From contig CAWAGG010000006.1 of assembly GCA_963781595.1 (NCBI GenBank), positions 522,201 to 586,200 on the forward strand: a stretch of 64,000 nucleotides of DNA, written 5' to 3'. Within the stretch, counting starts at the first letter, position 1. Each line of letters starts with the position of its first letter. The notes under the pieces were generated by a model, which was not told where the DNA came from, did no database searches, and was given only the letters and a program-made list of their open reading frames with translations. Position numbers and translations under genes: made by a program. The DNA is from an uncultured Actinomycetota bacterium (GTDB lineage: Bacteria; Actinomycetota; UBA4738). Positions 1 to 64,000 of this stretch are shown here, piece after piece.

Positions 1-132
1 AACCGCGCGGAGTTCGAGGCATGGGCGAACCGCGTCGCCGAGCGCTACGGGTACGCGGCGCGCCTGCTCCCGGTCGGCGACGTCGACCCGGAGGTCGGCT
101 CGCCGACGCAGATGGCGGTGTTCTCCCGATGA
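1..132 (+). CDS. 3' end of upstream co-oriented gene (partial, frame 1: ...PVGDVDPEVGSPTQMAVFSR*); candidate Pnkp partner (Hen1-type) but not verifiable from 43 aa
   Basis: Open frame runs from window edge to TGA at 130-132; stop overlaps ATG of pnkp (ATGA), suggesting translational coupling/operon. Confidence 0.3.
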   Translation, partial: NRAEFEAWANRVAERYGYAARLLPVGDVDPEVGSPTQMAVFSR

Positions 133-2693
133 GGATCGCGATCCCCGACCTCTCGCTGGTGGTCCTCGTCGGCGCGTCCGGCTCGGGCAAGTCGACGTTC
201 GCGTCGAAGCACTTCCTGTCGACCGAGGTGATCTCCTCCGACGTCTGCCGAGGCCTGGTCAGCGACGACCAGAACGACATGGCCGCTACGAACGCTGCGT
301 TCGAGGTGCTGCACTTCATCGCGTCGAAGCGCCTGGAGGGCGGCAAGCTCACGGTGATCGATGCGACGAACGTCCAGCGCGAAGCCCGCGCCCCGCTGAT
401 CCGGCTGGCGCGCGAGCAGTACTGCCTCCCCGTCGCGATCGTCCTCGACCTGCCCGAGAAGCTCTGCCACGAACGCAACGCCACGCGACCCGACCGGCAG
501 TTCGGACCACACGTGGTGCGGAACCACGCCCGGAACCTGCGGCGTTCGCTGAAGGGGCTCGAACGAGAGGGCTTCCGGCGGGTGTTCGTCCTGCATTCGC
601 CCGAAGAGGTTGACGCGGCCGAGGTCGTCCGCGAGCCGCTCTGGAACGACCGCCGGACCGACCACGGTCCGTTCGACATCATCGGAGACGTCCACGGCTG
701 CTTCGACGAACTGGTAAAGCTCCTTGACGAACTCGGCTACGAGGTCGCGCCCGACGGCGCGGGCGCTCGGCATCCGGACGGTCGCCGCGCGATCTTCCTG
801 GGGGACCTGGTGGACCGCGGGCCGAACTCGCCCGGCGCGCTCCGGCTGGTGATGGGGATGGTGGCATCCGACTCGGCGCTCTGCGTTCCGGGGAACCACG
901 AGAACAAGCTCGTCCGGAAGCTGAAGGGCCGCAACGTCCAGGTCACGCACGGGCTCGCCGAGACGCTCGAGCAGCTCGACCGCGAACCCGAGGGCTTCGC
1001 GGACGAGGTGCGCGAGTTCCTGGACGGGCTGGTCAGTCACTACCTCCTGGACGGTGGCCGGCTGGTCGTCGCCCATGCCGGCATGAAGGAACGCATGCAG
1101 GGTCGCGCGGCCGGCGCGGTGCGGGACTTCGCCCTGTACGGCGAGACGACGGGCGAGACCGACGAGTTCGGGCTGCCCGTCCGGTACCCGTGGGCCGACG
1201 ACTACCGCGGTGAGGCGTTCGTCGTCTACGGGCACACGCCGGTGCCCGAGCCGCGGTGGGTGAATCGCACGATCTGCGTCGACACCGGGTGCGTGTTCGG
1301 CGGACACCTCACCGCGCTCCGGTACCCGGAACGAGAGCTGGTCTCGGTGCCGGCGGCGCGGATCTACTACGAACCCGCGAAGCCGTTCGAGCCGTCGGCG
1401 GAAGCGGCTGGGGCGGAGCCGTCGACGGCCGCGCGCGAGGGCGACCTGCTGGATGTCGACGATGTGCTCGGCAAGCGGCAGATCCAGACGCGCCTCGGGC
1501 GGTCCGTGACCGTACGCGAGGAGAACGCGATCGCGGCGCTGGAGGCGATGAGCCGGTTCGCCGTCGACCCGCGGTGGCTGATCTACCTCCCCCCCACGAT
1601 GGCCCCGCCGGCGACGTCGAAGGTCGAGGGCCTGCTCGAACACCCCGCCGAGGCGTTCGCGGAGTACCGCGGGGAAGGTATCGCCTCGGTGATCTGCGAG
1701 GAGAAACACATGGGCTCGCGCGCGATCCTGATCGTCTGTCGCGAGCCGTCGGTGGCCGTCCGTCGGTTCGGCAGCGACCGCGACGCGGACGGCGTCTGCT
1801 ACACGCGGACCGGCCGGCCATTCTTCGCGGACGCGGCGACGGAACGAACGCTGCTGGCGCGCGTGCGCGACGCGGCGTCGAACGCCGGCCTCTGGGACCG
1901 CCTCGAGACCGACTGGATGGGGCTCGACTGCGAGCTGCTGCCCTGGTCGGCGAAGGCAGAAGGGCTCCTCCGCGGGCAGTACGCACCGGTCGGCGCCGCC
2001 GGGTCGGTCGCGTTGGCGGAGACCGAACGCGTCCTGGCCGCCGCCCTCGCACGCGACATCGACGCGAACGCCCTCGGGCCGCTGGCCGAACGGACCCGTG
2101 GGCGCGCCGCGACGGTGGACGGCTTCGTCGACGCGTACCGGCGCTACTGCTGGCCGGTCGCATCGCTGGACGACCTGAAGCTCGCGCCGTTCCAGGTGTT
2201 GGCGGCGGAGGGCCGCGCGTTCGCGCTGGAAGACCACCCGTGGCACCTCGACGTGCTCGCCGCGCTCTGCGCCGAGGACGAAGGGATCTTCCGTCCGACC
2301 CGGCACCTCGCGGTCGAGGTGACGGACCCCGAGAGCATCGCCGCAGGCGAACGCTGGTGGCAGGAGCTGACGGACGCGGGCGGGGAGGGGATGGTGGTCA
2401 AGCCCGTCTCGCCGGTTGCCCGCGCGCGCCGCGGCATCGCGCAGCCGGGGATCAAGGTCCGCGGCCGCGAGTACCTGCGGATCATCTACGGGCCGGAGTA
2501 CACGATGGAGGCGAACCTGACCCGCCTCCGTCAGCGCGCGCTCGGCCACAAGCGGTCACTCGCGCAGCGTGAGTTCGCCTTAGGCATCGAGGCGCTCGAG
2601 CGGTTCGTTCGGCACGAGCCGCTCTACCGCGTGCACGAGTGCGTGTTCGGCGTGCTCGCGATGGAGAGCGAAGCCGTCGACCCAGCGTTGTAG
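129..2693 (+). CDS. pnkp: Polynucleotide kinase-phosphatase Pnkp (RNA repair; P-loop kinase + calcineurin-like phosphatase + ligase-like adenylyltransferase domain)
   Basis: N-term Walker A VVLVGASGSGKST; metallophosphatase motifs GDVHGC / GDLVDRG / GNHE; about 400 aa C-terminal ligase-like domain; length about 855 aa typical of bacterial Pnkp. Confidence 0.8.
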   Translation: MRIAIPDLSLVVLVGASGSGKSTFASKHFLSTEVISSDVCRGLVSDDQNDMAATNAAFEVLHFIASKRLEGGKLTVIDATNVQREARAPLIRLAREQYCLPVAIVLDLPEKLCHERNATRPDRQFGPHVVRNHARNLRRSLKGLEREGFRRVFVLHSPEEVDAAEVVREPLWNDRRTDHGPFDIIGDVHGCFDELVKLLDELGYEVAPDGAGARHPDGRRAIFLGDLVDRGPNSPGALRLVMGMVASDSALCVPGNHENKLVRKLKGRNVQVTHGLAETLEQLDREPEGFADEVREFLDGLVSHYLLDGGRLVVAHAGMKERMQGRAAGAVRDFALYGETTGETDEFGLPVRYPWADDYRGEAFVVYGHTPVPEPRWVNRTICVDTGCVFGGHLTALRYPERELVSVPAARIYYEPAKPFEPSAEAAGAEPSTAAREGDLLDVDDVLGKRQIQTRLGRSVTVREENAIAALEAMSRFAVDPRWLIYLPPTMAPPATSKVEGLLEHPAEAFAEYRGEGIASVICEEKHMGSRAILIVCREPSVAVRRFGSDRDADGVCYTRTGRPFFADAATERTLLARVRDAASNAGLWDRLETDWMGLDCELLPWSAKAEGLLRGQYAPVGAAGSVALAETERVLAAALARDIDANALGPLAERTRGRAATVDGFVDAYRRYCWPVASLDDLKLAPFQVLAAEGRAFALEDHPWHLDVLAALCAEDEGIFRPTRHLAVEVTDPESIAAGERWWQELTDAGGEGMVVKPVSPVARARRGIAQPGIKVRGREYLRIIYGPEYTMEANLTRLRQRALGHKRSLAQREFALGIEALERFVRHEPLYRVHECVFGVLAMESEAVDPAL

Positions 2694-2703
2694 CGAACAA
2701 GGG

Positions 2704-3120
2704 TCAGCGAGGACGAGCGGGCTCACCGATCTTGGATGCCACCAGCCATAACGACCAACCAACGACCGCGCCGATGACGTTCAGGACGACATCGTCGATG
2801 TCTGCAGAACGCCCCTGGTTCAGCAGGAACTGCCCGACCTCGATGATCATGGAAAGCACCGCGGCGACGGACAACACGAGCGGCAGCGTCCAGCGGCGGG
2901 AAACGAAAGGCAAGAGAAGGCCCAAGGGAACGAACAGGGCGACGTTGCCGAGCACTTCGGCCACTGTCCTCGGTGGATCAGCGAAGTACGAGCGGAACGG
3001 AACCAGGTTGAAGTAGGAACGAGGTCCAGGCTGCGCGCCCAGGCCTGCGAGTGTCCCGTACGTCGCGATGATCAGCCAGCAGCCGACGAGGAGCAGGGCG
3101 ATCCGGCGGCTCCAGGCCAC
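2704..3120 (-). CDS. VanZ-like family membrane protein
   Basis: 138 aa, 4 predicted TM segments, VanZ-like pattern (FVPLGLLLP...NVIGAVVGW). Confidence 0.65.
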   Translation of the reverse strand: MAWSRRIALLLVGCWLIIATYGTLAGLGAQPGPRSYFNLVPFRSYFADPPRTVAEVLGNVALFVPLGLLLPFVSRRWTLPLVLSVAAVLSMIIEVGQFLLNQGRSADIDDVVLNVIGAVVGWSLWLVASKIGEPARPR

Positions 3121-3292
3121 CCTGCCATCGATTTCAAGGCGTCGTAGTCCCGACCAGAACCGTGGTGCCGAGGAGAGCGCCCATGCCGAGGAGCACGCCG
3201 ACGTGCGCTGAGAGCTCTCGCAGAACTACCTCCCTCCCGCCCGCGATGACCGTAGACGCGCGCGACGGCGTCCGCCAAGCGTCCTCGCGCGC

Positions 3293-5413
3293 TCAGTCGT
3301 TCCAGAGGCCCGCGAGGAAGGCGTCGACGTGGTTCGAACCACGCTCGATGTCCTCTCGAGCGACCGTCCGTTCGTCGTCGGTGAACGACGTCCGTTCGTC
3401 GAAGTTCGACCGGACCTGCTCTGGCAGGAATCGAGACACCTGCGCGTAGGAGTGACGGTCTGACATCGGCCGGCCGCCCGTATGGTACCGGAGGGGCACG
3501 TGGACGAACAGCGCGTCCCGGGCCCGGGTGAGCGCCACGTACAGGAGCCGGCGTTCCTCCTCGATCTGTTCGGCGTCACCCGTCGCCATGTCCGACGGGA
3601 TGTTGCCGTCGGTCGCGTGGATCACGTGGACCTCGTCCCACTCGCAGCCCTTCGCCGAGTGGATCGTCGAGAGCACGAGCCAGTCCTCGTCCAGCAACGG
3701 GGGCCCGGCGAGGTCACCGGTCGAGGCAGGCGGGTCGAGCGTCAGGTCGGCGAGGAACGAAGAACGCGACCGTGCGCCGCCGGCCAGCACCGCCAACTGC
3801 TCGACGTCGCGCAGCCGGGACGCGGCCGATGGGTACAGACGAACGAACGCCGGCTCCAGGAACCATCCGATGCGCTGGAGCTGGGTCGCGACCGGCGGTT
3901 CGGGCGCATGGTCGAGCAGCCTGACGACCTCGAGCAGCCGCGACAGCCCCTCGCGTGCGGCGGGCGGGACCTTCGGTGGCGAATCCAGCAGCACGCGCAA
4001 GGGCGACGGCGCGCCCCCGTCGCGCGGCTCCGCCACACCGAGCGACGCGGCCAGCCGACGCGCCGTCGCCGGCCCGACGCCGTCCAGGAGCTGGAGGACG
4101 CGGAACCACGAGACCTCGTCGTCCGGGTTCTCCAGGATCCGGAGGCACGCCAGCACGTCCTTCACATGCGCGGCCTCGAGGAACTTCAGTCCCCCGTACT
4201 TGACGAACGGGATGTTCCGGCGGGCGAGTTCGATCTCCAGCAGGTCGCTGTGGTGCGCCGCCCGGAACAGCACCGCTTGCCGTTTCAGGGCCAGGCCGCG
4301 TTCGCGGGCATCGAGCACCGCCTCGCACACGCCCGACGCCTGCTCGGCCTCGTCCAGGTGCGTGATCAGCGCCGGCCGAGCCTGGCCGCAGCGCGCCGAC
4401 CACAGCGTCTTGTCGTGCCGCTTCGTCGCCAGCGCGATCACGTCGTTCGACGCGGCCAGCAGCGGCGGCGTCGAGCGATAGTTCTGCTCCAGGCGGATCA
4501 CGCGCGCGCCTTCGAACGCCCGAGGGAAGTCGAGGATGTTCCGAACCGTCGCCGAGCGGAACGCGTAGATCGCTTGCGCGTCGTCCCCGACGACCATCAG
4601 GTTCGTCACGCCGTGCGTGTACGCGCCCGTGAGGATGTCGGCCTGGAGGGCGTTCGTGTCTTGGTACTCGTCGACCAGGATGTGGTCGAAGAGCCGCGCC
4701 ACCCGCACGCCTTCGTCCGACAGCATCAACGCGCGCCAATGCAGCAGCAGGTCGTCGTAGTCGAGGACGTTCGCCGCGCGCTTCCGTTCGACGTACCGCT
4801 CGAAGACGCTCCGGATCCCGTCGACCTCATCGGCGCACCACGGGTAGTCGCGCTTGAGGACCTCGGTGAGCCGGATCTGCGCGTTGACCGTCCGCGAGTA
4901 GATCGCGGCCAGCGCGTCCTTGCGGGGGAACCGCCGTTCGGCCTCGCCCAGCCGGAGCTCGCCGCGGATCAGGTTCATCAGGTCACCGGCGTCGGCCTGG
5001 TCCATCACGGTGAAGTCGGGCCGAACGCCGACGCTTCGGCCGAACCCGCGCAGCAGGCGGTTCGCGGTCGCGTGGAACGTCCCGCCCCAGACGCGACCGC
5101 GCCGGTCGCGGGTGGCTTCGCCGACCATGCGCGCGGCCCGCGAGAGCATCTCGCGCGCGGCGCGGCGCGTGAACGTGAGCAGCAGGATCCGCTCGGGCGG
5201 GGTGCCCTCGGCGATCAGGTGGGCGACCCGGCAGGCGAGCGTCATCGTCTTGCCGGTCCCGGCTCCGGCGATCACCAGGACGGGGCCGCCGGGGCTCATC
5301 ATCGCGGCTTCCCGCTGGGCGTCGTTCAGGGAAGCGAGCCATGGGGGCGGCACACCGGAGGCAGGCGTCCCGGAGGGGGCGAGCGTCTCTCGAACGAACA
5401 CGTGTTCGAGCAC
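3293..5413 (-). CDS. UvrD/PcrA/Rep-family ATP-dependent DNA helicase
   Basis: LNDAQREAA...VIAGAGTGKT Walker A; TFTRRAAREM; DEYQDT; helicase C-terminal motifs; ORF N-terminal extension beyond about 5413 looks spurious (GTG start chosen at 5413 or 5401). Confidence 0.75.
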   Translation of the reverse strand: MLEHVFVRETLAPSGTPASGVPPPWLASLNDAQREAAMMSPGGPVLVIAGAGTGKTMTLACRVAHLIAEGTPPERILLLTFTRRAAREMLSRAARMVGEATRDRRGRVWGGTFHATANRLLRGFGRSVGVRPDFTVMDQADAGDLMNLIRGELRLGEAERRFPRKDALAAIYSRTVNAQIRLTEVLKRDYPWCADEVDGIRSVFERYVERKRAANVLDYDDLLLHWRALMLSDEGVRVARLFDHILVDEYQDTNALQADILTGAYTHGVTNLMVVGDDAQAIYAFRSATVRNILDFPRAFEGARVIRLEQNYRSTPPLLAASNDVIALATKRHDKTLWSARCGQARPALITHLDEAEQASGVCEAVLDARERGLALKRQAVLFRAAHHSDLLEIELARRNIPFVKYGGLKFLEAAHVKDVLACLRILENPDDEVSWFRVLQLLDGVGPATARRLAASLGVAEPRDGGAPSPLRVLLDSPPKVPPAAREGLSRLLEVVRLLDHAPEPPVATQLQRIGWFLEPAFVRLYPSAASRLRDVEQLAVLAGGARSRSSFLADLTLDPPASTGDLAGPPLLDEDWLVLSTIHSAKGCEWDEVHVIHATDGNIPSDMATGDAEQIEEERRLLYVALTRARDALFVHVPLRYHTGGRPMSDRHSYAQVSRFLPEQVRSNFDERTSFTDDERTVAREDIERGSNHVDAFLAGLWND

Positions 5414-5534
5414 CCTACCCCACGCCGCCGACGCGAGCGCCGAACCACACCACAGAACGTCGAAGCCCACGCGCGTCGTTCGTCGTATCGCGGGAGGATG
5501 CCGAGGAGCCACGGATCGAGGGAAGGAGCGCACA

Positions 5535-5911
5535 TGAAGTTCGTCCTGATGACGATCGTCTCGCCGGAGCGGATGGACGCGTGGGAAGCCGCGTCGAGCG
5601 AGGAGCGCCAGGCGAACGTGGACGAGACGATCGCCTGGTTCCGCGATTACAGCGGCCGTGGCTGGATCACCGGCGGCGCAGAGCTGGGGCTCCCGGCCAG
5701 GGCGAAGACGGTCCGTCGCAGGGGCGTCACCGACGGTCCCTACGCGGAGACGAAGGAGGTCCTGGGCGGCTTCATCACCGTCGATGTGCCGACCGAGGCG
5801 GACGCGATCGAGATGGCGTCGCGCTGGCCGGGCCTGGAGTTCGACGGTGACGCCGTCGAGGTTCGGCCCGAGGGCGACACGGCCGGCGACGTGGCCGCGG
5901 AGCGAACCTAG
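5535..5911 (+). CDS. YciI-like (DGPF-domain) protein
   Basis: GGAAGGAG RBS 7 nt upstream of ATG; MKFVLMTIV...DGPYAETKEVLGGF pattern typical of YciI family; divergent from helicase. Confidence 0.65.
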
Positions 5912-6033
5912 ATCCCAGCGCAGCCGGGCGGGTCGAGCGGGCCGGACGGCTCGCAGCCCGCGGGCCTGCAGGCCCATGCCGCGCGTCCCCACGGGGCCGA
6001 CGCTCTCCTCTGACGCACGAGGAGGGCGGAGGC

Positions 6034-7431
6034 ATGGACGCGAACCCGAGCGCGGGCTGGTTCGAGCCGTACAAGATCAAGATGGTCGAACGCATCCCCG
6101 TCACCACGCACGAGGAACGTCGCAAGGCGATCGATGAAGCGGGTTGGAACACGTTCCTGCTTCGTTCGGACGAGGTGACGTTCGACCTGCTGACGGACTC
6201 CGGCACGAACGCGATGAGCGACCGACAGTGGGCCGGCCTGATGCTCGGCGACGAGGCCTACGCGGGGAGCCGGAACTTCTACCACCTGGAGGAGGCGGTC
6301 CGTCGCGCCTACGGCTACGCGCACGTGATCCCGACGCACCAGGGCCGCGGCGCGGAGCACATCGTCTCGAGGATGCTGATCGAACCCGGCGACCACGTCC
6401 CGGCGAACATGTACTTCACGACCACGCGGCTTCATCAGGAGCTGGCGGGCGCGATCTTCCACGACGTGATCGTCGACGAGGCGCACGACCCGGCCAGCCG
6501 GCATCCGTTCAAGGGCAACGTCGATATCGCGAAGCTCGAGGCGCTCGCTCGCGACGTCGGCGTCGACCACATCCCCTACATCAGCGTCGCGGCGACCGTG
6601 AACATGGCTGGGGGACAGCCGATCTCGATGGCGAACATGCGCGAGGTCCGCGACTGGGCGAAGCGCCACGGCGTCATCGTGATCCTGGACGCCACGCGAG
6701 CCGTCGAGAATGCCTTCTTCATCCAGGAGCGGGAGCCGGGCTTCGGCGACCGGACCGTCGCGGAGATCCTGCTGGAGCTGTGTTCGTACTCCGGCGGCTG
6801 CACGATGTCGGGGAAGAAGGATTCGCTGGTCAACATCGGCGGCTGGATCGCGCTGAACGACCCGGAGCTAGCCGCCGAAGCGAAGAACCTCTGCGTCGTC
6901 TACGAGGGGCTCCACACGTACGGCGGCCTCGCCGGCCGCGACATGGAGGCGATGGCGCGCGGGATCGAGGAGTCCGTCGACGACGACCACATCCGGTCGA
7001 GGATCATGCAGGTCCGCGAGCTCGGCTGGGCGCTGGAGGAACACGGCGTCCCGATCGTCGAACCGATCGGCGGCCACGCGGTGTTCGTCGACGCCAGGGC
7101 GTTCTACCCACACATCCCTCAGGAGGAGTTCCCGGCGCAGCGGCTCGCGGCGGAGATCTTCCTGGACTCGGGCACCCGGTCGATGGAGCGCGGGATCGTC
7201 TCCGCGGGCCGCGACCCGGAGACCGGTGAGCACCGGCACCCGAGGCTCGAGCTGGTTCGGCTCACGATCCCGCGGCGCGTCTACACGTCCCGCCAGCTGC
7301 GCGTCGTCGCCGACGGCATCGCTTCGGTCCAGGAACGGGCGGACGCGACCCAGGGCCTCCAGATGACCTATGAGCCGAAGTACCTGCGGTTCTTCCAGGC
7401 GCGGTTCCGGCCCCTCCAAGACGCCGGGTGA
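6034..7431 (+). CDS. Tryptophanase / tyrosine phenol-lyase family beta-eliminating lyase (PLP-dependent)
   Basis: 465 aa; N-term FEPYKIKMVE...VTFDLLTDSGTNAMSDRQWA and internal SGKKD PLP-lysine region characteristic of TnaA/Tpl. Confidence 0.85.
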   Translation: MDANPSAGWFEPYKIKMVERIPVTTHEERRKAIDEAGWNTFLLRSDEVTFDLLTDSGTNAMSDRQWAGLMLGDEAYAGSRNFYHLEEAVRRAYGYAHVIPTHQGRGAEHIVSRMLIEPGDHVPANMYFTTTRLHQELAGAIFHDVIVDEAHDPASRHPFKGNVDIAKLEALARDVGVDHIPYISVAATVNMAGGQPISMANMREVRDWAKRHGVIVILDATRAVENAFFIQEREPGFGDRTVAEILLELCSYSGGCTMSGKKDSLVNIGGWIALNDPELAAEAKNLCVVYEGLHTYGGLAGRDMEAMARGIEESVDDDHIRSRIMQVRELGWALEEHGVPIVEPIGGHAVFVDARAFYPHIPQEEFPAQRLAAEIFLDSGTRSMERGIVSAGRDPETGEHRHPRLELVRLTIPRRVYTSRQLRVVADGIASVQERADATQGLQMTYEPKYLRFFQARFRPLQDAG

Positions 7432-7459
7432 GGTGGCCCGCCGTAGACTCCGAAGCCTC

Positions 7460-8305
7460 ATGGATCGGCACCTGAAGGGGAACCGGAAGCTCTGGGACAC
7501 GTGGACGAAGTCCCACGTGACGTCGGAGTTCTACGACGTCGGATCCTTCAAAGACGGCGGACGGCCGATCCGGCTGTCCGACTACGAGCGCGAGGAGATC
7601 GGCGACGTCACCGGCAGGACGCTGCTGCATCTCCAGTGCCACTTCGGGCTCGACACGCTGTCGTGGGCGCGGCTCGGTGCCACGGTCACCGGCGTGGACT
7701 TCAGCCGCGAGGGCATCGCGGCGGCCGAGGCGCTGGCCGCCGAGCTCGACATCCCCTCGACGTTCGTCTGCTCGAACGTCTACGACTTGCCCGACGCGCT
7801 GGACCTGCCGGCGGGGGGCGGTTTCGACGTCGTGTACACGAGCCGCGGCGTCCTGGGCTGGCTCCCGGACCTCCCCGCGTGGGCGCGGGTGATCGCGCAC
7901 TTCGTGAAGCCCAGCGGGATCTTCTACATCACGGAGGTCCACCCGGTCGCGATGGTCTTCGAGAACGAGCGGGTCCGCCCGGGCGAGCTCGTGCTCCGCT
8001 ACCCGTACTGGGGCCACGACGAACCGCTCGTGTTCGACGTCCGAGGCTCGTACGCTGACCCGGACGTCCCGACCGGGGGCTTGAAGGAGGCCGGCTGGGA
8101 TCATGGCCTCGGCGAGATCGTGACCGCGTTGATCGATGCCGGCCTGCGGATCGACTCGCTCCGCGAGTTCCCGTGGTGCGAGTGGAAGCTCGACTTCCTG
8201 GAGGAGCGGGAGGACGGCAGGTTCTACCTCCCGAAGGACGTGGAGGGCGAGCTCCCGCTCTTCTTCTCGCTGAAGGCGACGAAGCCTGCGAAGCGGGGCC
8301 GCTGA
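7460..8305 (+). CDS. Class I SAM-dependent methyltransferase
   Basis: LHLQCHFGLDTLSWARLGATVTGVDFS (motif I-like), DVVYTSRGVLGW; start 28 nt after lyase stop. Confidence 0.7.
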   Translation: MDRHLKGNRKLWDTWTKSHVTSEFYDVGSFKDGGRPIRLSDYEREEIGDVTGRTLLHLQCHFGLDTLSWARLGATVTGVDFSREGIAAAEALAAELDIPSTFVCSNVYDLPDALDLPAGGGFDVVYTSRGVLGWLPDLPAWARVIAHFVKPSGIFYITEVHPVAMVFENERVRPGELVLRYPYWGHDEPLVFDVRGSYADPDVPTGGLKEAGWDHGLGEIVTALIDAGLRIDSLREFPWCEWKLDFLEEREDGRFYLPKDVEGELPLFFSLKATKPAKRGR

Positions 8306-8306
8306 C

Positions 8307-8868
8307 GTGCTGCGCGGGCGGAAGGTGACGCTGCGCGCCGTCGAGCGCGACGACCTCGCCTGGATCTGGGGCCTGCGCAACGACGAGTCGATCGAGGTCC
8401 TGGCGTTCGGGCCCCCGAAGCCGCGCTCGATGGCCGAGATGGAGGGCTGGTTCGACCGGACCCTCGCCGACAAGGACGCGCAGGTGTTCGTGATCGAAGC
8501 CGACGGCGGGCCCGTCGGGATGTGCAACCTTCGGGACGTCGACGCGGTGAACCGGCGGGCCGAGCTGGGCATCTCGCTGGCGAACGACCAGATCGGCCGG
8601 GGGTACGGGAGCGATTCGATCCGGGTCCTGCTGGAGTACGCGTTCCGGCATCTGAACCTTCACCGCGTCACCCTGGACACGCTGGCGTCGAACGAACGCG
8701 CCTTCCGCGCGTACGCGAGCCTGCGGGTTCGTCGAGGAAGGACGCCTGCGCGCCCACGAGTGGTCGGACGGCCAGTACCTCGACGCGATCCTGATGGGGA
8801 TCCTGCGTGAGGAGTGGGACGCTCAGGGCGGACCCGAGCGCGTGATGCCTCACGTGACCTTGCGGTAG
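8307..8868 (+). CDS. GNAT family N-acetyltransferase (RimJ/RimL-like) with apparent +1 frameshift near 8719
   Basis: N-terminal 138 aa in frame 0 (…NERAFRAY) then classic GNAT C-terminus (CGFVEEGRLRAHEWSDGQYLDAILMGILREEW) continues in frame +1 to TAG 8866-8868; shift lies at the CC dinucleotide in 'agcc' at 8718-8721. Confidence 0.6.
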
Positions 8869-9662
8869 CGATTGACCGCGAGCGGCACGAACACGGCGAG
8901 GATCCCGACGATCCACGCGAACGCGATGAGCAGATGGCTCCAGAACGCCTGACCGAGCGCCAGCGCCCGGGCGGCGTCCACCGTCTGACTGACCGGATTG
9001 ACCGAAGCCCAGCCCTGCAGCCAGCCCGGCATGGTCTCCACGGGGACGAACGCGCTGCTGGCGAACGTCAGAGGGAAGATCCAGATGAACGACGCGGCCT
9101 GGGCCGCCTCGACGTTCCCCGCTGTGAGCCCGATCCACGCGGACACCCACGAGAACGCGTAGCCGAACCCGACGGCCAGGACGAACGTCGCGATCGCGGC
9201 GAGGAAGTTCCCGTGGAACCGGAACCCGACCAGGAACCCGACGATCGTCATGAGCATGACGACGAACCCGTTGCGGACGGCGTCGCTGAGCGTCCTGCCG
9301 CCGAGGACCGCCGACCTGGCCATGGGCAGCGACTTGAAGCGTTCGATCATGCCGCCCGCGAGGTCCTCGGCCAGGCCGATACCCGTCTGCGTCGAACCGA
9401 ACACGACCGTCTGCACGAAGATCCCGGGCATCAGGTAGTCGACGTACGCCACGCCGCCGCCGACCTTGATCGCGCCGCCGAACACGTAGCGGAACAGCAG
9501 GACGAACATGATCGGCTGGATCGTCGAGAAGATCAGCAGCGTGGGCAGGCGGACGTACCGCAGCAGGTTCCGCTTCGTGATCGCGAGGGTGTCGGAGATC
9601 AGCCACATTGGCGAGGTCCTGCCGCTCGTCGTGCGGGCCGCGGTGGTCGTGGTCGCGCTCAC
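8850..9662 (-). CDS. ABC-2 type transporter permease
   Basis: 270 aa, 6 TM, ABC-2 family pattern; start overlaps ATPase stop (ATGA). Confidence 0.8.
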   Translation of the reverse strand: MSATTTTAARTTSGRTSPMWLISDTLAITKRNLLRYVRLPTLLIFSTIQPIMFVLLFRYVFGGAIKVGGGVAYVDYLMPGIFVQTVVFGSTQTGIGLAEDLAGGMIERFKSLPMARSAVLGGRTLSDAVRNGFVVMLMTIVGFLVGFRFHGNFLAAIATFVLAVGFGYAFSWVSAWIGLTAGNVEAAQAASFIWIFPLTFASSAFVPVETMPGWLQGWASVNPVSQTVDAARALALGQAFWSHLLIAFAWIVGILAVFVPLAVNRYRKVT

Positions 9663-10720
9663 GGGGCACCACCGCCATCGTCGGTGCCGCGCTTCCGGCG
9701 CCTCCGCCGTCCTCGGCGCCCGCCGGAGCCGTTCGCCGCGGGATCGTCCTCCCCGCTGTCCTCCTCGGCGCTGTGGCCCGTGAGCGCCAGGAACACGTCA
9801 TCGAGGGTCGGCCGGCGCAGCGCGATGTCGGCCACCTTGATCCCGGCCGCGTCGAGGCGCCGGACGACCTCGAACAGCGTCCCGGTCCCGTCGGTCACCG
9901 GCAGCGTGACCTGACCGGACGTGGCGTCGGTCTTCGGGGTGCCCGAACCGAGGCCCCCGACCACGCCCGCCGCGGCAGCAGCCTGCGAACGGTCGGCGAG
10001 GTGGATCTCGACGACCTCGCCCCCGACGCGCTCCTTCAGCTCGTCCGAGGTGCCTTCGGCGATGACCTTCCCGCCATCGACGACGGCGATCGTCGTGGCG
10101 AGCCGGTCCGCCTCCTCCAGGTACTGCGTGGTGAGCAGCACCGTCGTACCTTCGCTGATCAGCTCGCCGATCAGTTCCCATAGGTCCATGCGGCTGCGGG
10201 GGTCGAGCCCGGTCGTCGGCTCGTCGAGGAACAGCACCTCCGGTCGTCCGACCAGGCTCGCCCCGAGGTCGAGGCGCCTGCGCATCCCACCCGAGTACGT
10301 CTTGACGGTTCGGCTGGCGGCGAACGCCAGGCCGAACCGCTCGAGCACCTCGTCCGCCCGCTTTCGGACGGTCGCCCCGTCGAGGTGGTACAGCTTGCCG
10401 ACCATCTCGAGGTTCTCCCGTCCCGTCAGGTTCGGGTCGACCGCGGCCGACTGGCCCGCGAGCCCGATGTGCGAACGCAGCCGGCGCGCGTCCTTGACGA
10501 CGTCGAGCCCGGCCACCGTCGCTCGTCCCGCGTCGGGCGCCAACAGCGTCGTGAGGATCCGCACGGCCGTCGTCTTGCCCGCGCCGTTCGGCCCGAGCAG
10601 CCCGAACACGGTGGCGGGCTGCGCCTCGAAGCTCACGCCGTCCAGGGCGCGCACCTCACCGAAGGACCGCACCAGCCCCTCAGCCAGGATCGCGGGTCCG
10701 TTCGTCATCGTCGTCGGCAT
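9659..10720 (-). CDS. ABC transporter ATP-binding protein (DrrA-like) with acidic/Gly-Arg-rich C-terminal tail
   Basis: Walker A GPNGAGKTT, signature YSGGMRRRL, Walker B LFLDEPTTGLD. Confidence 0.85.
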   Translation of the reverse strand: MPTTMTNGPAILAEGLVRSFGEVRALDGVSFEAQPATVFGLLGPNGAGKTTAVRILTTLLAPDAGRATVAGLDVVKDARRLRSHIGLAGQSAAVDPNLTGRENLEMVGKLYHLDGATVRKRADEVLERFGLAFAASRTVKTYSGGMRRRLDLGASLVGRPEVLFLDEPTTGLDPRSRMDLWELIGELISEGTTVLLTTQYLEEADRLATTIAVVDGGKVIAEGTSDELKERVGGEVVEIHLADRSQAAAAAGVVGGLGSGTPKTDATSGQVTLPVTDGTGTLFEVVRRLDAAGIKVADIALRRPTLDDVFLALTGHSAEEDSGEDDPAANGSGGRRGRRRRRKRGTDDGGGAP

Positions 10721-10779
10721 CCTCGGTTGGTTCCCCGCATGACGCTATCCGAACCACCGCGACCGGCGGAACCTTCCGC

Positions 10780-11610
10780 TCACGCCGAAGTCACCCGCGA
10801 GGCACCCGGCTCGGCCTGGGACAAGCGGTAGGCAGGCCCGGCCCGACTCGCCTCCCCGCGGTCGACGAGCGACTCGAACGCTCGCCGCGCAGCGTCCGCT
10901 CGCCAGCCGAAGGCGTTCCCCAGCTCGTACGGACGGGCGCGGATCATCGTGTCCAGGTATCGCCTCGCCACCCGCAGCGCCGCCGTCTCGGGATCGCGGT
11001 CCTGCCCGACGACGTCGAAGACCCTGGCCGTGAGCTCGAAGACCGAGGACGGCCAGCCGGCCGGCTGCTCTTCGACCCCGAAGTTCGTCACGACCAGGGC
11101 CCTCCCCAGTTCCGACACCGCCCGGTCGAACCGCGTCCTGCCCTTCGGCCCGAACGCCCCGGTGGCCTCGCGCAGGATCGCGGCCGACGTGGGCCCGTTG
11201 AGCAGGAGGATCTCCGCGATCCTGGCCGCGTCCCCGCCGAGTCGCAGGTCGCGGAAGTCGTCGGGCTCGCCCTCCCGCGGGTAGAGATCACGGAGCAGGC
11301 TCGGACCGAGGAACGACTGCCGGCCGCGGACGAACCGGCCGTACCAGGCGAGGCCGCGCTTCGGGAGTTCGTCCTTCCATGCCCAGATCCGTTCGGCGTC
11401 CGGACCCCACCCGTCGAGGCCTCCGAGGCTGGCGCCATGTTCCCTGGTCGCGTCGTGGAGGGACGGCATCGAGCGATCGCGGAGGCCGAACAGCAGCGCG
11501 TATCCCACGTCGTCGACGAAGGCGGCGGCCCGGCCGAGGCTCCGAACCGGTCGCCCGCGCTGCCACCAGCGCCGGGCACGTGCGTCCGACAGAGCACGTT
11601 CGGTGTCCAC
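10780..11610 (-). CDS. Hypothetical protein (possible winged-helix/YcaQ-like DNA-binding fold)
   Basis: 276-aa ORF with coding-like composition; no confidently recognised motif. Confidence 0.4.
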   Translation of the reverse strand: MDTERALSDARARRWWQRGRPVRSLGRAAAFVDDVGYALLFGLRDRSMPSLHDATREHGASLGGLDGWGPDAERIWAWKDELPKRGLAWYGRFVRGRQSFLGPSLLRDLYPREGEPDDFRDLRLGGDAARIAEILLLNGPTSAAILREATGAFGPKGRTRFDRAVSELGRALVVTNFGVEEQPAGWPSSVFELTARVFDVVGQDRDPETAALRVARRYLDTMIRARPYELGNAFGWRADAARRAFESLVDRGEASRAGPAYRLSQAEPGASRVTSA

Positions 11611-11706
11611 GATCAGCCAAGGCTACCGGCCGGGTCGGACGCGCGGAGATGCGAACGGCGAACGCGCGTACCCTCGGTGGGATGGACGCGGCGGTGGCCC
11701 GGATCG

Positions 11707-12324
11707 ATGGATGAGATCGGACTCTTCCCGCTGGACATCGTGCTGCTCCCGGGCGAGCGGATCCCGCTGCACATCTTCGAGGACCGCTACAAGGAGCTGA
11801 TCGCCGAGTGCCTGGAGACGGGCGCCGAGTTCGGCCTGGTGCTCTCCGACGAGGAAGGGGTCAGGACGGTCGGCACGCGAGCGAGCGTGTCCGCGGTGCT
11901 CGAGCGTTTCGACGACGGACGATCGAACATCGCGATCCTGGGCGGGCGGCGCTTCGCGATCGACGCCATCACCGAGGGCCGCTCGTTCGCCACGGCGCGG
12001 GTACGCGGCTACGAGGACGACGCCGACGCCGAAGAGCCCCCGGCGGATGAGGTCTTGCGGTGCCTCGACGCGTTCGGCCGGTTGGCGACGGCCGCCGACG
12101 CCGAACCCGAAGCGCCGGATCACGACGCGTCGAGCCTCGCGTTCGACCTCGCGGGCAGGATCTCCTTCGCGGCCGACGCGAAGCAGGAGCTGCTGGAGAT
12201 GCGCTCGGAGCGATCGCGGGTCCGCCGACTCACCGAGCTGATGGACGCCGCCGAAGGGGCGCTGCGGCGGCGGGCCGCGATCCGGGAGCGAGCCACGGGC
12301 AACGGTCACATGACCGACGAGTGA
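11707..12324 (+). CDS. LON N-terminal substrate-binding domain protein
   Basis: MDEIGLFPLDIVLLPGERIPLHIFEDRYKELI matches Lon N-domain; 205 aa. Confidence 0.7.
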   Translation: MDEIGLFPLDIVLLPGERIPLHIFEDRYKELIAECLETGAEFGLVLSDEEGVRTVGTRASVSAVLERFDDGRSNIAILGGRRFAIDAITEGRSFATARVRGYEDDADAEEPPADEVLRCLDAFGRLATAADAEPEAPDHDASSLAFDLAGRISFAADAKQELLEMRSERSRVRRLTELMDAAEGALRRRAAIRERATGNGHMTDE

Positions 12325-12460
12325 GCGCGTCGACGGAAGCGACCGCCGGGTCCGCGCGTCGCGCCACAGAAGCGCAACGCTCCGCGGGGAGGTTCTCAGC
12401 GCTCTCTTAGGTTGCACCATAAGACTCCCGACAGTTGTCGAAACGAGGAGGCGGCTTTCA

Positions 12461-14011
12461 GTGCAAGACGACGGGAACGACCAGGGCAGCTCGTCGGCCG
12501 ACCAGCCGACCGCTCCGAACGATCCGACCGGTCCGATCGACCCGATCGCTCCGAGCGTTCCGACCGATCCGCACGCGACCCCCTTCCCCGGTCGCGTGTC
12601 GGAGCCGGTCGGGGACACCCTTTCCACCCAACAGCTCCCCATCGGAGGCGTGCCCCCGATGCCGCCCCCCATGCCGCCGCCCCCATCGGTGCGGTGGGAG
12701 CAAGAGGGTCCGCGCGCGCCAGAGCCGGGTCCGGCGCAGCCGCAACCGCAGGGCCCGGAGCCCCGTGATCCGGAGCCGCCGGCAGCGGTATGGGGCTCCT
12801 CGCAGGGATCCCAGTCGTGGGATCCGAGTCAGCAGGCCACGTGGCAGCCGCGGGCGACCCCCGTCGCGACGGAGCGGCCACGCCGCCGGGTGTGGCCCGT
12901 GCTCGTGGCCGTGGTGCTCGCTTCGGCGCTGATCGGCGGAGGGCTCGGCTACGGCCTGTCGAGGGGCGGCTCGAACGCCGCCGCGGACAAGGCGATCACG
13001 CTCGTCGAAGGGACGCAGGCGGCCCCCGCGTCGAACGCCGCGCAGATGGTCGCGCGCGTCCTGCCGTCCGTGGTCAACATCCGTGTGACCGTCCTGTCGA
13101 CCGATCCGCTCGGCGGCCAGACCAGCGGCCAGGCGGAAGGCTCCGGCGTCGTGCTGTCCAAGAACGGACTGATCGTGACGAACGCACATGTCGTGTCCGG
13201 CGCGACCAGCGTGAAGGTGGTCTTCACGGACGGTCACGCCTCGCTCGACGGCACGGTGCTCGGCGTCGACACCGTGCACGACCTCGCGGTCGTGAAGGTG
13301 GACGCGAACGACCTCGATCCGGTCACGATCGGCCACTCCAAGACGCTGAAGCTGGTCGATGACGTATACGCGATCGGCTTCCCGCTCGACCTCGGCCCGA
13401 CGGTGACCCGGGGCGTCATCTCCGGACTCAACCGGACGATCGACGTGAGCCGTCCGGACGGCACCTCCGAGCACCTCGAGGGCATGCTCCAGACGGACGC
13501 CGCGATCAATCCCGGGAACTCCGGCGGCGCATTGATCGACGGGGCCGGCCAGCTGGTCGGGATCAACACGGCCGGCGCCCAGGCGAGCCAGGCCGAGAAC
13601 GTCGGGTTCGCGATCGCGATCGACGGCGCGATCCCGATCGTCCGCTCGCTCGCCGAAGGGAACTCCCCGCCCTCGGGCGGCACCGGGACCGTCACCGACA
13701 CGGCATGGCTCGGTGTCTCGGTCGAACCCGTCGACAGTGACACCGTCGACGCCCGCTACGGCGTGCCCGCCGGGACGCGCGGCGCAGGGGTCGTCGAGGT
13801 CGTGGCCGGCGGACCGTCGGTTCAGGCCGGGATCAAGGTCGGAGACGTGATCGTGAGCGTCGGCGGTGAGTCCGTCACCTCGCTGTCCGAGCTCCACGCA
13901 GCGGTCGCGTCCCACAAGCCGGGCGAGCGGGTCGATGTGTCGCTGGTCTCGCCGGATGGAACGCGCACCGTCACGGTCACGCTCGGAACGCGTCCCGCGA
14001 ACCTCGGGTAG
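12461..14011 (+). CDS. HtrA/DegP-family trypsin-like serine protease with PDZ domain and Pro-rich N-terminal region
   Basis: GAGGAG RBS before GTG; catalytic triad context (TNAHVV, HDLAVVKV, GNSGGAL); C-terminal PDZ; TM segment after Pro-rich linker. Confidence 0.85.
   Translation: MQDDGNDQGSSSADQPTAPNDPTGPIDPIAPSVPTDPHATPFPGRVSEPVGDTLSTQQLPIGGVPPMPPPMPPPPSVRWEQEGPRAPEPGPAQPQPQGPEPRDPEPPAAVWGSSQGSQSWDPSQQATWQPRATPVATERPRRRVWPVLVAVVLASALIGGGLGYGLSRGGSNAAADKAITLVEGTQAAPASNAAQMVARVLPSVVNIRVTVLSTDPLGGQTSGQAEGSGVVLSKNGLIVTNAHVVSGATSVKVVFTDGHASLDGTVLGVDTVHDLAVVKVDANDLDPVTIGHSKTLKLVDDVYAIGFPLDLGPTVTRGVISGLNRTIDVSRPDGTSEHLEGMLQTDAAINPGNSGGALIDGAGQLVGINTAGAQASQAENVGFAIAIDGAIPIVRSLAEGNSPPSGGTGTVTDTAWLGVSVEPVDSDTVDARYGVPAGTRGAGVVEVVAGGPSVQAGIKVGDVIVSVGGESVTSLSELHAAVASHKPGERVDVSLVSPDGTRTVTVTLGTRPANLG
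12506..12580 (+). repeat. Imperfect 9-nt tandem repeat (CCGAYCGNT x about 8) encoding P-x-x/PxDP tripeptide repeats in HtrA N-terminus
   Basis: ccgaacgat ccgaccggt ccgatcgac ccgatcgct ccgagcgtt ccgaccgat ccgcacgcg. Confidence 0.6.
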
Positions 14012-14024
14012 GTCCGCGGGTCCT

Positions 14025-14065
14025 CGAGGGGCCGGGCCGGCCCCCCTTCTCGGCCCGGCCCCCTC
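14025..14065. terminator. GC-rich hairpin between convergent htrA-like and AKR genes (putative bidirectional intrinsic terminator, no U-tract)
   Basis: GAGGGGCCGGGCCGG-loop-CGGCCCGGCCCCCTC near-perfect inverted repeat. Confidence 0.45.
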
Positions 14066-14105
14066 TCCCCCTCCGACCGCGCCACTCGGGGCGCGATCGG
14101 ACGTT

Positions 14106-14912
14106 TCAGCCTTCGGCCAGCCGGCTCACGAGCGCTCGCTCGTCCGGACCGAACCAGGGCGGCACGCCGGCAGCGGCGTTCGCCCGAGCGTGCGCCGGGT
14201 CCCGGGTCGCGGGGATCGCGGCGTGGACCCGCGGGTCGGACAAGATCCACTTCAGCACGGCGCCGGTCCAATCGGTCACACCGAACGCCTCGAGGACGGT
14301 GAACGCCTCGGGACCCGGCCCAGGGAGCAGATCGCGTTCACCGAACGGCCGCATCGCGAGCACCCCGAGTCCGAGCTCGGCGGCGAGGGGAAGGATCCGA
14401 CGTTCGACGTCGCGCTCGAGCGGGTTGTACGGGATCTGGACCGCCTGGATCCGCCCGGTCCGCATCACCGCTTCGAGCTCGTCGAACGCTCCGGCGTTCC
14501 AATGCGTCGCGCCGATCGCTCCGATCCGGCCGTCCTCACGCTCACCTTCCATCCACGCGAGGTGATCCCGCCAGGACACGAGGTTGTGGATCTGTTCGAG
14601 ATCGACGCGTCCGCCGAACCATCCCAGCTGATCGGCGAACTGCCGCCGACCGACTTCGACGGACGGGTCCCAGATCTTCGTCGCGACGACCGCCTGGTCG
14701 CGGCGCGGGCCCAGCGCGCGGCCCAGGACGCGTTCGGCGCGACCGTACATCGGCGACGAATCGACCAGCCGCGTCCCGGCGTCGAACGCCGCGGCGACGA
14801 CCTCGTCGGCGACCTCCTGCTGGCGCGGCGGGACATCGAACACCATCCACGTGCCGAGGCCCACCACGGGGACCTCCAGCCCGCTCGACGACCCGAACGC
14901 CCGCCGCTCCAT
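14106..14912 (-). CDS. Aldo/keto reductase
   Basis: MERRAFGSSSGLEVPVVGLGTWMVFD start typical of AKR; upstream ORF extension is Arg/Gly-rich junk. Confidence 0.75.
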   Translation of the reverse strand: MERRAFGSSSGLEVPVVGLGTWMVFDVPPRQQEVADEVVAAAFDAGTRLVDSSPMYGRAERVLGRALGPRRDQAVVATKIWDPSVEVGRRQFADQLGWFGGRVDLEQIHNLVSWRDHLAWMEGEREDGRIGAIGATHWNAGAFDELEAVMRTGRIQAVQIPYNPLERDVERRILPLAAELGLGVLAMRPFGERDLLPGPGPEAFTVLEAFGVTDWTGAVLKWILSDPRVHAAIPATRDPAHARANAAAGVPPWFGPDERALVSRLAEG

Positions 14913-14953
14913 CCCGCGGCCCTCCGCGGCCACGGACCCGCGATCGCCGGGGC

Positions 14954-15763
14954 TCACAGCATCCGCGCCATCTGCCGCGAGAGCGCGACCAGCCGTCCCG
15001 TGGAATCCCAGATCTCGCCGTCCTCCTCGAGGTAGCCGTCGATCAGGTACCGGGTCCGGAAGCGGCATCGGAGCCACCCCGGCGCCGGCCGCGTACGCAC
15101 GTGCACGGTCAGCTCGATCGTCGGGACCCAGGACGACGGCGCCAGGTTGAAGACCGACGGCGGGAAGGCGTCCGACATCAGCGGCAGGCACGCGGGATCC
15201 GGTTCTCGCCCATCGGCGAAGCGGATCCACCCGGAGGCTTCGGCCACCCCGCTCGGCCCGGTCGTCGCCCAGGCCGCGGTTCCCGGCGTCAGCCGCATGT
15301 CGAACTGCTGGAGGAACTCGGGTGCGTTCGGGCCGACCGCCGCGACGCACCCGTCGGGAGGCGGGAACTCGGGCCGGTCGGCTTGGATCGACGTCGGACC
15401 GTGGATCGCATCGAGGTCGCCGTAGGTCGCCGTGACGAGCACCCGAGGCGTCCCGCTCTGCGCGAGGGTCGCTCGAGCCGTGGACGAACCGCGACCGACG
15501 CGCATCACCTCCGCGGCGACCTCGGCCGGACCGTTCTCGGTTCGGCTCGTGTAGTGCGCCGACACGGCGAACGGGTGCGGATGCGGAAGCTCACGCCCGA
15601 TCGCCGAGAGCGCGACCGACAGGAGGTACCCGCCGTTCGGCGCGCCCGCGATGTTCCACCGTGGCTCGATGACAGCGCCGTAGCGCCCCTCGCCGATCGG
15701 CTCGACCGAGACGCCACGATCGAACGCCCACGGGGCGGCGTCGGTCGGATCGGGCGTGACCAC
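14954..15763 (-). CDS. Acyl-CoA thioesterase-like (double hotdog) family protein
   Basis: 269 aa; thioesterase-II-like pattern; weak. Confidence 0.55.
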   Translation of the reverse strand: MVTPDPTDAAPWAFDRGVSVEPIGEGRYGAVIEPRWNIAGAPNGGYLLSVALSAIGRELPHPHPFAVSAHYTSRTENGPAEVAAEVMRVGRGSSTARATLAQSGTPRVLVTATYGDLDAIHGPTSIQADRPEFPPPDGCVAAVGPNAPEFLQQFDMRLTPGTAAWATTGPSGVAEASGWIRFADGREPDPACLPLMSDAFPPSVFNLAPSSWVPTIELTVHVRTRPAPGWLRCRFRTRYLIDGYLEEDGEIWDSTGRLVALSRQMARML

Positions 15764-15927
15764 CCGCCCATGCTAGCCAGGATGCGCTGATAGACTCTGC
15801 CGGCCATGAGACTCCTGGGCTGACATCCCTCGCGACCAGCGGACCATCGCGCCTGAGCGCGCCGTCCGGCTCTCCGGTCGCGCCAGCCGATCCGATCCGT
15901 TCACCCGATCGTCGAGGAAGCCGTCTC

Positions 15928-17193
15928 ATGAACGAACGACCGACCCCTCCACGCACCGCGATCCGCACGATCGCGCTCGCGCGCGCGATCTCCTTCGCCG
16001 GCGGCTCGGCCGCCTTCATGGCGCTGAACTTCGACATCTACCGGATCACGGGTTCCGCCGGCTGGCTCGCCGCGACGCTGTTCCTGACCTTCGGCGTGGT
16101 GGGCCTGGCGGGCCCGGTCGCCGGGACGATCGGGGACCGGTTCGACCGCAGGCGCGTGATGATCGGGTCCGACCTGTCGGCGGCCGCGCTGTTCCTCGCC
16201 ATGGCGTTCGTCCACGCGCCCGCGCCGCTGCTGGCACTGGCGTTCGGATCGGCACTCGCGGAGTCGCCGTTCCGCGCGGCATCCGCCGCGGCGATCCCGA
16301 ACCTCGTGGGCGACGAGGCCCAGCTGGGCTGGGCGAACGGCATGGTCGCCCTCGGCAGGAACGCGGGGATCCTCCTCGGGCCCCTGATCGGCGGCGTCCT
16401 CGCGAGCGCGTTCAGCGCGCAGGCGGTGTTCGCCGCGAACGCGGTTTCGTTCGTCCTGTCGGCGGCGCTCGTGGCGACGGTCCACGGCCGGTTCCGTGAC
16501 GATCCGTCGCAGGGCGGCCGGTCCGACGAGCACCCCGGCGTGTTGGCGGGGTTCCGCCTCCTGTTGCGGGACCGCGTGCTCCGGACCATCGCGTTCGCCT
16601 TGGTCGCGATCGTCCTCGGCGGGAGCGTGAGCGTAGTCGCAGACGTTCCCCTCGCGACGCTGTTCGGTGTCGGAGCCTTGGGGTACGGCCTCATGATCGC
16701 CGCGTGGGGAGGTGGATCGATCCTCGGTTCGCTCGCCGGCAGATGGGTGAACGAACGCAACGAGCCGCAGGTGCTCGTCGTCGGTGCGCTGGCGCTCGCG
16801 CTGGGGAGCGTCGCCATCGCGGCCTCGCCCACGTTCTGGCCGGTCGTCGTCGCCATCCTGATCGCGGGGTTCGGCGACGCCTTCATGGAGGTGGCGGACC
16901 AGAGCATGTTCCAGCGCAGGACCCCGGACGCGGTCCGCGGCCGCGTGATGGCTGCGGAGGACACGCTGGTCCAGGTCACGATGGCCGCCATGTTCCTCGT
17001 TTCGGGGCTGGTGGTCGCGGTCGTCGGGGCGCGCGGGGCCTACCTCGTCGCGGGCGCCACGGCCTTCGTGGCGGTCGCGCTGTTGTTCCCGGTGCGCCGG
17101 TGGATCGCGCGCGAGCGCCGTGACGCCGAGCGCCCGCAGGTCGCCACGAACGAGCCGGTCGCCGAGCACGCCGCACGGACGTCGAACCTATGA
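15928..17193 (+). CDS. MFS transporter
   Basis: 12 TM, GDRFDRRRVMIG motif A-like loop. Confidence 0.8.
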   Translation: MNERPTPPRTAIRTIALARAISFAGGSAAFMALNFDIYRITGSAGWLAATLFLTFGVVGLAGPVAGTIGDRFDRRRVMIGSDLSAAALFLAMAFVHAPAPLLALAFGSALAESPFRAASAAAIPNLVGDEAQLGWANGMVALGRNAGILLGPLIGGVLASAFSAQAVFAANAVSFVLSAALVATVHGRFRDDPSQGGRSDEHPGVLAGFRLLLRDRVLRTIAFALVAIVLGGSVSVVADVPLATLFGVGALGYGLMIAAWGGGSILGSLAGRWVNERNEPQVLVVGALALALGSVAIAASPTFWPVVVAILIAGFGDAFMEVADQSMFQRRTPDAVRGRVMAAEDTLVQVTMAAMFLVSGLVVAVVGARGAYLVAGATAFVAVALLFPVRRWIARERRDAERPQVATNEPVAEHAARTSNL

Positions 17194-17203
17194 TGGCCGG
17201 ACG

Positions 17204-17788
17204 ATGCGGATCGCGATCGCGCTGTTCCACGACGTCGAGGAGCTGGACTTCGCGGGCCCCTGGGAGGTGCTGTCCTGGTGGGCGCGCGAGTACCCGGACG
17301 ACGGCGTCGAGGTGTTCACCGTCGCCGACGAGGTCGAACCGATCACGTGCGCGAAGGGCCTCCGCGTGCTGCCGGATCGCGAGTGGCGGGACGCCGGCGC
17401 CGTCGACGTCCTGATCTACCCGGGCGGGTTCGGAACCCGGCGTCAGCTCGGTGACGAAGGGGTGCGCGCGCGGATCCGGGGCATCGCGGGATCCGGCGCG
17501 TTGATGACGAGCGTCTGCACGGGCGCGCTCGTCTACGCCGACGCCGGCCTGCTGGACGGGCGCGCGGCGACGACGCACTGGGGCTCGCTGGACCGGCTGG
17601 CCGCGCTCGGCGACGGGATTGACGTCCGGCCCGACGAGCGGTTCGTCGACACGGGCGACGTGATCACGGCCGCGGGCGTCAGCGCCGGGATCGACATGGC
17701 CCTGCACCTCGTGGCCCGCCTGCACTCGGTCGAACGCGCGAAGGAGATCCGCCGCGGCATCCAGTACGACCCCGAACCACCGGTCTGA
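17204..17788 (+). CDS. DJ-1/PfpI family protein
   Basis: MRIAIALFHDVEELDF...SVCTGALV (nucleophile Cys elbow). Confidence 0.8.
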   Translation: MRIAIALFHDVEELDFAGPWEVLSWWAREYPDDGVEVFTVADEVEPITCAKGLRVLPDREWRDAGAVDVLIYPGGFGTRRQLGDEGVRARIRGIAGSGALMTSVCTGALVYADAGLLDGRAATTHWGSLDRLAALGDGIDVRPDERFVDTGDVITAAGVSAGIDMALHLVARLHSVERAKEIRRGIQYDPEPPV

Positions 17789-17806
17789 CGAGGGAGCGGG
17801 AACGCG

Positions 17807-18133
17807 ATGGAGCTGTTCGACGTTGATGAGCTTCGGGCAGGCATGCGGCCGGGGACGGTCGAGTACCTGGAGTTCCTCCGGGTGGACGCGATGAGCGCCG
17901 GACTGTACCGGTTGCCGGCCGGCTCGCGCGACCCGCAATCGCCCCACCAGGAGGACGAGGTCTACGTCGTGACCGAGGGACGAGGGGTGCTCATGATCGA
18001 TGGCGAACGACGACCGATCGGACCCGGATCGGTGGCGTTCGTCGCGGCGCACGCGGAGCACCGGTTCGAGGACATCGCGGAGGACCTGGTCGCCGTCGTG
18101 TTCTTCGCGCCGCCCGAGTCGTCCGGGTCGTAA
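17807..18133 (+). CDS. Cupin domain protein
   Basis: 108 aa; cupin motifs (HQEDEVYVVTEG ... AFVAAHAEH). Confidence 0.7.
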   Translation: MELFDVDELRAGMRPGTVEYLEFLRVDAMSAGLYRLPAGSRDPQSPHQEDEVYVVTEGRGVLMIDGERRPIGPGSVAFVAAHAEHRFEDIAEDLVAVVFFAPPESSGS

Positions 18134-18181
18134 AGACACCTTACGAACGCCGAACGCGAACGATCGAAGGAGGAGACGAAC

Positions 18182-18589
18182 ATGGAAGAGACGATCCCCA
18201 CCACCGAGGAGGAATGGCGCCGCCGGCTGACGCCCGAGCAGTTCGACGTGCTCCGGGGCAAGGGCACCGAACGCGCGTTCACCGGCAGGTACTGGAACGA
18301 GCACGCGGACGGCGTCTACCGATGCGCGGGGTGCGGCGCGGAGCTGTTCGATTCGACGACGAAGTTCGACTCCGGGACCGGCTGGCCGAGCTTCACCGAG
18401 CCCGCGGTCCGGGAGGCGGTCGAACTCCACACGGACACCAGCTACGGCATGGTCCGGACGGAGGTCACGTGCCGCCGGTGCGGTGGCCACATGGGTCACG
18501 TGTTCGACGACGGCCCGGGGCCGACCGGCCAGCGGTACTGCATCAACTCGTGTTCCCTCGACCTGGACGGCGCTCGGAGCGACGCCTGA
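18182..18589 (+). CDS. msrB: Peptide-methionine (R)-S-oxide reductase MsrB
   Basis: CxxC...CxxC zinc site ([25 protein letters not shown]), RYCINS catalytic Cys. Confidence 0.9.
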
Positions 18590-19527
18590 TGAAGGCGGTG
18601 CGGCTGCACGCGTTCGGCGAGCCGCTCCGGCTCGACGACGTCGCCGAACCCGATCCGGGGGAGGGCGAGGTCCTGTTCGAGGTCGGGTTCGTCGGGGTGA
18701 ACCCGCTCGATCTGTGGGTGACGGACGGGACGGTGGCGGGCGGCTCGCAACGGCTGCCCTTCGTGCCCGGCTCCGAGGCGTCGGGAACGGTTGATGGGCG
18801 AGCGGTCGTCGTGCGCGGTGGCGGCGTCGGCACGGCACGCGGCGGGCTGTACGCCGAGCGCGCGGCCGTGCCGGCGGACACGGTCGTGGAGATCCCCGAA
18901 GGTTTGGACCCGCGACAGGCCGCCGGCCTCGGGATCGCTGGTGAGACCGCCTGGCGCCTCGTCAACGACGTGGCCGGCGTCAGGCCCGAAGATCGGGTCC
19001 TCGTGCTCGGCGCGAGCGGCGGGGTGGGGTCCCTCACCGTGCAGCTCGCGAAGGCGACCGGCGCGGCGGTGTTCGGACAGACCTCCTCCCCGGAGAAGGT
19101 GGACTTCGTCCGGGAGATGGGCGCGGACGAGGCCCTCGTCGTCGACGCGACCGGATTGACCGACGCGACGAAGGAGTGGGCCCCGACGGTGGTGATCGAT
19201 CCGCTCGCGGACGGTTACACGAACGCGGCGGTCGCCGCGATGGCGCCGTTCGGCCGCTTGGTTCTCTACGGAGCATCCGCGGGTCCGACCACGGATGGGT
19301 TCGACCTGCGCGCGCTGTACCGCAAGTCGGTCGACCTGCTCACCTACAGCGGAACGATGGAGAAGCAGGAGTGGGTCCGCGAGGGCGTTCGGCACGCCCT
19401 GGATGCGGCGGCGCGCGGCGAGCTGCGCCTCCAGATCGACGAGGTTCTGCCCCTCGAGCGCGCGCAGGAGGCGCACGAGCGGATCCGGCAGCGGCGGGTG
19501 CGCGGGAAGCTGCTCCTCCAACCCTGA
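18589..19527 (+). CDS. Zn-dependent/quinone oxidoreductase (MDR superfamily)
   Basis: [12 protein letters not shown]...; NAD(P) fold VLVLGASGGVGSLTVQLAK; start overlaps msrB stop (TGATG). Confidence 0.8.
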   Translation: MKAVRLHAFGEPLRLDDVAEPDPGEGEVLFEVGFVGVNPLDLWVTDGTVAGGSQRLPFVPGSEASGTVDGRAVVVRGGGVGTARGGLYAERAAVPADTVVEIPEGLDPRQAAGLGIAGETAWRLVNDVAGVRPEDRVLVLGASGGVGSLTVQLAKATGAAVFGQTSSPEKVDFVREMGADEALVVDATGLTDATKEWAPTVVIDPLADGYTNAAVAAMAPFGRLVLYGASAGPTTDGFDLRALYRKSVDLLTYSGTMEKQEWVREGVRHALDAAARGELRLQIDEVLPLERAQEAHERIRQRRVRGKLLLQP

Positions 19528-19557
19528 GGCGGCCGCGGCCCAACGTATGCTCCGCGC

Positions 19558-21540
19558 GTGCGGGTCTACCTGAAGCGCGCGTTGCTGATCGCCCTGGTCG
19601 TCGGGTTCTTCGGCCTGACGTTGTTCCTGCCGCTGTTCCTGGCGTTCGCGCCGATGACGTTCCCGACGGTGTTCACCTCGAAGTACTACACGTTCCCGGA
19701 GGTGAACATCGAAGCCTGGGTCCATCAGGACGGCTCGATGTCCGTGGTCGAACGGCGCACGTACGACTTCCAGAAGGGCGACTTCTCGTTCGCGTTCCGC
19801 GAGATCGCGCACCGGCAGGACGGCGACATCGTCGGCGTCGGCGTCGCCGACGAGCAGGGGGCGTACCACGAGTTCTCCCCGTTCGGCGGGCCCGGGCCGC
19901 TCGACCCCGGGATCCTGAGCATCAGCGACGGGTTCGATTCGCTGAAGGCGACCTGGTACTTCGATGCCCACGACGAGGTGAAGACGTTCGTCATCTCGTA
20001 CACGGCGCTGTGCGCGGTGAACGTCTACCCGGACGGCGCGCACCTGTACTGGCAGTTCATCCCCGGCGGGTTCGACAAGCCGACGGATCACGCGCGGATC
20101 ACGATCCACCTGCCCGGGCACGCGGAGGGCGGGGTGCGGCCAGGGCCGACGTGCTCGCCCGAGGACCCGCCGCAGGCGGACGAGGCGCTCCCGACGACGC
20201 CGCTGTCGCGAGGCCAGGTCCGAGTCTGGGGCCACGGCCCGCTCCAGGGCGACGTCAACTTCGCGAACCCGCAGACGGTGGTGCTGGACATCCAGGATCT
20301 GGCGCCGAACCGGTTCCTCGAGGGGAGCGTCCTGTTCCCGATCGACGCGGTGCCGCTGGAGGCGTTCGCGTCCTCCGGGAGGGGTCCCGACCTGAGCGCC
20401 GGGGAGGTCACGAGCGCATCGGAGGTCCTGGTGCAGGAGGAGCGGCTGGCCGCGGAGGCGAACTCGGTCCGGCGACGGAACGACCTCGTTCACGGTATCT
20501 GGCGTGTGGTCGCGATCGTGTACCCGCTCGTCCTCGTGGGCGCCGTGATCGTCGCGCGCCGCCGGGACCGTGTCCCGGACGTGCCGCGCACGCTGCAGGA
20601 GCCGCCGGAGACGCTGCACCCGGTCGACCTGGCGGCGCTGTGGGGTTCGTGGCATCACACCGGCCTGGTGATGCAGAACGCCTATCGGGCGCAACTGCTC
20701 TGGCTCGCGCAGCAGGGCACGATCGAGGTTCGAGCCGACGGCCGCGTCTCCGATCCGAAGGACATCGAGGTCGTGCTGAACGACCTGCCGACCCACCCGC
20801 TCGACCAGGAGTTCACGCAGTTCCTGTTCGAAGGGGACAGCGTCGGCCCCGTGGCGCTGTCGTCGCTGAAGGGCAGCGGCGCGCGGGGTGACGACCTGCG
20901 CACCTGGTGGAAGGCCGTCCAGACGAAGATGGCCTGGCAGCGCGCGAAGCGGCACCACCGGTGGGAGGCCCGCGTGATGCTCTGGTCGATGTTCGCCGTG
21001 ATGATCGTCGGGCTGGTCGCGGGGATCGTGCTGCGCCGGGGCGGCATCGTCTGGTTGGCGCTCACCGGCGCGCCGGTGCTGTGGGCGATCGCGCGATGGT
21101 TCCTGCCGTCTCGGATCGAGGACGGCGAGACCCGGGAACGCGTGGCGAGGTGGGCCGCGTTCCGGCGGTTCCTGAAGCGCTTCTCGTCGCTGCCGGACGC
21201 GCCCGCCCTGGCGGTGATCATCTGGGAGCGGTACCTCGTGTACGCGACGGCGCTGGGCGTCGCGGATCGCGTCGCGAAGCAGGTCAAGGCCCTGGTGCCG
21301 GAGGCCGAGCTGCCGTCCGTCTGGGCCGGCGCGCCCGCGGGCCTGACGGGGTTCAGCTGGGCGAACTCGATCTCGACCGCCGCGCCGGTGACCGTCGGCA
21401 TGATCGCGTCGTCGTCGTCCTCGGGCGTGTCATGGAGCGGCTCGAGTGGGAGCTTCTCGTCGTCGAGCGGGTTCTCGGGCGGTGGCTTCTCCGGTGGCGG
21501 TGGTGGCGGCGGTGGCGGCGGCGGTGGCGGCGCCGGGTGA
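19558..21540 (+). CDS. DUF2207-family membrane protein with C-terminal Ser/Gly-rich tail
   Basis: N-terminal TM, large extracytoplasmic domain, two TM helices, then SSSSGVSWSGSSGSFSSSSGFSGGGFSG(G)13AG tail. Confidence 0.7.
   Translation: MRVYLKRALLIALVVGFFGLTLFLPLFLAFAPMTFPTVFTSKYYTFPEVNIEAWVHQDGSMSVVERRTYDFQKGDFSFAFREIAHRQDGDIVGVGVADEQGAYHEFSPFGGPGPLDPGILSISDGFDSLKATWYFDAHDEVKTFVISYTALCAVNVYPDGAHLYWQFIPGGFDKPTDHARITIHLPGHAEGGVRPGPTCSPEDPPQADEALPTTPLSRGQVRVWGHGPLQGDVNFANPQTVVLDIQDLAPNRFLEGSVLFPIDAVPLEAFASSGRGPDLSAGEVTSASEVLVQEERLAAEANSVRRRNDLVHGIWRVVAIVYPLVLVGAVIVARRRDRVPDVPRTLQEPPETLHPVDLAALWGSWHHTGLVMQNAYRAQLLWLAQQGTIEVRADGRVSDPKDIEVVLNDLPTHPLDQEFTQFLFEGDSVGPVALSSLKGSGARGDDLRTWWKAVQTKMAWQRAKRHHRWEARVMLWSMFAVMIVGLVAGIVLRRGGIVWLALTGAPVLWAIARWFLPSRIEDGETRERVARWAAFRRFLKRFSSLPDAPALAVIIWERYLVYATALGVADRVAKQVKALVPEAELPSVWAGAPAGLTGFSWANSISTAAPVTVGMIASSSSSGVSWSGSSGSFSSSSGFSGGGFSGGGGGGGGGGGGGAG
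21415..21537 (+). repeat. Low-complexity GGY/TCG coding repeat (poly-Ser/Gly tail of DUF2207 protein)
   Basis: tcgtcgtcgtcc ... ggtggcggtggtggcggcggtggcggcggcggtggcggc. Confidence 0.7.
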
Positions 21541-21556
21541 GGCCCGGTCCTCCCGC

Positions 21557-23110
21557 CTACTTCTTGCCGAACAGCGTCCCGAGCACGTTGCGGATCACGG
21601 CCTGACCCTCTCGAGACGTCGCGATCTTCGTCCCCGCCTTCACGATGTCCCCGACGTCCACCCCCGCGTCCTTCTTCGCGGCCGGCGTGCGTCCGCTCTC
21701 CTGACCTCGCCCGCCCGACCTGGCAGCCTGGCCACCGGTCCCAGCCGTCGATACCTGTGCCGCCGCGATCCGCGCGGAGATCATCTCGTGTGCGCTCTCG
21801 CGGTCGATCGCCTGCGCGTACTTCGCGGTCAGCGGGCTCGCGGCGATCATCTGCTGCTGCGCGGCCGGGTCCATCGCCGCCATCAGCGAGTCCGGCGGGA
21901 TCAGCACGGTCCACGCCACCGGTGTCGGAACCCCGCGGGGCGAGAGCACCGTGACGAACGCCTCGCCGATCCCCAGGGCCTGCACGTCGCGTTCGATGTC
22001 GTAGTCCTGCGTGATCGGGAACGTCCGCGCGGCCTTGTGCAGGTTGTCGGCGTCCTCGGGCGTGAACGCGCGCAGGGCGTGCTGGACCCGGTTCCCGAGC
22101 TGCGCCAGGACCTTCGGCGCGACGTCGGTCGGCGACTGGGTGACCAGGTACAGCCCGACACCCTTCGAGCGGATCAGACGCGCGACCAGCTCGACCTGGT
22201 CGAGCAGCGCCTCCGAAGCCTGATCGAACAGCAGGTGCGCTTCGTCGAAGAAGAACGCGAGCTTCGGCTTCGGCTGATCGCCGACCTCGGGAAGCGACGC
22301 GTAGAGCTGGGCGAGCATCCACAGCATGAACGTCGAGAACAGTGACGGCTTGTCCATCACGTCGGACAGCTCGAGCACGTGGATCACGCCGGTCCCGTCG
22401 GGGTTCATCGTCAGCAGGTCGTGGACGTCGAACTCCGGTTCGCCGAAGAACGCGCCGGCGCCCTGCTGCTCGAGCGTGATGATCGAACGCTGGATCACGC
22501 CGAGCGTCGCCGTCGCCAGGTTCCCGTACGCGGCGAGCTCCGGCTTCGCCTCGTCGGAGCCGAGGAACTGCAGCGTCGTCTTCAGATCCGCCAGGTCCAG
22601 CAGCGGGAGCCGGTTGTCGTCGCAGTACTTGAACACCAGCGAGAGCACCGAGGTCTGCGTGTCGTTCAGGTCGAGGACCTTCGCCAGCAGCAGCGGCCCG
22701 AACGAATGCACGGTCGCGCGGACCTGCGCGCCCAGCTTGCCCGAGAGCGACAAGAGCTCGATCCGGTGGGCTTTCGGCGTCATCGTCCAGCCGATCTGCT
22801 GGCAGCGCGCCTGGACCTTCGGGTTCGTCGCGTCACCCGGCGCGCCGAGCCCGGTGAGGTCGCCCTTGACGTCGGCGACGAACACCGGCACGCCCGCATC
22901 CGACAGCTGGCTGGCGAGGACCTGCAGGGTCTTGGTCTTGCCCGTGCCCGTCGCGCCGGCGATCAGCCCGTGGCGGTTCGCCATCGAGTGCGCCAGCAGG
23001 ACCGGAACCCCCTGCAGGGTCTCGTTCTCTCGGAAGGGGAAGCCGAGCGTCAGGGCCGGCTCCTGCAGCGCGTAGCCGTCCTGCATCTCCTTCGTGAACG
23101 CCTGATCCAT
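21557..23110 (-). CDS. HerA-like/DUF853 (YjgR-family) P-loop ATPase
   Basis: Walker A GATGTGKTKT, Walker B FFFDEAH; 517 aa. Confidence 0.8.
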   Translation of the reverse strand: MDQAFTKEMQDGYALQEPALTLGFPFRENETLQGVPVLLAHSMANRHGLIAGATGTGKTKTLQVLASQLSDAGVPVFVADVKGDLTGLGAPGDATNPKVQARCQQIGWTMTPKAHRIELLSLSGKLGAQVRATVHSFGPLLLAKVLDLNDTQTSVLSLVFKYCDDNRLPLLDLADLKTTLQFLGSDEAKPELAAYGNLATATLGVIQRSIITLEQQGAGAFFGEPEFDVHDLLTMNPDGTGVIHVLELSDVMDKPSLFSTFMLWMLAQLYASLPEVGDQPKPKLAFFFDEAHLLFDQASEALLDQVELVARLIRSKGVGLYLVTQSPTDVAPKVLAQLGNRVQHALRAFTPEDADNLHKAARTFPITQDYDIERDVQALGIGEAFVTVLSPRGVPTPVAWTVLIPPDSLMAAMDPAAQQQMIAASPLTAKYAQAIDRESAHEMISARIAAAQVSTAGTGGQAARSGGRGQESGRTPAAKKDAGVDVGDIVKAGTKIATSREGQAVIRNVLGTLFGKK

Positions 23111-23213
23111 TGGCCGTCAGCCTCCCTCGGGGTGAGGACCGGGATATAGCACGGATGGAGCGCGGGCGTCCCGGGAGGAGATCCCGCGGCTGCGCGGCTA
23201 CGATGGCCGCCCG

Positions 23214-24404
23214 ATGGCGATGAGCGTGCTGGATCGGTCGAACGACCTGCTGGACCACGCCGTGGCGCTCCGGCGCCGGATCCACCGTCACCCGGAGCTG
23301 GGGCTCCAGCTGCCGCGCACGCAGGCGGCGGTGCTGGAGGCGCTGGACGGCCTCGGGTACGAGGTTCGAATCGGCGAACGGTGTTCGTCCGTGGTCGCGA
23401 CGCTCGACGGCCCGCAGGACGGCCCGACCGTGCTCCTGCGGGCGGACATGGACGCGCTGCCGATGCGCGAGGAGACCGGCTTGGAGTTCGCCTCCGAGGT
23501 CGACGGCGCGATGCACGCGTGCGGGCACGACGCGCACACCGCGATGCTCGCCGTGGCCGCGCGGGTGATCGCGGCGCACCGCGACGAGCTCCACGGCCGC
23601 GTGCTGCTGATGTTCCAGCCTGGCGAGGAGGGACATTTCGGCGCGCCGGCCATGATCGACGAAGGCCTCCTGGACGGCGACCGGCCGCCCACGGCGGCGT
23701 TCGCGATCCACCAGACGACCGCGGAGCGCGCTGGCCACGTCGCGACGAAGGGCGGCCCGCTGGCTGCGTCCGCCGACACGTTGCGGATCCTGATCCGCGG
23801 TCGGGGCGGTCACGCATCCGCGCCGCACATGACGCTCGATCCGGTGCCGGTCGCGTTCGAGATCGGGCTCGCGCTGCAGACGATGGTCACGCGGCGGATC
23901 AGCGTCTTCGACCCTGCCGTGGTGACGATCGCGCACGTCGACGCCGGGACGACGGACAACGTGATCCCCGAGCGGGCGACGATGCTCGGGACGATCCGCG
24001 CGCTGTCGGCGGCCACGCGCGAGGAGGTCCACGCGAGCGTCCGGCGCGTCGCCGAGCACGTCGCGGCCGCCCACGAGATGGAGGCCGTGGTCACGATCGA
24101 GGACGGCTATCCGCCGACCGTCAACGACCACGGGATGGCGGCCGCGGCGCTGCAGGTCGCGCGCGAGTTGTTCGGCGACGAACGCGTCCGCGAGATGCGC
24201 GCCCCGCTGATGGGCGCCGAGGACTTCTCGTACGTCCTCCAACGCGTGCCGGGCGCGATGCTCCGGCTGGGGACCGCACCGCCGGGGGTCGAACCCGTCG
24301 CGCCGAACCATTCGAACCGCATGGTGCTCCACGAGCCGGCGATGGCCGCCGGCATCGCCCTGTACGCCGCGCTGGCCCTGCGACACCTCGACGGTTCGGC
24401 CTGA
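23214..24404 (+). CDS. M20 family amidohydrolase (N-acyl-amino acid amidohydrolase/hippuricase-like)
   Basis: MHACGHDAHTAML, GEEGHFGA metal-binding motifs. Confidence 0.85.
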   Translation: MAMSVLDRSNDLLDHAVALRRRIHRHPELGLQLPRTQAAVLEALDGLGYEVRIGERCSSVVATLDGPQDGPTVLLRADMDALPMREETGLEFASEVDGAMHACGHDAHTAMLAVAARVIAAHRDELHGRVLLMFQPGEEGHFGAPAMIDEGLLDGDRPPTAAFAIHQTTAERAGHVATKGGPLAASADTLRILIRGRGGHASAPHMTLDPVPVAFEIGLALQTMVTRRISVFDPAVVTIAHVDAGTTDNVIPERATMLGTIRALSAATREEVHASVRRVAEHVAAAHEMEAVVTIEDGYPPTVNDHGMAAAALQVARELFGDERVREMRAPLMGAEDFSYVLQRVPGAMLRLGTAPPGVEPVAPNHSNRMVLHEPAMAAGIALYAALALRHLDGSA

Positions 24405-24461
24405 CCCGTGTCGCCGCGGATCGCCGAGGGCCGTAAACGGCTGAGGCCTCGCCGCGCGTCC

Positions 24462-25025
24462 ATGTCGCGTATGGACGACGGTGAGCGCGGCCTGACGACG
24501 GTGATCGACCCACTCGTCGGGCCTGCGGCCGAGGACGGGCGCGGGGACTTCGAACGGTTCTTCGCCGAGCACCACCTCGCCCTCTACCGGGCGCTCTGGC
24601 TGGTGACCCGGAACCGGCACGAGGCGGAGGAGATCGCGCAGGACGCGTTCCTGCGGATCTGGGAGCGCTGGCCTCGGGTGTCGAACCTGCCCGACCCGAC
24701 CGGCTACCTCTACCGGACCGCGATGAACGTCTACCGCAGCGGGCTGCGGCGGGCCGCGGTCGCGCTCCGCAAGACGGTCCGGGCGATGCCGCCCGACGAT
24801 CAGCTCGCGGCGGTCGAGGGCCGGGACGCCGCCGTCCGTGCGATGGCGTCGCTCACGCCGCGACAGCGCGCTGCCGTGGTGCTGACCGACGTGCTGGGAC
24901 TGACGTCGGAGGAGGCCGCCGGCGCGCTCGGGGTGAAGGCCGTGACCGTCCGGGTCCTGGCCGCACGCGGGCGCGAGGCGCTCCGGAGCACGATGAGCGA
25001 AGGCGAGGGTGGAGACGATGGGTAG
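24462..25025 (+). CDS. ECF-type RNA polymerase sigma-70 factor (alternative GTG start 24408)
   Basis: Region 2 (FERFFAEHHLALYRAL...AQDAFL) and region 4 (LTPRQRAAVVLTDVLGLTSEEAAGALGVKAVTVRVL). Confidence 0.8.
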   Translation: MSRMDDGERGLTTVIDPLVGPAAEDGRGDFERFFAEHHLALYRALWLVTRNRHEAEEIAQDAFLRIWERWPRVSNLPDPTGYLYRTAMNVYRSGLRRAAVALRKTVRAMPPDDQLAAVEGRDAAVRAMASLTPRQRAAVVLTDVLGLTSEEAAGALGVKAVTVRVLAARGREALRSTMSEGEGGDDG

Positions 25026-25962
25026 CGGAAGCGATGTGGGGGACCGGCTCCGTCGTTCGACGCAGGAGGTGAACCCGCCCGACGGCGATCCGTTCGAACG
25101 ACTGCAGCGGCGGCGCGCGCGAAAGCACCGGCGCGAACGGCTGCTGGCCGGCGGGATCTCCGTGGCGTTGGTCGGAGCGTTGATCGCCGGTTCGCTGATG
25201 GTCCTGCACGGCACCCGGACGCGCGCCGGCGGCGCGGCCTCCGGTGGCGCGGCCTCCGGCGGCGGCCCGAGCGTCCCGGTGGAGCTCCAGCCCGGCCAGT
25301 ACCTCTACATGAAGCAGACGCTCGTCCTGCATGGGGACACGTTCACGACCGAGACGTGGTGGGCGACCGACGGGTCCGGCCGGCAGCGGATCACGTGTTC
25401 GACGAAGGACTGCGTCACCGACTCGGGCCCCGGGTACACGTCGGCGTACGGGACCGAGGGCGACGAGACGTTCGGCCCGGGGCGGTTCCCGACGGATGAC
25501 GACCTGACGGGACTGTCGACCGACCCGGACACGCTTCGGCAGCAGCTGATCGATCGAACCGCGCCCGGCGGGCGGTCACCCGAACCCGCGTTCTCGCCCG
25601 GGCCGGAGCTGGGGCCTGGGGTGACGGTCGGTGGCCTGCTGTCCGCGATCGCGAACATCCTGCAGGATCCGAACGGTCAGCCGGCCCTGAAGGCCGCGGT
25701 CTTCGAGGTGGCCGCCGGCGTGCCCGGGGTCGACGTCCGAACCGGAACCACGGACCCGGACGGTCGCGTCGCCACGTCACTGAGGTTCCCGGTCGAGTTC
25801 GGCGCGACGTTCGACTACTACTTCGATCCCACGACCGAGCTCCTGATGGGGTACGCACCCACCGGGACCGAGTACTTCACCGAGTTCGACCAGGGGATCG
25901 TCGGCTCGACGGACATCACGCCGACCGGCGACCAGTGGGTGTTCCCGCCGGCGACGCCGTAG
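25018..25962 (+). CDS. Putative membrane-anchored anti-sigma factor / CU044_5270-like protein
   Basis: Start overlaps sigma-factor stop; single TM (LLAGGISVALVGALIAGSLMVL) followed by extracytoplasmic domain. Confidence 0.5.
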   Translation: MGSGSDVGDRLRRSTQEVNPPDGDPFERLQRRRARKHRRERLLAGGISVALVGALIAGSLMVLHGTRTRAGGAASGGAASGGGPSVPVELQPGQYLYMKQTLVLHGDTFTTETWWATDGSGRQRITCSTKDCVTDSGPGYTSAYGTEGDETFGPGRFPTDDDLTGLSTDPDTLRQQLIDRTAPGGRSPEPAFSPGPELGPGVTVGGLLSAIANILQDPNGQPALKAAVFEVAAGVPGVDVRTGTTDPDGRVATSLRFPVEFGATFDYYFDPTTELLMGYAPTGTEYFTEFDQGIVGSTDITPTGDQWVFPPATP

Positions 25963-26024
25963 GTCCAAACCCGGCCCGGAGCGGCTCGGGTTGCCCGTTC
26001 GCGATCGCTCGTTACGATGGCGCC

Positions 26025-27167
26025 GTGTCCGCCACCGAGGCGCTCGCCAGCGGGAACCGAGCCCTGCAGTCGTGGTCGTGGGACGAGGCCCGCCAGGCGT
26101 TCCAGGCGGCCGTGGACGAGGAACCGAGCGCGGAGGCCTACGACGGGCTCGCGACCGCCGCGGCGCTCCTGGACGACGGCACCGCGGCGATCGCCGCGCG
26201 TGAGGCCGCCTACCGCCTGTACCGGGAGCGCGGCGACGACGCGTCCGCCGCCCGTGCCGCCATCACGCTCGCCACGTTCGCCATGGACTTCCGCGCCGAA
26301 CCGGCGGTCGCGTCCGGCTGGCTCGAACGCGCCGGCGCGCTGGTCCGGGACGAGCCCGACTCTCCGACGACGGCCGCGGTGGTCGGCCTGCAGGGCTACA
26401 TGGCGTGGGCGTTCGACAAGGATCTCGAGCGCGCGCTGACCCTCTGCCGCACGTCGCTCGACATCGCGCGCTCGGTCGGCGAGATCCACACCGAGATGCT
26501 GGCCACGGGATGCCTCGGCCTGGTGCTGGTCAGCTCGGGCAGCGTCGCCGAGGGCATGAGGCTGCTCGACCTGGCCGCCGCCGCGGCGGTGGGCGGCGAG
26601 CTGCCGGACCGGGAGGCCGCGGTGAACGTCTGCTGCTTCCTGGTGACCGCCTGCGCGCGGGTCCGCGACTACGACCGGACGGCCGAATGGTCCGGCCACG
26701 TGCTGGACATGGCGACCGGGTGGACGAACGTCGCGATGTTCAGCATCCCTCGGGTCGAGAACGCCGAGGCGCTGATCTGGTGGGGTCGGTGGGACGAGGC
26801 CGAACGCCATCTGCTCGGCGTGATCGTCGATTCTGAACGCCGTCCGGCCGGCGCGGCGTACGCCTCGCTCCGCCTAGCCGACCTGCGGCGGCGCCAGGGG
26901 CGGTTCGACGACGCGGAAGCGTTGCTGGACGAACTCGATGCCCGGCCCCACCGATCCGGCCTCGCGTACCACACGGTCGCGGCGCGGGCGGCGCTGGCGC
27001 TCGACCGGGGCGACCCGGGCCGGGCGCTGGAGGCCGCGGAGCGCTTCCTCCGGGGGGTCCCGCCCGAGTACCCCGTCGAGCTGATCGGCGCCGCTCGAGG
27101 TCCTGGCCGCCGCGCGCGCGGCGACCGGCGATGCGGAGGGCGCATCCGCGGCATCCCGGTGATATGA
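26025..27167 (+). CDS. Tetratricopeptide-repeat protein (regulator-like middle domain only; C-terminus uncertain, alternative frame gives similar end)
   Basis: Ala/Leu-rich TPR-like helices; no HTH or ATPase domain; GTG start inferred. Confidence 0.45.
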   Translation: MSATEALASGNRALQSWSWDEARQAFQAAVDEEPSAEAYDGLATAAALLDDGTAAIAAREAAYRLYRERGDDASAARAAITLATFAMDFRAEPAVASGWLERAGALVRDEPDSPTTAAVVGLQGYMAWAFDKDLERALTLCRTSLDIARSVGEIHTEMLATGCLGLVLVSSGSVAEGMRLLDLAAAAAVGGELPDREAAVNVCCFLVTACARVRDYDRTAEWSGHVLDMATGWTNVAMFSIPRVENAEALIWWGRWDEAERHLLGVIVDSERRPAGAAYASLRLADLRRRQGRFDDAEALLDELDARPHRSGLAYHTVAARAALALDRGDPGRALEAAERFLRGVPPEYPVELIGAARGPGRRARGDRRCGGRIRGIPVI

Positions 27168-27634
27168 AGACCGAACGACGGGACTGGCGCCTTACTCACG
27201 AGCCCGTTGGCGCCACGTATCACGAGCTGCTCGCTTGCGCCTCGGTGGCTACAACCTCGCTCGGACTGATTACATACGCCTCACGCCAACTTAGCCAGGA
27301 TGGGCTGCTGGTCGACCTATCGCAGTACAAGAAGTCAAGCAAGACCGTAACGGCTTGGCCTGGAAGCACACTTGCGGACGGTTATGTCGCCGAACTTGAG
27401 ACCTTCGATTACGATTCGGCCGTGGCCGCAGTCCTCCTTCGCTATACACGCCGGCTCTACGATTGGGGATACCCATACCTCCCAGACGACCCGCACTGGC
27501 TGCGGAAGGACGGATCACTCTGGCTGGGAACGATTGTTCATGAGGAAGTCGCTTGGCTGGAATTGTCCTCTGCCGAGCGAGCCGCGATTGAACAGTCGTC
27601 GCCTTCTGTGTCGGAGTTGCTGATACCTGCCTGA
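27164..27634 (+). CDS. Hypothetical protein at start of lower-GC islet (possible orphan immunity-type protein)
   Basis: 156 aa ORF, GC visibly lower than flanks; no recognised domain. Confidence 0.4.
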   Translation: MKTERRDWRLTHEPVGATYHELLACASVATTSLGLITYASRQLSQDGLLVDLSQYKKSSKTVTAWPGSTLADGYVAELETFDYDSAVAAVLLRYTRRLYDWGYPYLPDDPHWLRKDGSLWLGTIVHEEVAWLELSSAERAAIEQSSPSVSELLIPA

Positions 27635-27639
27635 GGGCA

Positions 27640-28340
27640 TTTGGATTCGTCAATCACGACCTTGCGAGCCGGATGACCAGGCCACGGTCTCCGGGACCAC
27701 GACGACGTACGCCTACGACTGGGACGGCAACCGCCTCTCGGCGAGCACCGGGGGCACCACGACGAGCTACCGCTGGGACACGAACGATCCTGGCGACCGA
27801 GACCGACGGCTCGGGCTCGACGCTCCGGGGCTACGATTACGGTTGGGGACTGGGACTCGATGACGACCGACGCAGGCACGACGTTCTACGACCACCGCGA
27901 CGCCTACGTCAACGCCGCGAACATCACGACCTCGGGGCGGCTCGACCCGCTGGACGTACGCCTACGGCGCGTTCGGGGTCGCGACCTCGGCGACGTCCTC
28001 CGGTGGGAGCCCGCCGACGAACGTGACGCGCTTCGATTCGCAGTTGCTCGATCCGGCGAACTCGCTATATGACCTGCGGCGGGCGTCTACGACCCCTCGC
28101 TCGGACGGTTCCTGCAGCAAGAGCCGGTGCCGAACCCGCTGACGACACCGTACACGGGGGCTACGTGTATGCGACGAACCACCCGACGACGCTGAGCGAT
28201 CCGTCCGGCACGCCGATCGGTCCCCCGGGCAACTTCAACCGGAGTGGCAGCTTCCTTGGCGACTGGTGGGCCGGGGACAAAGAGCCATACGCCGATTGGA
28301 AAGCGGACCGACGGCACCGAACGTCGTTGGTGGACTAATG
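27640..28340 (+). pseudogene. RHS-repeat C-terminal core fragment (YD repeats + RHS-associated core ending DPxG), broken by several frameshifts
   Basis: TTTTYAYDWDGNRL; ...ILATETDGSGSTLRGYDYG...; MTTDAGTTFYDHRDAYVNAANITTSGR; YAYGAFG; (R)VYDPSLGRFLQQEPVPNPLTTPYTGGYVYATNHPTTLSDPSGT in three different frames; no intact upstream RHS body. Confidence 0.6.
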
Positions 28341-28562
28341 ATTGCCGCTGACGGGGGCGCGCTCGCCTGCTTCTACGCATTCGCCGCTTGCGCGACGGCC
28401 CTGTCGTCGTCCGTCGCTGTGTCCGTGGGTGCTCCAATGCGCGCAGGCAGCGTCCGCTAATCTTCAACTCGCGAATGGAGTCGCTGAGCAACGGGCGGCA
28501 CGCTCGTGGAGGCCGGAGGCGATGGCTAGGTCATCCAAGCCGGCAACATCGTCATACGAGTC

Positions 28563-28787
28563 ATGAATTCGGGAGGAGGACGAGTGGACTATTGGAAGTT
28601 GTCGGTGGGCCGGGAAAGCGGCCCATACGGCAAGCGGCGCCGCTACGAACGATCCGGCGCTCACGCACAACCCGATTACGTCTACGTCGCTGGACGACAT
28701 CATGAACATCTTTCGGAGGCTGAGGCAATGAGTACGTTGAATGCGCTGTGGGGCGGAACTCTTCGACGCATTGAGATTGCCCTATAA
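28563..28787 (+). CDS. Small hypothetical ORF in low-GC islet (74 aa)
   Basis: GGGAGGAGGA RBS before ATG; low GC; no known motif. Confidence 0.3.
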   Translation: MNSGGGRVDYWKLSVGRESGPYGKRRRYERSGAHAQPDYVYVAGRHHEHLSEAEAMSTLNALWGGTLRRIEIAL

Positions 28788-28866
28788 GACCGAGCGGTCG
28801 TGCTGAGTGTGGATGTGTCGCATGAGAGGGCCGTTCTGCTGAGCGACATGCTATGAGACTCGGGAG

Positions 28867-29061
28867 GTGACGGAACTGAGGTTTGCCAACTCTCTCGAGT
28901 CGAACTACGTTGAGACGACTGAAGTGCGTGTGCGTCCCGCTCCGCCGGACCAGTGGGAATTGGAGTTCGTGTTGTGGGTTGAGAAATCGCAATTGACCAT
29001 ACGATGCACGAGAGTCTTGCTAGACGACGAAGTGCCGGTCGAAGTCATTGATGGTATCTGA
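28867..29061 (+). CDS. Small hypothetical ORF in low-GC islet (64 aa)
   Basis: GGGAGGTGA RBS-like before ATG; low GC. Confidence 0.3.
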   Translation: MTELRFANSLESNYVETTEVRVRPAPPDQWELEFVLWVEKSQLTIRCTRVLLDDEVPVEVIDGI

Positions 29062-29492
29062 GCCGTGTCCGGCCTGAACGTGGGCACTATGATCTAGGGT
29101 GCCGTGCTGGCGTTCGGATCGCTCGATTGAGGAAGGAGTCCTGCAGCTCCTATCCGACTGATGGCCTTGGGTACTGCGGGTCAGGCACCGTCGGGATGGC
29201 TGCCGGTCGTCTAAGCCGCTCGTTCGCCGGCATCGGAACTCAACCCAGGCCACATCCGACGCCCTCGGAGCCGGTGCGCCTCGGCGGGCGGGCCCCCATC
29301 CCGTGCGGGCGTAGACCCGATGTTCTCCGCGGGGGAATCGTCTGGTCGCCTGGGTCGTGCTAGCGGCCAGCGCACCGGGAAGTCGTCTGGACCCGCTTTC
29401 GGGAACATCAGCGACTCCACCGAAGTGGGGGAACACCAGAGCCTCCACCATTCCCAGGGCGATTCACTGGGCAGGTCGTCGCGCGCGGCGTC

Positions 29493-30917
<1,425 letters not shown>

Positions 30918-30999
30918 CGCGTCAGCCAGCCTAGTCCGCTGATCGAGGTCCCGATCGGTCGACGACGGGCTCGGGTGCCCGTGTCCTGCTGGGAGCGAC

Positions 31000-33069
31000 C
31001 TACCAGGGCTCCGCGAGCCGCACGACCTCACGGAGGAAGGGGACCTCGTCGCCCTCATCGGGTTCGTCCATCCGTTCGGCGTAACGCCGGCCGTCCCACA
31101 CGGCCGCCGCGATCGTCCCGGGGACGAGCGCGTCGCCGACGGCTCGGACGGAAGTCAGGCCGGAGTCGGGCCACTCCTCCGCCCGCGACGTGAGGGCCGT
31201 GGCCAGCCGGTCCTCGGGCAGCCGCGCGGTGACCACGACCAGAGCGTCGCACCCGATCTTCGACTCCTCGTCGGTGTAGACGCACGCCGTGCGGGCGACG
31301 CCCGGCTCGGCGCCGACGAGCGCCCGCGATGTCGCGACCCTGACGCCCAGTTCCAGGACGCGACGTTGGATCCGTTCCTGTTCCATCGTGTTCGTCGTCC
31401 ACTCGGACACGCGCGCCGCGGGCGTCACGAACGTCACGGCGAACCCCTCGCGGGCGAGCAGTTCGGCCAGGACGCCCCCCATGTAGTAGTGGTCGTCGTC
31501 GAAGAGCACCACGCGCTCGCCGCCGGGACGCGCGCCGGCCATCAGGTCGTCCGGGGTCAGGACCTGGACGCCGTCGCCGAACGACAGGCCCTTGGGGTGC
31601 CAGCGCCCGCCGGCGTCAGCCCGCCATCGTGAGCCCGTCGCCACGGCCACATGGTCGAAGTCGTACGAGAGCACCTCGTCGACCGTCACCTCGCTCCCGA
31701 GGGCGATGTCGACGTTCGGCAGGCGTTCGATCTGGGACTGGCGGTAGTCCAGCACGCGGATCCACGCCGCGAGACCTGGGAGGCGTGCCTCCCGCGCGAC
31801 GCGGCCGCCGAGCGAATCCGTCGCGTCCGCCAGCATGACCTCGTAGCCGCGCTTCCCGAGCGCCTGGGCTGCCTCCAGCCCGGCCGGGCCGGCGCCGACC
31901 ACCAGGACCCTCGCGTCCGTGTCCCTCGGGCGGATCCGTTCCGGATGCCACCCGCGGCGCCACTCCTCGCCCATCGACGGGTTCTGCGTGCAGCGGATCG
32001 GCGTGATCGTGCCGTCGCCGGCCACACAGATGTTGCAGCCGATGCACTCGCGGATGTCCTCGTACCGGCCCTCCTCGATCTTCACCGGGAGGAACGGATC
32101 CGCGATCGACGGCCGGGCGGCGCCGATGAAGTCCAGGACGCCGCTTCGGATCATCCGCACCATCGTGTCCGCCGACGTGAAGCGACCGACGCCGACGACG
32201 GGCTTCGTGGTCAGGACCTTCAGCCCGCGCACGTATGCCTCCTGGGCGCCCTCCTCGCCGAACCGGGACGTGACCGAGTCGTCCTCCCAGGCTCCGGCGA
32301 CGAAGTCCCACAGGTCGGGCAGCTCGCCGACGAGCCCGAGGACCGCTTCGATGTCACCACGCCCGAGGCCTTCGTCGCCGGCCAGCTCGTCGACCATGAT
32401 CCGGCACGCGACCGCCGCCCTCCCGTCGACCTCCTCCACGGTGTCCTCCAGCACCTCCCGGAGGAGGCGGGCGCGGTTCGCGATGCTCCCGCCGTAGCCA
32501 TCCGTGCGCCCGTTCAGCCGAGGCGACAGGAACTGCCCGATCGTGTTCAGCCCGTGCGCGGCGTAGACGTAGACCAGGTCGAACCCCGCTTGGAGCGAAC
32601 GCCGGACGGCCGCGCGGTGCCGGCGCCGAAGGACCGCGATGTCGTCGAGCCCCATCTCGCGGACCTGGACCGGGTCGAACGTCTCGACCGGCAGGTTTCC
32701 CACGCTCACGCCGGCCTCGCGGCTGTAGAGGTTCGCGCTGGTCCGGCCGTTGTGGCACAGCTCGATCCCGGCGAGCGATCCGTGTTCGTGGATCTTTTCC
32801 GCCTGCCGGGCGAGGGCCGGGATGTCGGCGTCGTCCCACAGGCGGCCCTCGACGTACGGCGAGACCTCGGAGGACGGGTGGATCTCGACCTCCTCGGTGC
32901 AGACGACCGCCCAGCCGCCTTCGGCCTTGATGCCGCGCATCACCGCGAGCGCGGTTGGATCGCGGTGGCCCATCCCGTTGCAGTGCGGGACCTGGAAGAA
33001 GCGGTTGCGCGCCGTCGCCGGTCCGATCCGGACCGGTTCGAACAACACGTCGTGCCTGGGATCGCGCAT
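31000..33069 (-). CDS. Old-yellow-enzyme/TMADH-family NADH:flavin oxidoreductase with C-terminal FAD/NAD(P) domain (2,4-dienoyl-CoA reductase FadH-like)
   Basis: OYE TIM-barrel N-domain, 4Fe-4[13 protein letters not shown]...[11 protein letters not shown] dinucleotide fold. Confidence 0.85.
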
Positions 33070-33300
33070 ATCGCCTGTACCGATTCCTGAACGGCCGTTC
33101 AAAGCTGCCGGCGGGCATCATCCCACACGGGGCCGGAGGGTCGCCGCCCGGCCTTCGGCGCGGAGGCCGTTCGGCCCCGAGCGCTCGAACCTGGCCCTCG
33201 CTACGCTGGCTCGGCAGACCGAAGCGGGAGGATCCAGGCGACGGAGACGAACGACATCGCGAGTGCGGCCGTCGCGGAGGGGCGTCAGGACGGCAACCCC

Positions 33301-34230
33301 GTGCTGAACTGCCGCGACCTGCGGAAATCGTTCGACGACCTGGTCGCCGTCGACGGGGTGGGGTTCGACATCGCGCCGGGCGAGACCTATGGACTGCTCG
33401 GGCCGAACGGCGCCGGGAAGACGACGACGATCTCGATGGTCGCGGGGCTCCTGGAACGCGACCGGGGCGAGGTGATCGTCGACGGCCGGCCGCTCACCAC
33501 GACGAGCGTCCGGGCGAAAGGCGCGATCGGCTACGTGCCACAGGACCTGGCGATCTACCCGGACCTCTCCGGCGCGGAGAACCTGCGGTTCTTCGCCCGG
33601 CTCTACGGCATGTCGCCGGCCGACGCGCGTCGTCGCAGCGACGAGATCCTGGACGTGATCGGCCTGCGAGACCGGGGCGGCGACCGCACGAAGACGTACT
33701 CGGGCGGGATGAAGCGGCGGCTGAACATCGGGATCGGCCTGCTGCACCGGCCGAAGCTGTTGATCCTGGACGAGCCCACGGTCGGTGTCGATCCGCAGAG
33801 CCGCAACGCGATCCTGGAGAGCGTGGAGGGCCTCTCGGCGCAGGGGATGGCGGTCCTGTACACGACGCACTACATGGAGGAGGCCGAACGCCTCTGCGAC
33901 CGCGTCGGCATCATCGACCAGGGACAGCTGAAGGCCGAAGGCACGCGGCGCGAGCTGGTCGGCCTGGTGGGCGAACGCGACCGCGTGTCGCTGGACGCCG
34001 CCGGCGACCTGGAGGCCGCGGCCGCCGCGTGCCGAGCGCTCCCGGCCGTGCGGGACGCGAGCGCCGCCGACGGTTCGATCCAGCTGGTCGTGGACGACGC
34101 GCGGACGGCGCTGCCCGAGCTGCTCCAGGCCGTGACGTCGGCCGGCGTTCGGATCCGCAGCGTCGAGGTGACGGAGCCGAACCTCGAGGCCGTGTTCCTC
34201 CACCTGACCGGCAAGGCGCTCAGGGACTGA
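33301..34230 (+). CDS. ABC transporter ATP-binding protein
   Basis: Walker A GPNGAGKTT, YSGGMKRRL, ILDEPTVGVD. Confidence 0.85.
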   Translation: MLNCRDLRKSFDDLVAVDGVGFDIAPGETYGLLGPNGAGKTTTISMVAGLLERDRGEVIVDGRPLTTTSVRAKGAIGYVPQDLAIYPDLSGAENLRFFARLYGMSPADARRRSDEILDVIGLRDRGGDRTKTYSGGMKRRLNIGIGLLHRPKLLILDEPTVGVDPQSRNAILESVEGLSAQGMAVLYTTHYMEEAERLCDRVGIIDQGQLKAEGTRRELVGLVGERDRVSLDAAGDLEAAAAACRALPAVRDASAADGSIQLVVDDARTALPELLQAVTSAGVRIRSVEVTEPNLEAVFLHLTGKALRD

Positions 34231-34245
34231 AGGGCTGGCGGACGG

Positions 34246-35451
34246 ATGCGAGCGGCCCTGCTGATCGCGGCGAAGGACCTCCGGGAGCGGTTGCGCGACC
34301 GGTCCGCCCTGATGTTCGCGTTCGTCGTGCCGCTCGGGCTGGCGTTCATCTTCAGCAGGATCCTGGGCGGCGTCGCGAGCGGCCAGGACGTCTTCTCCTA
34401 CGGCGTCGTCGACCTGGACCACGGGTCGGCGTCGCACGCGTTCGTCGACGACGTGTTGGGCGGCGTGGCGCGCCAGGGTGTGATCGACGTCCGGACGATC
34501 GGCACGCAGGCGCGGGCGCGCGCGATGGCCGCGGACGGAACGGTCGACGCCGTGTTCGTGATCCCCGCGGGGTTCACGGCCGCGACACAGTCCGGGGACC
34601 GGCGGGCGTCGATCCTGGTGGTCGGCAACGTGGACGCGTCGATCGCGAGACAGGTGGCCCGCTCGATCGCGGAGGCATACACGGCGAACCTGAACGCCGT
34701 CCGTCTGTCGGTCGCGGCGGTGGTCGCCACGCTCCCATCAGGCCCCGCGGAGGGCGGGCCGGGCGCAGCGCTGCTCGCGGGGCTCGCGCACAAGGCGGCC
34801 GCGATGAGCGAACCCGTGACGCTCCGCGACATCACGGCCGCGACGAAACAGCTCGACGCGACCACCTACCTGGCCGCGGGGATGGCGGTGTTCTTCCTGT
34901 TCTTCACGGTGCAGTTCGGCGTCTCGAGCCTGCTGGAGGAACGCAACGACGGGACCCTCGTCCGGCTGCTCGCGGCGCCGATCCCACGGGCGTCGATCCT
35001 GGCCGGGAAGATGCTCACGAGCTTCGTGCTCGGCTGCATCTCGATGTCGGTGCTGGCGATCGCCTCGACGCTGCTGTTCGGCGCGGACTGGGGGAACGTC
35101 GCCGGCGTCGGGGTCCTGATCGTGTGCGGCGTGCTCGCCGCGATGGGGATCATGGCCTTGGTCGCGACCATGGCGAAGACCGCCGAGCAGGCCGGGAACT
35201 GGCAGGCGATCATCGCGGTGATCCTCGGCCTCTTGGGCGGGACCTTCTTCGCGATCTCGCAGGCGCCGCCGTTCCTCGCGAAGCTCAGCCTCATCACGCC
35301 GCAGGCGTGGTTCATGCGTGGGCTCGGCGACCTCCACGGCGGCGGCCTCTCGACAGTGGTCGTGCCGGCGCTGGCGATGCTCGCGTTCGCGGCGGTGACG
35401 GGCGGGATCGCGGTGTCCAGGCTGGACCGGATCACGAGGCTGTCGCGATGA
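34246..35451 (+). CDS. ABC-2 family transporter permease (first of two)
   Basis: N-term TM, large periplasmic loop, 5 C-terminal TM; follows ATPase. Confidence 0.75.
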   Translation: MRAALLIAAKDLRERLRDRSALMFAFVVPLGLAFIFSRILGGVASGQDVFSYGVVDLDHGSASHAFVDDVLGGVARQGVIDVRTIGTQARARAMAADGTVDAVFVIPAGFTAATQSGDRRASILVVGNVDASIARQVARSIAEAYTANLNAVRLSVAAVVATLPSGPAEGGPGAALLAGLAHKAAAMSEPVTLRDITAATKQLDATTYLAAGMAVFFLFFTVQFGVSSLLEERNDGTLVRLLAAPIPRASILAGKMLTSFVLGCISMSVLAIASTLLFGADWGNVAGVGVLIVCGVLAAMGIMALVATMAKTAEQAGNWQAIIAVILGLLGGTFFAISQAPPFLAKLSLITPQAWFMRGLGDLHGGGLSTVVVPALAMLAFAAVTGGIAVSRLDRITRLSR

Positions 35452-36623
35452 AGGCGCTCGCGATCGCCGGGATGAACCTCCGACGCCAGTTCCGCGAGCC
35501 GGCGAACATCTTCTTCGTGTTCGTCTTCCCGCTGCTCCTGATCCTGATCCTGGGGGCGGCGTTCGGGGCCGGCGCGTCGCCGAAGCTCGGCGTCGTGGCG
35601 GTGCGGGTCGGGCCGCTCGGGACGCAGCTGGTCGGCGCGCTCGACGCGACGGCGGACCTGGACGTCGTGCGGTTCGATGAACGCGACGCGCTGCTCACGG
35701 CCGTGGAGCGCGGGACGGTACAGGCCGGCATCGTGGTGCCGGCCGGGTACGACGCGTCGCTGCGGGCCGGGCGCGCCGTGACGGTCGCGTACGTGTCGTC
35801 GCCGAACGATCTGGCGAAGCAGCTGTCCCAGACGGTCGACTCGTCGATCGCGCGGCAGAACGCCGTGGTCCGCGCGGCGCGGTTCGCGCAGGCGAACGGG
35901 ATCGCGCCCGGGGCCGGCCTGTCGACCGAGGCGGCGATCGCGCTGGCCGAACGGCTCCAGCGAGCGGTCCCCGCGATCCAGGTCCGCGCGGTCATCGCCG
36001 GAACGTCGGCGTTCCCCGCGACGAGCGGGCGGTTCGACCTGACCGCCAGCACGGAGCTGCTGCTGTTCGTGTTCCTGACCTCGTTGACGGGTGCCGTCGC
36101 ACTGATCGAGACGCGGCGCCTCGGGGTCTCGCGCCGGATGCTGTCCACGCCGACGCCGGTGAGCACGATCCTCGGCGGCGAGACGCTCGGGCGGTTCGGC
36201 GTCGCGATGGTGCAGGGGCTGTTCATCATGCTGGGCTCGGCGCTGTTGTTCGGCGTGAACTGGGGTCAGCCGCTGGGCGCGGCGGCGATCCTGATCTCCT
36301 TCTCGCTGGTCGGGGCCGGCGCGGGCATGCTGCTGGGGTCGATCGCGCGCTCGGAGCAGCAGGCGATCCCGTTCGGCCTGTTGCTGGGGATCGGGCTCGG
36401 CGCGCTCGGCGGCTGCATGGTCCCGCTGCAGATCTTCACGCCGGGGATGCGCCGCATCGCGCACGTGACGCCGCAAGCATGGGCGAACGACGCCTTCTCG
36501 GCCCTGCTGGCGCACGGCGGCTCGATCGTGACGGTCGCGCGGTACGTCGCGATCCTGCTCGCGTACGCGGCGGTGCTCCTGGCGGTCGCGACGTGGCGCC
36601 TGCGCCGCACGCTCACGGCCTGA
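35448..36623 (+). CDS. ABC-2 family transporter permease (second)
   Basis: ATGA overlap with preceding permease; same architecture. Confidence 0.75.
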   Translation: MKALAIAGMNLRRQFREPANIFFVFVFPLLLILILGAAFGAGASPKLGVVAVRVGPLGTQLVGALDATADLDVVRFDERDALLTAVERGTVQAGIVVPAGYDASLRAGRAVTVAYVSSPNDLAKQLSQTVDSSIARQNAVVRAARFAQANGIAPGAGLSTEAAIALAERLQRAVPAIQVRAVIAGTSAFPATSGRFDLTASTELLLFVFLTSLTGAVALIETRRLGVSRRMLSTPTPVSTILGGETLGRFGVAMVQGLFIMLGSALLFGVNWGQPLGAAAILISFSLVGAGAGMLLGSIARSEQQAIPFGLLLGIGLGALGGCMVPLQIFTPGMRRIAHVTPQAWANDAFSALLAHGGSIVTVARYVAILLAYAAVLLAVATWRLRRTLTA

Positions 36624-36651
36624 CGATGCCTCATCCGCCGTCGGGGGCCGT

Positions 36652-38028
36652 TCAGCGCGGGCCCAGGCGGCGCGGGAGCCGTCCGGCCACCGGGAACAGC
36701 GCGAAGCCCGCGACCGCGGCCAGCGCGAACGCGCCGCTGAGCCCCGCCGCCAGCGACACGCCGGCCGCCGCCGCCAGGGCCACGGCCGACCCGCCGAGCC
36801 CCGGACCGAGCGACGCCCCGAACGTGTCGGAGAGCGCGGCCGAGGCGACCACCGAGGTCTGGCGGCCCGGTTCGGCCTGATCCATCGCCACGAGCGGGAT
36901 CGTCGGGAAGCCGATCCCCATCCCGACCCCGCCGATCGTCCACGCGACGTAGGCGACGGCGAGCGGCACGCTCGGGTTCAGGGTCGCCCAGACGCCCGCG
37001 ACGCCGACCAGGATCAGGACGCCGGCCAGCGAGATCAGCCAGCCGGGCGAACGGCCCGCGATCGCGCGCGCCTGCCACCACGTCCCGGCCGTCCACGCGA
37101 TCGCCGAGAGCGTCACGACCACGCCGGCGACCGCGACGCTCTGCCCGCGAACCCGTTGCAAGAGCAGCGGGACGAACCCGTCGACGCCGAAGTAGACGAA
37201 GCTCAGCAGGAACGCGGCCGCCACCGCCGCCGGGAGCCCCCGGCGCGCGGTGAGCGAGCCGGCGGGGAGGATCCGGCGCAGCGTCGGGATCAGGATCGCG
37301 ATCCCGGCGGCGGCCAGCGGGATGGTCCACCACTCGAGGTCCGTCAGCGCGAACAGGAGCGCGCCCGCCCCGACCGCCAGCAGCACGATCCAGACGATGC
37401 CGACGCTCGGTTCGGATGAACGCGTCGGCCGCGTTCCGCGCAGCTCGGGCAGCACCAGGACGGCGGCGACCAGCACGAACGGCAACGAGACGAGGAACGC
37501 GTAGCGCCAGCCGACGGTGCTCGCGAACAGCGCGCCGAGCGGCGGCCCGATCACGCCCGGCACCACCCACGCCGCGGTGAGCAACGCGATGATCCGTGGC
37601 CGGAACGCGTCCGGGTACGTCTGCGCCACGGCCCCCAGCGACACCGCGTACTGGGCGCCCAGGCCCCAGCCCTGCAGGAACCGGCCGAGGATCAGCATCG
37701 GCATGTCCTGGGCGGTCGACGCGACCAGGGTTCCGGCGACGAAGATCACCAGCACCATCGACAGGGCAACCGCCGGGCCCCTCCGGTCGGCGAGCCGGCC
37801 CGTCGCGGGCAGGGCCACCATCGCGGCGAGCGGCGAGGCCGAGAGGGCCCATCCGTAGAGGTGCAGGCCGCCGAGGTCCCGGACGACGACCGGTAGCACC
37901 GTGATCACGATGAGCAGCTGGATCGCGGTGACGGTCTCGAGGACGACCAGGCCGACGGTGAGGCGGCCGTGGTGCCGCAGGACCTCGCGCCAGCCCGGCG
38001 CGATCGCCGGCTCGCCCGGCTCGCCCAT
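36652..38028 (-). CDS. MFS transporter
   Basis: 12-14 TM; GRLADRRG loop motif. Confidence 0.75.
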   Translation of the reverse strand: MGEPGEPAIAPGWREVLRHHGRLTVGLVVLETVTAIQLLIVITVLPVVVRDLGGLHLYGWALSASPLAAMVALPATGRLADRRGPAVALSMVLVIFVAGTLVASTAQDMPMLILGRFLQGWGLGAQYAVSLGAVAQTYPDAFRPRIIALLTAAWVVPGVIGPPLGALFASTVGWRYAFLVSLPFVLVAAVLVLPELRGTRPTRSSEPSVGIVWIVLLAVGAGALLFALTDLEWWTIPLAAAGIAILIPTLRRILPAGSLTARRGLPAAVAAAFLLSFVYFGVDGFVPLLLQRVRGQSVAVAGVVVTLSAIAWTAGTWWQARAIAGRSPGWLISLAGVLILVGVAGVWATLNPSVPLAVAYVAWTIGGVGMGIGFPTIPLVAMDQAEPGRQTSVVASAALSDTFGASLGPGLGGSAVALAAAAGVSLAAGLSGAFALAAVAGFALFPVAGRLPRRLGPR

Positions 38029-38057
38029 CGGTTCGACGCCCCCCTGGACCGGTTCGC

Positions 38058-39386
38058 TCACCCCGACAGCGCCGCCCTCGCCGCGCCCCGTCCGGTTCGG
38101 ACCGCGCCTTCCATGTAGCCCGCAACCCACTGGTCCGAACCGCAGACGTAGAACGGAGGCTCGTGCGTCCCGTGGAGCGGCCCGACCGCCATCACGTCGC
38201 CCGGATGCCAGCCGGTGATGTAGCCCTGCGTGAACGGGTCGAGCCCCCAGGTGCGTTCGAGGTACGCGTCCGGCTCGGGCACGTCGTCCGGCCCGAACAG
38301 CCGGGCGAGCTCGGCCAGCATCTCGGGGCGCCGGGTCGCCGGGTCCGTCGCGTGGAACGCGGCGAGCCGCTCCGGAGGAACGAGCGTCGACAGCACGCCG
38401 TCGTCGCGCTGCGGCCAGATCCCGCCGAGCACGTCCTCGGACGAGGCGAACCCGTTCCGGCCCCGTTCGAGCCAGAACGACGACGGGTACGCGACGACCA
38501 CCTTCGCCGCCAGGGCGTGCCGCTGCCGTCGCAGCGACGCGAGCCTGGCGTCCGACACGCCGTCGATCGCGACATCACGCAGCGGGCCGACGGGCAGCGC
38601 GCTCACGACGGCCTCGGCGCGCAGGCGTTCGCCGCTCGCGAGCGTGACCGCGCAGCCTGACGCCGCGACCTGGATCGCCGTGACGGCGCAGCCGAACCGG
38701 ATCCGGTCGCCCAGCTCAGCCGCGATCCTGAGGGCCACCGTGGCCGACCCCTCGGCCACGCGCAGCGTCTCCCACGAGAACTCGCTGTAGAAGCCCTCCG
38801 CGCCGGAGACCGCCATCTTGCGCGCCTCGGACAGCAGCGACGTTCGCCAGATCGAATCGCAGGCCAGCGCGAGATGCCCGATCTCCCTCGCGCGCAGGAC
38901 CTCCGGCGGGCACCCCTGTTCGAGCATCCACCCGCCGAACGACAGCCGGTCCAGGCGGTCGGCGTCCGGGTGCGACCAGGGATCGTCCGGTTCGACCGTC
39001 CGCGTGAGCTCGCGGAACGCCTCTTCGCACCGGTGGGAGGCGTCCAGGTCGGCCGGCGACAGCCACGGTGGCTCTTCGCCGACGAACACCCCCTCCTGCA
39101 GGTCCCAGGTGGACTCGCCCGGGAGGGCGGCGTACGAGGGTTCGATCGTGAGGCCGAGCTCCGCCGCCAGCTCGAGGTACGCGGTCTGGAACTCGGCGAC
39201 GACCTCGCCGCCCAACTGGAGGGTCCGCCCGTCGGGGAGCGTCGTCTGTTCGACCCTGCCGCCGGGCCGGTCGCGCGCCTCCAGCACCGTCACGTCGGCG
39301 CCGCCGCGCATCAGGTCACGGGCGCACGAGAGCCCCGCGAGCCCCGCGCCCAGAACCAGGACGTCGACCACGCAGCCTCCAACCAT
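38058..39386 (-). CDS. Flavin-containing amine oxidase (monoamine/putrescine oxidase-like)
   Basis: DVLVLGAGLAGLSCAR...VLEARDRPGGRV FAD fold; amine oxidase C-terminal region. Confidence 0.8.
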   Translation of the reverse strand: MVGGCVVDVLVLGAGLAGLSCARDLMRGGADVTVLEARDRPGGRVEQTTLPDGRTLQLGGEVVAEFQTAYLELAAELGLTIEPSYAALPGESTWDLQEGVFVGEEPPWLSPADLDASHRCEEAFRELTRTVEPDDPWSHPDADRLDRLSFGGWMLEQGCPPEVLRAREIGHLALACDSIWRTSLLSEARKMAVSGAEGFYSEFSWETLRVAEGSATVALRIAAELGDRIRFGCAVTAIQVAASGCAVTLASGERLRAEAVVSALPVGPLRDVAIDGVSDARLASLRRQRHALAAKVVVAYPSSFWLERGRNGFASSEDVLGGIWPQRDDGVLSTLVPPERLAAFHATDPATRRPEMLAELARLFGPDDVPEPDAYLERTWGLDPFTQGYITGWHPGDVMAVGPLHGTHEPPFYVCGSDQWVAGYMEGAVRTGRGAARAALSG

Positions 39387-39437
39387 CGAACCGACCGATC
39401 GGCCGGACGATGGTCCCACAGGCGGGGCGAGGCCTGC

Positions 39438-39731
39438 CTACCGGAGCCGGTCCATCTCCTGACGGATCCGGTCCTCCGAGTAGTCCTGGCGCCGGTAGAC
39501 GTCCCACGCGTTGAACGCGACACCGATCCCCCAGCCCATGATCGGGAAGATCGGCCAGAAGAAGCCCTGGCCACTGACCGCCCAGATCGCGACCAGGAAG
39601 GCGTTCACCAGGACGTACGCGAGCAGGTGGGCGTGGAAGTCGGTCCGCTTGCGCAGCCGCGTGATCGCCTGCTGGCGGAGCCGCTCCTCGTGGTCGGTCA
39701 CGGCGTCGGAGCGCTCGTCGATCATGTCCAT
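39438..39731 (-). CDS. 2TM-domain small membrane protein
   Basis: HEERLRQQAITRLRKRTDFHAHLLAYVLVNAFLVAIW...GWGIGVAFNAWDVY pattern. Confidence 0.5.
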   Translation of the reverse strand: MDMIDERSDAVTDHEERLRQQAITRLRKRTDFHAHLLAYVLVNAFLVAIWAVSGQGFFWPIFPIMGWGIGVAFNAWDVYRRQDYSEDRIRQEMDRLR

Positions 39732-40329
39732 CACCTCCGGGATCGAGCGTGACACCACGTCCGACGCCGTGACGGAGCCGGGCGGCCCGGCGGCGGTGGG
39801 ACGAACGGCCTCGCGGCCATGGACCGCGCAGACGCACGATGGTGGCGCGAACGATCGCTCGAGACGAGGAGGTGCGGCGATGGCGACCGCGGCACGAACG
39901 ATGAACGGGAAGGGAACCACGACGAGGGCACGGCGGGCGGCCGCTCCAGGGCGGACGCCACGGCCCGTCGCGCACGAGGAAGAGGAGGAGCGGGCGTCCG
40001 GGGTGAAGACGGTCATCAACATGACCGAGATCACCCTGAACATCGGGCTGCCCTTCGTCGTCCGGGGATCCCTGGTGACCGCGAGGCGCGGGGCCCGGCG
40101 TGCGCTCCGGATGTTCCTGGAACAGCCCGCCGAACACGCGGCCTGATCGCGTCGAGCCCTGTCTCGGCGGATGCGGCCGCAGCCGCGGAGCGTCGCCACG
40201 AGTTCTCAACCCAGGCGGTTTGACGCCCGATGGCGTCATGGGTAGCGTCGGCGAGCCGGGTCCGACAAGGCAGACTGGAGGCCGCGACGGGTGTCGCGGC
40301 CTTCCGTGTCTACGAACAGGGAGTAGCAG

Positions 40330-41433
40330 GTGAGTGAGAGCGTCGCCACGACCCCCGAGGTCGTCGAGCCCGGCCGCGAGGGGTTCTTCCCAGCCGGATG
40401 GACGTCGCTCCCACCCGAGCACAACGTCGAGATGCCCTGGGGGGACGTCGATTCCGACGCGTACCTGACGCCGAACGACCGGTTCTTCGTGCGGAGCCAT
40501 AGCTCGACACCGGCGATCGACCCGGGCACCTGGCGGCTGCGGATCGACGGCGACGCGGCTTCGCGTGGGATCGAGATCGCCTACGACGAACTGATCGCGA
40601 TGCCCTCCATCACCTACGTCCGGGCGCTCGAGTGCGCGGGCAACGGCCGCGTACTGTTCGAGGCGACGCAGGGACGCACCCCGCCGGGCGCCATGTGGCG
40701 GCTCGGCGCGATCGGGGTCGCCGAGTGGACCGGCGTCCCGCTCGCCGCGATCCTGGAGCGAGCCGGGGTCGACCGATCCGCGCGCGAGGTCGTCCCCGAG
40801 GGCCTCGACGAGTTGCACGTTCGGAGGCCGCTCCCCCTGGAGCGCGCGATCGCCGCGGACGCGATCGTTGCGTTCGAGATGAACGGCGAACCCCTCCCGG
40901 CCGATCACGGGTTCCCGGCGCGGCTGATCGTGCCGGGCTGGGCGGCCGTGGCCAGCATCAAGTGGCTCGGCCGGCTCGAGGTCACCGCGCGGCCGTCGTT
41001 CACCTGGTGGAACACCGAGCACTACGTGCTCCGCGGCCCCGACTACGAGCCCGAGGGCCCCGGCGACGGCCAGGTGATCCGCGAACAGGTCATGAAGAGC
41101 GCGTTCGCGCTGCCGTGGCCGGCGCGCCTGAGCGCGGGCCGGCAGCGGGTCCACGGCCGCTCGTGGGCGCCGGACGCGGCGATCGCCATGGTCGAGGTGA
41201 GCGTCGACGGTGGCCGGACGTGGTTCGACGCGGATCTGCGTGAGCCGAACGTCCCCGGCGCATGGGTGCGGTGGTCGTTCGATTGGCTCGCGGAGCCCGG
41301 TTCGTTCGAGCTGCGCGCACGGGCGACGGATGCGCGCGGACGCTCGCAGCCGGACGAGGTTCCGTGGAACGAACGCGGGTACCTCTACGGCGGGGTCGTC
41401 GGGCACCCCGTGGAGGTGGTGGCCTCAGGCTGA
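40330..41433 (+). CDS. Sulfite oxidase-like molybdopterin oxidoreductase
   Basis: Moco-binding domain (ALECAGNGR ... PARLIVPGWAAVASIKWL) plus dimerisation domain. Confidence 0.85.
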   Translation: MSESVATTPEVVEPGREGFFPAGWTSLPPEHNVEMPWGDVDSDAYLTPNDRFFVRSHSSTPAIDPGTWRLRIDGDAASRGIEIAYDELIAMPSITYVRALECAGNGRVLFEATQGRTPPGAMWRLGAIGVAEWTGVPLAAILERAGVDRSAREVVPEGLDELHVRRPLPLERAIAADAIVAFEMNGEPLPADHGFPARLIVPGWAAVASIKWLGRLEVTARPSFTWWNTEHYVLRGPDYEPEGPGDGQVIREQVMKSAFALPWPARLSAGRQRVHGRSWAPDAAIAMVEVSVDGGRTWFDADLREPNVPGAWVRWSFDWLAEPGSFELRARATDARGRSQPDEVPWNERGYLYGGVVGHPVEVVASG

Positions 41434-41820
41434 GGGTCGCGCACGCCCGATCGCCAGCGCGACGCCCCGCCAGAGGAGCAGCAGGGCCAACGTCACCGCC
41501 AACGTCACGCCCAGGAACGCGAACTCGTCACCGTTCCAGGATCGGGTCAGGATGAGGGACCGGAGGATCACGCCCGCGGTGATGCCGATCGCCCAGGTCT
41601 CGAGGAACCGCGCGAGCCCCGGACGTGCATACGTTCGCAGCAGCGCGGCTGCGGCGAACCACCCGATCAGGATCGGTCCCGCGTTCCGAAGGAGACCGGC
41701 GACCGTGACCCCCTCCTCGTGATGCGCGAGGCCGAGCACCGCCCAGAGAACAAGCACGGCGCCGTCACCGATCGCCAGGGCGACCGGCGCGAGGGTGCGT
41801 TCGTTCCGAACCACGCTCAT
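41425..41820 (-). CDS. DUF3054-like small membrane protein
   Basis: 4 TM, 131 aa; 9-nt convergent overlap with previous gene. Confidence 0.5.
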   Translation of the reverse strand: MSVVRNERTLAPVALAIGDGAVLVLWAVLGLAHHEEGVTVAGLLRNAGPILIGWFAAAALLRTYARPGLARFLETWAIGITAGVILRSLILTRSWNGDEFAFLGVTLAVTLALLLLWRGVALAIGRARPSA

Positions 41821-41930
41821 GACGGGCTCCATTCTGGTCGCCCGGACATCGGGGCGACCATTCGGTAAAGCAACCTGACCATCCGCGGGGTTCAGTGGCG
41901 GTTCGCCGGAAGCCGAGGATGATAGGCAGG

Positions 41931-42473
41931 ATGGACAGCCTCCGCGGGAACCTCCTGATCGCCGGGCCGACGTTGTTCGACCCGAACTTCCGGCGCGCGG
42001 TCGTCCTGGTCGGCGAGCACACGGACGAGGGCGCGCTCGGCGTGGTGCTGAACCGACCGTCGCCCGCCACCGTGCAGGAGATCGTTCCCCCGTTGGCGCC
42101 GCTCGCGGGACCCGAAGAGCTGCTGTTCTTCGGCGGCCCGGTCCAGCCGGAGGCCGTCATCGTGCTGGCGGAGTTCGACGAACCCGATCGCGCCGAGATG
42201 CTCGTGCTGGACCGGATCGGGTTCCTGATCGGCGAGGTCGACCCCGACCAGACCGGGCCGATCGCCCGCGCCCGGATCTTCGCCGGCTACACGGGGTGGG
42301 GCCCGGGCCAGCTCGAGGCTGAGGTCGATGAGTCGTCGTGGCTGATCGGTCCCGCGGTGCCCGACGACGTGTTCGGCCCGGCGGACGCGGACCTGTGGCG
42401 CGTGGCCGTCAGGCGCAAGGGCCGCGGGTTCGCGACGCTGTCGCTGATGCCGGCCGACCCGACGATGAACTGA
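41931..42473 (+). CDS. YqgE/AlgH (UPF0301) family protein
   Basis: LRGNLLIAGP...DPNFRRAVVLVGEH...GALGVVLNRP conserved block. Confidence 0.75.
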   Translation: MDSLRGNLLIAGPTLFDPNFRRAVVLVGEHTDEGALGVVLNRPSPATVQEIVPPLAPLAGPEELLFFGGPVQPEAVIVLAEFDEPDRAEMLVLDRIGFLIGEVDPDQTGPIARARIFAGYTGWGPGQLEAEVDESSWLIGPAVPDDVFGPADADLWRVAVRRKGRGFATLSLMPADPTMN

Positions 42474-42486
42474 CCGCGCCGGCCCG

Positions 42487-43899
42487 TCACGGCACGTCGC
42501 TGATCCGCCACTTCTTCCAGAACTTCTTCAGGTTCACCGGGTTGGGCAGCGTGTTTGCGAACGCCTGCACCTCGACCTTGAACGCGTCCGTCGTTGACCA
42601 GCCGAGGGCGTGTTCGACCGCATAGCCGTGGATGAACGTCGCCATCTCGTCCAGTCCGAGCGCATCGCCGAGGGCGTGTAGGGCGCACGACCCGATCGAG
42701 TACACGACCTGTCCGTACCAGCCCTGATGGACGTTCCAGTACGCCATCGGGTTCGTGATCCGGGCGTCATCCGCCGGGAACTGCTGGAGGTCGCAGCCGT
42801 TCCCGTCGTTCCCGAAGTACAGATCGGTCGCGTACGTCGCGAACGCCTCGTCGAGCCACGGTTCGGTGTACTGGTCGTCGCCGACCATGCCGAACCACCA
42901 CTGGTGCCCCAGCTCGTGCACCAGCGGCGTGCTCCCGGCGTCGGTCATGACGAACTGCGGGTACTCCATCCCGCCGAACCTCGTGAAGACCCCGAGGACG
43001 ACGTCGATCTCCTGGTACGGGTACGGGCCGAACCGGTCGGCGTGCGCGGCCATCGCGAGCTTCGACAGGGACAGCATGTTGTTCGCCTGCGTCTCCGAGA
43101 TCGGGTCGGTCCACCACACCTTGACGAGGACGCCGGTCGAGGCGGGGCCCTCGACCTCCGACAGCGGTCCGGACGCCCAGGCGAAGTCGCGAACGTCGTC
43201 GGCTTCGATCGTCGTCGTCCGGGTCTTCCCGCTGACCGTGGACGACGTGACCGTGCCGGTCGCCGGGATCTTGAGCTTCTTGGGCGTGGTGAACGTGACG
43301 GTGAAGTCGCCGATCTGCGAGTAGAAGCTCTCGCCGTTCTCCGTGTAGGGCTCGAGGTGCCATCCCAGCGCGTCGTGGATCGCGAGGACCGGGATCGCGT
43401 TGCCGACCAGCGCCATCTTCCCGATCCGCCCGAACCGCCAATTGGTGTTCGGCGTGGTGATCGTGACCTTGAACGACAGCGTGGCGGTGTCGTTCTGCTG
43501 CAGCGGCGTCTTCAGCGTCACCGGGAGCGCCGTGCAGTCGACGTCGAGGTCGCCGGCCTTCCCGCCCTTGACCTTCGACACCTTGATCGGGAGGGGCTTC
43601 GCGCAGCCGGTCAGGCCGTTGTCCCAGAGGCGGATCCAGACCATGTCGAGCGGGACGGTACCGACGTTCGTGAACGCGACCTTCTCAGTGCCGCTCCAGA
43701 CGAACCCGTCCTTGTCGCTCGTAAGGTCCAGCGTGTAGACCGGATCGGCCGGCGTCCGGATCCCTCGGGGGTCACCGGAGGCGGGCGACGACGCGGCCCA
43801 GGACGCCGTCGCTGGCACGATCAGGGCCGCCGCGACCAGGACGGTGGTCAGGAGCCCGAGTCGGCCCGTCGGCCGCCGGTTCCGTTCGCGTGCGTTCAC
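42487..43899 (-). CDS. M1-family zinc metallopeptidase (aminopeptidase N-like), secreted
   Basis: HELGHQWWFGMV...LDEAFATYA (HEXXH+E), N-terminal signal/TM. Confidence 0.8.
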   Translation of the reverse strand: MNARERNRRPTGRLGLLTTVLVAAALIVPATASWAASSPASGDPRGIRTPADPVYTLDLTSDKDGFVWSGTEKVAFTNVGTVPLDMVWIRLWDNGLTGCAKPLPIKVSKVKGGKAGDLDVDCTALPVTLKTPLQQNDTATLSFKVTITTPNTNWRFGRIGKMALVGNAIPVLAIHDALGWHLEPYTENGESFYSQIGDFTVTFTTPKKLKIPATGTVTSSTVSGKTRTTTIEADDVRDFAWASGPLSEVEGPASTGVLVKVWWTDPISETQANNMLSLSKLAMAAHADRFGPYPYQEIDVVLGVFTRFGGMEYPQFVMTDAGSTPLVHELGHQWWFGMVGDDQYTEPWLDEAFATYATDLYFGNDGNGCDLQQFPADDARITNPMAYWNVHQGWYGQVVYSIGSCALHALGDALGLDEMATFIHGYAVEHALGWSTTDAFKVEVQAFANTLPNPVNLKKFWKKWRISDVP

Positions 43900-44025
43900 G
43901 GGCTCCTCCTCGCGTTCGCGGCGATGCCTCGATCCTGCTCGGGCGAGCGAGGGTAGCCTGCGCAGGCGACCAGGGACAAACCGGTCACGGTCTCTCGACC
44001 GGAGCCTCCGGGGCGCGGCGCCCGG

Positions 44026-44274
44026 CTACGCGTCTGCGAGCGGACGCTTGAAGACCAGCCGGAACCGGTCGACGACGTGCGCCACCGGCCCGTCGCCCTT
44101 GGCCGTCGTCAGCTGCGGGCCGAACCCGACCAGCTCCCAGCCGTCACGGCCGTGGGCGTTCAGGATCGCCTCCCATCCGACCTGACCGGAGTCGCCGCCG
44201 CTCTGGACCCAGTCGTTCACCTCCGGCGCGTAGTCGTAGACGAGACGAACGGACCGATACTCCCAGCGCTGCAT
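44026..44274 (-). CDS. DUF4177 domain protein
   Basis: MQRWEYRSV...GWELV pattern, 82 aa. Confidence 0.5.
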   Translation of the reverse strand: MQRWEYRSVRLVYDYAPEVNDWVQSGGDSGQVGWEAILNAHGRDGWELVGFGPQLTTAKGDGPVAHVVDRFRLVFKRPLADA

Positions 44275-44326
44275 CTGGCACCTCCTGGTGGCATCCGACG
44301 GCTGAGCATCTTACGTGCGCGAGCGA

Positions 44327-45343
44327 TCAGCGGAACCGCTGACGCTCAGGAGCCACGATACCGGCGACGGCATCGCCCCGAAGGGCACGCACGACGTTCT
44401 CGGCGGCTTGCCTGGCCGCGATCGCGTCGATCCCCGGCACGAACCCGGAGTTGTGCGGCGAGCCGAGCATGTTCGGCAGGCCGAAGAACGGGAAATCGAT
44501 CCGGAACTCGCCGTCGACGACGGGTTCGATCCACCAGGTGTCGATCCCCGCGGAGAAGTCCGGATGCGTCCGGAGGTGTTCGTATAGGGGCGCCTGATCG
44601 ACGATCGCGCCGCGGGCCACGTTGACCAGGATCGCGCCGGGCTTCATGCGCGCGAGCTGTTCGGCACCGATCAGCCCCCTGGTCGCGGGCGTCAGCGGGA
44701 TCGCGATGACCACCACGTCCGAGGCCGCCAGCACCTGATCCAGGTCCGCGAGCGTCCCGCAGAACTCGACCGGCTCGTCCGTCCGGCCGGTCGTGTTGAT
44801 CGCCTGGATCCGCGCCCCGAGCGCCGCCATCAGCCGGGCGGTCGCCTTCCCGATCCCGCCGAAGCCGACCACGCCACAGACGGAACCCGCGATCCATCGG
44901 GTCGGCGGCCGCTGGTCGAACACACCCCTCGCCAGCTCCGCGTGCTTCTGCGGCAGTCGTTTCGCCAGCGCCATCGCCATGGCGACGGCATGCTCGGCGA
45001 TGGGAGCGGCGTACGCGCCGACGTTCGCTGCCAGGACGGCGCCCGGCTGCAGGATGTCGAACGGCACCGTGTCCGCCCCCGCGGAGAGCAGCTGGATGAA
45101 CCGGACCGAACCGACCGCCCGGAGCTCGTCGTCGGAGAGCGCCGGGTTGGGGAACCACGTGATGACGGCCCGCGCGCCGGTGAGCGCTGCGACCCGCTGT
45201 TCCACCGGGACCTCGGGCAACACCACGATCCGCGCGACGTCGCCGAGGACCTCCTGGAACGCGGCGCGGCGTTCGTCGTTGGGCTGAAACGTCAAGACGA
45301 CGACCGGGCGGTCCGGCGTCGTGCCCTCGCTCACCCGCGTCGC
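44327..45343 (-). CDS. D-isomer-specific 2-hydroxyacid dehydrogenase (NAD-binding)
   Basis: GVVGFGGIGKATARL NAD fold, catalytic R/E/H region (NVARGAIVD ... HNSG); GTG start. Confidence 0.8.
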   Translation of the reverse strand, partial: ATRVSEGTTPDRPVVVLTFQPNDERRAAFQEVLGDVARIVVLPEVPVEQRVAALTGARAVITWFPNPALSDDELRAVGSVRFIQLLSAGADTVPFDILQPGAVLAANVGAYAAPIAEHAVAMAMALAKRLPQKHAELARGVFDQRPPTRWIAGSVCGVVGFGGIGKATARLMAALGARIQAINTTGRTDEPVEFCGTLADLDQVLAASDVVVIAIPLTPATRGLIGAEQLARMKPGAILVNVARGAIVDQAPLYEHLRTHPDFSAGIDTWWIEPVVDGEFRIDFPFFGLPNMLGSPHNSGFVPGIDAIAARQAAENVVRALRGDAVAGIVAPERQRFR

Positions 45344-46293
45344 CGGGGCGTCGGCATGATGCGGTCGAGCTCCTCGAGGTCGTCGTCCGTCGGCTCCCAG
45401 GCGCCGGCGGCCGCGTTCGCCCGGACCTGCTCGGGCGTCATCGCGCCGGCGATCACCGACGACACCGCCGGCTGGGCCGCGAGCCCTCCGATCGCGACAT
45501 CCAGCATCGACACGCCGCGGGCTTTCGCGAAGCCGTCCAGGGCCTCCAGCCGGTCGAACGTCTCGTCGGAGAAGACCTCGTCGCGGCCCTCCAGCCGTGT
45601 GCCGGTGGGGCGCGGTTCGCCGCGCCGGTACTTGCCGGTCAGCAGGCCGCTCCCCAGCGGGAAGTACGGCAGGATCCCGACGCCGTAGCGGACGCACGAG
45701 GGGGCGAGTTCGGCTTCGACCTCGCGCTTCAGCAGGCTGTACTCGTTCTGCGCGGAGACGAACCGCGCCAGGCGGTCGCGGCGCGCGATCCAGTCGGCGT
45801 CGGCGACCTGCCACGCGTCCAGGTTCGACGAACCGATGTATCGAACCTTCCCCTCGCGGACCAGGTCGTCCAGCGCCGCGAGCGTCTCCTCGATCGGCGT
45901 GATGCCGTCCGGCGTGTGGTACTGGTACAGGTCGATGTGGTCGGTCTGCAGGCGCGTCAGCGACGCGTCGATCGCGCGGCGGATGTACCGGCGCGAACCG
46001 CGGGCGCCGCGATCCTGACCGTTCGCGCTATCCATGTTCGCGCCGAACTTCGTCGCCAGGGTCACGTCGTCGCGGCGGCCCTTCAGGACCTCTCCGAGGA
46101 TCGTCTCGCTCCCGCCGTGACCACCGTAGGTGTCGGCGGTGTCGAACAGCGTGATACCTGTATCGAGCGCGGTGTCGACCAGGGCCCGGGTGGCCTCGCG
46201 GTCCAGCCGGCGCCCGACGTTGTTCGTCCCCAGGCCGACCACGGAGACCATCAGGCCGGAGTCGCCGAGGGTTCGGTATCGCATGTCGCTCAT
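45331..46293 (-). CDS. Aldo/keto reductase
   Basis: MRYRTLGDSGLMVSVVGLGT, ...IGSSNL... typical AKR. Confidence 0.8.
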   Translation of the reverse strand: MSDMRYRTLGDSGLMVSVVGLGTNNVGRRLDREATRALVDTALDTGITLFDTADTYGGHGGSETILGEVLKGRRDDVTLATKFGANMDSANGQDRGARGSRRYIRRAIDASLTRLQTDHIDLYQYHTPDGITPIEETLAALDDLVREGKVRYIGSSNLDAWQVADADWIARRDRLARFVSAQNEYSLLKREVEAELAPSCVRYGVGILPYFPLGSGLLTGKYRRGEPRPTGTRLEGRDEVFSDETFDRLEALDGFAKARGVSMLDVAIGGLAAQPAVSSVIAGAMTPEQVRANAAAGAWEPTDDDLEELDRIMPTPRRRG

Positions 46294-46360
46294 CGCGCCA
46301 TCATGGCCGCATGCGTACCCTGTGACCACCCGCCGCGAACCCGAACCGAGGAGCCGAACC

Positions 46361-46969
46361 ATGACCGAGACGATCCGCTTCTACACCGACCCGACCTGCC
46401 CGTGGGCCTGGCAGGGCGCTCGGTGGATCCGCGAGGTCCGAGCTGTGCGCGACATCGAGGTCGAGTGGCGCCTGTTCAGCCTGTTCCTGATCAACGAGCA
46501 CCACGGCGAACTGGAGCCGGAGGCCCGCCACCGGATGATGTTCGCGCTGCGAACGCTCGCGCAGGTGCGGCGCGAGGCGGGGAACGACGGCGTCGAACGC
46601 GCGTACTTCGCGATCGGTCTGCGGAAGCACGACGTGCGGCCCAGGCCGGACCTGACCGATGGGCTGGTTCGCGCGGCGCTCGCCGACGCGCGGTTCGATC
46701 CGGCGCTGCTGGGTCGGGCGCTCGCGGACCCGTCGACGGAGGACGAGGTCGTCGCGGAGCACGAGGCGGTCGTGGGCGACGTCGGGGCGTTCGGCGTCCC
46801 GACGATCGTGCTCCCGAGCGGTCGCGGGATCTTCGGGCCGGTGAAGGCGTTGGCGCCGATGGGGGAGCCCGCCGGCGCGCTGTGGGACCACGTGCGGTGG
46901 CTCACCGAGCAGGAGGACTTCTTCGAACTGAAGCGGATCCGCAGCCGGAAGCCCGGCGAAGCCGCGTAG
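46361..46969 (+). CDS. DsbA-like thioredoxin-fold protein (CPWA active-site motif)
   Basis: GAGGAG RBS; FYTDPTCPWAWQGARW thioredoxin-like CxxC variant. Confidence 0.7.
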   Translation: MTETIRFYTDPTCPWAWQGARWIREVRAVRDIEVEWRLFSLFLINEHHGELEPEARHRMMFALRTLAQVRREAGNDGVERAYFAIGLRKHDVRPRPDLTDGLVRAALADARFDPALLGRALADPSTEDEVVAEHEAVVGDVGAFGVPTIVLPSGRGIFGPVKALAPMGEPAGALWDHVRWLTEQEDFFELKRIRSRKPGEAA

Positions 46970-47070
46970 CGAGGCGCCTCCATCAGCTCCTGGTTCCCGA
47001 GAACGACACCCAGCCAGTGCGCACGGGAACCGAGGTTGACGCCCGTGTATGACAGCGCTAGCCTCTCTGT

Positions 47071-47559
47071 ATGACAAACGTGACGGACTTCGAGCTGTTG
47101 GCCTTCTTCGTCGCGGATCACGCAGCGGTCTCCGAGGGCAAGCTGTACGTGAACGGGGGAGGATGGGACAAGATCACCTTCCCGAGCTACCCGCAGGCCT
47201 TCCCGATCTCGATCGCGGGCCAACTGTTGGTCCCGTATCGCGCGTATCAGCAGGACCACATCTTCGTGATCGGACTCGAGGACAGCGACCGGAACCCGCT
47301 CGAGTACAGGGTTGAAGGGCGGTTCCGCGTCGGCGCCGAGCCTGACCTGAGGGTTGGAGATCCCACTCGGATGCCGTTCGCCGTGCCAGGGAACACGGCG
47401 GCGATCCCAGGACCTGGCGACTACGCATTCACCTTCTCGGTGGACGGCCACGAGTTGGCGAGGCTCGGCATCCGGGCGGTACAGGTCCCGTTCATCACGT
47501 CTCCCGGAGTCGGCGGAGCTCCGCTCGGCCCGGATGACGCGGGCGACGGGTCCGACTGA
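47071..47559 (+). CDS. Hypothetical protein (lower-GC segment)
   Basis: 162 aa ORF, no recognised motif. Confidence 0.4.
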   Translation: MTNVTDFELLAFFVADHAAVSEGKLYVNGGGWDKITFPSYPQAFPISIAGQLLVPYRAYQQDHIFVIGLEDSDRNPLEYRVEGRFRVGAEPDLRVGDPTRMPFAVPGNTAAIPGPGDYAFTFSVDGHELARLGIRAVQVPFITSPGVGGAPLGPDDAGDGSD

Positions 47560-47602
47560 CGAGCTCGGACCGAAGTCAGACGCCGGTTCCCGCGGAGGGC
47601 AA

Positions 47603-47914
47603 GTGGATCTCTGGGACTTCGAAGCCATCGACTGGGACGACGAGGACGATGAGGATGGCGATCTTCGCCACTGCCTGCGACACGGCATCGACCAGTCCAT
47701 CGTCGAGGCCGTGTTGCGGGAGGAACCGGTCGAGATCAAGATGACGGTCCGGAGCGCCGAGTTCGCGATCGTGGGACCAGATGCCGGTGGGCAGATGTGG
47801 ACGCTCCTCTTCGACCGGTCGTACAAGCGCGGAGACTGGTTGCGACCTGTTACAGGCTGGCGATCAGAGGCCGACGAATCTCGGGAATGGAAGCGAGGGA
47901 GGAGGCGCTCATGA
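47603..47914 (+). CDS. BrnT-like (DUF497) type II toxin
   Basis: HGIDQSIVEAVL...VGPDAGGQMWTLLF...RPVTGWRSE resembles BrnT RNase fold; GTG start (alt ATG 47534); stop overlaps next start (ATGA). Confidence 0.5.
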   Translation: MDLWDFEAIDWDDEDDEDGDLRHCLRHGIDQSIVEAVLREEPVEIKMTVRSAEFAIVGPDAGGQMWTLLFDRSYKRGDWLRPVTGWRSEADESREWKRGRRRS

Positions 47915-48279
47915 CGGACGGAGCTGATGCTCGAGACGACGAGCGTCGTCGCCGTGCGATCGCTGAGGGGAATCGCGGCCAGGTGGAAGAAGGCTCAGGG
48001 CGTGCGATCGAGGGTCGAAGTGTGCCGCAGATGGTCTCGGTGAGACTGGAAGCCGAACTCGTTGGAGCCCTGAGACAGCTTGCGACGAGCCGTGGCGTCA
48101 GCCTGAGCGACGTGCTACGGCGTGGGGCGGAGCTCGTCGTTGGGGAGGCAACGAGAACCCCGCAGATCATCTACGCGCTCGAGATCACGACGGTGAAACT
48201 GGAACCGACCGGCTTCGCCGGGGTCTGGCACCAGCCCACGACCACGGGCCTGGAGGAAGCTCGGAGAGCCGCTTCCTAG
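47911..48279 (+). CDS. BrnA-like ribbon-helix-helix (CopG) antitoxin
   Basis: VSVRLEAELVGALRQLATSRGVSLSDVLRRG RHH motif; GGGAGGAGG RBS. Confidence 0.5.
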   Translation: MTDGADARDDERRRRAIAEGNRGQVEEGSGRAIEGRSVPQMVSVRLEAELVGALRQLATSRGVSLSDVLRRGAELVVGEATRTPQIIYALEITTVKLEPTGFAGVWHQPTTTGLEEARRAAS

Positions 48280-48303
48280 CGATCTCGCGGGGTCCGATCG
48301 CTC

Positions 48304-49179
48304 CTACAGGTCGTCGAACGGGTTACGGTCCTCGCCGGTCGTCTCGCGGAGGAACCGTTCGACCTCCGCGGCGATCCCCTCGCCGCTCGCGATCGCCTCG
48401 GGCGCAGGAAGGTCCTCCAGCCGCTCGAGGTACTGCTGCGCGTCGGGGCGTTCCGCGACCACCTGATCGAGCCTGATCCGCTCCTGGTGCGCCTGTTCGA
48501 CCAGCTCCTTGGTGGGGAGCTCGATGCCGAGGTGCGACGACAGGCGTTCGACGAGCGCGAGGGCCCCTCCCACGTAGCTCCCGGCGACGTAGTGGGGGAC
48601 GTGCGCCCAGAACCCGACGCTGGGGATCCCGTGCTCCGCGAGGCCGAGTTCGATCAGGTTCACCGCGGACGCGGGCACGCGGAGGAACTCGGCCGGCAAC
48701 GGCGGGTCGGTCTCGGTGGGCGTGCGTTCCGCGCCGGTCATCAGCACCGGCGTCGGGCGCGTGTGCGGGACCACCGCCGGGATCGCGCCGAGGGAGACGC
48801 TCTCGACCACGCCGAGGCGCAGCGCCATCTCGCGGGCATCCAGGCCGAACGCCCGCCACCGATAGTCGGGCTCGGGGCCGGTGAAGATCAGCAGGTCGCG
48901 GTCGCCAGCCGGGACGCGGCGGACGTTCAGGGTGAGCCAGGTGACCTCGTCCATCCGGCCCTCGACGATGTCGAGCGTCGGCCGCCGCGCCCGGTAGTCC
49001 AGCAGCGCGTCGACGTCGAACTCCGCCACGGTCTGACCCGCCTGCGCGATGTGCTCCGCCGCGGTCGTGGCCGCGTCGCCCGCGTCGACCCAGCCATCGA
49101 GCGCGGTGATCAACGCGGGCGCGCGCAGCGGCTCGTCGAGGATGATCTTGTACAGGCTCACGCGTTGAGCTTGCCACAC
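48304..49179 (-). CDS. PAC2 (proteasome assembly chaperone-like) family protein
   Basis: LITALDGWVDAGDAATTAAEHI...LLIFTGPEPDYRW pattern. Confidence 0.7.
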   Translation of the reverse strand: MWQAQRVSLYKIILDEPLRAPALITALDGWVDAGDAATTAAEHIAQAGQTVAEFDVDALLDYRARRPTLDIVEGRMDEVTWLTLNVRRVPAGDRDLLIFTGPEPDYRWRAFGLDAREMALRLGVVESVSLGAIPAVVPHTRPTPVLMTGAERTPTETDPPLPAEFLRVPASAVNLIELGLAEHGIPSVGFWAHVPHYVAGSYVGGALALVERLSSHLGIELPTKELVEQAHQERIRLDQVVAERPDAQQYLERLEDLPAPEAIASGEGIAAEVERFLRETTGEDRNPFDDL

Positions 49180-49195
49180 GAGGCGCCCTTCGAGG

Positions 49196-50338
49196 TCAGG
49201 GGACCGCGGCCGGCCTCAGGCCTCGTCGTTCGACGGGCTCGGGGGCGAGCGCCGGCACGACGAGCCCGATCAGCCCCGGGACCGCGATCACGGCCGCGAT
49301 CGCGACGACCGTCGCGTCGATCCGGTCGCGTGAGAGCAGGATGCCCGCGATCGCGCCGCCGAGCGGCGGCGTCGACTGCATCAGGGTCCGCAGGGCGCCG
49401 AAGACCCGCCCGCGCATCTCCGGTGGGATCAGCCGCATGCGCAGCGTCTGCGCCCAGATCGTGAGCGGCGAGGCGAAGAAGCCGGCGACCGCGAGCGTCA
49501 CCAGGGCTGTGCCCAGGTTCGGCGCGAACAGCAGGCCCAGGTAGCTCGCGCCCGCGATCGTCTGCGCGACGGCGATCGAGCGGCCGAGCGGGTACCGCCA
49601 CCGCAGCGCGCCGACGATCGCGGATCCGGCGAGGGCCGCGACGGCGAACGTCGACAGCATCAGGCCGAACGTCCCCGCCCCGCCGCCCAGCTCGCGGCGT
49701 GCGTAGATCGGGCCGAGGACCATCAGCATCCCCTCCCCGACGTTCGCGGCCATGAACATCAGGGTCGTGGCGTAGACGGGCGGGGTTCGCCGGAGGAACC
49801 GCAGCGCTGGCTTGAGCCCCAGCCGTGGGCCGGCCGCCACATCGCCGCGCGGTGTCTCCTGCGGCGTCGGTGGGATCCGGAGCGCCAGTAGGAACCCGAT
49901 GAACACGACGTAGGACGCGGCATCGACCGCCAGGACCGTCGCCGCACCGACCGCCGCGATCAGCACCCCTGCAACCGCCGGCCCGCCGACGTCGGCGGCG
50001 CCGAAGCTCACCGACTCCATCGCGTTCGCCGTGTTCAGGTCATCCTCGGCCACGAGCGACGGGACGATCGCCGGCACGCCGGCCCAGTTCGCCATCTTCA
50101 GCAGGCCGTAGAGGGCCGCGACCGCGTACAGCTGCCAGACCTGCAGGACGCCGAGGGCGGATGCGATCGGGACCGAGGCGACCGCCAGACCCAGGGCAGC
50201 GTTCACGCCGATCAGGAAGCGCCGCCGGTCGTGACGGTCGAGCGCGGCGCCCATCAGGAACCCTCCGGCCAGCACGGGTGCGGTGTACACGATGACCAGG
50301 AGGCCCACCGCGCGCGGCGAGCCGGTTTCGGACAGCAC
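49196..50338 (-). CDS. MFS transporter; native N-terminus (MRA-x-LRLLRNGPFARLWFG..., GTG at 50449) interrupted by in-frame TAG at 50438-50440
   Basis: ORF finder start GTG 50338 would delete TM1; upstream in frame reads V-R-A-TAG-LRLLRNGPFARLWFGSTVSSFGDALTWVALVWLV. Confidence 0.6.
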   Translation of the reverse strand: MLSETGSPRAVGLLVIVYTAPVLAGGFLMGAALDRHDRRRFLIGVNAALGLAVASVPIASALGVLQVWQLYAVAALYGLLKMANWAGVPAIVPSLVAEDDLNTANAMESVSFGAADVGGPAVAGVLIAAVGAATVLAVDAASYVVFIGFLLALRIPPTPQETPRGDVAAGPRLGLKPALRFLRRTPPVYATTLMFMAANVGEGMLMVLGPIYARRELGGGAGTFGLMLSTFAVAALAGSAIVGALRWRYPLGRSIAVAQTIAGASYLGLLFAPNLGTALVTLAVAGFFASPLTIWAQTLRMRLIPPEMRGRVFGALRTLMQSTPPLGGAIAGILLSRDRIDATVVAIAAVIAVPGLIGLVVPALAPEPVERRGLRPAAVP

Positions 50339-50529
50339 GAGCCAGACGAGGGCGACCCACGTGAGTGCGTCGCCGAACGACGAGACGGTCGAGCCGAACC
50401 AGAGCCGCGCGAACGGCCCGTTGCGCAGGAGTCGGAGCTAGGCACGCACGAGGGCGTCGAGAGTGCCCACCCGCCGCCGGCGGCGACCGTCGCGAACGTG
50501 CTCGAACCCGTCGCGAACCTGCTGCGGTC

Positions 50530-51413
50530 TCAGCTCCCGGCGAGCCGGCGGTACGCCGTCGGGGTCAGACCGAAGTGCCGCCGGAAGCGGAACGCGAAGT
50601 GGCTCACGCTCCGCCAGCCGACGCGCTCGGACACTTGCATCACCGTCAGCGGCGTCGAGGCCAACAGGTCGGCGCCCCGCTCGAGCCTGCGGCGCGAGAG
50701 GTACGCGTGGGCGGGATCCCGAACTCCCGTCGGAACAGCCGGGAGAGGTAGAAGGGCGAGAGCGCCACCGACCGTGCCAGCTCGTCGAGGCCGACGTCCT
50801 CGGCCAGGTGCTCGTCGAGGTACCCGCGGGCCTGGTGCACGCGATCGCGCAGGTCCGAACGCAAGCGACGCCGCCCCGCGTCCGGCCAGGATCCCTCGTG
50901 CGCTCGGGCGAGCTCCGCCACCAGCTGCATCGACAGGCCGTCGACCGTCAGGGCGAACCCTGTGGAGCGCTCGGTCGCCTCGCGCACGAGGGCCAGGTGG
51001 ACCCGCCCGATCGTCGCGGTCCGCGGCGCCCCCGGCCGGCTGAACGCGCGGTCCCACGCGGGGTCGTCACGTCCGCTCGCGTCCCCCACGTCGTGGAACT
51101 CCACGCACACGGCCGTATCCAGCGCGCGCCGGCCCGGGTGCGACGCCCGGAAGGTCCTTCCCGGCGCTCCGATCACGACGGTCTCCGGCGTTCCCTCCAC
51201 CGCGCCGGCGCCGCACCATAGCCCCCACGCCCCTGACGATGTGAAGATCGCGGTCGGTCGTTCGAAGCACTCCTCGGCCGGGTCGTGGTGCGACGCGTCC
51301 GGATGGTGCCGGAACGCCATGACGGTGGTCAGCGAGCTCCGTGCGAGCACACGGATGCGCCCGGCGGGTTCGATCACCTCGTCGTTCGGCCGGCCGTCCA
51401 TCGTCGGCATCAT
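50530..51413 (-). CDS. AraC-family transcriptional regulator with -1 frameshift in HTH domain (about 50705)
   Basis: N-terminal ligand-binding domain + HTH first half (…LSRLFRREFGIPP) in one frame; second half (AHAYLSRRRLERGADLLASTPLTVMQVSERVGWRSVSHFAFRFRRHFGLTPTAYRR) in another; single C missing in atccc/gccc run. Confidence 0.6.
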
Positions 51414-51454
51414 CAACGCGCGGGGGCTCGCGCGTGTGAAACGGGACCGGCGAT

Positions 51455-52228
51455 TCAGTCCATGACGCCGATGAACCGCAGGATCCGCCGCCAGGCGTCG
51501 TCGCAGGCCTCGGCGTGCTCGGCCGCGGTCCGGTCGAAGAAGGAATGCGGCGCGCCCTCGTACGTGACGATCTCGTTCGGCACGGCCGCCGCGTCGAGCG
51601 CGGCCCGGAACGTCTCGATCGCCTCGGGCGAGATCGCCGGGTCGGCGCCGCCGAACAGCCCGAGCACCGGGCACGCATAGGTGGGGGCCAGGTCCGACGG
51701 GGCGTTCGTGTCGCCGGCGTCGCCGGGCACCGGGCGGCCGTAGAAGCCGATCACGCCTGCGAGCCCGTGGCCCCGGCCCGCCTGGTTGAACGACGCGCGG
51801 CCGCCGAAACAGAACCCGACCGTATAGACGTGTTCGGCCGTGCCGCCGGCGTCGGAACGGACGTGCGCGACCGTGGCCGCCACATCGGCCGCGATCGAAT
51901 CGGGCCTCGTCTGCTGGACGTGCGGCTGCCACTCGAAGCCGTCGGGGCGCTCGCCGATGCCGGCGGTTCGGCCGAAGTAGTCGAACGCGGTCGCGTGGAC
52001 GCCGGCCTCCGCGAACCGCAGCGCAAGCTCCTCGTAGAAGCGGTGGAGCCCGCGGACGTCGGGGAGGATCACGATGCCCGGTCCGCCCGGCCCATGGTCC
52101 GCCAGCGACGAGTACGCGCCGAACCGGTTCCCGTCCTCGGCCGTCAGCTCGATGCGCGCACCCGTCGCGTCCAGGGCGCCGCCGCGGATCGGCGGGAGCG
52201 GCGGGCGAGCGGAGTCGTCGTAGCACAT
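51455..52228 (-). CDS. Dienelactone hydrolase family protein
   Basis: VGFCFGG nucleophile elbow, ...D...H triad context. Confidence 0.8.
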   Translation of the reverse strand: MCYDDSARPPLPPIRGGALDATGARIELTAEDGNRFGAYSSLADHGPGGPGIVILPDVRGLHRFYEELALRFAEAGVHATAFDYFGRTAGIGERPDGFEWQPHVQQTRPDSIAADVAATVAHVRSDAGGTAEHVYTVGFCFGGRASFNQAGRGHGLAGVIGFYGRPVPGDAGDTNAPSDLAPTYACPVLGLFGGADPAISPEAIETFRAALDAAAVPNEIVTYEGAPHSFFDRTAAEHAEACDDAWRRILRFIGVMD

Positions 52229-52247
52229 CGGTATGGTCTCCTTCCGT

Positions 52248-53186
52248 TCAGTCGACGGGCCCTGCGCCGTCGTCGGTCCGTGGCTCCGACGTGCGGGACA
52301 GTCGTTCCCGAGCGATGTCCACGGCCACGGGGTTGCGGTCGACCAACAGGAACCGGCGCCCGAGGCGCTTCGCCACCACGCCCGTCGTTCCGCTCCCGGC
52401 GAAGAAGTCCAGAACGAGGTCCCCGGGCCGGCTCGAGGCGGCGACGATGCGCGTGAGCAGCCGCTCGGGCTTCTGTGTCGGATAGCCCGTGCGCTCGGGA
52501 CCGTTCGTCGGCACGATCGTCATCCACCACACGTCCGTGGGGAGCTTTCCCCGAGAGACCTTCTCCGGACCCACCAGGCCGGGCGCCATGTACGGGATCC
52601 GGTCGATCGCGTCCCGATCGAACGTCCACGCGTCCCCGCGCGCGTACCACAGGATCGTGTCGTGCTTGCGCGGCCACCGGTCGCGCGGCCTCCCCCCGTA
52701 GTCGTAGGCCCACACGATCTCGTTCAGGAAGCGCTCGGGTCCGAACACGTCGTCCATGATCAGCCGCGCGTGGTGCGCCGCCCGGAAGTCGAGGTGGACG
52801 TAGATCGACCCACGTGGGTCCAGCACGCGATGCGCTTCGGTCAGATGCGCCGCGAGGAACGCGAGGTACGCGTCGAGCGGCATGTCGTCGCGGTACGCGT
52901 GATCGGAGACCACTTCGAACCGGTACGTCCTGCCGCCGAACCCGCGGCGCTCACGCTCCCCCGCGCCCGTGCGGATCGACGACAGCCTGCGCACCTGTCC
53001 CGTACCGAACGGCGGATCGACGTAGATCAGCTGCACGGAACCATCCGGGAGCGTCCCGAGCACGTCCAACGCCGTGCCCAGGATCACGCCTTCGGGCACG
53101 AGCGCCTGGCGTCGCGCGGTCACGGGACGTTCGGCCGTCGGCTCGCCTCCTCTGGAATCGGTGGGCGCTTCTCTATGCTCGACCAT
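52248..53186 (-). CDS. DNA methyltransferase, beta-class (N6-adenine or N4-cytosine), orphan
   Basis: Motif IV IYVDPPFG precedes motif I LDFFAGSGTTGVVA (beta-class order). Confidence 0.8.
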   Translation of the reverse strand: MVEHREAPTDSRGGEPTAERPVTARRQALVPEGVILGTALDVLGTLPDGSVQLIYVDPPFGTGQVRRLSSIRTGAGERERRGFGGRTYRFEVVSDHAYRDDMPLDAYLAFLAAHLTEAHRVLDPRGSIYVHLDFRAAHHARLIMDDVFGPERFLNEIVWAYDYGGRPRDRWPRKHDTILWYARGDAWTFDRDAIDRIPYMAPGLVGPEKVSRGKLPTDVWWMTIVPTNGPERTGYPTQKPERLLTRIVAASSRPGDLVLDFFAGSGTTGVVAKRLGRRFLLVDRNPVAVDIARERLSRTSEPRTDDGAGPVD

Positions 53187-53187
53187 G

Positions 53188-53589
53188 ATGACGACGCACG
53201 GCACCGAGCGCTTCGAGTTCGACTTCGATCCCCGCTACCGTCCGCTGCTCGCCGGCCTGACGGTCACGCCGGGCCGGGCCTGGGTCGAACTCGGCGACGA
53301 GCTCGTCGTCCGGTTCGGGCGATGGGAGCTGCGGACGCCCGTGTCGAACATCGCCGACGTGTGCATCACCGGGCCATACATGGCGGCCCGGGCGATCGGT
53401 CTTCGGCTGTCCCTCACGGACCACGGGGTCACGTTCGGGACGACCGCGCGAGGCGGTGCATGCGCGACGTTCCACCAGCCCGTTCCCGGCGTCTCGTGGC
53501 TCGGCCTCGTGCGGCACCCGGGCGCGACGGTCACGGTGAAGGACCCGGAGGCGTTCGCATCGGCGGTTCGCGCCAGGATCGAACGCTAG
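53188..53589 (+). CDS. Hypothetical protein, divergent and start-overlapping with MTase
   Basis: CATGATG: ATG 53185/53188 on + strand, ATG of MTase on - strand at 53184-53186. Confidence 0.4.
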   Translation: MTTHGTERFEFDFDPRYRPLLAGLTVTPGRAWVELGDELVVRFGRWELRTPVSNIADVCITGPYMAARAIGLRLSLTDHGVTFGTTARGGACATFHQPVPGVSWLGLVRHPGATVTVKDPEAFASAVRARIER

Positions 53590-53630
53590 CCGGCGGATGA
53601 CGCAAGCCCCCGGCCGCACGGTGTGGTTCG

Positions 53631-54050
53631 TCACCCTGCCTGACTGAGTTCGACCAGATGTCCGTCGGGGTCGCGCAGGAAGCAGCGCGTCTCCCAGGGG
53701 CTCGCGAGCGGCGGGGTGAGGAACCCCGCGCCGCGCTGCCTGAGCGTCTCGTAGGCCTCCTGGCAGTCGGGAACCCGGATCGTGAACGCCACGCTGACAG
53801 TGTCCGGATCGGCCGGAGGCGCGAACGTCACGGTCGGCTTGTCGTCGGTCGGCGGTCCACCGGTCACGAGCAACAGCCAGGTCCCCAGGAACCGCAACAC
53901 GATCGACGTGCCGCCGTACTCGCGGTAGATCTCCGCCCCCAGCACGTCCCGGTAGAAGTCGCGCGAGCGGTCGAGTTCGCTCACGACCAGGATCGTCGTG
54001 ATCTCCATGCCGTCGACGGGGAACGTACCGCTCATGGCGTTCGGCATCAT
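53631..54050 (-). CDS. VOC/glyoxalase-bleomycin resistance family protein
   Basis: MEITTILVVSELDRSRDFYRDVLGA...DPDGHLVEL. Confidence 0.75.
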   Translation of the reverse strand: MMPNAMSGTFPVDGMEITTILVVSELDRSRDFYRDVLGAEIYREYGGTSIVLRFLGTWLLLVTGGPPTDDKPTVTFAPPADPDTVSVAFTIRVPDCQEAYETLRQRGAGFLTPPLASPWETRCFLRDPDGHLVELSQAG

Positions 54051-54091
54051 CGCACGGCGTCCGCCCGGCCGCGTCTGCGAGCATCCCGGAC

Positions 54092-55027
54092 GTGACGGGC
54101 GCGGAGGCCGACGGGATCGGGGACGGCGGGGGCCTGCGGGCGAGCCCGCTCGGCGTGCTGGCGATCGCCGTCCCGGTCGTCGGCTGGTCGCTCGCGAACC
54201 TGATCGTGAAGATCGTGCCGGTCCCGGCGCTGACGTTCGCGTTCTGGCGCCTGTGGCTGGGCGCCGCGGTGATGCTGACGGTCGCGGCGCTCGCGCGCCG
54301 GCCGCTCACCCGCGACGTCCTGCGAGCCGGGATCCCGGGCGGGATCCTGTTCGGGCTGAACATCGTGTTCTTCTTCGTCGCGCTGAAGGAGACGGCGGTC
54401 GCCGACGTCCTGGTGATCGCCGCGCTCCAACCCGCGCTGACCGTGCTGGTCGCCGGCCGGCTCTTCGGCGAACACGTGACGCGCCGCGAGCTGTGGTTCG
54501 TGTTCGCCTCCGTCGCCGGCGTGGTCGTGTTCGTGATCGGCTCGAGCGGGACGCCGGCCTGGAGCCTCCGCGGGGATCTGTTCGCGGTGCTCTCGCTCGC
54601 CGTGTTCTTCGTGTACTTCCTGTGGTCGAAGCGCGTCCGGTCCGACGTCGCGGCGATCGAGTACATGGCGACGGTCACGCTCGTCGCCGCGGTCGTCGTG
54701 ACGCCACTGGCGATCGTCGGGCCGGGCATCTCGGGGATGCGCGGGGCCGACTGGTGGTGGCTCGTCCTGTTCGTGGCGATCGCTCAGGGCGGGCATCTCC
54801 TGCTCGCGTGGGCGCACCCGTACGTGGACGCGACCGTCTCGTCGTTGCTGCTCCTCGGCGAGCCCCCGATCTCCGCGATCGCGGCGTTCGTGGTGCTCGG
54901 CGAGACCGTCACATGGCTCGGCGTGGCCGGTGGGCTGGCCGCGCTGGCGTGCCTGGTCGTCGTCGTCCGGAGCGCGACCGCGGCGGGCACGACCCTCCCT
55001 GGAGCCACCGAGGCCGCATCCCCCTGA
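54092..55027 (+). CDS. DMT-superfamily (EamA-like) transporter
   Basis: 10 TM, duplicated EamA halves. Confidence 0.75.
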   Translation: MTGAEADGIGDGGGLRASPLGVLAIAVPVVGWSLANLIVKIVPVPALTFAFWRLWLGAAVMLTVAALARRPLTRDVLRAGIPGGILFGLNIVFFFVALKETAVADVLVIAALQPALTVLVAGRLFGEHVTRRELWFVFASVAGVVVFVIGSSGTPAWSLRGDLFAVLSLAVFFVYFLWSKRVRSDVAAIEYMATVTLVAAVVVTPLAIVGPGISGMRGADWWWLVLFVAIAQGGHLLLAWAHPYVDATVSSLLLLGEPPISAIAAFVVLGETVTWLGVAGGLAALACLVVVVRSATAAGTTLPGATEAASP

Positions 55028-55128
55028 GGTCCGTCAGGGAGCATCCCCGCCGACCACCGGTCGGCGCCAGCACCGCATCTGCACGCCGAAGCGATGAAGG
55101 ACCGCGGCCGGATGCCGATACCTCTGGC

Positions 55129-56220
55129 ATGGAACCGAACCGACCCCTCGCCTATCGCGTGCTGGTCGTCGAGGACGACGGCGTCTCCGCCGCGTTCCTC
55201 CGGGGCGTCCTCGAGAAAGGCGGACGCTTCGCAGTCACGCACACCGGAGACGCCGAACGAGCCGGCATGTTCCTCGCGACGCAGGACTGGGACCTGCTGA
55301 TAGTCGACGTCCGGCTGCCCGGCATGACCGGGCTCGAACTGCTCCGGATCCTCCCCCCCGAACAGCAGCCCCCGACGATCGTGATCACGGGAGCCCCGAC
55401 GCTCGACGTCGCCGTCGACGCCCTGCGCGCCGAGGCCGACGAGTTCCTCGCGAAGCCGGTCGAGCCCGACGTGCTGCTCGCGAAGGCCGCGGCCCTCGCT
55501 GGCCGGCCCCGGCGGCGGCCCGAGGCCGTCCGCGTGCTCGCGATCGGCGCGCACCCGGACGACGTGGAGATCGGGTGCGCCGGGAGCCTGCTGGGGCATC
55601 GTGCGGCCGGCGACGCGGTCGCGATCCTGACGATGACGCAGGGCGAGAGCGGTGGCGACCGCGACTGGCGGGCGCGGGAGTCGGAACGCTCGGCCACGTA
55701 CCTGGGCGCCCAGCTGTTCCTGCGGGACCTGGAGGACACCGGGATCCCCGCGGGGAACCCGACCGTCGGCATGATCGAGGAGGTCGTTGCGGAATTCGGG
55801 CCGAACGTCGTCTACACGCACAGCATCAACGACCTGCACCAGGACCACCGCGCGGTCCATCGCGCCGCGATGGTCGCCGTCCGCGCCGTCCCGCACGTCT
55901 ACTGCTTCCAGAGCCCGTCTGCGACGGTCGAGTTCCGGCCGACGCGGTTCATCCCGATCGACGGGCACCTCGACGGGAAGCTCGAGGCGATCCGGGCGTT
56001 CGCGTCGCAGACCGCCAGCCGCGACTACCTCGACGAGGAGCTGATCCGTTCGACGGCACGGTACTGGGGCCGCTTCGGGGGCGGACGGTACGCCGAACCG
56101 CTCGAGGTCGTTCGCGACCGCGCCGCCGCCGACCCGCTCCGGTTGCCGGCCACGCGCAGCGCCGCCGAGGCCGCAGCCCGGGCCGGCGCGGCGACCGGGG
56201 GCGACCATGCCGCAGCCTGA
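55129..56220 (+). CDS. Response-regulator receiver (REC) domain fused to PIG-L/LmbE-family N-acetylglucosaminyl deacetylase
   Basis: REC: VVEDD, LLIVDVRLPGMTG, ITG, LAKPV; LmbE: LAIGAHPDDVEIGCAGSL and HQDHRAVH. Confidence 0.75.
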   Translation: MEPNRPLAYRVLVVEDDGVSAAFLRGVLEKGGRFAVTHTGDAERAGMFLATQDWDLLIVDVRLPGMTGLELLRILPPEQQPPTIVITGAPTLDVAVDALRAEADEFLAKPVEPDVLLAKAAALAGRPRRRPEAVRVLAIGAHPDDVEIGCAGSLLGHRAAGDAVAILTMTQGESGGDRDWRARESERSATYLGAQLFLRDLEDTGIPAGNPTVGMIEEVVAEFGPNVVYTHSINDLHQDHRAVHRAAMVAVRAVPHVYCFQSPSATVEFRPTRFIPIDGHLDGKLEAIRAFASQTASRDYLDEELIRSTARYWGRFGGGRYAEPLEVVRDRAAADPLRLPATRSAAEAAARAGAATGGDHAAA

Positions 56221-57301
56221 CGACGCGACGACCGACCGGCGCTCGGATCCCCGTGACCGGGTCCCGCGGGTCCTGGTGACCGGGGCGGGTGGTCCCGCCG
56301 CGATCGCGTTCCTGCGCGCGGTGGGCGACGGGAGCGCCGACCTGTTCGCGGCGGACATCGACCCCTATGCGGCCGGGCTCTACCTCGTCCCGGAGGCGCG
56401 GCGCGTGCTGCTCCCCAGGGGCGACGACTCTGGCTTCGCAGGCGGGCTCCTCGCCGTGTGCGCCGACGAACGGATCGACCTGGTCGTGCCCACGGTGGAC
56501 GTTGAGCTGCTGCCGATCGCCCGGGTCCGCCGCCGGCTGGAGGTTGCCGGGACCCGCGCGGTCCTTGCTTCGATCGAGACGCTCGTCGTGTCGCTCGACA
56601 AGTGGCGCCTCGTGAGCGTCTGCCGGGACGCCGTCGCGGTGCCGGCGACGACGCTGATGGACGGACGGTCGAACGTGCCGTTCGAACCGCCGTTCGTCGT
56701 GAAGCCGCGGGTGGGCAGCGGGTCGCGCGGCGTCCGGCTCGTGGAGGACCCGGCCGAGCTGGCGAGCCTCCCGGGCGACGGGTCGATGATCGCGCAGGCG
56801 TACCTGCCCGGCGAGGAGTATTCGCTGGACGTACTGGCGAGGTCCGACGGGCACGTGGTTACCGTCGTGCCGCGCGTCCGGTTGAAGGTGGACTCGGGCG
56901 TGTCCGTCGCGGGTCGAACCGTGCACGACCCGGAGCTGGAGACGTTCGGCATGCGCGTCGCGGCGCGCATCAACCTGACGACCGTCGCGAACGTGCAGTG
57001 CCGTCGCGACGCGTACGGCCGCCCGGTCCTGCTGGAGGTGAACCCGCGGTTCTCCGGCGCGATGCCGCTCACGGTCGCGAGCGGCGTGAACATGCCAGCG
57101 CTGGCGCTCGCCGATGCGCTCGGCCTGCCCGTGCCCGACACGATCGCCTTCCGCGAGACGGCCATGGTCCGGTTCCTGGAGGACCGGTTCCCGCCGGTCG
57201 AGGAGATGGACGCCCTGGCACGCGGGCGCGGCGGGCTGCAGCGTCTGGGGACGGACGCCGCGGCGACGATGGAGTCGGCGATGGCCGTGGGCGAACGATG
57301 A
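56207..57301 (+). CDS. ATP-grasp domain protein (carboxylate-amine ligase-like)
   Basis: FVVKPRVGSGSRGVRLVED...AQAYLPGEEYSLDVL...LEVNPRFSGAMP. Confidence 0.7.
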   Translation: MPQPDDATTDRRSDPRDRVPRVLVTGAGGPAAIAFLRAVGDGSADLFAADIDPYAAGLYLVPEARRVLLPRGDDSGFAGGLLAVCADERIDLVVPTVDVELLPIARVRRRLEVAGTRAVLASIETLVVSLDKWRLVSVCRDAVAVPATTLMDGRSNVPFEPPFVVKPRVGSGSRGVRLVEDPAELASLPGDGSMIAQAYLPGEEYSLDVLARSDGHVVTVVPRVRLKVDSGVSVAGRTVHDPELETFGMRVAARINLTTVANVQCRRDAYGRPVLLEVNPRFSGAMPLTVASGVNMPALALADALGLPVPDTIAFRETAMVRFLEDRFPPVEEMDALARGRGGLQRLGTDAAATMESAMAVGER

Positions 57302-58047
57302 ACGCGAACGGCGACGTCCTTCGCCAGGACTGGCACGTCCACTCGACGTTCTCCGACGGCCGCTCCCGGCCCTCCGAGAACCTCACGCGCGCCGCCGAGG
57401 TCGGCCTCTTCGAGGTCTGCTTCGTCGACCACGTCCGCCGGTACACGACGTGGGTGCCGGACTTCGTCGAGGAGGTCGAACGGCTGCGGCGCGAGACCTC
57501 GGTGAAGGTGCACTGTTCGGTCGAGGCGAAGATCCTGGACCGTGCGGGAACGCTGGACCTGCCCCGCGCCGTCGCGGGACTCGACGGGCTCGACCTCGTC
57601 CACGTGGCCGATCACCGGTTCCCGATGGGCTTCGGACCGGCCGACCCCGACGAGGTGCGTCGGGCGCTGGCCCGCGGGACCGCGCAGGCCTCCGACCTGA
57701 TCGAGTGCCTGGTCGAAGCGACCGAACGCGCCCTGGCCCGCGTCCCGCGCGCGCTGCTGGCGCATCTGTTCAGCATCCTGCCGAAGGTCGGCCTGGACGA
57801 ATCCGAGGTTCCCGACGACGCGCTGTCATCGCTGGCCGCCGCCGCGGCGAGCGCAGGCGCACTGGTCGAGGTCAACGAGAAGTGGCGTTGTCCCTCCCCG
57901 CGGACGCTCCGAGCGTTCCGCGACGCGGGGGTCGGGATCGTCGCGGGCAGCGACGCCCACGAGCCGAACGCGATCGGCAGCTACGGCGGCTACGTGGCTC
58001 GCACGCTCGCGGACCTGGCTCCCGCACCCGCGGGGCGGGAGGCGTGA
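57298..58047 (+). CDS. PHP-domain metal-dependent phosphoesterase
   Basis: DWHVHSTFSDG (HxH), ...VDHV..., GSDAHEP motifs; ATGA overlap with previous gene. Confidence 0.7.
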   Translation: MNANGDVLRQDWHVHSTFSDGRSRPSENLTRAAEVGLFEVCFVDHVRRYTTWVPDFVEEVERLRRETSVKVHCSVEAKILDRAGTLDLPRAVAGLDGLDLVHVADHRFPMGFGPADPDEVRRALARGTAQASDLIECLVEATERALARVPRALLAHLFSILPKVGLDESEVPDDALSSLAAAAASAGALVEVNEKWRCPSPRTLRAFRDAGVGIVAGSDAHEPNAIGSYGGYVARTLADLAPAPAGREA

Positions 58048-58051
58048 GGCG

Positions 58052-59566
58052 GTGCTGCATGCCGCGGCGCGAGCGGGCGTCTGGATCCTGATCGGCTTCG
58101 TCCTGCTTGGCGCCGTCCCGATGCTGATCGGCGCGTACGAGTTCGCCCTGATCGGCCTGCATCGCTGGCGGAACCACTTCGATCGGGTCGAACCCTTCCT
58201 GCCACGCGTCGCGGTCCTGATCCCGGCGTGGAACGAGGTCTCCGTGATCGGCGCGTCGATCGACCGGATGATGGCGATGGACTACCCGGCGAGCCGCCTG
58301 CGCGTCTACGTCGTCGACGACGCGAGCACCGACGACACGCAGTTCGTCGTTGCCGCGGCGGCGTCCTGGTACCCGGGCCGCGTGATCCACCTCCGGCGAG
58401 CGCACGGCGGCGCGGGCAAGGCGCACACGCTGAACCACGGCCTGCGCGTCCTGCTCGACGACGACTGGATGGAAGCGCTGCTGATCACGGACGCGGATGT
58501 GCAGTTCGAACCCGACGCCCTGCGGAAGATGACGCGGCACCTCACCGACCCGGGTGTCGGCGCCGTCACGGCGTTCATCAAGGAGGGCAGCCGTCCGGGC
58601 AACTCGATGACCCGGTTCATCGGCTACGAATACGTCACCGCGCAGGCCGCGGCCCGGCGGTCGCAGAACGTGCTGGGCGCGCAGGCGTGCCTGGCCGGCG
58701 GCGCGCAGCTGCACACGAGGGCGAACCTGGAGGCGATCGGCGGCCGGATCGACACGACCACGCTCGCCGAGGATACGGTCACGACGTTCCTCACCCAGCT
58801 CGCGGGGCGGCGGGTGATCTTCGACGGTGACGCGGTCGCGTGGGCCGAGGAGCCCGGCTCGATCCGCGGCCTGTGGGCACAGCGCGTCCGGTGGGCCCGG
58901 GGCAACGTCCAGGTGACCAGGCGGTTCCGGCACGTGTGGTTCCGGCCGCGCTGGTTCGGCCCGCGGCCCGCGCACCGGCTCGGCGGCGTGAGCTTCGGCG
59001 TGATCTGGTTCAGCCTCTTCCTGCAGCCGCTCCTGATGCTGCTGGCGTCGGCGAGCCTCGTGGCGCTGTACCTGATCGACGCGCCCGCGTCGTGGCGCGT
59101 GTTCCATCCGCTGTGGATCTGCAACGTGGTGACGTTCGCGTTCATCACGGCGTTCGCGCTGTCGCTCGATCCGAGCACCGCCCGGCGAACCTGGAAGCAG
59201 GCGATCACGTTCCCAGGGCTGGTCTCGCTCGCGATCCTCGTCTACGCGGCGTTCCCGGGGGCGGTCCGATGGGGCGCCGACGGCCTGATGCGCCTCACGG
59301 GCGTGCACCCGGGACCGGTTGCGGCGCACGCGCTGGTGCTCTTCGTCTACGCCTGGCTCGGCGCGTCGATGTTCGTCTCGTACCTCGCGAAGCGTCTCGA
59401 GGGCCGGCGTGGCGGACGGTTCTGGAGTCCGCTGTTCCTGTACGTCGGCGGCTACGGGCCGCTGCTGTGCTCCGTGACGCTCGCGGCGTATTGGCGCGAG
59501 CTGCGGCGGGCCGAGATGCGGTGGGAGAAGACCGAGAAGGAGGGGAAGATGGCGGTAGCGGCGTGA
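58052..59566 (+). CDS. Processive family-2 glycosyltransferase (PgaC/IcaA/NodC/HAS-like synthase), polytopic membrane protein
   Basis: VVDDASTDDT, TDADVQFEPD, LAED, QRVRWARG (QxxRW); 2 N-terminal and about 4-5 C-terminal TM. Confidence 0.8.
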   Translation: MLHAAARAGVWILIGFVLLGAVPMLIGAYEFALIGLHRWRNHFDRVEPFLPRVAVLIPAWNEVSVIGASIDRMMAMDYPASRLRVYVVDDASTDDTQFVVAAAASWYPGRVIHLRRAHGGAGKAHTLNHGLRVLLDDDWMEALLITDADVQFEPDALRKMTRHLTDPGVGAVTAFIKEGSRPGNSMTRFIGYEYVTAQAAARRSQNVLGAQACLAGGAQLHTRANLEAIGGRIDTTTLAEDTVTTFLTQLAGRRVIFDGDAVAWAEEPGSIRGLWAQRVRWARGNVQVTRRFRHVWFRPRWFGPRPAHRLGGVSFGVIWFSLFLQPLLMLLASASLVALYLIDAPASWRVFHPLWICNVVTFAFITAFALSLDPSTARRTWKQAITFPGLVSLAILVYAAFPGAVRWGADGLMRLTGVHPGPVAAHALVLFVYAWLGASMFVSYLAKRLEGRRGGRFWSPLFLYVGGYGPLLCSVTLAAYWRELRRAEMRWEKTEKEGKMAVAA

Positions 59567-59568
59567 GC

Positions 59569-59712
59569 ATGAACGGGTCGGCGAACGATCGTCGCGCCTT
59601 CGAGGAGGACCTGGTGAAGGACCTCCGGTACGAACGGTCCCTCCCGTGGCGGGAGCTCCTGGCGCTCGGGGTGGTCGTCGTGGTGGTCGTGCTGCACCGG
59701 CTGTTCGGGTGA
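59569..59712 (+). CDS. Small single-TM peptide (47 aa) overlapping GT2 stop
   Basis: MNGSANDRRAFEEDLVKDLRYERSLPWRELLALGVVVVVVVLHRLFG; start overlaps TGA of synthase. Confidence 0.35.
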   Translation: MNGSANDRRAFEEDLVKDLRYERSLPWRELLALGVVVVVVVLHRLFG

Positions 59713-59746
59713 CGCGAAGCGCCCGGCGCGGATCGGTAAAGCGGCT

Positions 59747-60994
59747 TTACGATCCCTTCGGGGCGGCGTTCGGAAGTCTGAGCTGGCCGGGGCGGCGTTC
59801 GACGTGCCGCACGAAGTGCTTGCCGAGCGTAACGGCCTGGTCCTGGTAGGACGAACCGAGGTCCCATCCGTAGAGGCGGTCGGGGATCGCCGCCATCCGT
59901 TCGAACGCGAGCTTGCAGACGGGCTGGCCGTGTTCGATCAGGAACGGGACGTCGTGCGCGCGGACCTCGAGCGCCGCCCGCGAGCCGACGGTCCCACCCT
60001 CCGGCGCGTGGCCGAACCCCGGATCGAAGAACCCCGCGTAATGCGTCCGGAGCTCGCCGCTGGTCGGGTCGTACGCGGTCATCTCGGACGCGACACTGGG
60101 CGGGATGCGGACGGCGTCGACGGACATCAGCAGGTAGAACTCCTCGGGCTCGAGGACCACGCCGCCGTGTTCGCCGCGGACGGGTTCCCAGAAGTCGTCG
60201 GGCGCGTGGTCGATCCGTGACATGTCGACGAGCTGGCTGTTCTTCTTCGCTCGGTAGCCGACCGAGCCGGTCCCGTCGGGCTCGAGGTCGAGGCCGAGGA
60301 ACACGCCGCCGCCCCGGATCAGGATGTCGCCCTCCTCGCGCGGCGAGCCGCCGCGGAACACGATCGGCGTCTCGGCGTGCAACGCCCGCACGTCGTCGCC
60401 GGACAGGCGAGTGTCCCCGCGGGCCAGCCTGAGCTGGTTCAGCGAGAGCCCCTCGCGGACCCGGATCGTGAACGAGAGCGGCACGACCTCCAGGTACAGC
60501 CGTCCGCGGTAGCCGGGGCGGATGTCGTCGAACGTCTGACCTTCGTCCGTGATGATCCGGGTGAACACGTCCAGCCGTCCGGTGGAGCTCTTCGGGTTCG
60601 CGCGGGCGTGCACGTCGTCGGGGAGGTCGAGCTCTTCGAGCAGCGGGATCAGGTAGGGACGGTTCGTCTCCAGGACCCCGCCCTCGCGGGTGAGGTCGAC
60701 CTCGCCCATCGCCAGGGTCTTCAGCCGGTCCTCGACCGGCGCGCGGCTGGGGAGGAACGAACACTGGAGCCTGTGCGCGACCGGGCCGATGCGGAGGTCG
60801 AGGCTCGCGGGCTGGAAGCTCGCGGGCGGGATCGGGGTCGTCGCTCCGACCAGCGCAGCTTCGGCGGCGGCTTCGAGCCACTGGATCGGGAAGACCCCGT
60901 CGCCGTGGAACGGGAATCGTTTCACCTGGGCATCGTAGAGCAGACCGGGCCGGTGGCCGTTCGCCGCACGAGGACCCTGTCCGGGAGCGGGTCG
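59747..60994 (-). CDS. 2'-deoxycytidine 5'-triphosphate deaminase (DCD, long-form) family protein
   Basis: LLYDAQVKRF... long dCTP-deaminase-like pattern; GTG start inferred, upstream extension spurious. Confidence 0.55.
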   Translation of the reverse strand, partial: RPAPGQGPRAANGHRPGLLYDAQVKRFPFHGDGVFPIQWLEAAAEAALVGATTPIPPASFQPASLDLRIGPVAHRLQCSFLPSRAPVEDRLKTLAMGEVDLTREGGVLETNRPYLIPLLEELDLPDDVHARANPKSSTGRLDVFTRIITDEGQTFDDIRPGYRGRLYLEVVPLSFTIRVREGLSLNQLRLARGDTRLSGDDVRALHAETPIVFRGGSPREEGDILIRGGGVFLGLDLEPDGTGSVGYRAKKNSQLVDMSRIDHAPDDFWEPVRGEHGGVVLEPEEFYLLMSVDAVRIPPSVASEMTAYDPTSGELRTHYAGFFDPGFGHAPEGGTVGSRAALEVRAHDVPFLIEHGQPVCKLAFERMAAIPDRLYGWDLGSSYQDQAVTLGKHFVRHVERRPGQLRLPNAAPKGS

Positions 60995-61084
60995 CACGGT
61001 CCGAGCCCGCGATGGACGGCGGCGCTCACTGGAGCACCCTCCTTGCGTGACTCGGGGTCGCTGCTGGCTGAAGCTCCCGCTTGA

Positions 61085-61277
61085 ACCCCCGGTGACCGCG
61101 GGGGGAGCGCCAGTGGCGCTCGCCCCTCGAGGGCCAGGATGAGATCCGCGCACCCCCGCGGGCCGGGACGCTTAGACCGGCTACAGGGAAACGCGCGTGA
61201 GAGCGCCAGTCAGTGAGCAACCGGCCCGGCGTCCCGACACCGCAGGGTGCCCCATCGTCGCAGGGAGGAGGGATGAG
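61085..61277 (+). ncRNA. Candidate IS110 bridge RNA in element left end
   Basis: Non-coding, multiple hairpins (e.g. GAGCGCC-agt-GGCGCTC at about 61109-61125; CCCCCGgtgaccGCGGGGG); position upstream of recombinase matches IS110-subgroup architecture. Confidence 0.3.
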
Positions 61278-62483
61278 GTGAAGCAGCTCTGGTGCGGGCT
61301 CGACTGGGCCAGCAGGACGCACGCCGTGTGCGTCGTCGACGACGCGGGTGAGATCCGGGCCCGCTTCGAGGTCCCCGACACCGGCAAGTCCTTCGCCGGC
61401 CTGGTGAAGCGCCTGGTGGAGCTGGAGGTCGCTGGCGTGGCGATCGAACGTCCCGACGGTCCCCTGGTGGAGGCCCTGCTCGAGGCCGGGCTCACGGTGC
61501 ACATGATCCCGCCGTCGATGCTGAAAGCGGTCCGGGCCCGCTACGGCGCGGCCGGGGCCAAGTCCGATCCCGGAGACGCGTTCGTCCTCGCCGACCTGCT
61601 CCGGACCGATCATCACCGGCTCGCGCCGCTCACGACCGACAGCCCGGCCACGAAGGGCCTGCGGGCGCTGACCCGGACCCGTAAGGATCTGGTAGCGGCC
61701 AGGGTGGCCCTGACCAACCAGCTCCTGGCGCAGCTGGGGGTGTGCTTCCCCGGCGCGGTGGGCCTGTTCGGCGACCTGCACTCGGCCGTCGCGGCGGCGT
61801 TCCTGCACCGCTACCCCACGGCGGCCAGGGCCGCCTCGCTCACCGAAGGCCGGCTGGCCGCGTTCCTGCGGCGGATCCACTACTGCGGGCGCACCCCCGT
61901 CACCGAGCTCCTCCGGCGGATCAAGGAGGCACCCCCGGCCGGCCTCGGTGCCGAGGAGGACGGGTCCAGGGCCGCCTGCGTCCTGGCGCTGGTGGAGGCG
62001 ATCCGGGCCTGTGAGGGCCGGGCCCGCGAGCTCGAGGCCGAGATCGTCGAGCGTCTGGAGATCCATCCCGACGCCCACGTGTTCACGAGCCTGCCGCGGG
62101 CCGGCCGCGGCGTCCGGGCCGCGACGCTGCTCGCCGAGATCGGCGACGTGAGGCAGCGGTTCCCCGACGCCGAGAGCTTGATGGCCCTCGCCGGCGCCGC
62201 TCCGGTCACCAGGGCCTCCGGCAAGTACCGGGTCGTCGCCTTCCGGTGGGCCTGCGACAAGAAGCTCCGCGCGGCCGTCGTGGAGTTCGCCGACGACTCC
62301 CGTCGCGCCTCCCCATGGGCCCGCGGGATCTACGAGCGCTCGATGGCGAGGGGCCATACGCATCCGCACGCGGTGCGCATCCTCGCCCGGGCCTGGCTCC
62401 GGGTGATCTGGCGTTGCTGGCAGGACGGCGCCGCGTACGACATCACCAAGCATCGAGGGGCGGTGGTGCCCATCGCCGCTTGA
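61278..62483 (+). CDS. IS110-family transposase/recombinase (DEDD RuvC-like N-domain + Tnp C-domain)
   Basis: GLDWASRTHAVCVVDDAGE; ...AIERPDG...; C-terminal GxxPxxxxSGxxx serine region; GGGAGGAGGG RBS before GTG. Confidence 0.85.
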   Translation: MKQLWCGLDWASRTHAVCVVDDAGEIRARFEVPDTGKSFAGLVKRLVELEVAGVAIERPDGPLVEALLEAGLTVHMIPPSMLKAVRARYGAAGAKSDPGDAFVLADLLRTDHHRLAPLTTDSPATKGLRALTRTRKDLVAARVALTNQLLAQLGVCFPGAVGLFGDLHSAVAAAFLHRYPTAARAASLTEGRLAAFLRRIHYCGRTPVTELLRRIKEAPPAGLGAEEDGSRAACVLALVEAIRACEGRARELEAEIVERLEIHPDAHVFTSLPRAGRGVRAATLLAEIGDVRQRFPDAESLMALAGAAPVTRASGKYRVVAFRWACDKKLRAAVVEFADDSRRASPWARGIYERSMARGHTHPHAVRILARAWLRVIWRCWQDGAAYDITKHRGAVVPIAA

Positions 62484-62500
62484 GGTTGACACAGGGAGTC

Positions 62501-63694
62501 TCATCCGTTCGACCGGAGAGCGCGGAAGAGGGCGATCGGGGTCGTCACGCCCTTGAGCCCTGGGTGACCCCGGTCCTCGAACGTCAGATCGGACGCGTCG
62601 GCGGCGGCTTCGACGACCCTTCCGGCGACGATGACTTCGCCGGCTCGTGCCACTCCGACGATGCGTGAGGCGATGTTGACCGTTCGGCCGAAGCAGTCGC
62701 CATCGCGCCAGATGACGGGCCCCGCGTCGATGCCGACGTGCGCCGGCGGCAGGTCCGCGTCCGGGAGACGTTCGACCAGCTCGAGCGCGCAGCGCACCGC
62801 CTGCGGTGGGTCGGGGAAGTGCAGCAGCACGCCGTCGCCCAGGGACTTGATCACGTCGCCGCCGAAGCGCCCGACGGGATCCTGCACCGAACTGCCCAAG
62901 ACCAGCGCGTGATCCGCAGCCGCCTCGTCGCCCTGCGCCTCCGTCAGCGCCGCGTAGCCGCTGAGGTCCACGAACACGATCGCAGGGGGACGCGCCGGCC
63001 TCGGCGGCGCGATACCCGCCGACTCGATCGCCTCCTCGACCAGCTCGACGACGCGCTGGAACGTCTGGTGCTCGATCGCCCGGCGAAGGAGCCACAGGAA
63101 CTGCCGCTCCAGCGAGCCCTCCATGAGGGCGCCGAACGCGGCGCCTGCGTCGAGGATCTGACGTGGCGTCCCGCCGGCGCTACGGATCGGGTCCTCGACG
63201 AACGCTCTGAAGACGTCCAGCCCCCAGTTCGCCAGGCGCCGGGCGCTGTCACCGGTCACGTTCGCCGCGCGGCGGAGGGTCCGCTCCTCGATCGGGCCGA
63301 TCGCGATGAACCGTGCGAACTCCTCGAACGTGGTCGCCTCGTCCTCGCGGATCCGGTCATCAGGTTCCGGACGAGGCAGGCCCCACGCCGGATACAGCCC
63401 GACGAGCGTCTCCGCCTCGAGGCCGAGGCGTTCGGCCTCGTCCCGGTACGTGGTCGAGGTGCGGCCCGGCGGTTCCCCGAGCACCGCCGGCACGAAGTCG
63501 AACGACAGCGCGCCTTCCCCGACGGCGCGTCCGAGCGCCTCGAACGGGATCCCGGCGCGGTCGAGCGCCTCGGCAAGCCGCACGCGCTGGACGTCGCCGG
63601 GTTCGAAGGCACGGCCGATGACGCCCAGCTCGACCAGGCGGACGATCCGTTCCTCCGTGCTGCCGGAGGCGGTGGCCAGCTCGGCGATCGTCAT
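62501..63694 (-). CDS. MerR-type HTH fused to class III adenylate/guanylate cyclase catalytic domain
   Basis: N-term MTIAELATASGSTEERIVRLVELGVI (MerR HTH); C-term FVDLSGYAALTE...GDGVLLHF...GRTVNIASRI cyclase motifs. Confidence 0.75.
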   Translation of the reverse strand: MTIAELATASGSTEERIVRLVELGVIGRAFEPGDVQRVRLAEALDRAGIPFEALGRAVGEGALSFDFVPAVLGEPPGRTSTTYRDEAERLGLEAETLVGLYPAWGLPRPEPDDRIREDEATTFEEFARFIAIGPIEERTLRRAANVTGDSARRLANWGLDVFRAFVEDPIRSAGGTPRQILDAGAAFGALMEGSLERQFLWLLRRAIEHQTFQRVVELVEEAIESAGIAPPRPARPPAIVFVDLSGYAALTEAQGDEAAADHALVLGSSVQDPVGRFGGDVIKSLGDGVLLHFPDPPQAVRCALELVERLPDADLPPAHVGIDAGPVIWRDGDCFGRTVNIASRIVGVARAGEVIVAGRVVEAAADASDLTFEDRGHPGLKGVTTPIALFRALRSNG

Positions 63695-63743
63695 GGTCGG
63701 CACCTCGCGAGATGGTAGCCCGGAGGCTGGGTAAGGTTGGTCG

Positions 63744-64000
63744 ATGCCGAAGCGCGTCGAGGTCCTGGAGATCGCCGGCCGCGAGGTCACGATCTCGAAC
63801 CCGGACAAGGTGTTCTTCGCGAACGAGGGCGGCGAGGCCGGCCCGGGCGGGCCGGTCACGAAGCTCGACATGGTGCGGTACTACCTGGCCGTCGCCCCCG
63901 GGGCGCTGCGCGGGGTCGACGGCCGCCCGATGGCGATGAAGCGCTTCGTGAACGGCGCGGCGGGGGAGTTCTTCTTCCAGAAGCGCGCGCCCGAGTCGAG
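63744..64000 (+). CDS. LigD polymerase (primase-polymerase) domain protein, 5' partial (NHEJ)
   Basis: ISNPDKVFF...TKLDMVRYYLAVAPGALRGVDGRPMAMKRFVNGAAGEFFFQKRAP matches LigD Pol-domain N-terminus; runs off window. Confidence 0.6.
   Translation, partial: MPKRVEVLEIAGREVTISNPDKVFFANEGGEAGPGGPVTKLDMVRYYLAVAPGALRGVDGRPMAMKRFVNGAAGEFFFQKRAPES

Follow-up and report, generated by a model that had tools for sequence, protein, structure and literature searches.

A candidate synthase-dependent exopolysaccharide cassette with a receiver-fused LmbE enzyme in an uncultured Actinomycetota bacterium

Introduction

Which product is made by a bacterium that encodes, in one row of genes, a receiver-fused deacetylase, a carboxylate-amine ligase, a phosphoesterase, a membrane glycosyltransferase and a small membrane peptide? 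The question arises from positions 55129-59712 of a 64-kb window, the whole stretch of DNA analysed here, from an uncultured Actinomycetota bacterium. Five intact genes lie there tightly packed on the same strand. An initial annotation had proposed a phosphorelay-controlled route to a GlcNAc-containing polymer or glycoconjugate and did not recognise the combination as a described system. Neither did we find a description of the cassette in the literature, and the system is apparently undescribed. On balance, we read the cassette as a synthase-dependent exopolysaccharide system under phosphorelay rather than c-di-GMP control, with the five genes as its monoderm core. Judged from the sequences, the product is most likely a secreted, chemically modified amino-sugar polymer.

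Gene arrangement and conservation

The first gene (55129-56220, plus strand, 363 aa) encodes a receiver domain (REC) joined to a zinc de-N-acetylase domain of the PIG-L/LmbE family. It overlaps by 14 nt with the gene of an ATP-grasp carboxylate-amine ligase of the PylC/CPS-like (PRK12767) type (56207-57301, plus strand, 364 aa), which shares an ATGA overlap with the gene of a histidinol-phosphatase-like phosphoesterase of the PHP family (57298-58047, plus strand, 249 aa). After a 4-nt gap follows a polytopic family-2 glycosyltransferase (GT2) of the processive-synthase class (58052-59566, plus strand, 504 aa), and a GTGA overlap leads into the gene of a small single-pass membrane peptide (59563-59712, plus strand). 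The gene calls of the public record agree exactly with all five products, including a peptide of 49 aa from the GTG; the 47 aa of the initial annotation apply only to the alternative ATG at 59569. The overlapping or near-abutting junctions were as first described and support a translationally coupled unit of five genes. In the profile search, the Pfam matches in all four enzyme genes exceeded the curated cutoffs and, together with the alignments, confirmed all domain assignments and catalytic motifs of the annotation. No curated family reached its cutoff for the cassette proteins in the NCBIfam search. The gene of an EamA/DMT transporter (54092-55027, plus strand; PF00892, 89.9 bits) indeed lies 101 nt upstream on the same strand, but is not a member of the conserved unit: no homologue was detected in 85 related loci (tblastn, E below 1e-5), and by this comparison it is an unrelated neighbour outside the system.

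The cassette is found in at least six phyla, among them Actinomycetota, Acidobacteriota, Gemmatimonadota, Myxococcota and Proteobacteria; within genera its distribution is patchy. Candidate carriers that can be cultured are Microbacterium oxydans, Cellulomonas avistercoris, Blastococcus, Capillimicrobium parvum and Legionella drozanskii. Synteny was counted over 61 related genome loci with enough flanking sequence. The ATP-grasp gene was kept in 54 of them, adjoining REC-LmbE, and these two form the most tightly linked gene pair. A phosphatase of one of two types was present in 51 loci (PHP in 46), the GT2 in 47, and all four enzyme genes were retained in 46 of the 61. The conserved-neighbourhood search suggested with the annotation revealed a gene order that is kept across phyla, being identical in 38/61 loci and shuffled in some others. 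Loci of Leifsonia have REC-LmbE, the ATP-grasp ligase, PHP and the peptide but no GT2, the cultured Capillimicrobium has neither the peptide nor an adjoining kinase, and no phosphatase was detectable in Legionella rowbothamii and Marinicella. With an order that persists from phylum to phylum, the adjacency of the cassette genes lies far beyond chance. That it is fortuitous, or that the genes serve separate functions, would be in line with the truly unrelated EamA gene next door, yet the start and stop codons within the cassette overlap, the four enzyme genes stay together in 46/61 loci across phyla even in rearranged orders, a fusion of the GT2 and peptide genes exists, and an analogous phosphatase takes the PHP position in some genomes. 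The probability of such an accident is practically nil, and the synteny data have in effect refuted it already.

Receiver-LmbE protein, ligase and phosphatase

Both domains of the first protein scored well above the Pfam cutoffs (PF00072, 75.8 bits against 30.2; PF02585, 84.3 bits against 28.2), and more than 2,100 homologues have the same two-domain architecture. In the REC-LmbE alignment, the acidic pocket, the phospho-acceptor Asp and the conserved Thr and Lys of the receiver (D16/D17/D60/T87/K109) are invariant, as are H142/D144/D145/E147/H237/D239/H240 of the LmbE domain (AHPDDxE...HxDH). A loss of the catalytic His and Asp, considered in the annotation as a counter-argument, is not observed; the set is present here and was kept in 83 of 86 relatives. 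The best curated family of the LmbE domain is BshB1 (TIGR04001), with 84.2 bits well short of the equivalog cutoff of 182.5. The closest characterised relatives, bacillithiol BshB1 and diacetylchitobiose deacetylase, are GlcNAc-glycoside deacetylases.

A histidine kinase with PAS, HisKA and HATPase domains adjoins the cassette in 42/61 loci, usually after it. In two loci, of Marinicella and of a member of the Blastocatellia, the cassette is adjoined by an H-NOX sensor and a hybrid kinase. The phosphorelay control proposed by the annotation gains strength from these neighbours, but not from a cognate kinase in the locus itself, as tblastn found no kinase homologue in the whole 64-kb window; one may be encoded elsewhere in the genome. 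Degenerate receiver residues are confined to loci without an adjacent kinase; some kinase-less loci, this window included, keep a canonical receiver. Since the catalytic residues of LmbE are near-invariant and the receiver degenerates in loci without a kinase, the enzyme is, as judged from the alignments, the core and the receiver a regulatory add-on.

The ATP-grasp ligase matched PF15632 (103 bits), PF02655 (57.5 bits) and PF21360 above the cutoffs and the PRK12767 models of NCBIfam below theirs. Sequence matches in the PDB were 2pn1 and PylC. Foldseek with the AF2 model (pLDDT 87.6) retrieved 2pn1 (TM 0.73/0.85), followed by biotin carboxylase/CPS, the L-amino-acid ligases RizA and YwfE, and PylC.

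The PHP protein exceeded the Pfam cutoff (PF02811, 35.1 bits against 26.4), matched PRK08392 and HisJ-family models of NCBIfam below their cutoffs and found the histidinol phosphatases 2yxo and 4gc3 in the PDB. Its metal-binding motifs HxH (H13, H15) and DxH (D218, H220) were read from the translation. At the same position, Proteobacteria carry a gene of the histidine phosphatase superfamily (His_Phos_1), closest to CobC-type small-molecule phosphatases. By these sequence relationships, the phosphatase is a conserved function that has been analogously replaced.

The glycosyltransferase and its membrane partners

The GT2 gene is the most conserved of the cassette, with 60-72% identity among the database matches listed and 44-71% across the related loci. 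Its product matched PF13641, PF00535, PF13506 and PF13632. The best curated family was PgaC/IcaA (TIGR03937) with 106.5 bits, below the equivalog cutoff of 422.3, followed by NodC (71.5 bits against 550, E = 6.5e-20); HpnI, HpnB and the lipid-acting Glyco_transf_21 family were matched as well. The scores for named families all fall far short of the curated cutoffs and therefore do not establish the donor sugar. Invariant in the GT2 alignment are D89-D90, D147xD149, E240-D241 and Q277xxR280W281, and the C-terminus has an invariant W-x-K-T-x-K-x-G-K motif. The AF2 model (pLDDT 87.3, pTM 0.86) presents two N-terminal and about 6-8 C-terminal helices. Foldseek aligned it with PcManGT, the hyaluronan synthases (HAS) of Chlorella virus and Xenopus, BcsA, chitin synthases (Chs) and CesA, and the fold match to HAS, BcsA, Chs and CesA spans about 500 aligned columns. 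Sequence and model thus support a place in the membrane-integrated processive-synthase class rather than among enzymes of the dolichol-P or GtrB type. The PgaC-like, processive synthase of the annotation agrees with the best family and with the fold of HAS, BcsA and chitin synthases, but PcManGT, the top structural and PDB sequence match, is a non-processive mannosyltransferase.

Across the phyla, almost every locus with a GT2 has a peptide reading frame that opens 3 nt before the GT2 stop (4-nt overlap). The peptides, 41-98 aa long, consist of a segment F-x-x-[DE]-...-E-[RK]-x-[LI] with a nearly invariant Glu and one subsequent hydrophobic helix; they matched no model in Pfam or NCBIfam. In 3/3 Legionella loci the peptide is fused in frame to the C-terminus of the GT2. 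It is probably a subunit of the synthase.

Loci of diderm bacteria (n=14) have a TPR protein adjoining the GT2, of which only the TPR part matched PgaA or BcsC models. The C-terminal domain of about 230 aa ends with an aromatic residue and is probably an outer-membrane barrel. A Polyangiaceae locus contains a BcsB-like protein in the same gene row. Not noted in the initial annotation were the conservation of the phosphatase function with its analogous replacement, the probable role of the peptide in the synthase and a probable outer-membrane component in diderms.

These membrane partners bear on a pathway for a glycolipid or small glycoside, like that of mycothiol or of HpnI/HpnK, in which the GT2 would add one GlcNAc to a lipid or small acceptor that bears a phosphate. 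The phosphatase would then take this phosphate off, LmbE the N-acetyl group, and the ATP-grasp ligase would attach an amino acid. MshA, MshA2, MshB and MshC catalyse the steps of mycothiol synthesis with the same four enzyme types, a stepwise parallel to the cassette, and HpnI (GT2) and HpnK (LmbE) lead to glucosaminyl hopanoid. The matches of the GT2 to HpnI, HpnB and Glyco_transf_21, the non-processive PcManGT as top PDB match and the resemblance of both phosphatase types to small-molecule phosphomonoesterases point in the same direction. PgaC/IcaA, however, remains the highest-scoring family for the GT2, whose alignment with HAS and BcsA covers the full length. A dedicated membrane partner, in Legionella joined to the GT2 as one protein, accompanies the enzyme, and the distribution within genera is patchy; a putative TPR-barrel protein, BcsB-like partners and kinase control would be odd for a housekeeping thiol or lipid pathway. 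We consider such a pathway quite unlikely.

Proposed system

In the exopolysaccharide system that we favour, the GT2 and the small peptide would form a membrane-embedded synthase and translocon. Its product would most likely be a glycan containing beta-linked HexNAc, probably GlcNAc. Three enzymes would act at the cytoplasmic face: LmbE as a de-N-acetylase gated by its receiver, the ATP-grasp ligase, and a phosphomonoesterase of small-molecule type. They may work on the sugar donor, on a primer, on the chain end that faces the cytoplasm or on a short product after its release. LmbE would take off the N-acetyl group, an ATP-dependent ligation of a carboxylate to an amine would follow, and one of the ligation partners would probably be phosphorylated, its phosphate being removed afterwards. 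The receiver may in most genomes be phosphorylated by a PAS or H-NOX-linked histidine kinase encoded next to the cassette, and a signal would thereby control the deacetylase step; this kinase/receiver input would replace the c-di-GMP control of known synthase systems. In diderms, the TPR protein with its putative C-terminal barrel would take the product across the outer membrane.

As in the initial annotation, we infer GlcNAc and N-acylation chemistry. The site at which it had placed this chemistry, in a mycothiol-like manner on the synthase product, is more difficult to maintain: tailoring of that product is problematic because REC-LmbE, ATP-grasp and PHP are cytoplasmic and synthase products are exported while they are made. 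Any of the four targets named above is more likely. Known synthase systems modify their polymer outside the cytoplasm, which leaves the role of the three cytoplasmic enzymes unexplained, and this role may be something other than tailoring.

With a Nod-factor-like pathway the topology would cease to be a problem, as NodB and NodA also work in the cytoplasm. The GT2 would make a short chito-oligosaccharide that stays accessible from the cytoplasm, LmbE would act like NodB and deacetylate its non-reducing end, the ATP-grasp ligase would act like NodA and re-acylate the freed amine with an amino acid or another acid, and the product would be exported as a signal or surface molecule. NodC as second-best curated family of the GT2, the deacetylation of GlcNAc glycosides by the closest characterised relatives of LmbE and the almost constant adjacency of LmbE and ATP-grasp would fit. 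Such a pathway leaves the phosphatase unexplained, however; the cassette is devoid of a NodIJ-like ABC exporter, the GT2 resembles the channel-forming HAS and BcsA in fold and helix count, and the putative TPR-barrel and BcsB-like partners of diderms are typical of polymer export. We regard it as unlikely.

Alternatively, the ligase and the phospho-activated REC-LmbE could add and remove a group as a reversible amide switch on the synthase, comparable to CheR/CheB, at a primer, the chain end or a site that is conserved in the GT2 or in the peptide, and in this way turn synthesis on and off. The classical example of a receiver-fused hydrolase working against a constitutive modifying enzyme is CheB, and Mca, a member of the LmbE family, hydrolyses the same GlcN-acyl amide that is formed by the ligase MshC. 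Besides these precedents, the tight linkage of the genes for ligase and REC-amidase, the invariant W-x-K-T-x-K-x-G-K of the GT2 and the nearly invariant Glu of the peptide would be consistent with a switch. LmbE enzymes are not known to use protein substrates, however; in structure, the nearest matches of the ATP-grasp enzyme are small-molecule ligases and not those modifying peptides, and the phosphatase would have no part. A switch of this type seems very unlikely.

Returning to the exopolysaccharide system, a more far-reaching version is conceivable, though doubtful: the cassette may represent the first such synthase-dependent system in which His-Asp phosphotransfer to an enzymatic response regulator is the direct gate, coupled in some lineages to nitric-oxide sensing (H-NOX), and in which LmbE and ATP-grasp exchange the N-acetyl of the hexosamine for another acyl group in the cytoplasm and give a new N-acylated polyglucosamine-type polymer. 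If so, many soil Actinomycetota and some Legionella would produce this polymer.

Comparison with known systems

The Pga (PgaABCD, E. coli) and Ica (IcaADBC, staphylococci) systems share with the cassette a polytopic GT2 with D, DxD and QxxRW, PgaC/IcaA being the best curated match, and a de-N-acetylation step; the peptide encoded right after the synthase is a putative counterpart of their small membrane partner, PgaD or IcaD. The D, DxD, ED/TED and Q/RxxRW motifs of PgaC/IcaA and the membrane helices flanking their GT-A domain are both present here, the latter in the AF2 model. Diderm cassettes resemble Pga further in the TPR and putative barrel protein, comparable to PgaA, a likeness that does not extend to the monoderm window. 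Differences are the GT2 score, which at 106 bits stays well under the 422 required for PgaC/IcaA, the single helix of the peptides (41-98 aa), analogues without detectable PgaD/IcaD homology, and the additional ATP-grasp ligase and phosphatase. The deacetylase of the cassette is a cytoplasmic, receiver-fused LmbE-fold enzyme, whereas Pga and Ica employ extracytoplasmic CE4 enzymes (PgaB/IcaB); the Pfam search detected neither a CE4 gene nor a NodA domain nor a c-di-GMP-binding domain in the cassette. Histidine kinase and receiver would stand in place of the c-di-GMP control of Pga. Cellulose (Bcs), hyaluronan (HAS) and E. coli NfrB/NfrA systems are similar in the fold class of the synthase, a putative TPR-barrel outer-membrane partner and, in one lineage, a BcsB-like partner, but differ in their cytoplasmic tailoring or precursor enzymes, which belong to different families, and in the PilZ or MshEN c-di-GMP module that the cassette lacks.

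Mycothiol and bacillithiol synthesis (MshA/A2/B/C; BshA/B/C) combines a glycosyltransferase, a phosphatase, an LmbE deacetylase and an ATP-dependent ligase, and BshB1 is the best LmbE match. The glycosyltransferases of these pathways (MshA/BshA) are soluble GT4 enzymes in contrast to the polytopic membrane GT2, their ligase is MshC or BshC instead of ATP-grasp, and the cassette differs in the receiver fused to LmbE and in the presence of membrane and putative outer-membrane partners. The Nod factor core (NodC, NodB, NodA) follows a similar logic, in which a GT2 makes an oligomer, an N-acetyl group is removed in the cytoplasm and the resulting amine is N-acylated, but the families are unrelated (LmbE versus CE4, ATP-grasp versus NodA), a NodIJ exporter is missing in the cassette and the NodC score is far below the cutoff. 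In Campylobacter jejuni, the ATP-grasp amidoligase Cj1438C and the phosphatase Cj1435 are cytoplasmic and act on the growing capsule polysaccharide, an experimental precedent for an ATP-grasp amidoligase with a dedicated phosphatase (PMC11800397, PMC11800379). That ligase is TupA-like and not PylC/CPS-like, the phosphatase belongs to the HAD family instead of PHP or His_Phos_1, and the ABC-transporter pathway of the capsule includes neither a deacetylase nor a receiver. With CheB, a methylesterase whose catalytic fold and substrate are unrelated, REC-LmbE shares the receiver N-terminal to a hydrolase, an analogy that would imply phospho-control of catalysis.

Results and discussion

The cassette in the window (G+C content about 72 %) consists of five intact ORFs on the + strand. 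The gene for REC-LmbE, a receiver fused to a PIG-L/LmbE de-N-acetylase (55129-56220; Pfam Response_reg and PIG-L), overlaps by 14 nt with an ATP-grasp ligase gene (56207-57301; ATPgrasp_Ter, ATP-grasp_3 and PylC-like_N), which shares an ATGA overlap with the PHP phosphoesterase gene (57298-58047; PHP). The glycosyltransferase gene GT2 (58052-59566; Glyco_tranf_2_3, Glycos_transf_2, Glyco_transf_21 and Glyco_trans_2_3) follows after a 4-nt gap and leads by a GTGA overlap into a small ORF (59563-59712, alternative ATG at 59569). The gene calls of the source record yield exactly the same five products. The ORFs and junctions described in the initial annotation were confirmed. Its domain assignments were all recovered by Pfam profile search, with every domain of the four enzymes above the curated cutoff, and the catalytic and signalling residues it had named were present in the window proteins and invariant among the relatives. 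The small peptide had no match in Pfam. None of the five proteins attained the cutoff of any NCBIfam model; the LmbE domain came closest to BshB1, the ATP-grasp enzyme to PRK12767 ('carbamoyl-phosphate-synthase-like'), the PHP protein to PRK08392 and HisJ-type models, and GT2 to PgaC_IcaA (106.5 bits versus a cutoff of 422), with NodC next. A promoter and terminator scan gave nothing beyond shuffled expectation, the method being uninformative in a 72 % G+C actinobacterium.

An exact look-up of REC-LmbE returned no gene record for the window protein, and relatives were used for comparison. Searches with REC-LmbE, GT2 and the ATP-grasp ligase each retrieved more than 2,000 database proteins, the REC-LmbE architecture having more than 2,100 homologues, and relatives turned up in at least 538 species-level genomes when one genome per species was scanned. 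The best 80 loci, together with those from contig look-ups, were screened with the window proteins as queries, and counts were made on 61 loci, free of duplicates and flanked by 6 kb or more on each side. The ATP-grasp gene was present in 54 of the 61 loci, the phosphatase gene in 51 and GT2 in 47; all three occurred together in 46 loci, and 38 had the exact order and strand of the window. Carriers were Leifsonia, Microbacterium, Cellulomonas, Blastococcus, Streptomyces, Streptosporangiaceae, Acidimicrobiia and Solirubrobacterales, including the cultured Capillimicrobium parvum. The order was rearranged in Vicinamibacteria, Blastocatellia, Gemmatimonadaceae, Polyangiaceae, Rhodospirillales, Burkholderiales, Marinicella and Legionella. 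Retention of the same gene set despite rearrangement across phyla is strong evidence for one functional unit, well beyond a chance arrangement. The receiver-fused LmbE amidase, the ATP-grasp ligase and the phosphomonoesterase are three cytoplasmic enzymes genetically locked to GT2.

Several loci carried a reduced set. In Leifsonia variants (Leifsonia sp. Root227, L015 12650-15209; also L018 and L029) GT2 was missing between PHP and the peptide, while the other four cassette genes were kept, together with a single-domain receiver and a kinase. The cassette of Capillimicrobium parvum lacked peptide and kinase, and no phosphatase was detected in the Legionella rowbothamii and Marinicella loci. 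These variants are a warning that parts of the cassette can be separated. A second class of REC-LmbE loci (7 of 61) had a kinase and lacked ATP-grasp, phosphatase and GT2; this class may represent another use of the same fusion protein. In four examples (L024, L065, L071 and L078) the kinase was located about 2.0-2.4 kb downstream of REC-LmbE.

The EamA (DMT) transporter gene, 101 nt upstream of the cassette on the same strand, was tested as a member of the unit and rejected, since no homologue was found in 85 related loci. The remaining neighbours were unrelated to the cassette: a dCTP-deaminase-family gene (59750-61153, - strand; PF06559 and PF22569), which is convergent and starts 34 nt past the peptide stop, then an IS110-family transposase gene (61197-62483), a cyclase gene, and on the - strand a DNA methylase gene (52251-53204) and a glyoxalase-family gene (53634-54050). 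A 171-aa ORF (53074-53589, + strand) between the latter two has a coding-like GC3 and matches no Pfam family. The unknown upstream genes of two related loci (L001 and L086) were mutually unrelated and not conserved.

A PAS-HisKA-HATPase kinase adjoined the cassette in 42 of the 61 loci, mostly directly downstream, and in some loci a single-domain receiver came before it. No kinase homologue was found by tblastn anywhere in the 64 kb, so the window cassette is without a kinase within this stretch. Past the peptide gene (59713-62483), the dCTP-deaminase-family and IS110 genes occupy the place where most relatives have the kinase. Loss of the kinase or its separation through rearrangement may account for this. 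H-NOX haem-NO sensors (PF07700) paired with hybrid histidine kinases were located beside the cassette in a Marinicella MAG (L046 1673-2221, E = 1e-32) and a Blastocatellia MAG (L064 6477-7025, E = 3e-52), which suggests a nitric-oxide input in these lineages. The LmbE catalytic residues were retained in 83 of 86 proteins. The REC acidic pocket was degenerate in Legionella, alpha-proteobacteria, Streptomyces sp. cg35 and Occultella, all without an adjacent kinase, while some kinase-less loci, the window among them, still have a canonical REC. Near-invariance of the LmbE residues together with REC degeneration in kinase-less lineages points to the enzyme as the core and the receiver as a lineage-specific regulator. 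The analogy to CheB would make the deacetylase subject to control by receiver phosphorylation.

The AlphaFold model of GT2 (pLDDT 87, pTM 0.86) presented a GT-A domain flanked by two helices at the N-terminus and a helical bundle at the C-terminus. Foldseek placed PcManGT first; hyaluronan synthases came next, ahead of BcsA, chitin synthases and plant CesA, and the alignments spanned about 500 columns. The modelled fold is of the synthase type. Nearly all loci with GT2 had an ORF that started 3 nt ahead of the GT2 stop codon; its product begins with a short polar stretch, in which a nearly invariant Glu lies in a [DE]..E[RK].[LI] context, and continues into one hydrophobic helix. The small ORF is, as judged from this conservation, a real gene. 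In all three Legionella loci (L059 4705-6324, L060 4688-6307 and L077 3351-5219) the peptide continues the C-terminus of GT2 as an in-frame fusion, which identifies it as a subunit of the synthase. Directly ahead of the peptide gene or fusion point, at the extreme C-terminus of GT2 (residues 491-499, about 59522-59548), is a W-x-K-T-x-K-x-G-K motif. W491, K493, T494, K496 and G498 were invariant in the alignment of GT2 from the window and its actinobacterial relatives, and K499 occurred in at least 90 % of the sequences; Legionella and other diderms also have the motif, the last Lys not always being kept. The cassette encodes a synthase-class membrane GT2 with a dedicated small subunit.

In 14 diderm loci GT2 was adjoined by a TPR protein whose TPR part matched PgaA, BcsC and PrsT models and whose C-terminal domain of about 230 aa ended in Trp or Phe. 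In Legionella the gene after the GT2-peptide fusion codes for a TPR protein of 854-1034 aa with the C-terminus YWG, YWA or YWQ. A barrel in the C-terminal domain is only putative, deduced from size, absent family match and the C-terminal aromatics. A Polyangiaceae MAG (L067 12480-14612) has a gene for a BcsB-like protein (PF03170, E = 1e-15) in one gene row with those for the TPR-barrel protein and PHP. The TPR and BcsB-like proteins are likely export components in diderms, a layout of outer-membrane export as in PNAG, cellulose and Pel systems. These partners and the fused peptide subunit, as well as the similarity of GT2 to synthases, speak against a mycothiol-like or HpnI/HpnK-like pathway with a glycoside or glycolipid as product, although the step-by-step enzyme parallel to mycothiol synthesis is striking and the first fold match, PcManGT, is a non-processive 'minimal cellulose-synthase-like' enzyme.

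The ATP-grasp model (pLDDT 87.6) was nearest to the uncharacterised structure 2pn1, followed by biotin carboxylase/CPS, L-amino-acid ligases and PylC. This predicted fold puts the enzyme in the class of small-molecule carboxylate-amine ligases; the fold search singled out no single substrate. In Proteobacteria a histidine-phosphatase-superfamily gene (His_Phos_1, about 205-213 aa) takes the PHP position after the ATP-grasp gene (L076 11746-12387, L077 9293-9925, L075 12005-12616 and L073 3818-4441). By its sequence this exchange is a non-homologous, analogous replacement, and because an unrelated fold fills the position, the phosphomonoesterase step belongs to the system whatever the fold. A role as SixA-like phospho-histidine phosphatase was down-weighted, as matches to CobC-type small-molecule (alpha-ribazole) phosphatases (1e-13 to 1e-15) were far stronger than those to SixA (1e-4 to 1e-5).

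The function of the system is a genomic inference only. From the similarity to PgaC, NodC and chitin synthases and the co-occurring HexNAc-type deacetylase, we infer that GT2 would polymerise a HexNAc-containing glycan. LmbE would release an amine, the ATP-grasp enzyme would form an amide, and the phosphatase would strip phosphate from one ligation partner. Synthases pass their product out of the cell while making it, hence the cytoplasmic enzymes most likely act on the donor, the primer or the cytoplasmic chain end. The present reading departs here from the initial annotation, which had envisaged chemistry on a synthase product; as a whole, that interpretation is supported in part and is extended by the comparison. 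A Nod-factor-like pathway with a modified oligosaccharide as product would solve this topology problem, but the cassette contains no exporter and the diderm partners fit such a pathway poorly. Another rival reading is a reversible ligase/amidase switch acting on the synthase itself. Cytoplasmic tailoring of a growing polysaccharide has been demonstrated by experiment in C. jejuni, where the ATP-grasp amidoligase Cj1438C is followed by the dedicated phosphatase Cj1435 (PMC11800397, PMC11800379); their enzyme subfamilies differ from those of the cassette.

Full-text literature searches, with most subscription journals outside their coverage, found no description of a receiver-LmbE protein or of the gene set, in line with the initial annotation, which had not recognised the combination. 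Mycothiol, bacillithiol and Nod pathways were each excluded, as the glycosyltransferase, ligase or deacetylase of the cassette is of the wrong family. The closest working likeness are Pga/Ica-type synthase-dependent systems. Membership failed, with GT2 far under the PgaC_IcaA equivalog cutoff; the cassette lacks the CE4 deacetylase of Pga/Ica and a c-di-GMP module as in Pga, and its small partner is not homologous to PgaD/IcaD. The cassette appears to represent a synthase-dependent system for a glycan in which both the control input and the cytoplasmic enzymology are new. It is widespread, being abundant among metagenomes of soil Actinomycetota and also occurring in genera that can be cultured, and is therefore directly testable; its culturable carriers include Microbacterium oxydans BEL4b, Cellulomonas avistercoris, Blastococcus goldschmidtiae, Capillimicrobium parvum and Legionella drozanskii. 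The large receiver-LmbE family would gain a function, and GlcNAc-type surface polymers could be accounted for where pga/ica loci are absent. To our knowledge, all synthase-dependent polysaccharides of biofilms that have been studied well (cellulose, PNAG, alginate and Pel) are c-di-GMP-activated and modified outside the cytoplasm; the cassette would add a synthase system wired to a two-component phosphorelay via an enzyme-bearing response regulator, and would place tailoring or precursor chemistry at the cytoplasmic side.

Follow-up and report, generated by a model that had tools for sequence, protein, structure and literature searches.

The window analyzed here, a 64,000-nucleotide stretch of actinobacterial DNA (C6:522201-586200), contains an open reading frame in which a receiver domain is followed directly by an LmbE-type deacetylase (hereafter REC-LmbE), and it raises the question of whether the deacetylase is a genuine output of the receiver, upon what it would act, and from where the receiver would obtain its phosphate. 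Response regulators having enzymatic outputs are well known, CheB, PleD, and RpfG among them. The evidence presented here makes it probable that REC-LmbE is a response regulator carrying a catalytically competent cytoplasmic zinc N-deacetylase and heading an operon in which D60-gated deacetylation of a GlcNAc compound feeds an ATP-grasp ligase, with the kinase missing at this locus. The features on which the argument is built are collected in Table 1.

Table 1. Coordinates of the REC-LmbE gene, its domains, and neighboring genes (positions in the window unless a related locus is named by its L number).
Feature	Position	Strand	Description	Evidence
REC-LmbE gene	55129..56220	+	363 aa plus stop; response regulator with deacetylase output	Translation; Pfam PF00072 and PF02585; frame plot; 125 homologous loci
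Receiver domain	55153..55500	+	Residues 9-124, full (beta-alpha)5 fold; D60 codon 55306-55308	AlphaFold2 secondary structure; 36-sequence alignment; 125 homologs
Arg-rich linker	55501..55530	+	Residues 125-134, 10 residues, from receiver helix α5 to first deacetylase strand	Model; 36-sequence alignment
LmbE/PIG-L deacetylase domain	55531..56118	+	Residues 135-330; AHPDD 55549-55563, HQDH 55837-55848	Pfam; 125 homologs; Foldseek
ATP-grasp ligase	56207..57301	+	14-nt overlap with REC-LmbE stop	PF15632, PF02655; NCBIfam PRK12767-like
PHP-family phosphoesterase	57298..58047	+	ATGA overlap with ATP-grasp gene	PF02811
Membrane GT2 synthase	58052..59566	+	Polytopic, PgaC/NodC/BcsA-like, QRVRW motif, 4-nt gap	Pfam; NCBIfam
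Single-pass membrane peptide, 47 aa	59569..59712	+	3' of GT2 gene	tblastn conservation
EamA-family transporter	54092..55027	+	Upstream of operon	Pfam EamA
dCTP-deaminase-like gene (-) and IS110 transposase (+)	59747..62483	mixed	Occupy the position of the kinase in relatives	NCBIfam; Pfam
Proteobacterial variant genes (His_Phos_1, TPR, GH81)	L042 12005-12616; L043 9293-9925, 1208-3358; L035 6291-8855			

The interval assigned to REC-LmbE translates without a stop into a single protein, and a plot of G+C content at third codon positions reveals one unbroken coding frame on the forward strand from ∼55100 to 56100, from which the frames of the upstream EamA gene and the downstream ATP-grasp gene differ. 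Open frames are long because the DNA is of high G+C content (71%), and the nominal ORF around the gene opens at 53998; the ATG at 55129 is the first start codon in this frame past the EamA stop, and homologs start there too. The protein matches the Pfam models Response_reg (PF00072; residues 11–119, E 3.7e-21, 75.8 bits versus a cut-off of 30.2) and PIG-L (PF02585; residues 137–250, E 1.3e-23, 84.3 bits versus a cut-off of 28.2). These are its sole Pfam domains, and a CheB methylesterase output domain was not found in it. A preliminary description, made from the sequence alone, proposed a canonical receiver joined to a complete LmbE/PIG-L hydrolase, with an enzyme as output in place of a DNA-binding domain; both parts of that proposal are borne out by the Pfam matches, which exceed their cut-offs, and by the presence of every residue it named.

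Residues characteristic of receivers occur in the window protein as E15-D16-D17, D60 (within LLIVDV), T87, F106, and K109-P110, and the deacetylase motifs AHPDD and HQDH are found at residues 141–145 and 237–240, respectively. The AlphaFold2 model (mean pLDDT 85.7, with the receiver mostly above 90) displays five receiver strand-helix units, from β1 at residues 9–14 to α5 at 113–124, followed by an LmbE fold at 135–330 and a disordered tail; its pTM of 0.64 leaves the geometry between receiver and deacetylase uncertain. Within the short linker, R126 is invariant and R129 nearly invariant in an alignment of 36 sequences. The top Foldseek matches of the C-terminal domain are BC1534, diacetylchitobiose deacetylase, TT1542, and BshB, with E of about 1e-14, and no solved structure spanning both a receiver and an LmbE domain was found in the structure and Foldseek comparison. 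The protein scores 84.2 bits against the NCBIfam equivalog for BshB1 (TIGR04001), well below its cut-off of 182.5. A homodimer prediction returned a score of 0.06 relative to a mark of 0.42 and is counted neither for nor against any reading.

Conservation of the fused protein was assessed in several samples. When 5.8 billion protein clusters were searched, 2142 matched, and among the 120 matches listed all contain both Pfam domains at 53–79% identity to the window protein. Genomes and metagenomes together provided 125 fused loci; the two closest homologs, P0002 (79% identity) and P0003 (72% identity), were not among the loci recovered by the metagenome scan. Conservation of the phospho-acceptor had been set beforehand as a check on the receiver, and D60 proves to be retained in all 125 homologs; K109 is retained in 124, Thr or Ser at position 87 likewise in 124, and the DD pair in 103 of the 108 with data. 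On the deacetylase side H142, D144, D145, E147, D239, and H240 occur in 125 of 125, and zinc and catalytic residues overall in 123–125. The 36-sequence alignment is invariant at D16, D17, D60, T87, K109, and P110 of the receiver, and at H142, P143, D144, D145, E147, H237, Q238, D239, and H240 of the deacetylase.

The fused architecture, with the same short linker, extends through Actinomycetota to Legionella, Polyangiaceae, and others, and the ESM Atlas contains at least 11 clusters having it, mostly from Actinomycetota. The gene is nonetheless sparse in the phylum: the fused form is absent from all 40 of the family or order relatives examined, and full-length REC-LmbE was detected in at least two other genomes in an even sample of 400 from the phylum, a lower bound given that five candidates were scored per genome. 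Cassettes more distant than those with the fused gene comprise a receiver-less LmbE, GT2, and ATP-grasp. Among three family relatives without the fused gene (L085, L086, and L087, from genomes G019, G016, and G007, respectively), G019 and G016 contain such a cassette, with about 30% identity for GT2 and about 36% for ATP-grasp, and G007 yields matches for LmbE and GT2 only.

REC-LmbE opens an operon of five translationally coupled genes, in which it is followed by the ATP-grasp ligase, the PHP phosphatase, the membrane GT2 synthase, and the 47-aa membrane peptide, all junctions being overlaps or gaps of 2–4 nt. The biosynthetic genes accompany the fusion in relatives as well, since in related loci with enough flanking sequence ATP-grasp lies downstream in 85 of 97, PHP in 75 of 92, and GT2 in 66 of 81 (81–88%). 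The surroundings are of a different kind. The upstream EamA gene has no match in any related locus, and the flanking glyoxalase, methyltransferase, and dCTP deaminase genes are not conserved beside the cassette there. The dCTP-deaminase-like gene (59747-61153, reverse strand) is of the PRK07559 type with two DCD domains, and its longest ORF includes about 84 extra N-terminal residues, so that the true start may be further in. An Rfam scan of 53400-60000 detected no RNA family, and a consensus scan detected no sigma-70-like promoter; the scan for terminator-like sites returned one, within the EamA gene, a number below chance expectation.

The GT2 protein of the window looks like a processive synthase, its best NCBIfam match being PgaC_IcaA at 106.5 bits, far from the equivalog cut-off of 422.3. 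In Leifsonia the GT2 gene is not at the cassette locus, and an orthologue with 51–52% identity is present elsewhere in all three genomes checked; there the 47-aa peptide comes after the PHP gene. By tblastn, this peptide is located as in the window in more than 20 loci, Legionella included, and it is composed of a C-terminal membrane helix preceded by a juxtamembrane motif, (R/K)xER(R/S)L. Proteobacterial cassettes depart from the actinobacterial arrangement in that two of them (L042 and L043) have a non-homologous His_Phos_1 phosphatase in place of PHP, and in the gain of a TPR protein of 850–1030 aa. In Legionella drozanskii a GH81 beta-1,3-glucanase gene adjoins GT2, a hint that something other than PNAG may be the polymer.

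The origin of the phosphate is most readily approached through these relatives. A kinase adjoins the cassette in 37 of 49 related loci (about 76%; 33 plus 4 with a hybrid kinase of the type found at locus L002), the count covering loci whose flanks extend 2.8 kb or more upstream and 6.8 kb or more downstream. The kinase gene is located either directly 5' of REC-LmbE or just past GT2 and the peptide, shares their strand with few exceptions, and belongs to one of two lineages. The first has the composition PAS-HisKA-HATPase, often with a single-domain receiver before the kinase; 28 of these cassette-adjacent kinases, drawn from several actinobacterial orders (Streptosporangiaceae, Mycobacteriales, Thermoleophilia, Cellulomonas, and Microbacteriaceae), group in a single clade (SH-aLRT 97) that is marked by its own DHp signature. 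The second consists of CHASE3-HAMP-PAS hybrid kinases and occurs where REC-LmbE most resembles that of the window (L002, L091, L092, L094-L096, L101, and L116). At two loci, L040 and L044, the genes immediately after REC-LmbE encode a single receiver and a PAS kinase, and biosynthetic genes are lacking altogether; this arrangement ties the kinase to the receiver-deacetylase itself. Locus L040 (7905-17392) is further distinguished by four paralogous PAS kinases and three single-domain receivers after REC-LmbE, and by having no ATP-grasp, PHP, or GT2 gene.

The window is free of HisKA and HATPase_c matches, and tblastn with the cassette-linked kinases located no kinase remnant in it, in agreement with the preliminary description, which had reported no histidine kinase here; the nearest match to a kinase-type ATPase is 114 kb from REC-LmbE. 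The search was extended to the whole assembly (4.12 Mb, 85% complete), as the preliminary description had recommended, and did not deliver a cognate kinase: neither the PAS-HisKA nor the CHASE3 hybrid lineage was found, and none of the 22 HisKA kinases in the assembly belongs to the main cassette clade. The highest-ranking BLAST match to that clade in this genome is a PAS kinase at C6:1,046,690-1,048,957 with 30–38% identity, which falls outside the clade, is devoid of its DHp signature, and can be taken as a lead only. Against the L002-type kinase, the top match in this genome has 31% identity over 213 residues. A hybrid kinase with an Hpt domain (C6:1,528,368-1,531,601) groups weakly (SH-aLRT 83–93) with hybrid kinases near the cassettes of L006, L015, L019, and L033; it adjoins its own REC-GGDEF gene and is likewise a lead only. 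Orphan status, as claimed in the preliminary description, accordingly holds for the window and for the 85%-complete genome and does not hold for the family. Because about three quarters of relatives encode an adjacent kinase and neither lineage was found in this window or in the 85%-complete genome, the orphan state is a local loss or uncoupling and not a property of the family.

Other signaling genes of the assembly are recorded here in their own right. The region of the Hpt hybrid kinase (C6:1527271-1534590, or L089 5271-12590) encodes the REC-GGDEF protein, the kinase itself, which has 1077 aa in the order PAS3-HisKA-HATPase-REC-REC-Hpt and holds the only Hpt domain found in the assembly, and a zinc-ribbon-cyclase-AAA-TPR protein. 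Eight paralogous HisKA kinases form a tight clade (SH-aLRT 100; C6 positions 69827, 1629208, 1877527, 1962535, 2534702, 2611462, 2713711, and 2978494), six of them without a receiver within 4 kb. In total 14 receivers have no kinase within 4 kb.

Since the cassette kinase is missing in this genome, the receiver would be fed by an unlinked kinase or by acetyl-phosphate, or else left unphosphorylated. Acetyl-phosphate is a possible phosphodonor because an acetate kinase gene is present; Pta was not found in the 85%-complete assembly. The last of these outcomes corresponds to the strongest competing explanation, according to which the receiver is no phospho-switch in this genome, the enzyme being constitutive or permanently unphosphorylated and the receiver merely a structural or oligomerization module. 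The failure to find a cassette-type kinase in window or genome is consistent with such disuse, as is the position of the window protein on a long branch of the tree. A precedent is provided by three relatives, L046 (9845-11047, Streptomyces), L047 (9467-10702, Serinicoccus), and L049 (8751-9950, Nocardioidaceae), in which the 170–190-aa region N-terminal to LmbE falls below the Pfam receiver model. The DD pair, acceptor Asp, and Lys are lost from L047 and L049; L046 is without the Lys and has kept the acceptor Asp. No kinase was found near any of the three, all of which retain ATP-grasp along with the deacetylase, and PHP and GT2 are kept as well at L046 and L047 only, leaving these two with the whole cassette. 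These relatives show that the deacetylase can persist without phosphorylation. Nevertheless, the window protein does not resemble them. Its five phosphorylation residues are intact, as they are in the two closest homologs, and within this lineage (P0001-P0003) the receivers share 67–77% identity with all key residues kept, the deacetylases sharing 80–87%. The divergence of the receiver, compared with that expected from the divergence of LmbE (0.42 against 0.47), is about 0.6 sd beyond expectation, an uninformative difference by which the receiver is not clearly over-diverged. Judged from its sequence, then, the window receiver looks maintained. Moreover, the incompleteness of the assembly, the 11 kinases in it having no receiver within 4 kb, and the acetate kinase gene all leave room for another phosphodonor, and disuse of the switch is considered unlikely, although it is the most serious of the alternatives.

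Most probably REC-LmbE carries out a cytoplasmic de-N-acetylation that is gated by phosphorylation and supplies the ATP-grasp ligase with a free amine. The signal would originate, for most relatives, from the dedicated sensor kinase encoded beside the cassette. Phosphorylation of D60 would rearrange the α4-β5-α5 face of the receiver, and the rearranged receiver may in turn switch the deacetylase in the manner of CheB, a change that could be transmitted because helix α5 lies only about 17 residues before the zinc ligand H142. The activated enzyme would strip the N-acetyl group off a GlcNAc-bearing intermediate, the ATP-grasp ligase would then acylate the freed amine, and a dephosphorylation step would form part of the pathway. 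That step is probably metabolic and not one of signaling, because proteobacterial cassettes have a phosphatase of another fold in place of PHP, and because PHP persists in L046 and L047, where the receiver is decayed and no kinase lies nearby; on the latter grounds PHP was also rejected as a signaling phosphatase resembling SixA or CpsB.

The nature of the substrate is constrained by topology. The preliminary description suggested that the product of the synthase, or a small-molecule GlcNAc conjugate, is deacetylated. The three soluble enzymes of the operon must be cytoplasmic, and a processive GT2 would extrude its polymer. Because of this separation the extruded synthase product is a topologically awkward and thus questionable substrate, and a GlcNAc-bearing small molecule, lipid, or primer would fit better. 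It is tentatively possible, with the greater weight still against so specific a proposal, that the cassette makes an undescribed N-acylated, perhaps aminoacylated, glucosamine conjugate by mycothiol-like chemistry with kinase-switched deacetylation, rewired in this genome to an unlinked kinase or acetyl-phosphate. Candidates for such a conjugate are a small metabolite, the head group of a lipid, and a molecule that primes or caps the polymer made by GT2.

The same topological difficulty lends something to an alternative in which REC-LmbE acts mainly in signaling, either as a phosphate sink or as a ligand-sensing regulator of the synthase, with the LmbE fold binding a GlcNAc compound without turnover, given that the GT2 product may be beyond the reach of a cytoplasmic enzyme. 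The single-domain receiver often found beside the same kinase also indicates branched phosphotransfer. However, hardly any of 125 sequences deviates at the zinc ligands, the catalytic base, or the oxyanion histidine, a pattern that points to catalysis, and tight coupling to an ATP-grasp ligase needing a free amine fits real deacetylation, so that a purely signaling role appears improbable. As for an assembly or frameshift artefact joining separate receiver and deacetylase genes, which the preliminary description had itself raised and for which nothing speaks beyond the long open frames of high-GC DNA, it is refuted by the conservation of architecture and short linker in all 120 cluster matches listed, across diverse genomes and many taxa, and by the continuity of the coding frame.

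Phosphorylation-gated deacetylation by REC-LmbE can be compared with several known systems, the first being CheB together with CheY and CheA. REC-LmbE and CheB each join a receiver directly to a hydrolase, and in both cases a single kinase may serve a single-domain receiver and a receiver-enzyme, as the gene arrangement suggests for L013, L040, and L044. By analogy, CheB is the natural model for activation of REC-LmbE through phosphorylation-relieved inhibition. The outputs differ, however: that of CheB is an esterase acting on protein (methylesterase/deamidase), whereas that of REC-LmbE is, from its sequence, an LmbE zinc amidohydrolase predicted to act on the N-acetyl group of a sugar. The kinase also differs, CheA being replaced by a PAS-HisKA or CHASE3 hybrid kinase, and chemotaxis genes are absent. 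REC-LmbE may thus work like CheB without being a member of the CheB family.

Stand-alone LmbE enzymes (BshB/BC1534, TT1542, the archaeal diacetylchitobiose deacetylase, MshB, PIG-L, and HpnK) are cytoplasmic-face de-N-acetylases of GlcNAc glycosides. They have the fold and the AHPDD and HxDH motifs in common with REC-LmbE and, in contrast to it, have no receiver. Some of them belong to pathways of similar logic: mycothiol (MshA/A2/B/C), bacillithiol (BshA/B/C), and NodC/NodB/NodA synthesis each combine a glycosyltransferase, in some cases a phosphatase, a de-N-acetylase, and re-acylation of the liberated amine, either ATP-dependent or by acyl transfer, and the cassette would follow the same sequence of steps. 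Its GT2, PHP, and ATP-grasp proteins are, however, non-homologous to the Msh and Bsh glycosyltransferase, phosphatase, and ligase; its transferase is a polytopic membrane protein, unlike theirs, and the pathway would be under two-component control at the level of the enzyme. A likeness to the PNAG systems PgaABCD and IcaADBC is seen in the similarity of the GT2 to PgaC and IcaA above all others, in the small membrane partner after the synthase, and in the presence of a deacetylase at the locus. Yet PgaB and IcaB are extracytoplasmic CE4 enzymes, whereas the deacetylase of the cassette is cytoplasmic and of the LmbE type; the PNAG systems contain nothing that corresponds to the ATP-grasp and phosphatase genes; and PNAG synthesis is controlled via c-di-GMP, the cassette presumably via phosphotransfer.

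REC-LmbE is an enzyme-output response regulator, a known kind of protein, with a new output and dedicated kinase lineages. A full-text literature search found no study of the receiver-LmbE fusion or of the cassette, and direct control of a carbohydrate de-N-acetylase by a receiver is unstudied as far as that search could find. If the kinase-switched glucosamine conjugate were to prove correct, it would constitute the first case in which phosphotransfer directly governs a sugar-editing enzyme. The four-enzyme cassette has a scattered distribution in Actinomycetota and extends to Legionella and other Proteobacteria. The family, which has kinase lineages of its own and an active site without variation, is a good experimental target. 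Working it out would reveal a new protein-level regulation of envelope or glycoconjugate chemistry, and might reveal a new glucosamine-derived molecule.

The local peculiarity of the window copy is that its kinase was not found, and the copy adds mainly this kinase-less state to what its relatives display. Taken together with the kinase-bearing and decayed-receiver relatives, it forms a natural series for gain, rewiring, and loss of the switch. Two further variants of the fused gene were observed among the related loci. In a member of Frankiaceae (L045 9320-11047) two receivers precede the deacetylase in a REC-REC-LmbE arrangement, and a Rhodoglobus locus (L016 4647-6888) has two REC-LmbE paralogs in tandem.
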